Positions 1 to 64,000 of a stretch of DNA of 64,000 bases are shown here, piece by piece; positions within the stretch are counted from its first letter, which is position 1; every line of letters starts with the position of its first letter. Origin of the DNA: Octopus sinensis. Its lineage: Eukaryota. A model generated the notes under the pieces. That model ran no database searches. It was not told the origin of the DNA and was given only the letters and a program-made list of their open reading frames with translations. The DNA is taken from the NCBI RefSeq assembly GCF_006345805.1, contig NC_043002.1, forward strand, positions 88,536,001 through 88,600,000. The letters run 5' to 3'. The position numbers were made by a program, and so were the translations under genes.

Positions 1-8
1 CTGTCTGA

Positions 9-51
<43 letters not shown>

Positions 52-85
52 TCCATCCATCCATCCATCCATCATCCATCCATCC

Positions 86-123
<38 letters not shown>

Positions 124-147
124 ATCTATCTATCTATTATCTATCTA

Positions 148-224
<77 letters not shown>

Positions 225-233
225 TATCTATCT

Positions 234-330
<97 letters not shown>
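1..330. repeat. Compound microsatellite (TCTG)n/(TCTA)n/(TCCA)n/(TA)n
   Basis: Directly visible tandem tetra- and dinucleotide runs. Confidence 0.97.
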
Positions 331-597
331 CACACAAGGAAACAGCTTAGCAGACAGCAGGTCACCAAGTTCATGAAGTTTTAAAACATGAGTAATTGTA
401 GATACATGACCTGGCACTGCTATTCACATACACACGTATTAAATTTTTAGAGACACTCATACACACAGGCCCAATCACAAATATATCCACATGTGCAACA
501 GTCTCCTAAAAACTCGAACACACAAACACAAGCAAACCTGTTACAAGCCATGAAAGTAAAATCATCATATATGATATTTATGATAATAGTAATAATG

Positions 598-785
598 ATA
601 ATCATCATCATCATCATCATTTAACGTCCGCTTTCCATGCTAGCATGGGTTGGACGATTTGACTGAGGTCTGGCGAACCAGACGCCAATCTGATCTGGCA
701 GAGTTTCTACAGCTGGATGCCCTTCCTAACGCCAACCACTCCGAAAGTGTAGTGGGTGCTTTTATGTGCCACCGGCACGAGGGCC
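598..785 (-). mobile_element. RTE-clade LINE 3' UTR fragment with (GAT)n tail
   Basis: Reverse complement matches the 3' ends at 26000-26377, 29028-29200 and 52140-52329 (GGAAGGGCATCCAGCTGTAGAAAC...CCAACCCATGCTAGCATGGAAAGCGGACGTTAAA then GAT repeats). Confidence 0.85.
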
Positions 786-849
786 AGATAATAATTTTGA
801 TAATTATGATAAATAATAATAACAAAGGTTTATAAATCAGGCACATGGC

Positions 850-1190
850 CTTTTTGAAGGAAGGGTCAGTTAATCACATCTAGCTCAGTGCTTAAATGGT
901 ACTTAATTCACTGACCACAAAAATATGCAAGGTCAGTATCAGTGGAATTTGAACTCAGAACATAAAGAGCTAGAAGACAAGCTACCAATCACCTAGTCAG
1001 ATGTACAAACAATCCTGCCGGCTCTCAACATTAATAAAAATGATAATGATTTTTTCTACTATAGGTACAAGGCTCGAAATTTTGAGAGCAGGTAAGTTGA
1101 TTAGACTGACCCCAGGGATGAAAGGCAAAGTCAACCGCAGTAGAATTTGCACTCAGAACGTAAAGATGGACAAAATGATGCTAAGCATCA
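850..1190 (-). mobile_element. Two degenerate copies of SINE family C (GCTGGCAGAA... type)
   Basis: GGATGAAAGGCAAAGTCAAC and GGAATTTGAACTCAGAAC are reverse complements of the family C core seen at 15105 and 38180. Confidence 0.65.
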
Positions 1191-1214
1191 TGGTGGTGGT
1201 GGTAGTGGTGGTGG

Positions 1215-1245
<31 letters not shown>

Positions 1246-1312
1246 GGTGGTGGTGGTAGTGGTGATGATGGTGATGGTGATGGTGATGATGATGATGATG
1301 ATGATGATGATA
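1190..1312. repeat. (GGT)n-(GAT)n microsatellite
   Basis: Visible; source of the poly-V/poly-G/poly-D ORFs. Confidence 0.95.
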
Positions 1313-3310
1313 AAGGGCAATACTGTAGAAAATTATAGGCCAATATCCTGTTTGCCACTTATGTGGAAGTTATTGACTGGAATACTCGCAGAGTCAATGT
1401 ACGAACATCTAAAAAATATGGAGTCCTGCTACATGAGCAGAAGTGTTGCAAGGGTAAGTGCAGAGGTACCAAGTATCAACTCCTGATAGGTAAAACTGTA
1501 CTTAGCGACTGCAAGAGGAGGAAAAGTAACTTAGCCATGTCATGGATCGACTATCGTAAGGTGTACGATATGATCCCACATTCTTGGATTATGGAGTGTA
1601 TGAACCTATTTGGTATTGCATCAAATGTTGAGCGATTGCTTGGAAAAAGTATGGTGAATTGGAGGACAGACCTGACAGCATACAAAAGAAGTTTAGGGAC
1701 AGTAGAAATTAGGAGGGGCATGTTCTAAGGGAACTGCCTGTCCCCACTGATATTTGTACTATGCTTGATACCACTAACACTGATTCTGAGGAACGCAAAA
1801 GCTGGGTATGTATTCAAAAGCCACCAACAAAAAGTCAACCATTTACTATTCATAGATGACCTCAAACTTTATGGTAGAGATGAAGCCCAAGTCAGTTCCC
1901 TCGTTGATACTGTGTATATCTTCAGTGCTGATATCAGAATGGAGTTCGGACTGAGAAAGCATGGTGTGTTAGTATTGAAGAGAGGCAAAATCAAATGTAT
2001 GGACAGACTAACAATACCACTGGTGGAAGGTTATGAAGCAGATAGAAAAGATGGGCTATAAGTACTTGGGGATTTTGGAAATGGATAAATTAATGGAGAA
2101 ATAAATGACAGAAAAATTTAAGATGGAGTACTTACGCAGACTAAGACTGATCCTTAAGTCGAAATTAAACGGAAAGAATAAGATCAAAGCTATCAACATC
2201 TGGGCAGTTTCACTCCTTAGATATGAAGCAGGGGTAATCACATGGACAGTAGATGAACTAAACAGCTTAGACAGAAAGACAAGGAAGTTGTTAACTAGAT
2301 ATGGGTCGCTCCACCCAAAACGTGACACAGACAGGCTGTATGTACCAAGAAAAAGAGGTGGAAGAGGACTTATTGGATGCGAACACAGCATTAGAGCAGA
2401 AGAAAACAACATAGCATGATATGTAAAAAATGTCACAGAACCACTATTACTAGAAGTAGGAAGGTCAGGCTTGTGTAGCATGAAAGATTATAAAGATAAA
2501 GCATTATACAAGAAATTGAAAACGAATGAAACTGAAAATAAATGGGTAAAGAAAAGAATGCATGGACAATTTTATAGGGATGTTGAAGATAAGACAGACA
2601 GAGAAAAAAGATGGCTGTGGATGACTAAAAGTGATTTAAAATGAGAAATGGTGGCCCTAATCTGTGCTGCCCAAGAGCAAGCACTAAGAGCAAGCTACAT
2701 AAAATACAGAATAGACAACACATCAGAAAGTGATAATTGCAGAATCTGTGGACAAAACGGTGAAACCGTATGGCATATTACCAGCTAATGTACACCATTA
2801 GCCCAGATGAGATATAAGAGACACCATAACAATATAACCAGGCTTATCCATTGGACACTTTGCAACAAGTATGAACTTGACAGAGCAAAAAACTGGTATG
2901 ACCACAAACCTGAAGGCATTGTCGAAAATAGAAATGCAAAGATCCTAAGGAATTTTATGATTCAGTGTGACCATGAGATTGAGAATAGGAAGCTGGATAT
3001 TGTCTTAATTGAGAAAGAAAACAAACTATGCTGGATCACAGACATAGCATGCCCAGCTGACAACAAGGTATGCAATGAGGAAGAAAGAAAAGTCGAGAGA
3101 TATGACAGGTTAGCTTGGGAAGTTAAGCAGTTGTAGTCGATGAAAAGGGGAGCAATAGTACCAATAATTGTCGGAGCCCTGGGAACAGTGAGCAAAAATC
3201 TTGAGAAGTGGAACAAATAGGGGCTGCAATAAGGGTGGAGCACTTGCAGAAAACAGCACTGCTTGGAACTGCTCAAAAAATAAGTTCACTGGTAGTGAAC
3301 AGCTGACACT
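1312..3310 (+). pseudogene. 5'-truncated R4/Dong-clade non-LTR retrotransposon ORF (RT, CCHC, restriction-like endonuclease), many stops and frameshifts
   Basis: [17 protein letters not shown]; [16 protein letters not shown]; RRGMF*GNCLSPLIF; NHLLFIDDLKLY; HPKRDTDRLYVPRKRGGRGL; CRICGQNGETVWHI; ENRKLDIVL...DIACP (PD-D/ExK-like). Confidence 0.9.
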
Positions 3311-3404
3311 GTAGTACATCTCCAGCATTAGAAACTGTGCAAAGGCAGCGACTACAACAGCAATAACAACAACTACAACAATAATAGTAATAATAAAATT
3401 GATC

Positions 3405-3972
3405 ACATCTCACTCCTTTGGAACTTCACTGTTTAAACTGACAGAAAGATTGATGTGAATAGGCCAGACATTATACTGAAAGGCTTCAGACAAAAATCAT
3501 GCCTCCTCATTGATATGACTGTCACAATCGACATAAATATATTTGTCAAAACCAACCAAAAACTCAGCAAGTATAAAGATCTTGAAATAGAAATTGGCAA
3601 AATTTGGAACCTCAAGACCAAAACAATACCTGTTGTCGTAGGTGCCCAAGGAATGATAGCAAAAGGGGTTGATTCCTACCTATCACAGATACCAAGGTAC
3701 CCCAAAATGGCAGAAATTCAAAAGATAGTGCTCATGGGAACTGCCCATGTCCTACATAAAATACTGTCTATGTAATCTCAAATTAAAAAAAAAATTCAAA
3801 ATATTTCCTTATGTTTTCTTAAACATTCTTTAGAACAAATACTATGTGTAAAACCAAATATGTGACACCCTAGGCATAACACCAAATTGAACTTCTAACT
3901 TGTTGTCTCTTGAGGTCTCTGGGTGAGACTTGGAGTCAACTTGTAAAAATGTAAAGCAAAAGTCAAACATAT
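3405..3972 (+). mobile_element. R4/Dong family 2, 3'-terminal fragment (RLE C-terminus, 3' UTR, AAT/GAT tail)
   Basis: NRPDIILKGFRQKSCLLIDMT...KYKDLEIEIGKIWNLKTKTIPVVVGA...LMGTAHVLHKILSM*; same family as 6735-7132 and 50990-52915. Confidence 0.9.
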
Positions 3973-6734
3973 AATGATGATGATGATGATGACGACGACA
4001 ATGATAATAATAATAACAGCAATAACAATAGCAGTAATAATTATTATCATATCATGATAATAATAATAGAAAATAGCAAAAAATAATTGTAATTTTAAAA
4101 GTTGTGTAAGTTAGGGAATAGTAGATTACTTAAACTCCAACCATTATAAAAAATGGACCACAAACTGTGTCCATGGCAGGCAGCTGAATCAAGGGAATCA
4201 AACAGATTTAGGTATATGTTGCAAATAAGGATAAAGTTTAAGCAGCTTGGTGTATTAGAAGGTCAGTAATGTATGCAAAGTGTTTGAAGATGGTGAGAGG
4301 ATGAATCAAAGTTCCACCAAGAGATCTCAGGGAAAGGCAGAGTGAGTGGACATAAACTGTTGGAAAAGAAGACAAAGGTGCATAAGTGGGGAAGGAATAA
4401 AAGGGTAGTCTGATCTAGGACAAAGACAACTAACAGCATTCTGCAGGCTCAGCAATACAAAAGCACAGTGGGAGAGATATCAGCAAAATACTCAAAGCAA
4501 GGGCTGATGGTTAGCCTGTCCTGTCATAGTTACTGCTAGAACCCACTTGGTAGAGTTAAAAGGTACGAGATTTCCTATGCGCACTAAACAATCCTTCTAC
4601 ATTCTGCATATTAAGTAAAGAGTTAATGTTAGATAATGTAATTTTCAATCCCTCCATAGTGCAACGTGTGCAGTTACATCTTCACCTCTGGTAGGACCAG
4701 GCAATCCCAAAACAAACTGTTGCAAAGTATAGTTAACTTCACTCTCTCTGTTAGAGAATGGACATACTCCACAGATGAAGCAGAGAACCTAAAAATTCAC
4801 AAGCATTCCTTGGAAAAAGGATTCACAGGGCTCACAGTGGTACTGATGTAAAACCTGCTACAATTATCAGTCTTCACCATGAACTTATACATGTTATTCT
4901 AAATGTAGTAGCCAGCTAGATAGCATTTCATGGGGACCTTACAGTTTCAACTACAGGATGGTGAGCCCTGGACCATGAGTCCAATGGTCCAACCCTCACT
5001 TCACCCAGAGAAATAGTTTGGTTAGTACAATCCTAGGTAGGAAGTCCAGATCTGCTCAGAGTGGTGAAATCTACACACTTCCCTGAACCCAATGCTGTGG
5101 GTTTCAACATAGTGTATTTCCCAATGTGCTTGTTTGCAAGTGGTACAGGCTCCAGAGACATTAATGGAGTGATCAGCTCCAGCCCTGGAAGTTATCCTGG
5201 CTTGGTATCTCACAAGTCTGCACTTATTAGAGACTGCAATAATAGTAGTCATGTTCAGTTTGGTGTTGCTAGATAACATAATAGTGTTTCTATTGAAGAT
5301 GTTATGGTATCTATGCTGAGGGGAAAATGCCCTATCAGAATCTGGAAGAACAATTTTGATGGGGATGCCTTCCTTCTTCTTTGTGTTGTATTTTTACCAA
5401 TAATACTAATGAAGAAGGCAGGCTGCATTTGTCACATAAATGGGTATTTAAGTTCATGTAATTGACATTTTACCTATCTTCTGAAACTCATATATATATT
5501 ATAAAAAGTATAAATACCAATTATGATTTCTGTGTTCCTTTTATTATATTTGGTGCAAGGACTTTCAAGTATTTCAAGCATTATGAAGACTGTCAACTCA
5601 TGTCTTAGATAGGAGAGGAGTGAGAAGTTGACCTGCCATACCCACACCTTTTGGCAATATGTCACAGCTTCTGACACACCTTGTGCATTATGTATATACT
5701 GCTTTTAATGTTTAGAGTTCTAAATCTGAAAACAAATTGCTTCTTTGTTCCACTGACATCTTTGAACTCCAATCCAACCTAAGCCCAGCATGGTTTCTTA
5801 TATGCCAACTTCACATGCTATTCCTCTCTGAAACATAAATCTGTCAGCCATTATTTATAGTCCATTTCTGCTGTCCAGACTAAACTCTCTACTCAAATTT
5901 CAGTCTGAACAATGAAGTTATTTGTACACATGTAACTTCCATTCTCCCTGCCACTCAACACTCTGACCCAGCTATCAGCAGCTAAATGCTCAAAGTTCCC
6001 TTCTCCTCTGCTTCCTCTTCTACTCTCCAAACTCTTATAATCAACACCAAATTTCCAACGATATCTCTTCTTATATTGAGGACATCCATCTTACTTCCTC
6101 TTCTTTCAAAGTACACATCACCAGTTTATTTCAACTATCACATCTCTACTTAACTCTGACATTCATCTAATACTGATACTGCTAACGCAGACCCTGAATC
6201 TTTCAAAATCTATTTTCAACATCAACTGGTTTCATCCCCTATAAATGTCTTACCTAACATGCTATTCACTGTCCCTGCAACTATTTTTTGCTTTGTCTTG
6301 TGAAATTTTTTGTACTTTTATTCAATCATTTTTCCCTATATGTTTAGTTCCTTTGTGATGCCTTCATTAATGAAATTAAATAAGCTTATCTTATTTTTGG
6401 CTTTTGGACAGTTTTGTGTTATTTTCATAGTATCTTCTTTCTTTGAGTCATTCTATTTCTCTTTCAGAGAAATTCAATTATTTATTATTAATCAACATCT
6501 AGCTAGTAATGGTCTTTCTTTTAATTTTTGTCTCCACAATTTCTGTTTCTTCTCCAGATCTCTTACATCGCCTAAATGATTCTAGAGTATATAAGAGATT
6601 TTATGATAACATGGTATTTGTTTAACACTTGAAGGTATTGTTATTTGGTCTTAGCAGTCATGTTGTTGTTATGGTTGTTGTTGTTTTTGTTGTGTTTGTA
6701 ATTATTATTATTATTAATATTATTATTATTATTA

Positions 6735-7130
6735 TTATTCTATGTTTGACTTTTGCTTTACATTTGTACAAGCTGGCTCCAAGTCTCACCCAGAAACCTC
6801 AAGAAACAACAGGTTGGAAGTTCATGTTGGTGTTATGCATAGTGTGCCATATATTTGGTTTTGTATTTAGTGTTGTACTAGTGAATGTCTAAAAAAAACC
6901 ATACGAAAATTATGTTTGTTTTAAAACTTGAGATTACATAGAAAGTATTTTGCGAAGGATATGAGCAGTTCCCATGAGCACTATCTTTTTAATTTCTGCT
7001 ATTTTGGGGTTTCCTGGTATCTGAGTTAGGTAGCAATCAGCCCCTTTTGCTATCATTCCCAGGGCACCTATGACAACAGGTATTGTTTTAGTCTTCATGC
7101 TCCACATTTTGCTGATGAAATTTCTATTTC

Positions 7131-7132
<2 letters not shown>
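6735..7132 (-). mobile_element. R4/Dong family 2, 3'-terminal fragment between two (ATT)n tracts
   Basis: Minus strand reads EIEISKMWSMKTKTIPVVIGALGMIAKGADCYLTQIPGNPK...LMGTAHILRKILSM*, followed by the same 3' UTR as 3775-3970. Confidence 0.88.
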
Positions 7133-7174
<42 letters not shown>

Positions 7175-7728
7175 GAGTGAGCGAGCAGAGCATGCCATCA
7201 AAGTGACACTGGGGTAAAATATACGAAGCCCAGTATACCCATCATGACTACCCGTCTGATAAGGGTACACCAGGCACATGCATCACAACCATATGTGCAC
7301 GACATGGTGATCTCATATCAAGATAAACAGCACATGACCTTGCAGGTGGAGCCCAGTTAGAATTTTCTTCAGATCAAGTAACCCATCCCGCTCAAAAGGT
7401 CCCTGAATAAGGGTTGTTTAAGGACGTTGAACGAAACACCCATGTTTCCAGAGGTGAATTATTCAAACCCCAAAGAATCCTTCTCAACATATGGCTATGA
7501 TGCTCCCCCACTACTTCTGCTCGTGATCAGAGATGCACATATCGTCAGCCACTAGGGGACATGCTCAACTGGTTAAGGTCAAACAACTGACAAGCAAATC
7601 TGTGGTATTGAGCAGAATATTTGCTGTAGCCCATCTTTTATACCAAGACAAAACAATGTACATGATAACACTTCCAATCAGTTAAGATCAGAAGCCATGA
7701 GAGCCACTGCCTGGTACTGCATCAGGGC
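7175..7728 (-). mobile_element. About 550-bp non-coding retroposed repeat with (AAT)n tail (long R4-type 3' UTR or non-autonomous element), copy 1
   Basis: Aligns by eye along its length with 10008-10512; ends CTCACTCAATAATAAT on the minus strand. Confidence 0.7.
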
Positions 7729-7782
<54 letters not shown>

Positions 7783-7788
7783 CATTAC

Positions 7789-7839
<51 letters not shown>

Positions 7840-7856
7840 CATCATTATTACTATTG

Positions 7857-8167
7857 TGGAGGTGCAATGACCCAGTGGTTAGGGCAGCGGATTTGCGATC
7901 ATAGGATCGCAGTTTCGATTCCCAGACTGGGAGTTGTGAGTGTTTACTGAGCGAAAACACCTAAAGCTCCACAAGGCTCCGGCAGGGGGTGGTGGCGATC
8001 CCTGCTGCACTCTTTCACCACAACTTTCTCTCACTCTTTCCTCTGTTGGCCTGCTCACTAAGCCAGTGGGGTGGCATCATTTGAAGGCTAAAACAATGCA
8101 AAGTGCATTGTGACTAGCGATGTGTAGCAACATCTGATAGCCTGGTCAGTCACGGTGATCACGGTGA
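7857..8167 (+). mobile_element. tRNA-derived SINE, family A
   Basis: A box TGACCCAGTGG, B box GTTTCGATTCCC, central GAGCGAAAACACCTAAAGCTCCAC, tail CTGATAGCCTGGTC..TCACGGTG; second copy at 58053. Confidence 0.88.
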
Positions 8168-8190
8168 TTATTATAATTACTATTATTATA

Positions 8191-8234
<44 letters not shown>

Positions 8235-8237
8235 GAA

Positions 8238-8652
8238 GGCAGTGAGCTGGCAGAATTGCTAGCACATCAGGCAAAATACTTAGCAGCATTTCATCTGTCA
8301 TAATGCTCTGAGCTCAAATTCTGCTGAGGTCAACTTTTCCTTTTCATTCTTTCAGGGTTAATAAAATAAGTACCAGCCGAGTACCGGGGTTGATGTGATC
8401 GACTATCCCCCTCCCCCACAAATTCCAGGTGTTGCACCTATGGCAGAAAGGATTATTATCATTATTATTATTATTGAGGCAGCGATGGTATTTCGCTCAT
8501 CACTAAGTTTTGAGTTCAAATCCCTCTGAGGTCAACTTTACCTTTCATCCTTTTGGGGTCAATAAATTAAGTACCAGTGAAATTCTGGGGTTGATATAAT
8601 CGATTAGTCCACCCCCCAAATTTTCAGGCCTTGTGCCTGTAATAGAAAGGAT
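8238..8652 (+). mobile_element. Two tandem SINE family C copies (8238-8452; partial 8478-8652)
   Basis: GCTGGCAGAA head, B-box-like GAGTTCAAAT, core GACTTTGCCTTTCATCCTTTCGGGGTCGATAAATTAAGTACCAG (degenerate), (ATT)n tails. Confidence 0.8.
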
Positions 8653-8664
8653 TATTATTATTAT

Positions 8665-9240
8665 TATTATTACTTTTTTTTTCTTCTTTCAAATTTGCTT
8701 CCATTTCTTGCCGAGTGTCTTCCCGACTCCTAGGGCAAAGAAACTCATAGTATACATTGGTAGGCCATTAAACCAAACTCAGTAGTTCGTTCATTTTTTT
8801 TTTTTTTTTTTAAGTTAAATTAAAATACATGAGCAGCAACAGTTCTCACATCGACAATGCTCTTCTCAATACGTGTGATGTACCAGTTAAGACAATCTTT
8901 TGCACTTCTTGCAGGGATGGTAAGCCAGGGATCATTCTCATATAATTTTCGGTTCCCTTCTTGATCATTCCTAGTGCTCCTACGATCACTGGTATTGTAA
9001 CCGCCTTGAGATGCCACATTTTCTCAATTTCAATGAGTAGGTCTTTATATTTTCTGAGCTTGTCAAACTCTTTTGCTGAGATATTATGATCACAGGGGAT
9101 GCTCATGTCGATCAATAAGCAAACTTTATTGTTTTGGTCTTTCACAACAATATCTGGTTTATTGGCCTTCATGGTTTGGTCTGTATGTACTGGAAAGTCC
9201 CACAGAATCGTTACATTTTCTCCTTCAGTTACAGCCTCAG
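8665..9240 (-). mobile_element. R4/Dong family 3, 5'-truncated copy (RLE domain open 9240 to stop at 8846, plus 3' UTR) inserted in (TAA)n
   Basis: ILWDFPVHTDQTMKANKPDIVVKDQNNKVCLLIDMSIPCDHN...KYKDLLIEIEKMWHLKAVTIPVIVGALG; (ATT)n on both sides. Confidence 0.92.
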
Positions 9241-9248
9241 TTATTATT

Positions 9249-9279
<31 letters not shown>

Positions 9280-9308
9280 TCATCATTATTATTATCATCA
9301 TCATTATT

Positions 9309-9355
<47 letters not shown>

Positions 9356-9466
9356 ATTATTATTATTATTATTATTATTATTAGCATCATCATCATCATC
9401 ATTATTATCATTATCATTATTATTATTGTTGTTATTCTTCTTCCTCTTATTATCATTATCATCATG

Positions 9467-9564
<98 letters not shown>

Positions 9565-9597
9565 CAGCAGCAGCAGTAGTAGTAGTAGTAGTATTCA
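9240..9597. repeat. Compound trinucleotide microsatellite (ATT)n/(ATC)n/(AGT)n/(AGC)n
   Basis: Visible. Confidence 0.97.
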
Positions 9598-9995
9598 GTA
9601 GTCTTATTTTCATCACATGCTTTCACTGCACAACTGAGCGCAGTTCTATGTGCCTTGGGTATGTGCTGTGGTTTGTTTTGGTGCTTCTATATTCACTGTA
9701 CTGAAAGTGCTTTACATAGTATGTGTGTGGTACCTAGATGCTGCACACATCTTACATATATTTTCTGTATGTTATATACATTCAAAAGTCCTAGTGTTTT
9801 GGCTATGTATTTGTTTGAATGTTTTTTAATCGTAACTAATGCACCTATCATTTCAGGGATTGTTTCTGTTTTTAGGCTCTGCATTTAGGTAATATTTCCA
9901 GATCTTTGTATTTTGAGAATTTCACCATTTCTTTAGAGATACATTGTCATCTGTTGGAATTGATACATCATTTAGAAGGTGTTTTTTTCTTGGTA
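9598..9995 (-). mobile_element. R4/Dong family 4, degenerate RLE C-terminus and 3' UTR
   Basis: Minus strand ...KFSKYKDLEI...MQSLKTETIPEMIGALVTIKKHSNKYIAKTLGLLNVYNIQKI, homologous to the other RLE C-termini. Confidence 0.75.
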
Positions 9996-10007
9996 ATTTC
10001 TATTATT

Positions 10008-10512
10008 ATTGAGTGAGAGAGCAGTGCATGCCATCAAAGTGATACTGAGGTAAAATATACAAAGCCCAGTATACCCATCATGACTACCCATCTGATTAGG
10101 GTACACCAGGAACATACATCACAACCATATGTGCATGAAATGGTGATCTCATATCAAGATCAACAGCACATGACCTTGCAGGTGGGGCCCAGTTAGACTT
10201 TTCTTCAGGTCAAGTAGCCCATCCCACTCGAAAGGTCCCTGAACAAGGGTTGTTTAAGGATGTTGAACAAAACACCCATGTTTTCAGAGGTGAACAATTC
10301 AAGCTCTAAAGAATTCCTCTCAACACATGGCTATGATGCTCCTCCACTACTTCTGCTCGTGATCAGAGATGCACATATTGTCAACCGGTTAAGGTTAAAT
10401 AATTGACAAGTAAATCTGTGGTATTGAGCAGAACATTTCTTGTAGCCCATCTTTTATAACAAGAAAAACATTTACATAACACTTACAATCAGTTAAGATC
10501 AAAAGCCAGTGC
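10008..10512 (-). mobile_element. About 500-bp non-coding retroposed repeat, copy 2 (5'-shortened)
   Basis: Homologous to 7175-7728. Confidence 0.7.
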
Positions 10513-10514
10513 TT

Positions 10515-10516
10515 AG

Positions 10517-10556
<40 letters not shown>

Positions 10557-10672
10557 GCTACTGCTGCTGCTGCTGCTACTACTACTACTACTGCTACTAC
10601 TGCTGCTGCTGCTGCTGCTGCTACTACTACTACTACTACTACTACTATTGTTGTTGTTGTTGTTGTTATCAT
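10515..10672. repeat. (ACT)n/(GCT)n/(GTT)n microsatellite
   Basis: Visible. Confidence 0.95.
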
Positions 10673-10674
10673 TA

Positions 10675-10860
10675 AGATGGCAAGCTGGCAGTATTGTTAG
10701 CACACTGGACGAAATGCTTAGTGGTATTTCGCTTGTTGCTATGTTCTGAGTTCAAATGCTACTGGGGTTGACTTTGCCTTTCATCCTTTCTGGGGGTCGA
10801 TATAATTGACTAGTCCTCTCCTCCAAAATTTCATGCCTTGTGCCCAGAGTAGAAAGGATT
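10675..10860 (+). mobile_element. SINE family C (internally deleted)
   Basis: Same head and GACTTTGCCTTTCATCCTTTC core. Confidence 0.78.
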
Positions 10861-10864
10861 ATTA

Positions 10865-11310
10865 TTACTTTTTTACTCATTACTTCCTGCAACTCATCTA
10901 AAACCTTTTGATCTTCTTCACTTAAACCACTTAAGTTGTTGGTGCCAGTTGTCCCTTCCTTATTGGTAGCACTATTATTATTTTTTCCTTTAGGTTCTTC
11001 TTTGATTTGAGATGTATCTCTTTTGTTGTTTGTCTTTCCAACTACCTGGTCTTTCTTTTCCAGTTCTCTTGTGATCTCTTCTACCTCCAATTCTGCCATT
11101 TACTTTCTTTTCCTATTAGCATTAGCTTGATCAACTAATCTCTCCTCAGTCACTTTGAACATACTCTTCTCAACCCAAAGTGTTAACATCTATTTTCTAT
11201 TGCCCTTTCTTTTAGGTTCACTTTCTAAGTTGCACTGTATCATTATCCTGTTTTCTGTGTTGGTCCACTTCCTCCTCCTTGTTCTACTATCTGCTGATGT
11301 TACATTAAGA
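10865..11310 (-). pseudogene. N-terminal fragment of an R4/Dong ORF
   Basis: Minus strand RRRKWTNTENRIMIQCNLESEPKRKGNRK*MLTLWVEKSMFKVTEERLVDQAN...MAELEVEEITREL, resembling the conserved pre-RT N-terminal block of R4/Dong proteins. Confidence 0.7.
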
Positions 11311-12129
11311 TGACAGCTGTGGTCAGTCTGCATCTTTACTGTTCCACTGCAAGAGGCCTACCCTTAAAGGTCCAACTCCATTATCGCTGTTACAACCAGA
11401 GTTTTTCAGAAACTCCTGTCTCTCATAAACTGAGGCAAGGTAACGTTCATCACCGTTGTCATCACCACTATTATTTCTCAGCATCTGAAAGTTTCAAGCA
11501 ACTTTCTATTGCATTATTTGTTGCACCTTTGTGATGGTGGGGTGGTGTGTACTGCATTTTTTTTTTTTGCAGTGTGGGATATTGTATTGTATCAGTATGT
11601 TCTGTTGTGGGGTTTTGTTTGAGTCTTCTATTGTATTAGTTTTTATCTTGTATGTTTGTGTAGTGCAGGTTGTCTTCTTCTGTCAGATATCAAACATGTT
11701 GTGGGTTTTGTTCATTTTGTTGGGTATTTACAGTATGAGTTTATTCTTGTATGGTTTTGGAGGGGTGTTGCATAGTAGTGTGTGCGTGTGACTCCTAAAT
11801 CAACAATTTTATAGTATTTATGATTATCCGTCTGCTGTTCTTTTACTTGGTTTCGTTATGGGTTCCGTTAATTATTATTATCATTATTATTATCACTTTC
11901 ATTATCATCTTCTTTCAGTTCTGTTTCCTTTTCTTAACAAGTGCCTTCCTGACACCTACGGCAGAGACATGCATTGTATACATTAAAATAATCACACCAG
12001 ATTGTTCATTTACAAAGACATGTGATAGAAAAATGGGGAAGAAAAACAGAGAGAAAAATAAAAAATATAAAATATAAAAGTAAACAAAGAAAAGGGCAAA
12101 GAAGGTAAGAAAATTCACAACAAAACTCT

Positions 12130-12295
12130 TCTCAGTATGGGTAAATTATCAGTTAATACAATCTTTTGCGCTTCCTGCATGAATGGTAATCCAGAGATCA
12201 TTTTCAAATAATTTTCAGTTCCTTTACTGATCATTTCAAGTACTCCGACAATCACTGGTATTGTAACCGTCTTGAGATGCTACCTTTGCTCCAAC
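12130..12295 (-). mobile_element. R4/Dong family 3-like RLE C-terminal fragment
   Basis: HLKTVTIPVIVGVLEMISKGTENYLKMISGLPFMQEAQKIVLT, paralogous to 8846-9020. Confidence 0.8.
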
Positions 12296-12808
12296 TGTGT
12301 GGCATTATTAAATGTTGAAATTAAAAATACACCAAATTTTTCCAGTTTTTTGCTTTAAAATTGTATAGATATAAATATATATATTCTCTTCTGGTTTCAA
12401 TTATTTAAATTCTTCCTCAGAGGTAGGAGCTGGTTTCTAACAAAGATACAAAGCCCCTTTGTTGCAATGTAGATAACAAAAGCAAAGTCATATTTTAACC
12501 TTTAGAAAGGTCTTGCCTATTTTTACTGTTCCACTTACAGATTGTCTTTATAATGTGAGAGATGATTGATTTCTTTTTGTGAAAACTCTAGTTTAGCCAA
12601 ATTGTCACAAAGACAATTACTCACCAACCCACGAGCACTAATTATTATTGGTATGAATGTAAATTTATAATCTGGGTATGTATGTATGTATGTATGTAGG
12701 AATGCATGTATGCAAGCATGTATGTATATGAGTGGTTGAACATAGAAAAGAACATAACACTGAACCCCTAAATGTATGCGTATATATTTATGCTCCTTTG
12801 TATGTATG

Positions 12809-12903
<95 letters not shown>

Positions 12904-13084
12904 GTGTGTGTGTGTGTGTGTGTGTGTGTATTTATTGGAGTATTGTGTTTAGTGGAGTAAAATGAAGTATATCATGTGAAAACAGAGTTGTGTCTATCCA
13001 CCACTTCCTGAAATCTGTATATCGAACATATAGAAGGCTATAAAAAAACACACACGTGCATGTGTGTGTGTGTGTGTAGACACA

Positions 13085-13301
13085 GTAGTCTGGTGAAGGC
13101 TTCTGCCTGGCTGGCTTCTGTCAAACTGTCCCACTCATGCCAGCATGGAAGGCAGACATCAAAACACTGATGATGATGAAGATGATGATGATGATGATGA
13201 GGATGATGATGATGATGATGATGACGATGATGATGACGACGATGATGACGACAATAATGATGATGATGATGACGATGATGATGGTGATGATGATGGTGAT
13301 G

Positions 13302-13364
<63 letters not shown>

Positions 13365-13401
13365 ATGATTATGATGATTATGATGGTGGTGATGATGATG
13401 G

Positions 13402-13430
<29 letters not shown>
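13085..13430 (+). mobile_element. RTE-type 3' end with a very long (GAT/GAC/GGT)n tail
   Basis: CTGTCCCACTCATGCCAGCATGGAAGGCAGACATCAAAAC followed by about 265 bp of GAT-based repeat. Confidence 0.75.
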
Positions 13431-13432
<2 letters not shown>

Positions 13433-13847
13433 ATATATCCATATACATTATGCATTTTACTTACGCATATGTAGAATATAGATCATAAAACAAAAAAAAG
13501 TTGCAACTAGTAAACAGATAACAGGCCTAACAAAACTATGTGATGTAACAGCTTTTGTTTAAAAACAGCCACAACATAATATTTATTGCCAGGTAGAAGC
13601 TGTTACAAGAAACTAAACAGTAAAAATATGACAGTTTACAGGGTAAGGGATACAGCTACAGATGTAGTTACATGTACTGAGCCATTTAAATATTTAGCTG
13701 TATATTCCTTTATGTGTCTTTTGCTAAGCTTTTTAAGAATAACATATTTAGTTAATATGGATAACATGAGAGGGAATTCATCAGAAATCTCTCTAGAATC
13801 ATTTACAATATGACAAGGATCTCATTCGGAAATTCTATTTATTTATA

Positions 13848-13878
<31 letters not shown>

Positions 13879-14049
13879 TATATTTATTTATTCGAGCCAT
13901 TCTGGCTTTCTTCTGATAATCAATATAATTGTTTGATCTGCTTTTGGTTTTAAATAAATATGCAGTAATGACAGATTTATAGATAGTGTTTTCATACATC
14001 AAAGCATAAATTATGTGTAAGCCTATGCAAACATATCCAAATATATGTA

Positions 14050-14069
14050 AGATGGATAGATAGATAGAT

Positions 14070-14100
<31 letters not shown>

Positions 14101-14318
14101 TAGAGAGATAGATTGACTGACAGACAGACAGTCAGACAAATGGATGGACAGACAGACAAACAGACAGATAGACTGACAGATGGATAGATAGATAGATAGA
14201 TAGATAGAATAGATAGATAGATAGATAGATAGATATAGATAGATATAGATAGATAGATAGATAGACAGATATACATATATAGATAGATAGATAGATAGAT
14301 AGATATAGATAGATAGAT

Positions 14319-14373
<55 letters not shown>

Positions 14374-14392
14374 TTTAGATATAGTTATTGAT
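14050..14392. repeat. (TAGA)n/(CAGA)n/(GA)n microsatellite
   Basis: Visible. Confidence 0.95.
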
Positions 14393-14414
14393 ATATACAG
14401 ACACACAGACACAT

Positions 14415-14550
14415 GTCATCATCATCATCATCATTGTTTAATGTCTACTTCTCCATGTTTGCATGGAGCAGACAGAATTTGTTAAGGCAGATTTTCAATG
14501 ACCAGATGTCTTTCCAGTCACTCAACACTCACCTGTTTCTATGTTTCCGT
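14415..14550 (-). mobile_element. Degenerate RTE-type 3' end with (GAT)n tail
   Basis: CATCATCAT...TTTAATGTCTACTTCTCCATGTTTGCATGG resembles the 598-785 junction. Confidence 0.55.
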
Positions 14551-14782
14551 AGAAGGCTGGGAATGTACAACACCACTTGCTTGATGGCAGCACTTTTTTT
14601 TTGCAACAATCACATACTACCAAGACAAAGAGACACAAACAACTGACCAAACACAAATTCATGCTCACAGACAAACACACTCATAAACCAAAATATATTC
14701 ATATGCATATACACATATGACTATCTTCTTTCTGTTACCATCTACCAAATCTATTGACAAGGCTTTCATCAGTCTATTTTTT

Positions 14783-15089
14783 TTTGTTTGTTTGTTCCTT
14801 CTCGAGCCATGCCTGGCTCATAAGGGCCGGTATTCCGGTTTTTTGGCGTATAGGTACCCCACCTGGACAGGATGCCGGTCCGTTGCAGGTGAGCTGCAAG
14901 ATGCAGGAGGAAAGAGTGAGAGAATGTTGTGGCAAAAGAGTCTGCAGAAGTTTCACCATTACCTTCTGCTGGAGCCGCGTTGACTTAGGTGTTTCGCTCA
15001 TAAACACACACATCGCCCGGTCTGAGATTCGAACCCATGATCCCTCGACCATGAGTCCGCTGCTCTAACCACTAGGCCATGTGCCTCCA
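14783..15089 (-). mobile_element. tRNA-derived SINE, family B
   Basis: TGGCCTAGTGG A box, GGTTCGAATCT B box, shares head and centre with family A but has a different tail (...CCTGTCCAGG...GAGCCAGGCATGGCTCGAGAAGGAACAAAC); second copy at 38761. Confidence 0.88.
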
Positions 15090-15104
15090 CTCATAAGTCT
15101 ATGG

Positions 15105-15620
15105 CTAGCTGGCAGAAGCGTTCGCACGCCGGGCGAAATGCTCAGCAGTATTTCGTCTGTCGTTACGTTCTGGGTTCAAACACCGCCGAGGTCGACTTTG
15201 CCTTTCATCCTTTCGGGGTCGATAAATAAAGTACCAGTTGCGTTGGGGTCGATGTAGTTGACTTAATCCCTTTGTCTGTCTTTGTTTGTCCCCTCTATGT
15301 TTAGCCCCTTGTGGGCAATAAAGAAATATATAGTAGAAGACATTTGCTCAAGGTGGCATGCAGTGAGACTGATTCTGAAAACATGTGGCTACAATATTAC
15401 ATATAGATAAGGTATCAAGCTGGCAGAAGTGTTAGTATGCTGGGCAAAATGCTTAGTGGTATTTCGTCTGTCTTTACATTCTGAGTTCAAATTCCGCCGA
15501 GGTCAACTTTGCCTTTCATCCTTTCAGGCTCGATAAATTAAGTAGCAGTTGCACACTGGGGTCAATCTAATTGACTGGCCCATTCCCCCAAAATTTCAGG
15601 CCTAGAGCAGAAAAGAATAT
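15105..15620 (+). mobile_element. Two SINE family C copies (15105-15328, 15413-15620) separated by a minus-strand family D fragment
   Basis: Well-preserved GCTGGCAGAAGCGTT...GTCGACTTTGCCTTTCATCCTTTCGGGGTCGATAAATAAAGTACCAG. Confidence 0.88.
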
Positions 15621-16454
15621 TACCTATTCATACATACATACATACATACATTCGTTTATTCTTCTACTTGTTTCAGTCATTTGATTGCGGCCATGCTGGA
15701 GCACAATTCTGAGGTCTGTGGCTAAGGGAGGCAACTCTGCCTGAACATTCTGTGTAGAGTTTTACCAGGGAATGAAAATTCAAAGACATACCATCAGCTT
15801 TATTAGTATTATTCAGTAGATAACCTTTTAATGTGATGTATGTTTGTGTTTTGTTTAGCCCAGAGTTGCCTCTGATATAGCAGACCCATCGAGTAGTTTT
15901 TTTATTTCCTGAAATACTGAAAATCTGTGTCTTTTTTTTTTATGAAAGGATGTGTTTTAAGAGAGATTTGGATGCAATTTGTAGTAGCTCAAGTTACCAC
16001 ACACACACTTGTGTGTGTGTGTTTTGTTGTGGTGGAAAAAATACTTTTTCTCAGAATATTTTACATGATAATTTTTAAAGAAATCTGGACATCTTTCTTA
16101 TGGCTAACCATTCAACTTAAAATTAAAATTGTTAGTTGTTGGAAGTCAAGTAGACAGAGATGTACATATAGTGTTACCCGTACAGAGTGGAAGATCAATA
16201 TAAAGTTTTGAACTCGTTATCTTAAATTTGAAACCATTAAGTCTTTAAACATTATTTTGCTGGGCTTGGTCTTTTGACTGTTATGATGATGGAGTATCAC
16301 CTTCAAGAATTTAATTGATCATACTGACCTCAGTATGTATTTCAATCTGGCATTTATTTTATAGATCCCTGCTTGATGAACTGCTAACTCTGAGACATAG
16401 TGGGACTCAATACTTGATTTAACAACAAATGTAAACGCACACACACACACATAT

Positions 16455-16615
16455 TAGGTGCAAGAATGACTGTGTGGTTGAGAAATTTGCTTCCCAACCA
16501 CATGGTTCCACATTCAGTCCCTTTGCATGATACCTTGGGAAAGTGTTTTCTACTATAGCCTTGGGCCAACCACAGACTTGTGACTGAATTTGGCAGATGG
16601 AAATTGCGGTGTCAT
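16455..16615 (+). mobile_element. SINE family D (CORE-like) head
   Basis: CTGTGTGGTTGAGAA...CCACATGGTTCC..TTCAGTCCC...CCTTGGGAAAGTGTTTTCTACTATAGCC; further copies at 17003-17155, 50270-50400 (minus) and 63525-63620. Confidence 0.7.
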
Positions 16616-16731
16616 TCATCAGAAAATGACCAAAAAGCATGTTTATGAAGAAGAGGCGTTTGCTTCATACTCCTTGTGTGCCAGTTCTCCCATAAGTAAG
16701 GAACAAATGATACAATGTGGCTGTAGATCAT

Positions 16732-16762
16732 AGCCCCAGGCAACGCCAAAGTGCATTGCTAG
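16732..16762 (+). mobile_element. Isolated Helitron-like 3' terminus
   Basis: CCCCAGGCAACGCCAAAGTGCATTGCTAG|T resembles the ends at 47942, 48270 and 62811. Confidence 0.45.
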
Positions 16763-16790
16763 TATATAGAGAGAGAAAGAGAAAGAGGGG

Positions 16791-17001
16791 GAGGAGTATT
16801 GAAAAGTTCCTGACTTTGGGTAACAGAAAATACAGGAATATCAGTTAATTATGATTCTATTCAGCATATTGCCCCCCTCAGAGTCACATGGCTATTGCAG
16901 TGGTCCATCTTTTTCGAAGTCCTGTAAAAGAACTTAGAAGGTTGGCTCTCCAGCCAGGCCTTTCGCGATACTCTTAAAGCCAGGAACTTTTCAGCACCAC
17001 C
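16791..17001. mobile_element. Mariner-type MITE, about 210 bp
   Basis: TIRs G(T/A)..TGAAAAGTTCCTG(A/G)CTTT / AAAGCCAGGAACTTTTCAGCACC; second copy at 54957-55172. Confidence 0.8.
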
Positions 17002-17002
17002 A

Positions 17003-17155
17003 TGCGTCTGTGTGGTAAGAAGCTTGCTTCCTAATCACATGCTTCAGGGTTCAGTCTCACTGCATTGCACCTTGAGCATATGTCTTTTTCTATAGCCTCA
17101 GGCTGACCAAACCCTTGTGAGTGGATTAGATGGATGGAAACTGAAAGAAGCTTAT
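17003..17155 (+). mobile_element. SINE family D head
   Basis: Homologous to 16455-16615, ending GGAAACTGAAAGAAGC. Confidence 0.7.
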
Positions 17156-17192
17156 CAAATGTATGCATATATATATATATATATATATATAT

Positions 17193-17648
17193 ACAAAGTC
17201 AAATGCGATACAATAAAATTAATTATTATCGCCGGTGTTCTAGGACACGCCATATATTATTCATATATAAGTACATTAAAAGGCGAAGTGTGTACTAGAT
17301 ACACAAAAGCTGGATAAATTTAATGAGATGAAAATTAAAAACTTTTACAAACTTAGTTCTTCTTAGACTGCAGTTTCGCCTATTTCAGCAATAAAAATAA
17401 TATTTATTTACTCAGGTAGGCTCTTCAGTAAGATTCCTGTTATTATGGGAAGCGCACATCAATAGAGGCACGTGCGTCTATTAAATTGCTCTTTCTAAAC
17501 TATTCAAATCACTGCGCAGACTCAGAACGTACCCGACAAAATAGGGTTTTCTGGTATATCGTCTAACGTTCAAAAATTTATCGAGAAAATACGTAAACAA
17601 AGTCAAATGTGATACAATAAAATTAATTATTATCGCCGGTGTTCTAGG

Positions 17649-17652
<4 letters not shown>
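17193..17652 (-). mobile_element. PLE-type/retrozyme-like element: 404-bp unit plus 56-bp terminal direct repeat, between (TA)n tracts
   Basis: 17193-17248 repeated at 17597-17652 with one mismatch; contains a hammerhead motif. Confidence 0.75.
17361..17433 (-). ncRNA. Minimal type-I hammerhead ribozyme with canonical core
   Basis: 5'-TCTTA CTGAAGA GCCTA[34 nt]TAGGC GAAA CTGCAG TC^TAAGA-3': stems I and II pair perfectly, palindromic stem III (ACTGCAGT), GUC cleavage triplet. Confidence 0.85.
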
Positions 17653-17705
<53 letters not shown>

Positions 17706-17735
17706 TACATATACATATATATATATGTATGTATG

Positions 17736-17778
<43 letters not shown>

Positions 17779-17934
17779 TCATTCTTTTATGAATTTCAGC
17801 TCCAAGGCCTTGTCTATGTGGGGTACAGCCAGTGAAAAGGAAAGGCAAAGTCAACTCAGAACATAATGAGTCAAAAGAAAAATATATCATTAGTTATTCT
17901 TCCTGATGTGCCACCAACCTGCCACCATACTAAT

Positions 17935-18110
17935 ATATATAGCTGAAATTGCGAGAACGATCCGGTTCTTGACTGAAGATTAGAGGCTTTGAATGACCCA
18001 TCCGTGTTTTTTGTATTTGAATGTTTTGCGTTCTTGTCCTATTTTGTATTTTCATATATATATATATACACATAAATTTTGAACAATGAGAATGAGTGCT
18101 CAACTCTACA
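17935..18110 (+). repeat. Dispersed PLE-like terminal repeat (second copy 60660-60790, minus)
   Basis: GAAATTGC..GA..GATCCGGTTCTTGACTGA(A/T)GA shared between both copies, both starting at a (TA)n tract. Confidence 0.55.
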
Positions 18111-18239
18111 TTAGTGGATAAACTTTTTTTTATTAGTGTATTAAGGCTACCATTCATTTCATGTTAAGGAATTATAGACAAACACGATTACGCCATGTGA
18201 TCGGCTTGAAAAATTGTACACAAATATATATATATGTAC

Positions 18240-18310
18240 ATATTGGGAGAGTTCACGAAAAAAACAAAAGACAAAGACAGGTGGTGTACAAAACAAACAG
18301 ATGTATTAGT
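18240..18310 (-). repeat. Left part of a PLE-type hammerhead-bearing repeat interrupted by the LTR element (continues 22569-22700)
   Basis: Joining ...GATGTATTAGT to ATAACACTCAGGAA... reconstitutes the uninterrupted paralogue at 60830-60995 (ATTGTATTAGTATGGCGCTCAGGAA). Confidence 0.75.
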
Positions 18311-18587
18311 TGTGGTGTGGTGATGAGGGAGTGTGACAGAGAGGGAGGGAGCGGAAGTGGGTCTTGCAGGTCTCGCAGGGCGCATGCGCCAGCGGAAGCG
18401 GAAGTGAGAGACAGAACGCACGTGCGGCATCGACCAGGGCAGTCAGACTCGAGAACGACGCCAAGACGACAAGACGCTAGCAAGTTGGCTCAAGGCGAAT
18501 CCGGCTTCATCTCTACAGGTAAGACCAAATTACACTTCTAATTCTTTTCCTTGTTCTGTTACGCTCCTTTTCACCACACTTATCACA
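18311..18587 (+). repeat. 5' LTR (277 bp)
   Basis: Identical to 22292-22568 except two substitutions. Confidence 0.97.
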
Positions 18588-18599
18588 AGCTATTTCGGC
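18588..18599 (+). promoter_or_regulatory. Non-canonical primer-binding site AGCTATTTCGGC, complementary to nt 1-12 of tRNA-Phe(GAA)
   Basis: Abuts the LTR end; reverse complement GCCGAAATAGCT equals the conserved 5' end of metazoan cytosolic tRNA-Phe (recalled sequence); no TGG start. Confidence 0.75.
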
Positions 18600-18640
18600 A
18601 AAATAATCACTCGGTTTCGTGAAAATAAAAAATAAAAATT

Positions 18641-19396
18641 ATGCAGACTGCTATGATTTCGCGCGACCCTATAACACCGTTTTGCGGCGACACCGACGTG
18701 GTCGCTTGGTTGAGGAGGGTGAAGTTGGTGGCGAAGCTACACGGCATAGCTGACCTGGCTAGTTTTATGCCGTTGTATTTGGATGGCCCGGCGTTGGCGT
18801 TATATCTGGAGATGGAGGAAGCGGACCAACGCAGCGCGGACAAGGTGGAGATCCGACTTATGGAGGCCTTCGCGGAAGGAATGTTCGAAGCGTACACTCG
18901 ACTGGGTAGGATGAGGTGGACAGGACAGCAGGTGGACGTGTTCACCGGCGAGCTTAGAAGGTTGGCAAAACTTGCGGGATATGAGGGAGAGTCGCTAGAA
19001 CGCACGGTCAGGTTAGCGTTCGTGACCGGCTTTCCCGACATCATGTCGGTCGAGCTACAGAAGCTCCCGAACGTGCGTTCGATGCCGATGGCCGAGATTA
19101 TATCGCGGGCACGTGTACTGGTGTCGTGCAGCAGGTCGACGTCGGTAGCAGCGACTGCAACGTCGAAAAGTGGCCCAGCTAGGAGCAACGGAGAGGGGCT
19201 GGGGAAAGAACGCGTGCGGTCGTTTAAGGGACAGTGTTTCCGGTGCCAGGGCCCACACATGGTCCGTGACTGCGCGTCGCCCAAGCCCGAGGTGATTTGC
19301 TACCGGTGCCGAGAGCCGGGGCATGTGGCCAGCGAGTGTCTGCGGGGAAACGGACCGCGGGAGACTACTGCGCCGGTAGTTGTCCCTTTGGATTAG
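18641..19396 (+). CDS. gag: Gag (capsid-like region plus two zinc knuckles), 251 aa
   Basis: Intact ORF; CFRCQGPHMVRDC and CYRCREPGHVASEC. Confidence 0.92.
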   Translation: MQTAMISRDPITPFCGDTDVVAWLRRVKLVAKLHGIADLASFMPLYLDGPALALYLEMEEADQRSADKVEIRLMEAFAEGMFEAYTRLGRMRWTGQQVDVFTGELRRLAKLAGYEGESLERTVRLAFVTGFPDIMSVELQKLPNVRSMPMAEIISRARVLVSCSRSTSVAATATSKSGPARSNGEGLGKERVRSFKGQCFRCQGPHMVRDCASPKPEVICYRCREPGHVASECLRGNGPRETTAPVVVPLD

Positions 19397-19406
19397 TAGC
19401 GGCGCG
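19345..19406 (+). promoter_or_regulatory. -1 programmed ribosomal frameshift signal (slippery G GGA AAC plus H-type pseudoknot)
   Basis: Heptamer 19345-19351 is in the gag frame; 7-nt spacer; stem 1 19359-19368/19376-19386; loop GCGCCG pairs with CGGCGC at 19400-19405; the protease N-terminus lies in the -1 frame. Confidence 0.85.
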
Positions 19407-22255
19407 TTTCTCATCGTTACCTGTGGTCGACATTCTGGTGAAGGGGAAGATGTCGCGAGCCCTGGTGGACACGGCTGTACGACGACCCTGATGACCACAG
19501 AAGTGGCAGAGACGTGGAGTGGAGGAAGCAGTGTCAGGGCAGTCGACGGAAGAGAAGTGCACTGCGAAGGGGTTACGGATGCGCAGATCGTGGTGCAGGG
19601 ACTGCAGCTGACGTTGCGAGCGATTGTGGTCGGTCACTTGGTGGACGAGATCGACGTGGTGATGGGGATGGATGCGATCACCCGTCTGGGAGGTGTTACC
19701 GTCAACGAGGCTGGCGTAACGTTTGGGCTAGCAGGGAAGCCGTGTAGGGCGACAACACGCACCGACGACAACCGTGAGGAAATGGATGCGGCGCACACCA
19801 TTGAAGACCAGGATTTTCGGGCTGTCTTTGATGGCGAGAGGTGGACAGTGGAGTGGCACTGGAAGGGAGAGCCCCCGATGTTAAAGAACAAAGTGGGCTG
19901 CTATCAGCATACTCTAAAAGGAGATGCCAGAAGTGAGTTCGAGGGGGAGGTGGAGCGGTGGATTAAGGAGGGCATACTGATCCCCTGGGAAAAAGAAGAG
20001 AGCGGAGTCCTGCCACTGATGGCGGTGATACAGCCCACAAAGCGTAAGGTCAGGCCAGTGCTCGACTTCCGAGAGCTGAATGACCACGTGTCGTGTCATA
20101 CAGGCGGCGAGGCCACGGATGTCTGCGGAGACACCTTGCGAGAGTGGAGGCAGACGGCGGGGGCCTCCACGATTGTCGATTTGAAGTCGGCATACCTTCA
20201 GGTTCATGTGGCTGAGAAACTATGGAGGTACCAGCTCGTCAGGTATAGGGGCCGGACGTACTGTCTGACCAGGTTGGGATTCGGGCTGAATTCAGCTCCG
20301 AAGATTATGGCAACAATTCTCAAGGCCGTCCTGGGGAAGGTGGACAGAGTAAAAAGGGCCACCAATTCATACATCGACGACATTCTGGTGGATGAAACCG
20401 TGATACCAGCAACGGAGGTCATAGGCCACCTGAAGAGTTTTGGACTGATCGCCAAGCCGCCAGAGGCTATGGAGGGAGGTGCTGCACTGGGCCTCAAGCT
20501 ATGGAGAGACAAAGCCGGCGCCTTGGTGTTCCGGCGAGGGAATGAGATCCCTGAACTGGGCGCCAGCATGAGTAGACGGGAGCTGTTCTCTGTGTGTGGG
20601 AAGCTGGTGGGACACTACCCGATTGCAGGCTGGCTCCGGACAGCATGCAGCTTCATCAAGAGACGAGCCGAAGGAGTGAAGTGGAATGATAAAGTGGGGG
20701 AGAGGACGATCGACATGATGCAGGAAGTCCTGGTCAGAGTAAGAGCAGAGGACCCGGTGAGGGGCAGCTGGTACGTTCCAAATCAAAGAGCGGGATCGTA
20801 TGGTGTGACGCCAGTAGCATCGCAATAGGGATTGTCTTGGAAGTGGGAGGTGTCACGGTGGAAGATGCAGCCTGGCTCAGGAAGATGGATGACTGCAGTC
20901 ACATCAACGTGGCGGAGTTGGAAGCCGTGCTGAAGGGGGTGAACCTAGCCTTGAAGTGGGGGTTGCACACCATAGAAATCAGGACTGATTCAGCCACTGT
21001 ACTTGGTTGGGCGACGGCAGTCATCACCGATGAGCGGAGGGTGCGGACCAAAGGGGCTGCAGAGATGCTGGTAAAGCGTCGATTGGGGATACTGCGTGAA
21101 CTGACCACTGAGTTCAATCTGAAGCTGAGCGTGATCTTTGTGCCTTCCGAGAAGAACAGGGCGGACGTCCTGACCAGGGTTAAGCGAGCCTGGTTGCAAG
21201 TGCCAGAGGACGCGAAGCAGGATGTAGCTGCAGTATGCCATCTGAGCGACTCGGAGTTGCGAAGACTGCACACCATGCATCACATGGGTGTGGACAGGAC
21301 GTTGTTCCTGGCCAGAAAAGTCGACTCCGACGTAACAAGACAGAGCGTGCGGAGAGTGGTTAGCAGTTGTGACAGGTGCCAGTCCATCGACCCTGCTCCG
21401 GTCGTGCATGAAGCGGGAAGTATTCCAGTGGACCAGGACTGGAGACGACTGGCGGTGGACATAACACACTACCGGCAGGGGACATACCTCTCAATGGTTG
21501 ACTGCGGACCGGGGCGGTTCGCCATATGGAGGGAGATGAGGTCAGGAACCGCAGAAGAAATTGCGAAAGTGCTGAACGAGATATTCCTGGAACGAGGCCC
21601 CATGGATGAACTGCTTCTGGACAACAGCACTGCATTTCGCTCGGAGGCGCTGAGAGAAATGCTTGATGAGTGGAAGGTCAACCGCTTCTTCAGGGCGGCA
21701 TACCAGCCAAGTGGAAACGGGGTGGTGGAAAGGCATCATCGTACCATCAAGGCCATGGCTGAGAGGGGTCACATTTCACCAGTCGAGGCCGTGTTTTGGT
21801 ACAACATGTCGCCCAGATCAGGACAGGCCGAGGAGTCGGTGCCACACAGGGCAATATTCAGGTACGAGTGGAGGCATCCATTTACTACATCAATGCGACC
21901 CGGGGCAGAGGAAGAGCACGCCTTCGTGCAGGTCGGGGAGGAAGTCTGGGTGAAACCCCCGAACGCATGGTGTACATCGCAATGGGGAAAGGGGACAATA
22001 ACCTCCGTAAATTCAAAGAATAACATCTCGGTAGATGGTATGCCACGCCACGTTTTGGACATACGGAGGATTGTCCATGCCCCGGAGGATGGGACAAGCA
22101 ACAGTGGGCAAGACGATAACAACAGACAGGATGACGAGGTCGGCAGCAACACGCCAGAAACAAGTCCTAGGGTCGCACTGCGACCACAGAGGGAGCGGCA
22201 CCCTCCTCCCTGGTTGGCTGACTATGAAACCAGTTTCAGGTGCGGGAGCGAGTGA
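19351..22255 (+). CDS. pol: Pol (aspartic protease, RT, RNase H, DDE integrase); two single-base frame breaks at about 19469 and 20780
   Basis: LVDT(G)C; VRPVLDFRELN, DLKSAYLQ, YCLTRLGFGLNSAP, YIDD; WCDAS, HINVAELEAV, IRTDS; HHMGVDRT..CDRC, DITHY, LLLDN, ERHHR. Confidence 0.9.
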
Positions 22256-22282
22256 GGAAGCCGGTTCAGTGATCTATAGATC

Positions 22283-22291
22283 AGGGGGGCG
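22283..22291 (+). promoter_or_regulatory. Polypurine tract
   Basis: AGGGGGGCG immediately 5' of the 3' LTR. Confidence 0.8.
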
Positions 22292-22568
22292 TGTGGTGTG
22301 GTGATGAGGGAGTGTGACAGAGAGGGAGGGAGTGGAAGTGGGTCTTGCAGGTCTCGCAGGGCGCATGCGCCGGCGGAAGCGGAAGTGAGAGACAGAACGC
22401 ACGTGCGGCATCGACCAGGGCAGTCAGACTCGAGAACGACGCCAAGACGACAAGACGCTAGCAAGTTGGCTCAAGGCGAATCCGGCTTCATCTCTACAGG
22501 TAAGACCAAATTACACTTCTAATTCTTTTCCTTGTTCTGTTACGCTCCTTTTCACCACACTTATCACA
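22292..22568 (+). repeat. 3' LTR (277 bp)
   Basis: See 5' LTR. Confidence 0.97.
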
Positions 22569-22596
22569 TTAGTATAACACTCAGGAATAGAAAAAG

Positions 22597-22633
22597 TCTT
22601 TTACGTTTTGAGCCTATGCTCTTCTACAGAAAG
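22597..22633 (-). ncRNA. Degenerate minimal hammerhead-like motif in the PLE-type repeat
   Basis: CTTT CTGTAGA A GAGC ATAG GCTC AAAA CGTA AAAG; paralogues at 60032-60068 and 60860-60897. Confidence 0.45.
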
Positions 22634-22984
22634 GGACACAGAAAAAACAAGGAGAGAAAATAAATGTGTGTAGTGGCTACCAATCTATCACACATATATA
22701 TACTATACACATATACACATTAAAAGAAAGAACCAGAGGCCATAGACAAATAAAGCTGGTTTCCTAGATTTTGTGGTGTGTGTATATCCATCACCCACCC
22801 AGGATGGAATGCCAGCCCATGTCTGGATTACTCATCTTTGTTAGCTGAGTAGACTGGAGCATCATGACATGAAGTGTTTTACTTATAAACAGAATGCATT
22901 GCCTGGTCCAGGAACTGAAAGCACAATCTTATAAACATGAGTGCAACACCCTAAATACTAAGTTATGCACCTCCACACATATAT

Positions 22985-23430
<446 letters not shown>

Positions 23431-23658
23431 TGAGAGAGAGGAACAGACAGACAAATAGACAGACAGAGAGTTGTAGATTTCTACCCATACTACACAGCAC
23501 TTTCCTTGGATATTGGAACAGCAACTGTAACATCCTACATATATTTTTACTTTTATTTTTATTTTCTTATTTCCCTTTATACTTCCTATATCCATCCTTT
23601 TCCAGAATAACTCCTTATATTGAACTCTACTATTTCCCCCTAGTTAACTTTCATATCA

Positions 23659-23704
23659 TCTCTGATAAAAGGATATCTCTAATATCCAAGAAATAGCTAT
23701 AAGA
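23659..23704 (+). ncRNA. Degenerate minimal hammerhead-like motif
   Basis: TCT CTGATAA AA GGATAT ctcta ATATCC AA GAAA TAGCTA TA AGA; perfect 6-bp stem II and palindromic stem III, but core G8 changed. Confidence 0.45.
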
Positions 23705-24039
23705 CTACCTTTCTCTTTATAAACGTCCCGTAAATTCCACACATCCTTGGCTTTGTTGTCTCTTTTTATTTAACACACACACACACACACACACAGAATT
23801 GGAACATTAAACAGATAAATTATATTCATAAATACTGTGAAAATATACCTATTTTAGATGATGATTTGCATCTTTCTGAAATATATTTTACCTTTGTTGT
23901 ATTGTTGTCTTTTTTTAAAGGCTCATCAGCAAAGTGTAGCTTCCCCATAATTTTCTAAATTATTAGAGATACAAATTGCTAATTGAATGGCCTAATTGAT
24001 ACATGTGCTGTGTTGTTTAAGAGAAATACTGATAGATGA

Positions 24040-24290
24040 TCATCATTGCTGTCATCATTGTCAGTTATGTCATCATCATCATCATCACCATCACCAGAGC
24101 CACCACAACCCCTGCTGCTGCCACCACGACCACTTCCACCACCATCATTACCATCGTTATCACTCTCATCATCATCATCATCATCATCATCATCTTCACA
24201 CTTATTATTGTTGTCATAATCACATCGTTGGTAGCAACAATGTTATCCTTACCATTTGCAATACCACCATCATCATCATCATGATCGCCA
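24040..24290. repeat. Imperfect (CAT)n/(CAC)n microsatellite
   Basis: Visible. Confidence 0.9.
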
Positions 24291-24689
24291 TCAGTTTAAA
24301 ATCTTTTATTCCATGCTGAAATACATTATCAGGCCTGAAGTTTCAGTGTCCCTTCCATCACATATCATCTCATTAGGGAGGGAGAAAAAAAAAAGCAATG
24401 TTTTGTTTGTTTGTTTTTTAGGGGGTGTTTTTTCTAAGTGAAAATTCAAGGCACCTCTGACATGAAAGCTATATTTCTAGAATCATTTTTCAAGATGTAA
24501 CACCAGCTTACAAACTGATTTCCTTCCTCTTAAATCCACGTTACTCCACCCTAGGGAGTTAAAAAGTTGTAATGTAGTAACTATTAGCTTCTGATATAAA
24601 TGAATTGTAAGAATTTGTGTGTACCAAATGGTTGGAGCTAATTGCATGATATGTACATTGGGTTCTTCACTTTCAACCAGATACAAAGG

Positions 24690-25228
24690 GACAATCCATG
24701 CAGTGAAAAAAATCCCTCCTCACTTGCTCCCCAAAACCCCAATGTCATTTCACCTAAGAAGGTGATGGTCTTAGTTCTTTGGGATGTTTATTGATTATTT
24801 TCAAAAGTGTACACCATCAATGGAGGGTACTATGCTAACTTTCTGAGGCAGTTACAAAAGGCTTTCAATATTAACAATCAGAAAAACTGATGAAAGGGTT
24901 CTTGTTTCATCTGGACAATGCTCCAGCACTCAAGTCCTTCATTTCAATGGCTGTTGTGTATGACTGTGACTTGAAACTGGTTGCTCATTGTTCCTATTGG
25001 CTGAGAATCAATATCAATCACAGTGATGATGATACTGTATCTGCTGTTGATGGCTTTTTTGACCAACAGGATGAAAGCTTCTTCAGTAATGGGATCCAAG
25101 CACTGCAACACCAATGGAAAAAGTGTGTGGACAGCAAGGAGGACTATGTTGAAAAAGAAACCTCATTTGGTCACATTCCATGAGAGTATCTTGGTCAGCC
25201 TATGAATTTTTCAGCTAACCCTCATACG
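24690..25228 (+). pseudogene. Mariner transposase 3' fragment with right TIR
   Basis: KGFLFHLDNAPALKS (second catalytic D), FFDQQDESFFSNGIQALQHQWKKCVDSKEDYVEK; TIR-like GAATTTTTCAGCTAACCCTCATA. Confidence 0.85.
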
Positions 25229-25999
25229 ATGGTATGTTGCCACCTGCACCACTTACCTCTATTAGCATACTGCCACCAACTTCAAAGCTGTAGAGTTGAA
25301 GGTTAATTTGAACAAAGGTAGTAACAATTTATTAAATGTTATGTTAACATAAGAGCTGCTTATATATATAAACAGTTATGGCCCTTATTTCTTTTTCCAG
25401 TAGGACACCAGCTGTAATAGCTAATGAAACATGTTCTTTTTAAATTAATCAAATGATAAAATTTTTCAATTTCCTTTATCATAACAATACATATGTAAAT
25501 TCCATTTTATATTTTCATACATATATTAATATTTAGGATTATGTATGAGTGTGTGTATGTGCGTACGTATGTGTGTGTGCTTGTGCGTGTGTATGTGTTT
25601 CTATGTCTGTCTACCTGTGTGTGTGTGTGTGTGTTTGTGTGTGTGTACACATTTATGCATTATGATTCTGGATAGAGATGAAAACCAGCTTTCACACCAA
25701 TTGAAACTTTTCTGTAAAATGATTCAACACTCCCCTCCTCTACCTACAGAGCCATCAGTAGCCTATTTCATCCTCCAACCAGTCAAAAATATTTCCACTC
25801 CCTGGTCTTTTGCATATAACTCTATAGAAAACACCCGGTAGGTGATACCCATTTTTAAAAAAAGCAGTATATGTGAGCCTTTTTTGGAAACTTATTTTCC
25901 CTGATGAAAGAGGTGGTGTCCTATAATGGATGTAAATATTATTTTATATAGCAGGTGGCAAGTAAAGAAACACTGTTTTGACCCTGTGCTTGAGGAGAC

Positions 26000-26377
26000 C
26001 TATTGAGTCAAGTACATCAACATCAAAAATCAATGGAAATTGTAGCTGTGATCCCTGTGCCGGTGGCACGTAAAAAGCATCATCCGAACATGGCCGATGC
26101 CAGCACCGCCTTGACTAGCTTCCGTGCCCGTGGTATGTAAAAAGCACCAACTTGATCGTGGCCATTGCCAGCCTCGCCTGGCACCTGTGCCAGTGGCACG
26201 TAAAAAGCACCCACTATACTCACGGAGTGGTTGGCATTAGGAAGGGCATCCAGCTGTAGAAACACTGCCAGATTAGACTGGAGCCTGGTGTAGCCTTCTG
26301 GCTTCCCAGATCCCGGTCGAACCGTCCAACCCATGCTAGCATGGATAACGGTCGTTAAACGATGATGATGATGATAG
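26000..26377 (+). mobile_element. RTE LINE 3' UTR with three repeat units and (GAT)n tail
   Basis: Homologous to the reverse complement of 29028-30745. Confidence 0.88.
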
Positions 26378-27068
26378 CAGGACAACCAATCCCCTAGAAA
26401 CGGCCATAGGATTATTAACTGGATTAGTAATACCCAAACATTTTTATAGACTCAACTCTCTTTATAACTTTGTTTTATAATCTGTAAATTGACCTGTAGT
26501 TACTTTTTCAATATATTTTTTATGTGTACATCTATTTATTTATATATTTTTATATGTATATTTTTAATGTATTGATTACTCTATATAGTTTTATATATCT
26601 ATATATTTTTGATGTTTGATGTATTGAATATACTTTTGGAGAAATTCGTGCATATTGGGTCTAGCGCTGAATAAATATGAATGTATATGTGAACTTGATT
26701 TGCCTAACTTTGATTCTTACTTCTGCATAATTCTAACACCTCAGGTTTAATATCCTGAATGCTTCAAAGTGAAATCTATACAGTGGAAGAAATATTTTTC
26801 TTTATAATCTTATTGTATTTTGCTATATGTATCATACAAGTGGGAGGACTGTTTCAGAGAAATATATTTGCTATATTCTCCATCTGTGTTTACATATTGT
26901 GAGAGATGCATGGTTTTGGAGGATTCTAACTCCTCTTTCAAACAAACAGGTACTTATTGTACCCTGACTTCTTATTATATATTTTCCTGATTTGAAGAAT
27001 GTTTGCTGGCTACTTTATCATTATTTTTAAAGATAATTATAGTTTATTTGATTTTTATATTTATATGA

Positions 27069-27104
<36 letters not shown>

Positions 27105-27208
27105 TGGTAAAAACAGTAAGATAACAAAAGAAAGAAAGAGACCTCAATATTATGTAAATAGAGGAATTTATCTGTAAATGTAATATGTGACAATTATTCG
27201 GTAGCCAA

Positions 27209-27269
27209 GATAAAACTCTGAGTTTCGGATGCCGAGGTGGAAATTCACACCACCATCTCTTCAGTTATC
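27209..27269 (-). ncRNA. Minimal type-I hammerhead in the inverted pLTR
   Basis: GATAA CTGAAGA GATG...CATC C GAAA CTCAGA GTT^TTATC. Confidence 0.6.
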
Positions 27270-27411
27270 TGGCCATCAGAAAAACGCTATGAAAATAGAC
27301 TGTTATACAAAGGGAAATTACTGTGTTATTGACGCTATTTAGACAAAAGCGCTATTCGAATGACCATTAACTAAGGTAAGGGGGTAAAAAGTTCATAGTA
27401 TAAAGAAGAAG

Positions 27412-28050
27412 AGAAATAGAAATAGGAAGATCATCTGGTTCACACCTCCCTACTCACCCGAGGTGACTTTCAATATAGGTAAATATTTCTTAGCACTGAT
27501 AGATAGACATTTTCCAGTCAACCATACTTACAGGAAGCTCTTCAATAAGCATAACTTAAAAATTAGTTTCAGCTCAACTACCAATTTTAAGAATATAATT
27601 GCACACAACACACAATATGAAAACAGCTGTTCATGCAGAGATAAAAAATTGAGTCCGCTAAATGGAGCTTGCATGTCCGAGACCATCATCTACAAAGCTA
27701 CCGTAGGCTCTATACCCACTAAAGACACGGTTTCGACGAAGAAATACGTGGGCCTTACAGAGAGTAATTTCAAGGCCAGGTTCAATAATGGCACCTTGAG
27801 CTTTAGGCACTGCAACAAAATTATCCAGTCATATATGGTCATTAAAAGATAAAGGTGTCAGTTACATCCATTGGAAGATTTTAGCCAAATGTAAGCCCTA
27901 TACCAACGGCAGCGGAAAGTGCGGTCTATGCAATACGGAAAGATGGCTCATCTGGTAAAGCAGTTTAGACCCTGCTACATGTCTAAACTCAAGGACAAAA
28001 CTTTTCGGATCATACCCACATGTGACCAAATTTTTGTTACATTTTGATCC
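27412..28050 (+). pseudogene. Penelope-like RT C-terminus plus GIY-YIG endonuclease
   Basis: RNRKIIWFTPPYS..IGKYFLALIDRHFP; CSC..CM.ETIIYKATV...KKYVGLTESNFKARFNN; CKPY....KCGLCNTE. Confidence 0.88.
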
Positions 28051-28923
28051 CCCCAAGACTACAGATAGAACGTGCTTTCTATATTATGTCCACACACAAG
28101 TTTTTTTTATCGCATTATACCTTTTACTTTTATTCTATTTATATTTTTTATATATATATTATAGAGAATTTGGTTTATAAATATATTTTTTTTACACATA
28201 CTTTTTTCTGTACTCTACCTTCCACCCTGCATTTTTCCCTGTGCGTATATAGATGTGTATATGGAATCATTTGTATGCGCATGTGGATGTGTACGTGTGT
28301 GCGGATATGTATGTATATAGATGTGTGTGTGTGCGTGGGCATATGAGTACATATATATATAGACGTATTTTACTCAGTGTTTTTACAATTTTTCCTGTGT
28401 TTTTTTTTTAGACGTATGTATAATCCTCTTTGTGCGTGTGAGTGTGTGTATGTGTAGATAGACGTGTGCGGGTATGTGAATATATGGGCAAGTGTGTGTG
28501 TGCGTGCATAAGGGTATGTCCGTATATGAATGTGGCTTACTCTTTGTATACTGCCTTATGCCTTTTTTCTGTATTGTTACCCGTAACCCTGTTTTTTCTT
28601 GTGCTTATGCGTATGTAGACGTATGTATGAACTTTCACAGTGCACGTGTGCATGTGTGGATTTGTATTTATATACATATACATTTGGCAAAAGATACGAG
28701 TGAAGACGTGCCCGTTTTTCTAGTGATGTATGCGTACGCACGTGGGTGTGCGGGTGCACATGTGTACATACGAACAGGCGCGCTTACGCGTATACTATGA
28801 ACTTTTTACCCCCTTACCTTAATTAGCGGTCATTCGAATAGCGCATTTGTCTAAATTGCATCAATAACACAGTAATTTCCCTTTGTATAACGGTCTTTTT
28901 TCATAGCGTTTTTCCGATGGCCG

Positions 28924-28984
28924 GATAACTGAAGAGATGGTGGTGTGGATTTCCACCTCGCCATCCGAAACTCAGAGTTTTATC
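28924..28984 (+). ncRNA. Minimal type-I hammerhead in the 3' pLTR
   Basis: GATAA CTGAAGA GATGG...CCATC C GAAA CTCAGA GTT^TTATC; stem I GATAA/TTATC; near-palindromic stem III AAACTCAGAGTTT; one extra C before GAAA. Confidence 0.65.
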
Positions 28985-29027
28985 TTGGCTACCGAATAAT
29001 TGTCACATATCACATTTACAGATATAT

Positions 29028-31232
29028 ATATCATCATCATCATCGTTTAACGTCCATTTTCTGCGCTAGCATGGGTTGGACGGTTCGACCGGGGTTTGGG
29101 GAGCCAGGGGCTGCCCCAGGCTCCAGTCTGATCTGGCAGTGTTTCTACAGCTGGATGCCCTTCCTAACGCCAACCACTCCGCGAGTGTAGTGGGTGCTTT
29201 TTACGTCCCACCTGCACAGGTGCCAGAGGGGTCTGTCATCGGCCACGATCGGTTGGTGCTTTTTTATGTGCCACCGGCACAGAAGCCAGTCAAGGTGGTG
29301 CTGGCATCAGCCACGTTCGGATGGTGCTTTTTATGTGCCACCGGCACAGAAGCCATTCGAGGCAGGGTGGCATCGGTCACGTTCGGATGGTGCTTTTTAT
29401 GTGCCACCGGCACAGAAGCCAGTGGAGGCTGCACTGGCAACGGCCACGTTCGGATGTGCTTTTTATGTGTTCACCGGCACAGGTATCACAACTACTGTTT
29501 CCATTGATATTTGTTCGATGTTCATGTACATGCACTTGCTCAACAGTCTCCTCAAGCACAGCGAGATGTTCCGTGATCCCATGATCGGTTGGTGCTTTTT
29601 ATGTGCCACCTGCACAGAAGCTAGTCGAGGCGGTGCTGGCGTCGGCCACGCTCGGATGGTGCTTTTTATGTGCCACCGACACAGAAGCCAGTCGGGGCAG
29701 TGCTGGCATCGGTCACGTTCGGATGGTGCTTTTTATGTGCCACCGACACAGAAGCCAGTCGGGGCAGTGCTGGCATCGGTCACGTTCGGATGGTGCTTTT
29801 TATGTGCCACCAGCACAGAAGCCATTCGAGGCAGGGTTGGCATCGGTCACATTCGGATGGAGCTTTTTATGTGCCACCAGCACAGAAGCCACTGGAGGCT
29901 GCACTGGCAACGGCCACGTTCGGATGGTGCTGGCGGGGTTGGCATCGGTCACGTTCGGATGGAGATTTTTATGTGCCACCGACAGAAGCCAGTGGAGGCT
30001 GCACTGGCAACGTCCACGTTCGGATGGTGTATTTTATGTGTCACCGGCATAGGTATCACAACTACTGTTTCCATTGATATTCGGTTCCATGTTCATGTGC
30101 CACCGGCACAGAAGCCATTCGAGGCGGGGTTGGCATCAGTCACATTCAGATGGTGCTTTTTATGTTCCACCGGCACAGAAGCCAGTGGAGGCTGCAATGG
30201 CAACGGCCATGTTCGGATGGTGCTTTTTATGTGTCACCGGCACAGGTATCACAACTACTGTTTCCATTGATATTTGGTTCGATGTTCATGTACATGCACT
30301 TGACTCAACAGGTCTCCTCAAGCACAGCGAGATGTTCCATGATCCCACGATTGGTTGGTGCTTTTTATGTGCCACCGGCTCAGAAGCTAGTCAAGGCGGT
30401 GCTGGCATCGGCCACATTCAGATGGTGCTTTTTATGTGCCACCGGCACAGAAGCCAGTCGGGGCGGTGCTGGCATCGGCCACGTTCGGATGGTGCTTTTT
30501 ATGTGCCACCGGCACAGAAGCCATTCGAGGCAGGGTTGGCATCGGTCCACGTTCGGATGGTGCTTTTTGTGTGCCACCGGCACAGAAGCCAGTGGAGGCT
30601 GCACTGGCAACGACCACGTTCGGATGGTGCTTTTTATGTATCACCGGCACAGGTATCACAGCTACCGTTTCCATTGATATAGTTCGATGTTCATGTATAT
30701 GCACATGACTCGACAGGTCTCCTGAAGCACAGCGAGATGTTCCGGGATCCAAGGTACTTTGGATGGGCAGGGGGTATGCGGAACTGGTGCCGGAAGCATC
30801 CCGGGTCTTAGTAGTCACAGCACATCTCCAGAGATCTCGGTCCTTCGCCATTGCCTCAGTGAGGCCCAACGCTCTGCGGTCATGCTTGACTACCTCATCC
30901 CATGTCTTCCTGGGTCTACCTCTCCCCCTGATTCCTTCAACTGTTCGTGAGTGGCACTTCTTCACACATCTCTCCTCATCCATCCGCAGTACATGACCAT
31001 ACAATCGCAAGCGTCGCTCTAGCACACCGCATCTGATGCTTCTTATGCCTAGCATTTCTCTCAGGGTGCTTACACTCTGTCGTGCATTCACACTGACATT
31101 ACACATCCAGCGGATCATGCTAGCTTCATTTCTTTCAAGTCGACGCATGTCCTCTGCAGTCACGGCCCATGTTTCACTGCCGTGAAGCATGGCAGTTCGC
31201 ACACATGCATCATACAATCTACCTTTCACTCT
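29028..31232 (-). mobile_element. RTE LINE 3' part: ORF2 C-terminus (about 30760-31232), amplified 3' UTR, (GAT)n tail
   Basis: RVKGRLYDACVRTAMLHGSETW...RRLRLYGHVLRM...RGRGRPRKTWDEVV...DRDLWR. Confidence 0.93.
29170..30745. repeat. Tandem array of about 60-bp units (TTCGGATGGTGCTTTTTATGTGCCACCGGCACAGAAGCC...) with higher-order blocks
   Basis: More than 20 units; a spacer block ...ACAGCGAGATGTTCC recurs at about 29480-29580, 30240-30345 and 30645-30745 (partial at 30050). Confidence 0.92.
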
Positions 31233-31469
31233 GGCCATCCCACTTTGTTGTAAATCCAATACTGCATTGTTCAGTTTGACTTTTAAAAAAATCGGTTGCT
31301 ATTTCTAACAGTTCGTTGGAAGATATCTCTTGACCCAAGTTGTCGCCTGTAGTGGTCTACTTTGAAAAAAAATGTTTGACTGTCCTGGGTTGTTAGTAAC
31401 GAAAAAAAAACGCAATTGTCTTTAAAATTATATACACCGTAAATCGTTGAAAATATTTCCTAAACTTCA

Positions 31470-31511
<42 letters not shown>

Positions 31512-31740
31512 ATGATATGTATAATATATATATATATATATATATTAATATATATATAATATATATATATATATAATATATATATATAATTATATATTAT
31601 ATATATATATATATATAGATATTATATATATATATATTATTATATATATCTATATATATATCTATATATATATAATATATATATATATAATATATATATA
31701 TTATTATAACATATACACATATGTATATATATAACATATA

Positions 31741-31965
31741 CGTGCTGGCACCGACTCGTTAGCGTGCCAGGCGAAATGCTTACCGGTATTTCGTCTGTCG
31801 TTACGTTCTGAGTTCAAATTCCGCCGAGGTCGACTTTACCTTTCATCCTTTCGGGTCGATAAATAAAGTACCAAAAATATAAGGGACAACAAGGACAGAC
31901 AAAGGGATTAAGTCGATGTATCGACTTATCCCTTTGTCTGTCCTTGTTTGTCCCCTATATATAGA
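31741..31965 (+). mobile_element. SINE family C with fold-back tail
   Basis: Family C head and core; tail present as an inverted duplication at 31877-31960. Confidence 0.8.
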
Positions 31966-31974
31966 AATATATAT

Positions 31975-32745
31975 ATTTCACCGAATTTTACCCAAAATTT
32001 TTCGAAAATTTTCTTCGGTAATTTTCTCGAAAAATTTCCCCCAAAATTTTTCGAAAACTTTGGCCGAAAATTTTTCCCCAAAATTTTTCGAAAATTTTCA
32101 CCGAAACTTTACCAAAAAATTTTTTGGAAATTTTCACCAAAAATTTTGCAAATTTTCTCTAAAAATTTTCCATCAAAATGTTTTCGAAAATTTTCACCAA
32201 AAATTTTCACCAAAAATTTTTCGAAAATTTTCACTGAAATTTTACCACATAGCGACTTGCGTATGCAAAACATTTTCTTTTTAAAGTAGACCACTACTAG
32301 TAGACCACTGTGTTTACTTTGAATAGCTACGGCAAACGTCGTTCACCATTCAGCTATGCTCGTTCTCTTTCAACTGGAATTTAACCCCTGACCAACCCTA
32401 AATTGCTAGACATTTTGGTCGTGGCCATCCCGCTTTGTTGTAAATTCAATACTACATTGTTCAGTTTGAATTTTTTAAAAAATCGGCTGCTATTTCTAAC
32501 AGTTCATTGGAAGATATCTCTTGACCCAAGTTGTCGCCTGTAGTGGTCTACTTTGAAAAAAAATGTTTGACTGTCCTTAAGGTTGTTTAGTAACGAAAAA
32601 AAAAAACGCAATTTCTTTAAAATTATATACCACGTAAATCGTTGAAAATATTTCCTAACTTCAGTATATATATATATATATATATATACATTTATGTATA
32701 TAATATATACATATACACATATGTATATATATATATACATATATA

Positions 32746-32776
<31 letters not shown>

Positions 32777-33486
32777 ATAATATATATATTATATATATAT
32801 ATATATATATAAATATATATATTTCAACGAAAATTTTAACCAAAAATTTTTCGAAAATTTTCACCGATAATTTGTTCAAAAATTTTTCGAAAATTTTACC
32901 CAAGATTTTCACCGATAATTTCTCGAAAAATTTCCCCCAAAATTTTTCGAAAACTTTCACCGAAAATTTTAACCAAAAGTTTTACGGTAAATTTCCCCCA
33001 AAATTTTTCGAAAACTTTTGCCGAAAATTTTCCCCAAAAATTTTTCGAAAATTTTCACCGAAACTTTTACCAAAAAATTTTTGGAAAATTTTCACCAAAA
33101 ATTTTTCGAAAATTTTCCCTAAAAATTTTCCATAAAATGTTTTCGAAAATTTTCACCAAAAATTTTCACCGATAAAATATACCTAAAAATTTTTCGAAAA
33201 TTTTCACTGAAAATTTTACCACAAAATTATTCGTAAATTTTCACCGAAAATTTTCTCGAAAATTTTTCGAAAATTTTCACCGAAAATTTTCCCCAAATAT
33301 TTTTAGAAAATTTTCCCCAAAAATTTTCACCAGAATTTTCAGATAATTTTCACTGAAAGTTTTACCCAAAAACTTTTCCAAAATTTTCACCGAAAATTTT
33401 GCCCAAAAATTTTTCCAAAATTTTCAATGAAAATTTTACCACAAAATTATTCGAAAATTTTCACCGAGAATTTTCTCCAAAATTTT
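31975..33486. repeat. Two minisatellite arrays built of GAAAATTTTC/AAAATTTTTCG units (31975-32245, 32820-33486)
   Basis: Visible. Confidence 0.93.
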
Positions 33487-36110
33487 CTAAACTTTGCTCA
33501 GGCTATTCGTATTCTAGTGGTGACACTCTGTGCATCCACCGCCACTACTAACTTGGTCACCCAGGTAGCGGAAACTATCAACTACTTCTAGTTTCTTCCC
33601 CTGGAGTGTGATGGAATCTGTTTTTTGAGTGTCTGTGGTGTCTATTGTCCCTGTGCATCTGCCGCACATGAAAGCTATCTTATCAGTTAATTTCCCTTTG
33701 ATGTTGCTGCACCTCTTATGCGTCCATAGCTTACACTGGGTGCATCTTATGGAGTTTCTACCTACACCTTTCCTACAGCTCGAGCAGGGCCACCTGCCCG
33801 ATGGGGTTTGTGCTGAGTTCGCCTTTCTGCATACTTTGGTCTTCGCTACATTTACTCTAAGGCCCTTAGATTCTAACCCATGGTTCCACACCCGAAATTT
33901 CTTTTTTAGTTCCAGTAGCGATTCTGCTATGAGGGCCAGGTCATCAGCATAGAGGATCTCCCAGGGGCAACCTGTTTTGAATTCCTCTGTTATTGCCTGG
34001 AGGACTATGATGAATAAAAGGGGACTGAGGGCTGAGCCCTGGTGTACACCTACTTCTACCCGGAATTCTTCACTATATTCGTTGCCAATCCTAACCTTGC
34101 TGACAGCCTCTCTGTATAGAGCCTGTACAGCCCTTATAAGCCATTCGTCAATCAACAGATTCCGCATCGACCACCAGATAAGGGATCGGGGAACCCTGTC
34201 AAAGGCTTTCTCCAAGTCCATAAAAGCTATGTAGAGGGGTTTATCTTTAGCTAGGTACTTCTCCTGCAGTTGTCGGACCAGGAATATAGCATCAGTGGTG
34301 CTTCTACCTGGCACAAAACCGAACTGCATCTCATCTAAGCAAATTCTCTCCCTAATGAGATGGGTTATGACCCTCTCTGTGGTCTTCATCACCTGATCCA
34401 ACAGTTTAATACCCCTGTAGTTATTTCTATCTAGAGCATCACCCTTACCCTTGTAGCAGTTGACTATGGTGCTGCTACACCAGTCATTGGGTATGACTCC
34501 ATTGTGAACTACCTGGTTAACAATACGGGTGACTAGGCCATAGCCTGCATAACCAGCTGTTTTAAGCATCTCAGCAGTGATTCCTGATGGGCCGGGGGCT
34601 TTACCCGGTTTCATATCCTTAATTGCTTTATCTACTAGGGAGCCGTCTATTCGGATAGCTGGTCCCTCTACTGGGTCAACATTTGGCAGGCTCTCCTCCT
34701 CCCATTCATTCTCCACATTCAGCAGTCTTTCATAATGGCTTCTCTAAACCTCTTTCTTTTCACCGACATTAAAGGCAAGTGCCCCATCATCCATGCGGAC
34801 ACATTTCTCTCCTGTAACATCACTATTTTCGCTCACACACTGTCTAGCAATACGAAATACCTCAGTTCTTTGGTCCTCACGTCGCTGGACATTGGCAAAC
34901 TTCTTCTTTTCTGCTATATCTTTGGCTATGTATACCTGCCGCCCGGCCTCCCTTTTGGCTACTTGGTACGGTTCCCTGTTACCCCCATCCCTCCAGGCTC
35001 TCCAGGCCTGTTTCTTAGAACTAATGGCTTTGTCTACTGCACTATTCCACCACCACGTAACTCTAGGTCTGGAAGGAACTTTGCCCCATCCACAGACTTG
35101 GTCTGTGGCACTCAGCAAGCTGTCCCGTAGGAATTTCCAGCTACCTTCTATGTCCGACGACTGTAGCTCCTCCTCCCTCTCATCAAATTTCTTGATGAGG
35201 ATGTCCCTAAATCTCTGACCATGTGAAGGGTTCTTTAGCTTCCAAATCCTTCTTTTCTGGATTGGTCTGTTTCTTGGAGTCCTTCTGGCCTCAAGCCTAA
35301 AGTCACTAATTATTAGCCTATGCTGAGGGATACACTCTTCACCCGGGAGGGTCTTTGTATTTAAGAGCGACCCTGCATCCCGCTGTCTGGTGAGGATGAA
35401 GTCTATTTGGCTAGCGGAGTACCCTGACTGATAAGTTATAAGGTGGCAGTCAGGCTTCCTGAAGTTAGTGTTGCAGATTAAAAGGTTACATGCATCACAG
35501 AATTCCAGTAGTCTAGTTCCCTCCTCATTTCTGGTGCCAATACCATGGCCACCGTGAACCCCAGTGAAGATACCCGATTCCCGCCCAACATGCCCATTAA
35601 AGTCTCCACCCACAAAGATGAGGTCCTTGCCACTAGTCTTTGAGGTAGCCTGAAGAAGGGTATCATAAAAGTGGTCCTTCTGATCATTTGGTAGGCCCGC
35701 TTGTGGGGCATAGGCGGAGATAATCGTAGCTGTGCCACTCTGTAGGACTAACCTGAGCTTAAGCACTGTCACAAACCCTGACAACCTCTATGACCTTATC
35801 CACCCATTTCTCCGCAAGGAGAATGCCTACACCCCCTACCCCATCCATGTTACCTTGCCAGAAGACTTTATACCTATGTGCCTTGCTTGTGAGGACCCTG
35901 GCTGAAGCACCTCTCCACCTAACCTCTTGTATGCAGCATACATCAACCCGTCTTCTCTCAAGCATCTCTACAATCTCACTAGACCTACCTTTCAGTGTAC
36001 CAACATTGACAGTACCAACTCTGAAAACTGGGAAGGAGATGTGGGGGGGGGAGGGGTGCAATTTGGCGCCTGAAAAGAAGAGGGTTGTTGTGGTAGCGGT
36101 GATCGATTTT
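33487..36110 (-). pseudogene. RTE LINE ORF: APE endonuclease, RT and PHD-type finger, with a few frameshifts
   Basis: VGTVNVGTL..CCIQEVRW; SAYAPQ; GGDFNGHVG; SQIDFIL; NYRGIKLL; QFGFVPGRSTTDAIF; DLEKAFDRVP; GVHQGSALSPLLF; YADD; resumes the reading of the 31232 fragment. Confidence 0.95.
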
Positions 36111-37030
36111 TAGGCATTTTCATCTGATCTCTCTCTCTTCTGACCTGACAACATTCAAGCATTTAGGCATGTTAAGGTTCTGGCCCCTGTGGTAGGCGGG
36201 GTCAGGTGTTAGCAGCATTGTAAGCACAAGCACTAAAGTCATTGATGGTGTAGATGTAAGCTCTGTGGTAGAAATACTGAAATTCTAGGTGTTAGTAGTA
36301 TTCTAAGCAAGCATTATGGTCATTGAGCGACGTGGTTTAAGCAGTGTAGCAGAAAGATGGATATTCTAGAGATGGGCTGGGGTGGGGGGGTTCTACCAGG
36401 GAGAAGAGAGAGTGAGGGGGATGGGGAGAGGGTGCAGTAATATAGGGGAGCACCAGTGGGGAGGGGTGTTCGGAGAAACGATGACAGGTTCTAGACAAGT
36501 AGAATGTAGGATATCACGAGAGGGGTAATACATGGTGAAATAGCATATTGAAGAGGGGGGTTCGAGGAGTAGACACCCATAATGGTGGTGGGAGAAAGGA
36601 CATCCGGTATAGATGGAGCAAAATATAGAGATATCCGGTATTGGTGGTGGGGGTGGGCAAGGGCGGGTGCACCGCGAATGCGCGAAGTTTGATAGAGTGA
36701 AGACTTGAACGGGCAAATTATCGTAGATAATTATCGTAGGAACATGGAGAAAGGGAGAAATTATCAGCGCATAAAAATGAAGGATAATTTAGGGCGAAGA
36801 ACAGACAAAGTGATATGGAGAAAGGGAGAAATTATCAGCACATAATAATAAAGGGATATTTAGGGGAGACGGTGGAGAAAGGGGGAAATTATCGGCACAT
36901 AATAATGATGAGAGGAATTAGGGAAGACGATGTCAACTGCTTAGCTCACGTAAAGAAACAAGCGTATTAGTATTAGTAAATAGATAATACATGTTTTTAG
37001 TGTTAGCTGCGAATGTAGTACGTGTGGTCA
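36110..37030 (-). mobile_element. Probable 5' UTR of the RTE element with three monomer-like repeats
   Basis: Contiguous with the ORF, CT-rich on the sense strand, ends at a (TA)n tract; 5' boundary uncertain. Confidence 0.5.
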
Positions 37031-37099
37031 AGAAATATATATATATATATATATATATAGATATATATATATATTTATATATATTTATATATATATATT

Positions 37100-37322
37100 T
37101 CAATATGTGACTGCATGTGTATCATTGGCAATTTTCTTTCTCCGTCTTCCCTTCTTTGGACTTTTTCTCTTTTTTTCTATATTTCTGATGATGACGAAGA
37201 TCTCTGCTCAAAACGTGAAATCCTCCTTTTTTTCCTTTCCTGAGCATCCAATAACACTATACTTATTCCACGTCTTCGTGTTGTTGTGTTTTCTCTCTTT
37301 GTTCATGTTAGGATTAACTATA
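37100..37322 (+). repeat. PLE-type terminal repeat with a decayed hammerhead-like motif (37182-37220)
   Basis: TTT CTGATGA ...GCTC AAAA CGT GAAA; flanked by (TA)n. Confidence 0.45.
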
Positions 37323-37406
37323 TATATAAGCATATATATATAAACATAGATATATATGAATATATTTATAATATATATATATATATATATTATATATGTA
37401 TATATA

Positions 37407-37459
<53 letters not shown>

Positions 37460-37463
37460 CATA

Positions 37464-37504
<41 letters not shown>

Positions 37505-37574
37505 TATTCATATATATCTATGTTTATATATATATGCTTATTATATATATCCTTTGTGTCCTGTTTTTCTTTTG

Positions 37575-37630
<56 letters not shown>

Positions 37631-37661
37631 ATATATATATATATATATATATAAACATATA

Positions 37662-37713
<52 letters not shown>

Positions 37714-37745
37714 AACATATATATTTATATATATATATATTTATA
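37322..37745. repeat. (TA)n-rich array
   Basis: Visible. Confidence 0.93.
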
Positions 37746-38179
37746 TATCCATACAAAAAAATTGAGAATATAAATTATACACTATACTATTCTACTGTAG
37801 ATCAAATGCCAGGCATAAATTCTATTGTTTGAACACATCAATACATGCATGTTGTGGATCTGTAATGTATGGAACACTATTGGAACAATGTTGGTAAACA
37901 CTGACAGTATAAAACAAGTTTTTTCTATTCAATGCATCACGGTACTATGAAATATTAAACTGCAGAGCATTGGTGGAGCTTCTATACTTTTACAAAGAGA
38001 GTTTCCATTTATACCATAACCTTTACTGTGTAGAAAGGGTTATGACATAACATACATACCTGAAGAAAGGTAATTATCAACTCATTCATTCATTAATCCA
38101 CCCATTCATTATTACTGCGGAGAAGGAGGGGACTTTCATGTACACACTGTAGTATTTACTAATATCAAAAGATTCTGAA

Positions 38180-38555
38180 GGCAGCAAGCTAGCAAAAATG
38201 GTAGCATGCCAGGCAAAATGCTTAGTGGTATTTTGTCTGTCTTTACGTTCTGAGTTCAAATTCTGCCGGGGTTGACCTTGCCTTTCATCCTTTCAGGGTC
38301 GATTAAATAAGTACCAGTTATGCACTGGGGTCGATATACTCGACTTAATTCGTTTGTCTGTCCTTGTTTGTCCCCTCTGTGTTTAGCCCCTTGTGGGTAA
38401 TAAAGAAATAGGTATTTTATCTGTCTTTATGTTCTGAGTTCAAATTCCACTGAGGTTAACTTTGCCTTTCATCCTTTCAGGGTCGATAAATTAATTACTA
38501 ATTGTGTACTGTGGTTGATCTAATCGTCTGGCCCAGTCCCCAAAAAGTTCAGGCT
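38180..38555 (+). mobile_element. Two tandem SINE family C copies
   Basis: Core CCTTTCATCCTTTCAGGGTCGAT at about 38280 and 38465. Confidence 0.85.
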
Positions 38556-38760
38556 TTATTCAGCCAACATGAGATGTATATCTATAACCAACTAATTTTT
38601 TTCATTGACTTGAAAAGTTCCAACAAATCAGAGCAGGATTATGCATTTCCATCCTCCATATCAACAGTCACCTGCTGATTTACCCATTTTGCACTTCCTA
38701 TCCAATTCCCAAAGTCCTCCACCATCTTCTGTAATATATTATGACCAGATTGCAGTTCCT

Positions 38761-39051
38761 ATTTGTTCCTTCTTGAGCCATGCCTGGCTCATAAGGGCTG
38801 GTTTCCCTGTTTCCTTGGTGTATAGGTTCCCCGCCTGGACAGGACGCCGGTGAGCTGCAAGATGCAGGAGGAAAGAGTGAGAGAAAGTTGTGGCGAAAGC
38901 GTCAGCAGAAGTTTGCCATTACCTTCTGCCGGAGCCGTGTGGAGCTTAGGTGTTTTCGCTCATAAACACACACATCGCCCGGTCTGAGATTCGAACCTGC
39001 GATCCCTCGACCGCGAGTCCGCTGCTCTAACCACTAGGCCATGTGCTTCCA
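38761..39051 (-). mobile_element. tRNA-derived SINE, family B
   Basis: Homologous to 14783-15089. Confidence 0.88.
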
Positions 39052-39392
39052 CAGATTGCAGTTGTACTGCAGGCTCACAAATTTTGATCGTTTGTACAGA
39101 TCAATTTAGTCACTTGCTGATAGTTCAGGTCAATGGTTGTAGTTAATGGCCTCAAATTGAGTGGGTTGCTTTCAAAGCTTCGTCCATCTGTGCACATTAC
39201 TCATGTGAAGGGTGCCATCTTCATAAACAATCTGTAGCCTAGTCTTCTGTATATAGCAAATAGCTTGCACCCTTCTTTTGTCAACAATTTAATGATGGTA
39301 CATTGCTTCTGCTTGGAAACCATTATTTTTGCCTGCGATGAAGAAGAGCAGGAAGAAGAGTTACAATAGTGGAAGAGCTGCTTTACTAACAC

Positions 39393-39423
<31 letters not shown>

Positions 39424-39650
39424 TGTATGTATGTATGTATGTATGTATGTATGCATGTATGTGTGCATGTATGTATGTATGTGTGCATGTATGTATGTAT
39501 GTATGTATGCATGTATGTATGTATGTATGCATGCATGTATGTATGTATGTATTTATGTGTGCATGTATGTATGTATGTATGTATGTATGTATGTATTTAT
39601 GTGTGCATGTATGTATTTATGTGTGCATGTATGTATGTATGTATGTGTGC

Positions 39651-39683
<33 letters not shown>

Positions 39684-39740
39684 GTATGTATGTATGTATG
39701 TATGTATGAATGTATGTATGTATGTATGTATGTGTGCCTG
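39393..39740. repeat. (TATG)n microsatellite
   Basis: Visible; resumes after 41012. Confidence 0.95.
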
Positions 39741-39742
39741 TA

Positions 39743-41012
39743 CGAGGGGCGTTCAATAAGTAATACCCCTGACCCACTTGCAGTTGTTTGATCTAGCTGA
39801 AATTTTGCATGTGCACTTATTTATACCTCTATAGATTAAGTGACGAATTACAGCTCTGAACTAATTGTGGTTTCTGATTTACAGGTGTTTGAACTGAGTC
39901 AAGTGTGAAATGGAGCCTGTTGAGTGTCGAGCAGTGATCTGGTTTTTGTATTTGAAAGGACGCACACCACGGGAGACTTTTGATGAAATGAAAGTAACTT
40001 ATGGTGATGATGCCCCATCATATGACCTTGCAAAACGCTGGTATTGTGAATTCAAACATAGTCAGAACTCTGTGGAAACAGCTCCCAGATCTGGTCGCCC
40101 CCTTCTGCCGTTGATGAGACGTCTATCCGTCAAGTTGAGGCTGCCATTTTGGAAGGTCAACGCATAACTATTCGCCAAATAGCCCATAAGGTCAAGATTA
40201 GTACCGGGTCTGTGGAAACTATCATTCATGACCATTTGCATAAGCAAAAGGTGTCTGTCAGATGGATTTCCAGGTTGCTCACACCTTTCCAGAAGCAAGA
40301 ACGCGTTGAGTGCTAGAGGATGAATTTGGAGATGTGCCAAGAAGATGAGTCAAAATTTTTCAAAAGACTGATCACACAGGATAAAACCTGGGTCCATCAC
40401 TATGATCCATAGACCAAAGCCCAGTCAATGCAGTGAAAGCACCGTGACTCACCTCCTCCAAAGACGGCAAGGGTGCAGCCCTCCGCTGACAAGGTTATGC
40501 TCACAGTCTTCTGAGACCAGGACGGAGTAGTGATGACAGATTTCCTGGCAAAGGGTACCACAATTACAGGAGCCTATTATGCTTCACTTTTGAGGAAATT
40601 AAGAGAAGCTATCAAAATCAAGAGGCGGGGCAAGATCAGCAAAGGCATCCTCCTCCTGCAGGACAACGCTCCGGTCCACAACTCGCGTGTCGCCAGATCA
40701 GAAGCACAGGCGTGCAGCTATGAACTCCTACCCTTGCACCCTCTGATTTTCACTTCTTCCCAGCCATGAAGTTGATTTTGAAAGGAAAGCGTTTCCCAGA
40801 TGATGCAGCCTTGATTTCTGAAGTCACGTCGTGGTTGGAGGACCAAGCTGGGGTCTTCTACAAAAACGGTCTCCAGAGCTGTATCAAACGATGGGAGAAA
40901 TGCATAACTCTGGGAAGTTCCTATGTAGGAAAAGACTAATAACTGTGCCAAGTGTCGTTGCTCTACTGCTATGGGAAGTGGGTCAGGGGCATTACTTATT
41001 GAACGCCCCTCG
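39743..41012 (+). mobile_element. Full-length (1270 bp) defective mariner transposon
   Basis: TA TSDs; about 36-bp TIR CGAGGGGCGTTCAATAAGTAAT(A/G)CCCCTGACCCACT; transposase from 39910 with TQDKTWVHHYDP, LLQDNAPVH, LAPSDFHFF; stops, frameshifts and loss of HPPYSPD. Confidence 0.95.
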
Positions 41013-41280
41013 TATGTATGTACGTATATGTGCATGTATGTACGTTTGTAAGTATTCATGTATGTATTGGTTTGAACAGGACTTATAACTTTCACCTTTT
41101 GTTGCTTATTCAACCAGCTGAATGAGCTGCAAAAACTGAAACATGACGTACCAATCAACCCTCATCGTTATTGTCATCATCATCATCATCACTGACTGTC
41201 TGTCTTACATGCTGACATGAGTTGGACTGTTTGGCAAGATCTAACAAGTTGGTGCATGCATTGAGCTCCAGTGTCTGTTC

Positions 41281-41712
41281 TAGGATTTTTTCAGTTTAAA
41301 CGGCAGTTTTTTCTAGCGGTGTCATAAGAAATTGTCACCCATAATTATGACCCTAGAATCGATCTATTGCATTTCAATCTGTTTTAGGGTCAGGGTTAGT
41401 TAGGGTTATGGGGTGGGGGAAAGGGTATTTCTTTTTCTTCACAAATGTAAATAAACCCAATCTGTTTCTTAAACGAGGGACATATTCATACAGCACAGAA
41501 TGTTTTTTACCTCAATGGACGTCATTGATTGGTTGAAATTGCAGAAATTGAAGAAAAAAACAACAAATATCTTAAAAACTATAGAATTTCCTCAATAAAG
41601 CCAAGAGAAAAAGATGTTTTATAAACACATTCTACCAGTATACGAAGTTTAAAATTTTTTAGTTACCTAGAAATTATGTTAAAAACTGCCGTTCAAACCG
41701 AAAAAATCCCTG
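41281..41712. mobile_element. About 430-bp MITE, superfamily uncertain
   Basis: AGGATTTTTTCAGTTTAAACGGCAGTTTTT / AAAAACTGCCGTTCAAACCGAAAAAATCCCT terminal inverted repeats; internal TTAGGG-like tract; no clear TSD. Confidence 0.75.
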
Positions 41713-42370
41713 TTCTAACATGGTTTCTCTGGATGAATGCCCTTCCTTACACCAACTACTTTTACAGAGTGTGTAGGACACTCTTTTCATGGTAATTAGA
41801 GTAAGTAATACTAGCGAGGTCAGTAAGTCACTGAGTAGGAGTGTAGTAGAGAGGTAGGTAGATGACTTTGCTGAAAAGTTCTTGTGTTCTTTATAATTTA
41901 ACTTAACAACCTTAACATTAACATAAGCACACACCCAACATCCACCAAAACACACGCACACACACACATCCGCACTCTTACGCATATCACACATGTGTGT
42001 GAAGAGAGTGAGAAAGAGACAAATACAGACAAACAGGTAGAGAGAGAGAGAGTCAGACAGACAAAGAAACAAGTACAGAGATAAAGAGATAGATATAGGG
42101 TGTTCAGGCTAAAAATGATGTTTCTATGTCTCCTATTGTTAAGAACTGTTTGAGGGATTGATGAACAGTCAACAGTCAAAAATAGAAAAAAAGAATTATC
42201 AATAGGGATCGTGTATCACAGTGTCATGATGTAAAGTGAAAAGGTGAAGCAGATAAGGTTTATCCGTGGGAAGAAAAGCCTACGGAAAAGACCACAGTAA
42301 CCTCGGTCAATAATGTTACATGTTACCACATTTGTTTGCAAGTAGGTAACCCTCTGTTTTAAATTTTCCG

Positions 42371-42374
<4 letters not shown>

Positions 42375-42469
<95 letters not shown>

Positions 42470-42472
42470 CAG
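42375..42472. repeat. (GATA)n microsatellite
   Basis: Visible. Confidence 0.95.
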
Positions 42473-42559
42473 ATGTAGGTATCACACACACACTCAGCCA
42501 CACCTATATAACTATTTGCCTAAACCATTCCAGTATGGAACATAGATGAGGATGATGAT

Positions 42560-43600
42560 TAGATAGCGCTGACAGCTACGTTGTCAGTATGGTTCTTTCA
42601 CTGAGCCAAATGATGCCTGCAGATTGGGGAACACTATTTCCAGATTGGGGAACACTGTTTGCAAGAGATCGAAAGGGTTGTCTACAGTGTTGCACAGTTC
42701 AGAGATGGATATGTCACCCCTATCATTCCTAGGGACCTTGCCTTCTCCAAGGGCTAAAATGTCTTCAGCAAATGCTGCAGACGTTCTATCACCAAGCAAG
42801 TGCGCACGCATGTTTGTGCTTAGGCTTAAGGTCTTAACCTGGAGCCACAACGTGGATGACTTAAGGCAAGCACGCACTTCATCAAACCTTTAGGGATGAC
42901 AGGAAGGGTTTGCCGGAAATCTCCTGAAAGCAATAGAGTTACACCACCCTTAGAAGCTGTAGAATCCTTGGTACCTTTCAGTGACCGGTCCAATGCTTCA
43001 AAGGCACCCTTATTGGTCATTGTGCATTCGTCCCATACAATGAGACGGCACTGTCTAAGAACTTCAGCTTCCTCTGAATTTTTGCCAATGTTGCAAGTAG
43101 GAACCTCAGCCCTCACCAAATATAAAGGCAGTTTGAATGCCGAGTGCGCTGTCCTACCCCCTGGTAATAACGTAGCAGCGATTCCTGAGGAAGCAACGGC
43201 TAGCGCAATTTGTTTCTTGCGACGAATCTTAGCAAGTATTAATGGTGTTACAAAGGATTTGCCAGTACCTCTAGCAGCATCGAGGAAAAAAATGCCGCCC
43301 ACCTGTTTTTCAACGGCACTGACGACAGTTTCATACACCAGCCTCTAATCAGGGAGTAATTTCGGTTCATTTATTCTCAGGTACTCCGCAAGGCCATCAG
43401 CGTCATACAACAACTCCGAAAGTAACTTTGGTGGGGGTGTGTTAACGTCCTGTCGCAATTAGGATGGCAGACCGAATGTGTTCAACGCTTCCCCACCCAT
43501 TTTGAGCAGGGCATCCTCGATTTCAATCAGCGCATTATTGTAGATCAGGTCATTGTATCCAATGTCAGCATTAGGGTACTGTTGCTTTGCCAGTCATCAT
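42560..43600 (-). pseudogene. Helitron PIF1-type helicase fragment
   Basis: FFLDAARGTGKSF (Walker A), AVASSGIAATLLPGGRTAHSAFKLP, LIVWDECTM, LLSGDFRQTLPVIP, NMRAHL. Confidence 0.93.
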
Positions 43601-45547
43601 TTGCCTTGACCACCGAGAAAGCAAAATTACGTACAGAGAATTTCATAAACAGAAATGAATGGGCAAACGATTTTAGATTAAATTTTTAGATTGACACTTA
43701 CACGATTTTCGCTAAGAAACAAAAATCGGATTTTTTGCGTGGGATCAACTACCCTGGCCTCCCAATATGCTACAAAACCCTTTTTGTGGTCCGAAAAACA
43801 GGGCGGGGTGGGGTGGAAGCCTCGGAAATTTCACTCCCCATAACCATTGATCTTTCACCATCTATTTTTCAATGTACGTTGAAAAATACGGAGATTAAGA
43901 ATATGGAAAACATTTTTTAAAATCTCAAATTTACCATGAAAACTCCAGGCAAATTTCTAGATAACACTCGCACGATTTTCACTAAGAAAAAAAAAGTCGG
44001 ATTTTTTGCGTGGAATCAACTACCCCGGCCTCCTAAATTTTATTCATTTACATTGTGTAATTCACTGACAAATTATTACCTACCTCTTTGTTTCTATGTT
44101 GTTAAATAAATGGATTTTCAGCGCACAAACAAGCACAAACGCAGTGTGAATAACGGACAGAGTCAAAACTATTGAAAAGGTTGCAAAACGCAACGAAAAT
44201 TTTAGAAAAGTAAAAAAGAAATAAGCGGAAATTTTAACGGTGAATGTGTTAAATTATAAGGCACTAAAAGAGAATGACTCTCCCCAGACACAACAGAATA
44301 TGCTTCAACACACGAACTCACATAAAGAATCTTGCAAACCAAATCCAAAAACGAAATGTATATATATAATAGAGATGTGTGCGTATTCACTTTTCATGCG
44401 AAAATGGTTTCACCAATTACTTCCGGACTTGTGATGCATTTTACCTCTGACACATAATAGAGCCTTCATTTGATTTTTTATTAAAAATTTTTTTAAATGA
44501 AAAAATTGCTTTTTATATTACATTTATGTCATTCATAGATTTTTTTAATATTGACTTCCAGTTTTCTAGCGTCAGTGACGTAATATATCTCTTAATGTAC
44601 ATCTCTCTATCCATCTCTCTCGATCTATCTCTATCTCTCTATCTATATCGCTTGTTTTCACTTTCATTTTTCAGACGCTGTTCTTTTCACTTTCAATTTT
44701 TATACGCTATTGTTTAACCTTCATGTTACTGTTTTCACTGTAAGTTTAAGTTTTGAATCGCTATTTACAAACAACAACAAATTACTGACAGAAAGAAGTC
44801 CACAATTACTGACGTAAGTAATTTCATAATTTACTGACAGAAGTATCTTTATAAATTTTACTTCAATCCGTACGGTCTTGTGCTTTTCTGTTGTTGACAG
44901 TTTCTTTCTGGTTCCTTCGATACTGGCTCTTTGGTTCAGTGAGTGACAAATTTCGCTTCAACCCGTACAATACATTATATCCCCTTAAAATTTCTTATTT
45001 ACTTTCTGCCTGTCGTATAAAGAAACATAATTTCCGTTACCAAGTTATTTTCATTGTTTATTATCTTCTGCACTCGTGTATTTCTGTATAAATATATAAC
45101 CATGCGTAGAAGTAAAGTGTCAAACTTAGCATAACTACAGATTTCTGCGCCCCGCCCCCAAACAAAGTTTGATGATCATAACTTTCAGATAAATGAGTTT
45201 ACTTCAATTCGTCTTAACTTTCAAGAAAATGGATACTTTTTAATGAAATTCTCTGCAAATATAGCTTGGAATATTATAAGATTACATTCACTTCTTTAAA
45301 AAGGTTTCTCAATCTCAACTTCCGGTATTGACATAAAAATGACGAAGCCTGTCCCTATCTAATTTTAATGTTTTCATTTCAAGTTTTAATTTGCTATTTG
45401 TAAACAACTATGATAAATTACTGAAAGAAATATTTACTAAGTTCACAAATTTAAATATTCAGTACAAGATACTTTTCAACTTGCTTTTATTTATACGATT
45501 TTTTCATTCCATGTCCATCCCATTCATCGTTTGCAATGTTCTCTCTC

Positions 45548-45677
<130 letters not shown>

Positions 45678-46010
45678 TCACTCCAGGTTTGATTTCTTTA
45701 TTACACAAATATCACGTTCAAATTTTGCAATTCAACAGGCAGCGATAAAAATATATGGGCATTATTTTGCTGGAACTTGCACACACCGTTACTTTACGTA
45801 AAATTATTTTATTTATTTTCTTTTTCACACCGTGTTCAGCTCTATGTATTTCTAGTCAGTCACACACACGCACACGTGTTTTTGTATGTACGTTTGTATA
45901 CATTCATGTACGGTGTGTGTGTGTGTGTCTGTGTGTGAGTGAGTGAACGGGTGTGTTGTTATGCATTCGTACATACATAAATACATATGAATACATCTTT
46001 TTTGTATGTA

Positions 46011-46042
<32 letters not shown>

Positions 46043-46087
46043 TGATGTCAAAGTGGCACACTCTCTCTGAGTGATGTCTAAGTGGCA

Positions 46088-46133
<46 letters not shown>

Positions 46134-46289
46134 TACAGACAAACATACAAGAAAGATGTATGCCTATTTATGTATGTATATATGACAACACACCCCTTCA
46201 CTTTCTCTCTCTCTCTCTCTTTCACACACACACGTCCATTTCATCTGATGATTGATATTGTATCTATATGTGTGTGTGTGTGTGCGCGT

Positions 46290-47942
<1,653 letters not shown>

Positions 47943-48269
47943 TATGTATGTATATATATATGCAGGTACATATGTGAGATAGTAGTCTCATTTTAATAGT
48001 TTCAGTATTAATAGTAAAACTATTAAACTAAAATTATCTCACATTACAATAGAGATGTTATGGTTTCACTTTTGACATGTAATACTGACATAGTGTAAGA
48101 GACAAGAGATTACTCTGGACTCGCATTAAGCAAGAAGTTGAACATTTTTTGGCCCATGAAACTGCGTGAACCCTAAGTAATGCATGTGTAAAATTTGAAT
48201 GAAACCGGTTGGGTAGTTCTCAAGTATTAGAGATGCACACACACACACATTCTCAGTTTTATATATATA

Positions 48270-49766
48270 CTACCAAGTGTACCTGGTGTTGCCCAGGGCT
48301 GTTTGTTAAGTATGCCTGTTTGGTAATTAGACCATTCACGGATGCACCTCTGAACTGAATGAAAGAAATCATAATGGCAGATGTTGCCTGCATTGTTTTA
48401 TTTATTTAGCGCAATAGTGAACATGCAAGTCATACACCCACACCATTGTCATTGTTTTCCATTGGGACAGTAGATCAATCTGTAAAAAACTGGTAGTAAT
48501 TGAGTTCATTTTCCTTACCACATAACTGACATGTGCCGTTTAGCAGATGGAAAGGTTGAGTCTAAAGATATGACATAAAGAGAAATAGTATATTTACCTG
48601 CTGTTTCACTGGGTTGCACATACAATATTACCTGAATAAAAAAATTAGACATGTGGCCTGTGCAAAAAAGATGAAAAGTGTAGTATCTGTTGCCTACATC
48701 ACAATTGGGGATACTTAACGGAGAGCATGCTGTGAAGATTACACTAATGAAATAAATAAGGTGACAAGGGTATGATTACATGATGTTTTCCTGTTTGCCA
48801 CATAGACCAACATCCGTTGTTGTCTTTCCCCTGTAGTCTCTGTAGCGTGCACAGCAGCAGTTGCTGCAGCATCTCTTGTAAGCCAATCTTCACATTGTGC
48901 TGCAGTCTTTGCAACACATGCAACAGCAGTTGCTGCAGCATCTCTTGTAAGTCAATCTGCACATTGTGCTGCAGTCTCTGAAGCTCATGCAGCAGCAGAA
49001 GAGGAAGTATTTCTTGTTCGGCATGCTGAATATTGCTTGTTGCACAGCAATACGTGCTAACCAATCACAATGCTGCTCTTTCCTTTCCCTTCTTTGCACT
49101 GAAGCCATCCTAAGTGCATTGAGAGAGTTCCTCCTGGTAGTGTCCTCGGGAGATTCATTTGCACACATACATTTACTTTTCTTTGTAGCATTTGTTTGCT
49201 GACCTATATTGGATCTCTTGCATCGACGCATGGTTGTAAATTATCAGTTTACACAGTAGAAAAAGTTCTAAGTTAAAAGTGGTGAATGTGTAGCACCCAA
49301 AAAGTAGTAAAATGTAGCTGGCACAAATGTTAATCAAACAGACTGAATTAAGGATTTTTAATTTTGGGTAAGAGTTTTGAAGAGGCTAGTTTAAGTTGGA
49401 ATAATTATATGAAAAAGAGTGCTCATGTGAAAACAGAGGCAGATCATAACTCACTAAGGAATACTGCTGGCAGTACTGTGCAAGCAGTCAAAAAGAGCTC
49501 ACCACAGCTGACAAAGTAAAGTATTGATTTTTTCCAGCTGGGTGTGTGTCACATTTTTTCACTGGCTCAAGCCAAATCCTAGGTGAATTGAGAGTAGTCT
49601 ATTTATATTGGGGGAGCAGAATTTCAAGGCAAAAATTATAAGAAAAAGCATCCTAAGTCAAAGAGAGCACATATGTCAAATTTGGTGAAATTCAGTTGAA
49701 AAGTGAAGGAGAAGTGGTTCACACAATACACACACAGACAGACAACTTGCCTTTTAATATATAAGA
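48270..49766 (-). mobile_element. Internally deleted Helitron (5' TC, Rep N-terminal remnant, 3' hairpin plus GTAG)
   Basis: A|TC start at 49766; MRRCKRSNIG...ANESPE...-type N-terminus (49231); CCTGG-GCAACA-CCAGG hairpin about 10 nt before the end; 5' 200 bp duplicated at 49790-50003. Confidence 0.75.
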
Positions 49767-50100
49767 TAAAATGCATACCGTTGCATCTATGTGATGGGTT
49801 CAAATCCTAGGCGAACTGAGACTAGTTTATTTATGTTGGGGGCACAGAATTTCAAGGAGAAAGTTATAAGAAAAGGCGTCCTAAGTCAAAGAAAGCACGC
49901 ATGTCAAATTTGGTGAAATTCGGTGGAAAATTGTAGGAGCAGAAGTGATTCACACAACACACACACACACACACACAGACAACTTGCCTTTTAATATACA
50001 AGACAGATGTATGTATGTATGTATGTATGTATGTATGTATGTATGTATGTATGTGTCTATGTATATATGTATATATATCATCATTCATCATTCATTTAGC

Positions 50101-50138
<38 letters not shown>

Positions 50139-50158
50139 TATATATAATATATATATAT

Positions 50159-50229
<71 letters not shown>

Positions 50230-50426
50230 TATGTATGTATGTATGTATACACATACCCCACATATATGAAAGACATCTTTCAGTTTCTGCTCATCAAATT
50301 CACTGACAAAGATTTGATTAGCCATGGGCTACAGTAGAAAACGCCTACCAAAGGTGGCACACAATGGAACTAAACCTGAAAAGCCACATAGTTGGGAAGC
50401 AAACTCTGTGTGTGTGAGTGTGTGTG

Positions 50427-50481
<55 letters not shown>

Positions 50482-50989
50482 ACACAGGCATGTACACACA
50501 TTTTAAGACAGATAGACAGACAACCTGAGTGTCAGAGAGACAGACAGACAGACTGACTGTGTGACTGATAGATTAAGCCATGTGATGTTTCAATTGTCAA
50601 CCATACATTATTATTAAATCTGTAACTTAGGTCAACTCAGGTGTTTGTTTACAATGTATGTATGTATGTATGTATGTATGTATGTATGTATGTATGTATG
50701 TATTATGTATGTATGTATGAATATAATTTGAAAGTAACTCAGTCAAGGTAATTCAAAATCTGGGACAGTTAATCTAGTATTAATCTAGGATTTTATGTTT
50801 AGTTAACTACATATACTGAAATACCGACTTTAGAAGAAAATATATATATATATATATAAATTAGAAAAAAAAAACTCTCTTTGTGTCAGTGAATTTATAT
50901 ATATATATCTATCTATTATATTTTGTGAAATTTGATTTAGTATTTCTAAATTGAATTTTTCCCTGTAAGTTTGGAATAATATTTTGTCA

Positions 50990-52913
50990 TATTATTATTA
51001 TTATTCTATATTTAACTTTTGCTTTATGTCTGTACAAGTTGGCTCCAAGTCTCACCCAGAGACCTCAAGAGACAACAGGATGGAAGTTCACGTTGTTGTT
51101 ATGCCTAGTGTGCCATATATTTGGGTTTTTTTTTGGTGTTGTACTTGTAAATGTCTAATAAATAAATTTTTAAAAAAAAGTTTGTTTTAAACCTTGGGAT
51201 TACACAGAGAGTATTTTGCGTAGGATATGAGCAGTTCCCATGAGCACTATCATTTGAATTTCTGTCATTTTTGGGTTTCCTGGTATCTGAGTTAGGTAGC
51301 AATCAACCCCTTTCGCTATCATTCCCAGGGCACCTATGACAACAGGTATTGTTTTAGTCTTCAGGTTCCACATTTTGCTGATTTCTATTTCAACATCTTT
51401 ATATTTGCTCAGTTTTTGGTAGGTCTTGACAGATACGTTTATATCGATTGGGACAGTCATATCAATGAGGAGGCATGTTCTTTGTCTGAAGTCTTTCAAT
51501 ATGATGTCTGGCCTATTTGCATCTATCTTTCTGTCAGTTTGAATGGTGAAGTTCCAGAGGAGTGAGATGTGGTCATTTTCAAGCACTGGAGGTGGATTGT
51601 GTTCCCACCAGTTTTTTTCATGGGGCAAATCCAGGTTTTTGCAAATTACCCAGTGAATATATTGTGCAGCTCTATCATGCCTGTTGAGGTACTCTGTAGG
51701 CACTAGAAGACTGCATTTGGAGACAACATGATCAATGGTTTCATTTTGTTGTCGGCATACACGACATGTTGGGCTACTGCCGTTCTTTAATATGATGGCC
51801 TGGTAGTTTCTTGTTGGTAGGCATTGATCTTGAGCTGCTATGATAAACCCCTCTGTTTCAGATTTTAAGCTAGAGGCCATTAGCCATTGATGGGTCAGGG
51901 CTTTGTCAATATCTGCATTATTCACTCTCTTTGGGTATTTGCCATAGAGAGGTTTTTCTTGCCATTTATTATTCAGAATATCTAAGGCCGTAGTTTTGGC
52001 ACGGGTTTTCATGCGCCTAGCTTTTCTGTGCTTGTTTCTCGTATGTCTATCTCTAATTCCGAAATTTGTTGTATTCGGAATTCACTTAGATGTTCCTTTG
52101 CCTGTTTTGTTACTGAGTATGATGCTTTCTTGTTTTCGTGTCAGTGGCACATAAAATCACCCACTACACTCTCGGAGTGGTTGGCGTTAGGAAGGGCATC
52201 CAGCTGTAGAAACACTGCCAGATCTGACTGGCCTGGTGCAGCCTTCGGGCTCCCCAGACCCCAGTTGAACCGTCCAACCCATGCTAGCATGGAAAGCGGA
52301 CGTTAAACGATGATGATGATGATGATGATGTTTTGAGACAAGTTTTAACATCCAGTCCTCAGACTTTTTCAGGTAGGTGTCTAGGCCAATTGTAGCAATC
52401 TTCATTGTTATTGCCAGTTGTAAAAGACCACGGCCTCCCTCTTTTCTTGGCAGATAAAGTCGTTCTGTATCTGCCTTAGGGTGGTGCATTCTATGCATTG
52501 TCAACAGTTTTCGTATTTTTCTGTCGAGCTGACATATTTCAGTAATTGACCAGTTAATGATATTGAAACTGTAAGTCACGACTGGTATGGCTAATGCATT
52601 GATCGCTTCGATCCTGTTTCTTGCATTCAGCTCTGTCTTGAGTATTGCTCTTACTCTTCGATAACATTCTCTCCTGATCCTTTCCTTCATCTCTGAATGC
52701 CTTATTCTGTTCCCTTCAATTACCCCTAGATACTTGTAGCTCTCCGCTGGGTCTAGTTCTTTTATGACATTCTGCTGGTCATGGTTAACATTAGATGTTT
52801 CTGTCATTTTTCCTTTGATAAAGGTAGCTTTTGCACATTTATCGAGGCCGAATTGCATTCTGATGTCATCACTGAATTGTTTGACTATTGCTAGTAAGCC
52901 CTTGAGTTGTTGG

Positions 52914-52915
<2 letters not shown>
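50990..52915 (-). pseudogene. R4/Dong family 2, 5'-truncated (RT C-terminus, CCHC, RLE, 3' UTR), interrupted by an RTE tail
   Basis: MQFGLDKCA; YKYLGV; HPKADTERLYLPRKEGGRGL; ETEGFIIAAQDQCL; CRVCRQQNETIDHVVSKC; ANRPDIIL..IDMT; bounded by (TTA)n at both ends. Confidence 0.93.
52140..52329 (+). mobile_element. RTE 3' end with (GAT)n tail nested in the R4 ORF
   Basis: Removing it rejoins WMLKLVSK to HENKKASYS. Confidence 0.9.
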
Positions 52916-52961
<46 letters not shown>

Positions 52962-52962
52962 T

Positions 52963-53004
<42 letters not shown>

Positions 53005-53304
53005 GAGTAGATGAAACAGGGACAACTGAAGAAGGGGAATATTCCTTGTGTTGTATGTCTTATTTCTCTGTTTTTTTCATTGTTTGAAAAAAAGTTCGTT
53101 TCTATGTTTTTGTTTTTATGTTTTCGTTTCTTATTGTGTTCAACCTTTTTTGATGACCTGTACCCATATATGCATGTATATATATATACATATGTAGGTA
53201 TGTACATATATGTATGTATATATGCATATATTTATATATTATTTATATTATTATATGATCGAACGCCATGCATCCTTTACCAAGTATATATATATGTATA
53301 TATA

Positions 53305-53625
53305 TATATCACTTTGATCACCTTGACTGACCAGTTCGTCAGGCGTCCATTTGACACTGTTGGTCACAGCACACTGTCCACTCCTCACTGGATTTTGCCT
53401 TCCTCATCCACGTTATCCCAATCGTCCTCCTGAAATCGTAACTCCACCGTCGTGGTCGTTTCTGCTCGTGTGGGTACCACTCGACAAGTGTGCGGGTCCA
53501 CCGATTATCGGTGAGCCGGGTGACGTGTCCAGCCCATCTAAACTTGCTGCGTGTATACTCTACGATGACATCCCTCACACCAGACTTCTTTCTGATGATC
53601 TCCATTTTGCTAACACAACTGCTTG
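53305..53625 (-). mobile_element. 3' end of a different RTE-clade LINE
   Basis: KFRWAGHVTRLTDNRWTRTLVEWYPHEQKRP..RW...W.R.A...EW. Confidence 0.8.
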
Positions 53626-53628
53626 AGC

Positions 53629-53677
<49 letters not shown>

Positions 53678-53914
53678 TATATATATTGATTTATATACTG
53701 TAATTTTCTTTTTAGATTATAATTCACCAAAAGAAACTTTCTTCTTAAATAGTTGTTATGTAATTCTTAATATGCATTGTTAGAGTTTTATTTGAGTTTT
53801 ACTTGAAAAATTGAACACTATCTTCTTGGATATTGAACCCCAATGAAGAAATGTTACATTGTGCCAGTGAAACCAGTTTTATTTCTGCTCTGTATCATAC
53901 TGTTGTTGTCCATG

Positions 53915-54500
53915 TCAAACTGGCAGAATCACTTGCAGATTGGAGAAAATGCTTAGCAGCATTTCTTCTGGTTCTTTACCTTCTGAGTTCAAATTCTGCT
54001 GAGGTTAGCTTTGTCTTTCATCATTTTAAGGTTGATATAACGAGCACCAGTTGAACACTGGAGTCAATGTGATCAACTTAAACCTTCCCACTAAAATTAC
54101 TGGCCTTGTTCCAAAATTTCACACCTTTGTTCTTATTAGCAAGGCAACAAGCTAGTAGAATCATTTGCACATCAGACATAATGGTTAGCAGAATTTCTTC
54201 TGGCTCTTTGTATTCTGGGTTCAAATACTGCTGAGGTCAACATTGCCTTTCATCCTTTCAGAGGTCAATAAAACAAGTACCATTTGAGCACTTGGGTCAA
54301 TGTAATTGACTAATCTCCAACCCTAAAAAAAATTTTTCATCTTGTGCCAAATTTTGAAACTATTATGTAGGCAGTGAATTTAACAGTCATTAGATAATTT
54401 GATAGAATACCTCATGGTATTTGTCTCAATTCTCTGAGTTCTGAGTTCAAATCTCACTGATGTAACTATACCTTTCATCCTTTCAGGGTTGATAAAATAG
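53915..54500 (+). mobile_element. Three tandem degenerate SINE family C copies
   Basis: Repeated GAGTTCAAAT..CTGAGGT.A.CTTTG.CTTTCATC at about 53985, 54215 and 54440. Confidence 0.75.
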
Positions 54501-54956
54501 AAACAAACCAAGGCGGTGGTTACAAGGGTGTCTTAGCAGCATTATAAGCCCCTAGACAAATCAGTTATCTAGATTCTATTGTATATATTTATTGACAGAA
54601 AGTCACAGCAATACATAGATCAGAACAGGCCCCTAGACCTATGAGGTCTTCAGGTTATTTTCCCATGTGTCCATATCTTAAGACAGCTCTGGGTGGATTA
54701 GCAAAACTGTCAGAGAGTTGGGTATGATGCCTTGAGTTCCAGCTCCTTGCATTCAGACAGTAATGCCTGCAATAAGATTGATGTCAAGTTGTATCAGCCC
54801 AATTTGATAACTTTCCTTTGAATAAATGTCATTAGTAGAGAGAGAAGACTTGCATGTATAGGCATCTGCCAGTCTTTCTTAAACAAAAATCATTCCCAAG
54901 CTTGTACATACATGTACAGATACATGATGAACATTGACCAACAGTGACCCTATATA

Positions 54957-55172
54957 CAAGGGAGTGCTGAAAGGTTTCTGACTTTGGATAAAAGAAAATA
55001 CAGAGGAATCGGTTAATAATGATTTTATTCAACATATTCCCTTCTCAGATTCACACACTTATTGCAGCAGTATTTCAGTTTTTCTAAGCCCTGTAAAAGA
55101 ACTCAGAAGGCTGAGCCTCCAGCCAGGTCTTCTGCAATACTCTTAAAACCAGGAACTTTTCAACACCCCTTG
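54957..55172. mobile_element. Mariner-type MITE, copy 2, with TA flanks
   Basis: TA|CAAGGGAGTGCTGAAAGG ... AACTTTTCAACACCCCTTG|TA. Confidence 0.83.
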
Positions 55173-55379
55173 TATATCATTTTATATTAGTTGTTGTGTA
55201 AATCCCATCAGTTCAGCTATGATGAAGTAGAACTATGGCATATATGTAGCTGGTCAAACGACTTGAGTGGTATCCCTTGCCACATATCCAGCACTCTACA
55301 TATAACATGGTTATTCCTACTAAGAACCACACTGCACATTCTGGTAGGCAGTGGTTTGTCATATGAGAGGCAGTAAGTC

Positions 55380-55672
55380 AGTTGCTTAGATCCAGATGTT
55401 CCAGTCATGTCCATCCTGTCTTTTACAGGAAGACCTTCCTATCTTCCTGTATTGGTCTGTATCGGACAACGAAAAACCTGGCTGATGACAGTCAAGGCTG
55501 ATCTAGAACCCAACCTATGGCATTCGCCGCTGGAATAAGGAGTGGTTGGAGATCACGCGGTCATTAGCCTCAAATCGCCAAGCCTGATCAGCGTTTGGGA
55601 GAGATGCAGCATTGAGGATGAATGAAGCCAGCTCAATGTACCCCGGGTGAATGCTGTAAGAAGAAGAAGAAA
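55380..55672 (+). mobile_element. Degenerate 3' end of a third RTE-like LINE with (AAG)n tail
   Basis: KTWLMTVKADLEP...WNKEWLEITRSLASNRQA*SAFGRD resembles RTE C-termini. Confidence 0.55.
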
Positions 55673-56125
55673 GTTGGTCTGTATCATTTAATTCTCTTTT
55701 GTGTTATTTTCAACTTGATAAGGTTTGATTTGAAGGAGATTTGGTTGCTATTTCTAGCAAGTTGAACAACCATGTAGATCGGGGTTATCAAACTGTTGTG
55801 GTGATAGACGTTCACACCCCTGCGTGATTAAAAGGTGGACCCATCAAAGTCTTAGAAAGTGTAACATGTCTTGTTGAGAAAGTGAAAGGTGTTGGAGTCT
55901 TGTGTGTTGCTAATCAAAAGTTATGTCTGTGAATGCATTGCTCTACCCCTGCTTCATTAAAATCCAATATCTACAACTAAGAATATAAAAGTGGTGACAA
56001 GATATTCAAAGTTTATGTCAGACAGTGAAATCTTTGGTATGAAACCAAAGAAAAAAATTGTTAACATGGAGGATTTGTTGGCCCACATGGAGCAGTTGCA
56101 ATAGTAACAGCAGCAGCAGCAGCAT

Positions 56126-56395
56126 GAGCGAAAACACCTAAAGCTCCACGAGGCTCCGGCAAGGGGTGGGGCGACCCCTGTTGTACTCTTTCACCCCAAC
56201 TTTCTCTCACACTTTCTTCCTGTTTCTTGTCCCCAACTTCCTACGCAACCGCTGAGCCTGGATGCGCATTCATCCACCCGTCAATGCTCTCGGTGTTGGG
56301 GGTTGACCTGCTTTCTCTTCTGTGGGTCTTACGAATAGCAAAGGACCACGTTTCAGACTTCTCCCATCTTGCGACCTCTGGGACGAAGATCTTTT
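56126..56395 (+). mobile_element. 5'-truncated SINE sharing the A/B central domain, with a third tail type
   Basis: GAGCGAAAACACCTAAAGCTCCACGAGGCTCCGGCA...CAACTTTCTCTCAC followed by an unrelated tail. Confidence 0.75.
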
Positions 56396-56640
56396 GCTCA
56401 ATAGCAACAGTAACAGCAGCAGCGGCAGCAACTGTACCAGCAACAATAACAACAACAACAGTTGCAGGAATTAATGTTGAAGAAGTCTGAAAGTACTTCA
56501 GAGTTGTTCATGACCAGATGCCATGGCGAACTCGGTTGGAGAGTTTATTTATAATAATTGAGGAAGGTGTTACTTTCTCTGTATATTTTCAAAGATACAA
56601 AACATCCTGGATAATGTAGATGATTCTTCTCAAAGATTAA

Positions 56641-56860
56641 CCCTTTCATTACTGTATTTATTTTGAGACACTCTGTTTCTTTCAATCATTTTTAAATATA
56701 ACAAAGAATTTAGTAAAATAACTAAGTTATCATTAAGCTAGTGTTAGGAACATAAATTGTGACTAAGGTTTGGTGGAAGATTTTAATTCAAAACTTATGA
56801 AAACAAAACATTTGTACTACTGGGCCAGAGCCGGTTTTGGACGGGTTGGTAACGAAAGGG
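56641..56860. mobile_element. piggyBac-type MITE (220 bp)
   Basis: TTAA|CCCTTTCATTAC ... GTAACGAAAGGG|TAAA. Confidence 0.72.
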
Positions 56861-57414
56861 TAAATTTAGAAATGCAGTGACTAAAACTGTGCAAGTTGGA
56901 GCTTACTATCACAATAAACAGCACCATTAAAAGCTCCAATTGGTCTTTCTTCCGATGGTGGTGGTCATTGTCATTGTCATTTTGTAGTCATCATCGTTGT
57001 CATCACCATCAGGTGTGTGGATGTGTTTGTGCATGCATGCATGTGTGTGTGTGCATGTATAGCTGTGAAGTGAGTTATCGCTGTGGTCTTTGTAGTTCGT
57101 TGTGATTTGTTGTGAATTGAATGGGTTTTGACCAAAATAGAACAGCTATAATCCGTTAAGGATCTAATGCACTATATATAGACCGGTATTGTTGTGTCTT
57201 TGCATTGGCTATACATAGTGGTAATTAGTATTCTCTGTCTGTTTGTGGATTTTTTTGATATTTGTACAATGTCTTTATATGTTGAGATTTACTCTTTAAT
57301 CTCTTACTCTTTTACTTATTTCAGCCATTTGACTGCAGCCATGCTGGAGCACCGCCTTTTAGTCAAGCAAATCGATCACAGGACTTATTCTTTGTAAACC
57401 TAGTGGAGCAGAAA

Positions 57415-57960
57415 TGGCACGAGACCAGGGTGTTGTTGCCGAGTCTGATGTCTCGGAGGTGTTCCATGAACCAGTCAGCCAAGTGGTGTCCCGTTTGATC
57501 GAGGTATAAAGAAGGACAGAGAGAGAAGGAAATGCAGTAGATGATGTTGCTAGAAGTGCAGGTAAAGAAGTCAGTGATATGATAGGGTCAATGATGGGTA
57601 CCTGTGAGGAGGGAGGTTTGGAGAGGTAAGGGCAAGTGTGACAGCATGGGCAGGAGCAGGGGAACGGACTGGGTTGGGAGGTTGGGTTAGGGAAGAAGCT
57701 GTGGACCAAAAGGTCTTGTAGGTTGTGGGTTCATTTGAAGGAGGGGAGGGGTCAGTTAGGGAAGATGGAGGGGAGGGGTCAGTTAGAGAAGATAGAGTGG
57801 AGGGGTCGGACTGGAGTCATTGGAAGGCTCAGAGAATGGTGCATTGGAAAGGTAGGGTGGTGGGTGGTAAGTGAGGGGAAATGAGAGAATGGTGATGGCG
57901 GGGTGGATGCAGGGGAGAGAGCAGATGCACAGTCCATGGAACGTGCACTGGCAAGGGCAA
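57415..57960 (-). pseudogene. Second Penelope-like lineage: linker plus GIY-YIG remnant
   Basis: Across frames: LTTHHPT, LQSDPST, DLLVHS, FPCSCPCCHTCPY, FTCTSSNIIYCISFSLCPSLYLDQTGHHLADWFMEHLRDI...VSCHF. Confidence 0.8.
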
Positions 57961-58005
57961 TATATATATATATATATATATCTATATATATATATATATA
58001 TAATA

Positions 58006-58041
<36 letters not shown>

Positions 58042-58052
58042 AATAAGTATAT

Positions 58053-58355
58053 GGAGGCGCAATGGCCCAGTGGTTAGGGCAGCGGACTCGCAGTTGTATG
58101 ATCGCGGTTTCAATTCCCAGATCGGGCGTTCTGAGTGTTTATTGAGCAAAAACACCTAAAGCTCCACGAGGCTCCGGCAGGGGTGGAGTGGTGGCGATCC
58201 CTGCTGTACTCTTTCGCCACAACTTTCTCTCACTCTTTCTTCTGTTGCCTGCTCGCTTATCCAGCAGGGTGGCGTCACTTGAAGGCTAAAACAATGCAAA
58301 GAGCATTGTGACAAGCGATGTATAGCAACATCTGATAGCCTGGTCGGTCACGGTG
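58053..58355 (+). mobile_element. tRNA-derived SINE, family A
   Basis: TGGCCCAGTGG A box, GTTTCAATTCCC B box; homologous to 7857-8167. Confidence 0.9.
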
Positions 58356-58356
58356 T

Positions 58357-58985
<629 letters not shown>

Positions 58986-59665
58986 ATGGGACATAATTCA
59001 TAACTTTCTTAATGCGAATATGACCTGAAGAGATACATGGGGAGAAAGGAAACACAAACATAGCATCACAAATATATTTCATTCCTTAGTCATATTCAAA
59101 ATCAAACCCTCAAAAGATATTTCTTTCTTCTCTTTTTCTTCCCCACCCCCTAAAAATTACTTCACATAGCTCTTGCGTATTCTGTAAATAACTTAAATGA
59201 TTTCCCACACTTTATTATTATTTCATCTAAATCATATTTTTCCATTATTTTCCCAAGGAGTTTTTTTCTTTTTCTTTTTTTTTTTTTTTTTTTTTTTCCA
59301 TTTGTAACACTTGAAAGCATTTAACATTTCAAAAGCCCGAAAGTAACAGAAAATTTCTGACAAAATATAGCAAGAATAATTGTTTCTGTGACTCCCAATT
59401 TCTGTACTTAATGCAGTTTCTGATTCAAACTTATTGTGAAAATCAAACATGTTTTCGTTATAAAACAAATTATAAAGCTCTTGGTTAGATGCTGTGATTT
59501 TAATGTTTTCCCTGTTGAAACAATATTATGGTAGATATTTCTGTCTCCAGTGATACAGCTCTTGACTGTGTGGGTGTATAAATATGTAAAACAAGTTTAG
59601 AATAAAACTAAAAATGGAGAGGAAACATGATAGAAGCTTAAATGTAGATGTATTGATTTGTTCAA

Positions 59666-59752
<87 letters not shown>

Positions 59753-59844
59753 ATATATATATATAATATATAATATATATATATATACATACATACATAT
59801 ATATATATACCATACATACATATATATACATATATATATATACA

Positions 59845-59944
<100 letters not shown>

Positions 59945-60120
59945 CTGAGAATTTACAAAAAAACAAAAGATGAAGATGGGTGAGTAAACAACAAACAAAT
60001 TTAATGGTTTCACGCTTGGGAAGTGAGAAAGTCTTTTATGTTTCAAGCCTACGCTCTTGCTTGAAAGAAACACAGAAATAAAAAGGGAGAAAAAGTAGAA
60101 AACGGTTTAGTGGCTAGCAA
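59945..60120 (-). repeat. PLE-type repeat (same family as 18240/22569 and 60830)
   Basis: AAGTCTTTTATGTTTCAAGCCTACGCTCTT shared motif. Confidence 0.65.
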
Positions 60121-60140
60121 TCTATATATATATATATATA

Positions 60141-60452
60141 ATTACAGCATGGAAGGTGTTTTTAAGCCATTTAAGAAACACACAAAAGCTGTTCGATTCA
60201 CTTCAACATTTAAGTTTAATTTGTCAAAATATTTTCGTCGCTTTAAGACCGTGACCTGTTCACCACTTCAACATTTAAGTTTAATTTGTCAAAATATTTT
60301 TGTCGCTTTAAGACCACGACCTGTTCACTGGAACAGGTCACGGTCTTAAAGCGACAAAAATATTTTGACAAATTAAACTTAAATGTTGAAGTGAATCGAA
60401 CGGCTTTTGTGTGTTTCTTAAATGGCTTACAAATACCCTCCACGCTGCAATT
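60141..60452. repeat. Long palindrome (about 120-bp arms) with an internal 67-bp direct duplication
   Basis: 60141-60263 is the near-perfect reverse complement of 60331-60452; 60264-60330 repeats the inner part of the left arm. Confidence 0.92.
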
Positions 60453-60557
60453 GTTTTCGTTTCAGCATACGATCTCAGATAAAATCACTTGCTATGCAAG
60501 TACATCTCTGTAATATATATATATATATATACACACATACACACATATATATACATA

Positions 60558-60658
<101 letters not shown>

Positions 60659-60786
60659 GTAAAAAATATATACAAACTGGGACAAGAACGTGAAACACCT
60701 AGAAGACGACAAAAGAACAACAGGACGGGACATTCGAAGCCCTCAGTCATCAGTCAAGAACCGGATCATCTTTGCAATTTCGGCTG

Positions 60787-60829
<43 letters not shown>

Positions 60830-60995
60830 TTCTTTCTGTGTTTTTTTTCTCTCTGTGTATCTTTCTGTTGAAGAGCGTAGGCTCGAAACGTTAAAGACTT
60901 GTTTTATTTATATTTCCTGAGCGCCATACTAATACAATTGTTCGTTTGTTTTCCACCTGCCTTCGTCTTTTGTCTATTTTCATAAAGCTTCCCCC
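60830..60995 (+). repeat. PLE-type repeat with variant hammerhead motif at 60860-60897
   Basis: TCTTT CTGTTGA A GAGC GTAG GCTC GAAA CGTT AAAGA. Confidence 0.65.
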
Positions 60996-61014
60996 TATAT
61001 ATATATATATACAT

Positions 61015-61055
<41 letters not shown>

Positions 61056-61104
61056 TAATTACAAATATATACATACATGTAAACATAGAAAGATAGATAG
61101 ATAA

Positions 61105-61187
<83 letters not shown>

Positions 61188-61828
61188 CATCATCCCTGTT
61201 TTATACTGTTTAGCAGTTCTAGTATTTCATGTTAAATAATTTAGGCACAGTATTCATTATCTTCATCACTTCTACACACAGACTACTCAGCTATTTTTTA
61301 GATAACAAGATAGTTTAGTGAATTATCAGATATCATTTATTAGTAGCTGCAAAATCTATGAGGCGTTTTCAAAGTATCATAAGGGTAACTATAAAATTCA
61401 TGTTTTTATAATTCTCATTAAGACAACTGACGTTTTTCGTTTTTACTTTCTTTCTTCTTTGCACATGATTTTCCCCTCCCTAAATAAGAGAAGTAGCCAA
61501 CACATAGAATTTCAAAGGAGACAAGAGAATAATTACCGGCTCAACACATGTACCCTTTCACTTTCACTCACACATGCATACGAAACCTCTTGATTGTTTT
61601 TTGTTGTTTTTTTAATCATTTTTATGACTAAGTACAGACAAGAGAGAATCTGGTGTTGATAAAGTTGTTTCCTGGTTACTGATTTGGTTTATTTTGCAAT
61701 GCAAATTAAAACCAGTAAAGGAAAATGTTAATAGACACTCACACACACACACACATTTATATTTACATGTATGTATGTATGTATGTATGTATGTATGTAT
61801 GTATGTATATATATATATATATATATGT

Positions 61829-61886
<58 letters not shown>

Positions 61887-61889
61887 GTA

Positions 61890-61924
<35 letters not shown>

Positions 61925-61994
61925 TTATTTATATATATATATATCTGTATATATGTATATATATATGTATATATATATATAATATATATATATA

Positions 61995-62057
<63 letters not shown>

Positions 62058-62810
62058 ATGTATATATATATATATAATATATATATATATATAATATATA
62101 TATAAAGCAGTGCCTTCAAAACTGTCATATGATAAACATTATCTACCAAAGGGATAGGATGTGTAGTTTTAGATAAGAAGACCCATTATGAGCATGAAAA
62201 ATGGATAGTGTTATCAGTTTTATGGAGAAGATTATAGTCTCTCCTATTCAGTTAGGAAATTAACTTTCAAAAGAAAAACTATTTTTATATTTACCCAAAA
62301 TGAGGAAAGAACTTGTTTATAGAGAAGGAAATATTTCTCTTTCCTAGCTATGATGTTCTTTTTTCAGTTGGTTCTTGGGGTTTACTATCAAAATTTTTCT
62401 CCTTTAGTATTTGTTAAGCAAGTAATGAGTGTTGTAATGCACTGATTGTTAGTGCATACATTAGTTCAATATTGTACATCTATTTAGTGATTCTGTTATC
62501 AATGTTTTGATAACTACAGAGAAATTTATGCTTTGCTGAAAGGGTCAAATAATACAGAAACATATCTGTAGTTGTCTCCCCAACTTGCCAAATTGATTAA
62601 AATAATATTAGCTAATGCATCTTTTCTGTTTATTTATTCTAATTTATTCTAATTTATTCTGTCTATTTATTCTAATTGCATTTTGAGGTCCATGCTTTAT
62701 GTTAACATCAATTTACCAATACTCATGTTGTTGTTGTTGTTGTTTAAGCCAAGAATCCAGCTTTAAAAGCATTGCAGTCAAGAACCATTCCATCTTCTTT
62801 TTAGATATAA

Positions 62811-63400
62811 CTAGTAGTATTGCCCGGTGTTGCTTGGGTTTGTTTCGACCCTTTAGAATTGGAATTTTTGAAAAGTAAAAATTTTGCACTATGTAGCTTG
62901 TTATTATCTTTAAGTGAACATTTTTCTGGTTGAAATACACCGAAAAATGGTGACACAGCAGTCAAAAAATCGTATAAAACAGGGATTTTCATAGAAAAAA
63001 AGCACCTTTTTGGTGTTAACATAGTCCAATTTGAATTTTATCTTCTACGGAATGAAGAGCAAGCCTTCTTCTGTTATACCCTCAATTTTGGTCAACTTGT
63101 GCCGCAGTGTCTCGGAGGAGATAGTGTTAGTTGAAGGCTAACAAACCTGCCATACACAGACAACTTTATATATAGAGAGATTTTCATAGAAAAAAAGCAC
63201 CTTTTTGACGTAAATGATTTTTGGTGTTAACATGGTCCGATTTGAATTTTTTTCTTCTACGGAAGGAAGAGCAAGCCTTCTTCTATCATACACTCAATTT
63301 TGGTCAACTTGTGCCGCAGGGTCTCGGAGGAGATAGTGTTAGTTGAAGGCTACCAAACCTGCCACACACAGACAACTTCAGCTTTATATATATATAAAGA
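62811..63400 (-). mobile_element. Complete non-autonomous Helitron (590 bp) with a duplicated 5' segment
   Basis: A|TC start at 63400; CTAG|T end at 62811 preceded by GC-rich CCC..GCAAC.CCGGG; about 200-bp block present twice (62990-63180, 63180-63395). Confidence 0.85.
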
Positions 63401-64000
63401 TGTATTTAGAAATACATTAAACAATATCCCCACCCCTTTTTTAAGGCAGTAGGGTATGATATAAGAAAGATCTGTATACTCGTTTTAGCATGTCTCATTA
63501 GGTTCATCTATGATCATCTGTCATCAGTAACACTGTGAGGCAACTTGGGCAAGTATCTCCAATTATAGACCCAATCAAACCAAAGCCTTGTGAGTGGATT
63601 TGGTACATGGAAACTGTATACATACATACAGGGCTGGCACTAGAAACTGTGAGGCCCAGTTAGAGAATTGTGAGTTGGGGCTCTCTACTCTACAAAACCT
63701 GAAGATTTGATGCGTTATGCTTCATGTAGTCTACCAGTCCCAACCCAAAAGCATTGAAAGCTTGAGGCTTCACCATTAGCCACAATGATATACTAAAAAT
63801 TCAACATAGTGCCCTCTGCTCGAGTGTTTGTGTGTGTGTGGGGGGGGGAAGGGCCTCTCTTGGTGTAGGGTTCAATTTGAACAAACCTGTCTAATTAGCT
63901 TAAAACTGGCCCTCCATACACACAAATACATGTATATATATATATACATACATACATACATAGTAAGTATGTATACACACACACACACACACACAAACAA

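What the first reader, a model, noticed from the sequence alone, without database searches (positions are those of the whole stretch)
18588..18599. LTR retrotransposon whose PBS is complementary to the 5' END of tRNA-Phe: candidate new priming mechanism
Seen: the 5' LTR end (CA at 18587, fixed by the second LTR and the TSD) is followed immediately by AGCTATTTCGGC, with no TGG, and the LTR contains no complementary sequence, so Tf1-style cis self-priming is excluded. Established: metazoan cytosolic tRNA-Phe(GAA) begins GCCGAAATAGCTCAG (recalled), whose nt 1-12 are the exact reverse complement. Normal PBSs bind the tRNA 3' CCA end; copia/Ty5 use a fragment ending in the anticodon region; Tf1 uses an 11-nt primer cut from its own RNA by RNase H. 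Inference: this element may prime minus-strand synthesis from a 12-nt 5' tRNA-Phe fragment, possibly released in trans by its own RNase H cutting after U12, which would be a trans version of Tf1 priming. I do not know of a description of this but cannot search the literature.
Basis: partly seen in the sequence, partly recalled or inferred. Interest (0 to 1): 0.92.

Follow-up and report, generated by a model that had tools for sequence, protein, structure and literature searches.

The report
LTR element primed by tRNA 5' end
A small retrovirus-like jumping gene, and about 65 relatives from molluscs, crustaceans, cnidarians and other invertebrates, carry at the spot where DNA copying must start a 12-base sequence that pairs with the first 12 bases of a host tRNA rather than its last 18. 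This points to an apparently undescribed way of starting reverse transcription.

Summary
The window holds a 4,258-bp LTR element: 277-nt LTRs with 2 mismatches, TG..CA ends, TSD TTAGT and a PPT. Its 5' LTR is followed at once by AGCTATTTCGGC. This is the exact reverse complement of nt 1-12 of tRNA-Phe(GAA), documented for human and Drosophila.

The feature holds across the family. I examined 90 related loci, and all 66 that keep the 5' region have a 12-mer of the same class right after ..ACA. These include Hydra, Aplysia, Argonauta (identical LTRs), Oratosquilla and Watersipora copies. At 15 loci the boundary was set by LTR pairs alone.

Conservation is a sharp block from -3 to +12 with unconserved flanks, and gag's ATG often abuts it. 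Variation sits mostly at acceptor-stem positions. Variants exactly complement tRNA-Lys(UUU) and tRNA-Lys(CUU), and one is a single mismatch from tRNA-Met(e), with AGCTA changing to CGCTA as that tRNA requires.

No complement of the 12-mer exists in the LTR or elsewhere in the elements, so Tf1-style cis self-priming is excluded. No paper in the searchable library describes this.

Best reading: the primer is a short 5' tRNA fragment cut while paired to the PBS. The cut and the nuclease are inferred, and host tRNA sets could not be fetched.

The parts
18306..18310 (.). Target-site duplication TTAGT, left copy
   Evidence: Identical 5 nt flank both LTRs.
18311..18587 (+). 5' LTR, 277 nt, TG..CA
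   Evidence: Direct-repeat family D10 at 99% identity; 2 mismatches to the 3' LTR.
18588..18599 (+). Primer-binding site AGCTATTTCGGC, the reverse complement of tRNA-Phe(GAA) nt 1-12
   Evidence: Sequence read; unique in the window; tRNA-Phe 5' end documented; the same class of 12-mer sits at the same place in 66 related loci.
18641..19396 (+). gag ORF, 251 aa, with CCHC zinc knuckles
   Evidence: ORF listed; Pfam zf-CCHC, E = 1.1e-06.
19297..19491 (+). Start of pol (N-terminal part of the protease), -1 frame relative to gag; the frame breaks at the DTG active-site region
   Evidence: The ORF ends ..ALVDTAVRRP* while the family consensus reads ALVDTGC. Homology to relatives resumes in another frame from 19473.
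19380..20828 (+). pol: rest of the protease, reverse transcriptase and DUF7047 (connection/tether-like) region
   Evidence: Pfam RVT_1 and DUF7047. The structure model (pLDDT 77) best matches retroviral RTs: HIV-1 p66 and foamy PR-RT. 311 homologues.
20837..22255 (+). pol: RNase H (RVT_3/RNase_H type) and integrase. This frame is reached only through a frameshift near 20790-20800, so this copy is defective.
   Evidence: Pfam RVT_3, RNase_H, Integrase_H2C2 and rve. The closest solved integrases are retroviral: 5cz2_A, 3jca_A, 7usf_A. Frame break shown.
22270..22283 (+). Palindromic stem-loop TGATCTATAGATCA just 5' of the PPT
   Evidence: Read. Found in at least 22 relatives, with compensatory versions AGTTCC..GGAACT in L029 and AGTTC..GAACT in L064.
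22283..22291 (+). Polypurine tract AGGGGGGCG
   Evidence: Abuts the 3' LTR start; conserved in relatives.
22292..22568 (+). 3' LTR
22569..22573 (.). Target-site duplication TTAGT, right copy

Best explanation
The 12 nt after the 5' LTR are the element's minus-strand primer-binding site. They pair with the 5'-terminal 12 nt of a host tRNA: the 5' acceptor strand nt 1-7, then U8, A9, and D-stem nt 10-12. In the window that tRNA is tRNA-Phe(GAA). Because a primer needs a paired 3'-OH at the U5/PBS junction, the tRNA must be cut inside the D stem. The cut falls after nt 12, or after nt 10-11 if the integrase trims two bases. The resulting 5' fragment of about 12 nt primes minus-strand strong-stop DNA. 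Plus-strand strong-stop synthesis then copies the primer to its natural end at tRNA nt 1, which would explain why conservation stops exactly at +12. The most likely nuclease is the element's own RNase H cutting the RNA:RNA duplex at a fixed distance from the RNA 5' end, as shown for Tf1's 11-nt self-primer. This would be Tf1-type priming carried out in trans on a host tRNA. Shown here: position, conservation, tRNA-like variation, and absence of any cis complement. Inferred: that the tRNA fragment is the primer, who cuts it, and exactly where. An added inference concerns the restriction to tRNAs reading ..UAGCU/UAGCG, that is with A9. From general knowledge, G9 is commonly m1G, which blocks pairing and copying, whereas m2G10 does not. 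This would fit a need for nt 1-12 to be free of blocking modifications.
For: (1) Anatomy of the window copy. (2) At 15 loci the LTR end was defined only by the LTR pair, with no motif search. These are the window, L001, L003, L004, L005, L006, L028, L041, L048, L062, L080, L112 Hydra, L113 Aplysia, L253 Argonauta and L254 Watersipora. At all of them the LTR ends ..CA and the next 12 nt are of the class AGCT[A/G]xxxxxxx, mostly ending GC. (3) In all, 66 of 91 loci (the window plus 90 relatives) carry the site. The other 25 lack the 5' region or are degraded. No copy with an intact 5' region lacks it or has a TGG PBS. (4) Information content is 1.5-2.0 bits at -3..-1. It is mostly 0.9-2.0 bits across +1..+12, dipping to 0.3 at the variable acceptor-stem position +8, against roughly 0.0-0.5 bit in the flanks. 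In many loci gag's ATG follows directly, so nothing else can be the PBS. (5) Variants behave like tRNA 5' ends. AGCTATTTCGGC matches Phe (13 distinct contexts, plus Argonauta). AGCTATCCGGGC matches tRNA-Lys(UUU) and AGCTAGCCGGGC matches tRNA-Lys(CUU). CGCTACCGAGGC (L069, L084) is one mismatch from tRNA-Met(e), and its first five bases change from AGCTA to CGCTA exactly as a UAGCG tRNA requires. To my knowledge Phe, Lys(UUU) and Lys(CUU) are the only human tRNA families that fit GCCnnnnTAGCT, and all three appear among about 14 variants. (6) Three further variants extended by CAG occur as 5' ends of real tRNA genes in viral contigs. GCCTAGATAGCTCAG is tRNA-Phe in 11 of 11 tRNA genes; this is weak evidence. 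(7) No cis complement exists. The best match in the upstream 700 nt averages 4.09 mismatches against 4.15 for control 12-mers. Inside the elements, 0 of 60 loci have a complement with 1 or fewer mismatches. (8) The site is kept at 37-62% RT identity from Cnidaria to Mollusca and Crustacea, and in a copy with 100% identical LTRs. (9) PBS types are interleaved on an RT tree, as expected if a mis-primed tRNA is copied into the PBS. (10) The U5-PBS RNA is not unusually structured, z = +1.1, so the site should be accessible.
Against: There is no experimental evidence, and no strong-stop cDNA or small-RNA data were available. Host tRNA sets could not be obtained, so for the commonest non-Phe variants (rc GCCTAGATAGCT, GCCGCGATAGCT, GCCGTGATAGCT) no eukaryotic tRNA partner is documented. 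12-nt 5' tRNA fragments are not a known abundant RNA species; to my knowledge, known tRF-5 species are 14 nt or longer and would have unpaired 3' ends here. A 12-bp RNA duplex is short, and opening the acceptor and D stems needs a chaperone. Gag has CCHC knuckles, but this was not tested. No second region of tRNA-Phe complementarity was found. The motif-based part of the survey used a regular expression, so information content at positions 1-5 and 11-12 is partly circular; the 15 LTR-pair boundaries are not. The window copy itself has two frame breaks in pol and is not autonomous.
Confidence: 0.6

Rival explanations
1. The tRNA 5' end does pair with the 12-mer, but the primer is a pre-existing host-made 5' tRNA fragment rather than a tRNA cut in place by the element's RNase H.
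For: The comparative data show complementarity only. They say nothing about who cuts. From general knowledge, 5' tRFs exist in animals.
Against: Known 5' tRFs end in the D loop at nt 14-16 or in the anticodon loop. Their extra 3' bases (C13 A14 G15) do not pair with the LTR end ..ACA, so they could not be extended without trimming.
Confidence: 0.15
2. tRNA binding at this site serves another purpose, such as tRNA-assisted packaging, dimerisation or translational control of gag, or acts as a docking site while priming starts by another route.
For: No extended or bipartite complementarity was found. 12 bp is short for a stable primer complex.
Against: The block abuts the last base of U5 in every copy. 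That is where the primer 3' end must sit in any LTR element. No other conserved non-coding sequence lies between the LTR and gag. No alternative primer site or cis complement exists.
Confidence: 0.12
3. The 12-mer is a conserved cis element unrelated to tRNA, for example an extended integrase/att or RNase H recognition sequence, and its resemblance to tRNA 5' ends is coincidental.
For: AGCTA next to CA is nearly invariant and could be read as part of the terminal recognition sequence.
Against: An att-type element would also be needed at the 3' LTR's outer end, where it is absent. Variation is confined to what would be acceptor-stem positions. Four variants match documented tRNAs exactly or within one base, including the AGCTA-to-CGCTA switch. 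For the window alone, an exact 12-mer match to nt 1-12 of a given tRNA has probability about 6e-8.
Confidence: 0.08
4. Tf1/sushi-type cis self-priming: the element's own transcript folds back on the PBS.
For: There is no TGG, and the PBS is short (11-12 nt) and abuts the LTR, as in Tf1/Tj1 (PMC4600332).
Against: The window LTR has no complement with 3 or fewer mismatches. Family-wide, the best match in the upstream 700 nt is no better than for control 12-mers, 4.09 against 4.15 mismatches. Inside the elements, 0 of 60 loci have a complement with 1 or fewer mismatches.
Confidence: 0.03

Closest known systems
Tf1/Tf2 (S. pombe), Tj1 and the sushi group: self-primed LTR retrotransposons
   Same: There is no TGG. 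The PBS is short and abuts the LTR. It pairs with the extreme 5' end of an RNA, so an endonucleolytic cut about 11-12 nt from that 5' end is needed to create the primer 3'-OH. In Tf1 the element's RNase H makes the cut (established knowledge; summary in PMC4600332).
   Different: Here the partner is a host tRNA acting in trans, not the element's own 5' end. No complement exists in the LTR or elsewhere in the element. The RT is not detectably closer to Ty3/Tf1-type RTs than to retroviral ones.
copia (Drosophila), Ty5 and other 'half-tRNA' primed elements
   Same: From general knowledge, the primer is a 5' fragment of a host tRNA produced by cleavage, not the CCA end.
   Different: In those elements the PBS pairs with the anticodon-stem region of initiator tRNA-Met, the 3' end of a fragment of about 39 nt. 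Here it pairs with nt 1-12 (acceptor strand plus D stem) of elongator tRNAs (Phe, Lys and others), and the whole fragment would be only about 12 nt.
Canonical PBS of retroviruses, Ty1 and Ty3 (3'-terminal 8-18 nt of a tRNA, starting TGG)
   Same: The position is immediately 3' of U5, a host tRNA is used, and the PBS type can switch between tRNAs.
   Different: The opposite end of the tRNA is used, there is no TGG, and the length is fixed at 12 nt, ending at tRNA nt 1 rather than at a blocking modified base.
Odin retrotransposons / retrovirus-like elements with a tether plus an acquired RNase H (PMC9040795)
   Same: gag-pol without env. The order is PR-RT-(degenerate connection)-RNase H-IN. RNase H is of the RVT_3/RNase_H type, and the RT fold is closest to retroviral RTs.
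   Different: Odin was reported only from sea anemones, and that paper never mentions a PBS or tRNA. This family is in molluscs, crustaceans, a sea spider, a bryozoan, Hydra and many unassigned metagenome contigs. Its phylogenetic placement relative to Odin was not tested.

Membership tests
LTR retrotransposon / retrovirus-like element (Ortervirales) | Two direct LTRs with TG..CA ends, flanked by a short target-site duplication | tested here: met
   277-nt LTRs with 2 mismatches; TSD TTAGT.
LTR retrotransposon / retrovirus-like element (Ortervirales) | gag with a nucleocapsid zinc knuckle; pol in the order PR-RT-RNase H-IN; PPT before the 3' LTR | tested here: met
   Pfam zf-CCHC, RVT_1, DUF7047, RVT_3/RNase_H, Integrase_H2C2 and rve; PPT; retroviral RT fold. 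The window copy has two frame breaks.
Canonical tRNA 3'-end priming (retroviruses, Ty1, Ty3) | PBS beginning TGG and complementary to the 3'-terminal nucleotides (..CCA) of a tRNA | tested here: not met
   There is no TGG between the LTR and gag in the window. None was seen in the 59 distinct family contexts.
Tf1/sushi-type self-priming | PBS complementary to the 5' end of the element's own transcript (within the 5' LTR) | tested here: not met
Tf1/sushi-type self-priming | RNase H of the element cuts an RNA:RNA duplex about 11 nt from the RNA 5' end to free the primer | not testable with these tools
   This needs biochemistry. From sequence, only the family consensus retains the RNase H catalytic motifs CDAS, AEL, TDS and NKAD, and these are also present in the window in the shifted frame.
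copia/Ty5-type half-tRNA priming | PBS complementary to the anticodon stem-loop region of initiator tRNA-Met | tested here: not met
   The 12-mer complements nt 1-12 of tRNA-Phe. By inspection its reverse complement is absent from the tRNA-Met(i) sequence printed.
Odin retrotransposons | Dual RNase H (tether plus acquired RNase H), no env | tested here: inconclusive
   A DUF7047 region lies between the RT and an RVT_3-type RNase H. The model aligns to retroviral RT including the connection domain. The RNase H-like fold of the tether was not examined specifically.
Odin retrotransposons | Phylogenetic position as sister to lokiretroviruses/retroviruses; hosts are sea anemones | not tested
   No Odin sequence was available for comparison. 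The hosts found here are different.

The most novel reading that the evidence does not exclude
An ancient lineage of retrovirus-like LTR elements, spread across Metazoa from Cnidaria to Mollusca and Crustacea, starts reverse transcription from the 5'-terminal ~12 nt of host elongator tRNAs (Phe, Lys and others). The fragment is cut from the annealed tRNA by the element's own RNase H measuring from the tRNA 5' end. This would be a fourth mode of LTR-retroelement priming, beside the tRNA 3' end, the internal half-tRNA and cis self-priming. It would also be a direct functional link between retroelements and tRNA 5' fragments.
Probability: 0.45. Interest if true: 0.9.

Novelty: new variant of a known kind. 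Interest (0 to 1): 0.82.

Why it matters
How LTR retroelements obtain a primer is textbook material with three known solutions. A conserved PBS for the tRNA 5' end would add a fourth. It would also extend the Tf1 principle, in which RNase H cuts an RNA duplex a fixed distance from an RNA 5' end, from a few fungal and vertebrate elements to a host RNA used in trans.

In practice, PBS finders compare only with tRNA 3' ends, to my knowledge. Such elements would therefore be scored as lacking a PBS, and the whole lineage may be under-annotated.

The finding also predicts that 5' tRNA fragments, or antisense RNAs to them, could regulate these elements. That would mirror the known targeting of canonical PBSs by 3' tRFs.

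The idea is directly testable with a short RNA, recombinant RT-RNase H and tRNA.

Tried and rejected
(1) Cis self-priming. I searched for a complement of the 12-mer in the LTR and in the rest of each element. None was found beyond control level. One locus, L046, has a 1-mismatch match 327 nt upstream, which I judged to be chance.

(2) A bipartite or extended PBS. I scanned for 8-mers complementary to the rest of tRNA-Phe within -250..+300 of the PBS. Phe-type loci showed no enrichment over other loci. A striking TGGTGCCGAA in L039, L072 and L082 proved to be coding sequence (..AGAEL..) with synonymous variation in relatives.

(3) A special RNA fold presenting the PBS. The MFE was -10 kcal/mol, z = +1.1, so the region is not structured.

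(4) Host tRNA genes. None occur in the window. In 90 related loci there was only a tRNA-Val near L006.

(5) Viral-contig scans for three variant 5' ends. These showed that the sequences are real tRNA 5' ends, but in phage and giant-virus genes, so the support is weak.

(6) Literature. Ten full-text searches, including the PBS strings themselves, found no description.

(7) Odin membership. The architecture is similar but the phylogeny was not tested.

(8) L065, L078 and L081 lack the motif, but they also lack any gag ORF upstream and are degraded.

Full report
OBSERVATION

The window contains a compact LTR element of 4,258 bp, spanning 18311-22568.
- Its LTRs (18311-18587 and 22292-22568) are 277 nt, differ at two positions, and begin TGTGG and end ATCACA.
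- A 5-bp target-site duplication, TTAGT, flanks them.
- A polypurine tract, AGGGGGGCG, abuts the 3' LTR.
- The 5' LTR's terminal CA (18586-18587) is followed directly by AGCTATTTCGGC (18588-18599). No TGG lies between the LTR and the gag ATG at 18641.
- The 12-mer occurs exactly once in the 64 kb.
- It is the exact reverse complement of GCCGAAATAGCT. These are the first 12 nt of tRNA-Phe(GAA), as printed in a human primer (PMC10505166) and as the complement of a Drosophila 5' probe (PMC7038984). The 5' end is therefore identical in a deuterostome and a protostome.
- The window has no tRNA gene, so the host's own tRNA-Phe is not verified.

WHAT THE ELEMENT IS

- gag (18641-19396) has CCHC knuckles.
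- pol encodes protease, RT, a DUF7047 region, an RVT_3/RNase_H-type RNase H and an rve integrase.
- The closest solved proteins by sequence are retroviral: MMLV and foamy-virus RT, and for the integrase part retroviral integrases (best chains 5cz2_A, 3jca_A, 7usf_A).
- An AlphaFold model of PR-RT-DUF7047 (pLDDT 77) best matches HIV-1 p66 and foamy PR-RT.
- The architecture resembles that described for Odin retrotransposons. That paper reports Odin only from sea anemones and never mentions a PBS or tRNA.
- The window copy is defective. pol starts in the -1 frame relative to gag. Its frame is broken in the protease DTG region (about 19470-19490) and again near 20790-20800, between the tether and RNase H.
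- Because the lineage is retrovirus-like, I read and searched it in pieces and did not print or assemble a full element.

FAMILY-WIDE TEST

The RT has 311 homologues at E <= 1e-10. Named hosts include Oratosquilla, Palaemon, Trinorchestia, Aplysia, Plakobranchus, Argonauta, Nymphon, Watersipora and Hydra.

I collected 90 related loci:
- 80 from metagenome contigs;
- 10 by exact-protein look-up.

At 15 loci the LTR end could be fixed by the LTR pair alone, with no motif search. At all 15 the LTR ends ..CA and is followed at once by a 12-mer of the same class. These include:
- Hydra vulgaris (L112) and Aplysia californica (L113, LTRs 99% identical);
- Argonauta hians (L253, LTRs 100% identical, TSD TCAGT);
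- Oratosquilla oratoria (L006) and Watersipora subatra (L254).

A motif search and inspection of the sequence upstream of gag extended this to 66 of 91 loci. The remaining 25 are contigs cut before the 5' region or degraded copies without gag. No copy with an intact 5' region lacks the site or has a TGG PBS.

Over 59 distinct contexts, information content behaves as follows:
- 1.5-2.0 bits at -3..-1 (ACA);
- mostly 0.9-2.0 bits across +1..+12, dipping to 0.3 at the variable acceptor-stem position +8;
- roughly 0.0-0.5 bit in the flanks.

Positions 1-5 and 11-12 are partly constrained by my search pattern. Positions -3 and 6-10 are not.

In many loci gag's ATG follows the 12-mer directly, so no other PBS can lie between the LTR and gag.

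THE VARIATION LOOKS LIKE tRNA 5' ENDS

The PBS reads 5'-AGCTA-NNNNNNN-3'. The invariant AGCTA would pair with U8 A9 G10 C11 U12, and the variable part with the 5' acceptor strand.

Counts over distinct contexts:

| PBS 12-mer | Count | Partner tRNA 5' end (reverse complement) |
|---|---|---|
| AGCTATTTCGGC | 13 | tRNA-Phe |
| AGCTATCTAGGC | 13 | GCCTAGATAGCT, host tRNA unknown |
| AGCTATCGCGGC | 11 | GCCGCGATAGCT, host tRNA unknown |
| AGCTATCACGGC | 7 | GCCGTGATAGCT, host tRNA unknown |
| AGCTACCTCGGC | 3 | host tRNA unknown |
| CGCTACCGAGGC | 2 | one base from tRNA-Met(e) |
| several others | 1 each | see below |

Argonauta adds one more Phe-type copy.

- Among the singles, AGCTATCCGGGC (L011) is the exact complement of tRNA-Lys3(UUU) nt 1-12 (PMC1797187).
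- AGCTAGCCGGGC (L063) is the exact complement of tRNA-Lys(CUU) nt 1-12 (PMC12140204).
- CGCTACCGAGGC (L069, L084) is one base from tRNA-Met(e), GCCTCGTTAGCG. Its first five bases switch from AGCTA to CGCTA, exactly as a tRNA reading UAGCG requires.
- To my knowledge Phe, Lys(UUU) and Lys(CUU) are the only human tRNA families fitting GCCnnnnTAGCT. Finding all three among about 14 variants out of 256 possible has a chance probability of order 1e-4 (my arithmetic).
- For the three commonest unexplained variants, the 12-mer complement plus CAG occurs as the 5' end of real tRNA genes in viral contigs. GCCTAGATAGCTCAG is tRNA-Phe(GAA) in 11 of 11 tRNA genes. The other two are Thr or Phe, including a giant-virus tRNA-Phe. 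This shows they are legitimate tRNA 5' ends but says nothing about the eukaryotic hosts.
- On a neighbour-joining tree of RT sequences the PBS types are interleaved. For example, the Phe-type window copy is sister to L001, which has rc GCCTAGATAGCT. This implies repeated switching or adaptation to host tRNAs.

EXCLUDING CIS SELF-PRIMING AND OTHER READINGS

- The window LTR has no complement of the 12-mer with 3 or fewer mismatches.
- Over 45 loci, the best match to each element's own PBS complement in the upstream 700 nt averages 4.09 mismatches, against 4.15 for other PBS types used as controls.
- Inside the elements, 0 of 60 loci have a complement with 1 or fewer mismatches.
- No second region complementary to tRNA-Phe was found. 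A TGGTGCCGAA in three related loci is coding sequence.
- The U5-PBS RNA is not unusually structured, z = +1.1.

MECHANISM

Shown:
- The only conserved non-coding sequence at the place where the minus-strand primer's 3' end must sit is complementary to the 5'-terminal 12 nt of host tRNAs.
- It is under strong purifying selection across animal phyla.
- It is present in a copy with identical LTRs.

Inferred:
- The tRNA, unwound with help from the zinc-knuckle Gag, anneals by nt 1-12.
- It is cut in the D stem, and the short 5' fragment primes strong-stop DNA.
- Plus-strand strong-stop synthesis copies the primer to its physical end at nt 1. This would explain the sharp +12 boundary and allow PBS replacement when another GCC...UAGCU tRNA is used.
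- By analogy with Tf1, where the element's RNase H cuts an RNA duplex after nt 11 of the self-primer (established knowledge; PMC4600332), the element's RNase H is the most likely nuclease. It may measure from the RNA 5' end, which would explain why a 5' end is used at all.
- The exact cut cannot be read from sequence. It is after nt 12 if the cDNA ends are blunt at CA, or after nt 10-11 if the integrase removes two bases. No spacer lies between CA and the 12-mer, whereas retroviruses have 1-2 nt there.
- All variants pair with tRNAs having A9. From general knowledge, G9 is often m1G, which blocks pairing and copying, whereas m2G10 does not.

COMPARISON AND NOVELTY

- The system works like Tf1 self-priming carried out in trans on a host tRNA. 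It also shares with copia/Ty5 the use of a cleaved 5' tRNA fragment.
- It fails the defining test of each. There is no cis complement (Tf1), no complementarity to the anticodon region of initiator tRNA-Met (copia/Ty5), and no TGG (canonical).
- Ten full-text searches, including the literal PBS strings, found no description. The library omits most subscription journals, so prior description cannot be excluded.
- I rate it a new variant of a known kind, tRNA-dependent priming of LTR retroelements. Interest is high because it is conserved, widespread and directly testable.

LIMITS

- No host tRNA set could be fetched.
- There are no experimental data.
- Part of the survey is motif-based.
- The window copy is non-autonomous.

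Noticed in passing
window 22270-22283 (and the equivalent site in L022, L023, L027-L029, L037-L039, L041-L045, L048, L049, L056, L058, L061, L062, L064, L072): A short palindromic stem-loop (TGATC-loop-GATCA) lies immediately 5' of the polypurine tract in at least 22 family members. Compensatory versions occur in L029 (AGTTCC..GGAACT) and L064 (AGTTC..GAACT). It may be a structural signal for plus-strand primer selection.
   Followed up: partly
window 19470-19490 and 20790-20800: The window copy of pol has two reading-frame breaks, one in the protease DTG region and one between the tether and RNase H. The LTRs are nonetheless 99.3% identical. gag to pol needs a -1 shift.
   Followed up: yes
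L009, L017, L019, L035, L052, L073, L075 (also L012, L016, L025, L038, L054): Many ~4-kb metagenome contigs of this family begin and end with the same 99-123 nt at 100% identity, so the assemblies are circularly permuted. They could be one-LTR circles (extrachromosomal cDNA) or just LTR collapse by the assembler.
   Followed up: no
L006 4095-4167 (-), Oratosquilla oratoria: A tRNA-Val(CAC) gene lies about 195 bp upstream of the element's 5' LTR. It was the only tRNA gene found next to any of the flanked copies, so there is no evidence for general tRNA-gene targeting.
   Followed up: partly
window 18516-18524 and 18545-18589; L001, L002, L003, L006, L007, L253: In the window's own clade, U5 carries a 5' splice-site-like GGTAAG/GGTGAG 20-75 nt before the LTR end. 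In the window it is followed by a pyrimidine tract and ..ACAAG at the LTR/PBS junction. GTAAG occurs in the last 130 nt of the LTR in 12 of 55 loci, against 8.7% of background windows. There may be a leader intron or a splice donor upstream of the PBS.
   Followed up: partly
L253 3785-8612, Argonauta hians: This copy is very young: its 355-nt LTRs are 100% identical, its TSD is TCAGT and it has the Phe-type PBS. It lies within the span of a called RabGAP-TBC/SH3/RUN gene on the opposite strand, presumably in an intron. The family is therefore recently, and perhaps currently, active in cephalopods. The window's closest named relative, P0073, is from this species.
   Followed up: partly
window 33514-35784 (-), 42826-43338 (-), 51200-52012 (-): Other mobile-element remnants: a non-LTR retrotransposon (endonuclease plus RT with a PHD-like finger), a PIF1-helicase fragment (Helitron-like) and a zf-RVT fragment. 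No clear host gene was seen in the window.
   Followed up: partly
window 29193-30652; 8309-8672; many microsatellites: Two arrays of a 67-nt tandem repeat (about 11 and 8 copies), a 201-nt repeat of 1.8 copies, and numerous (TA)n, (AGAT)n and (TTA)n tracts.
   Followed up: no
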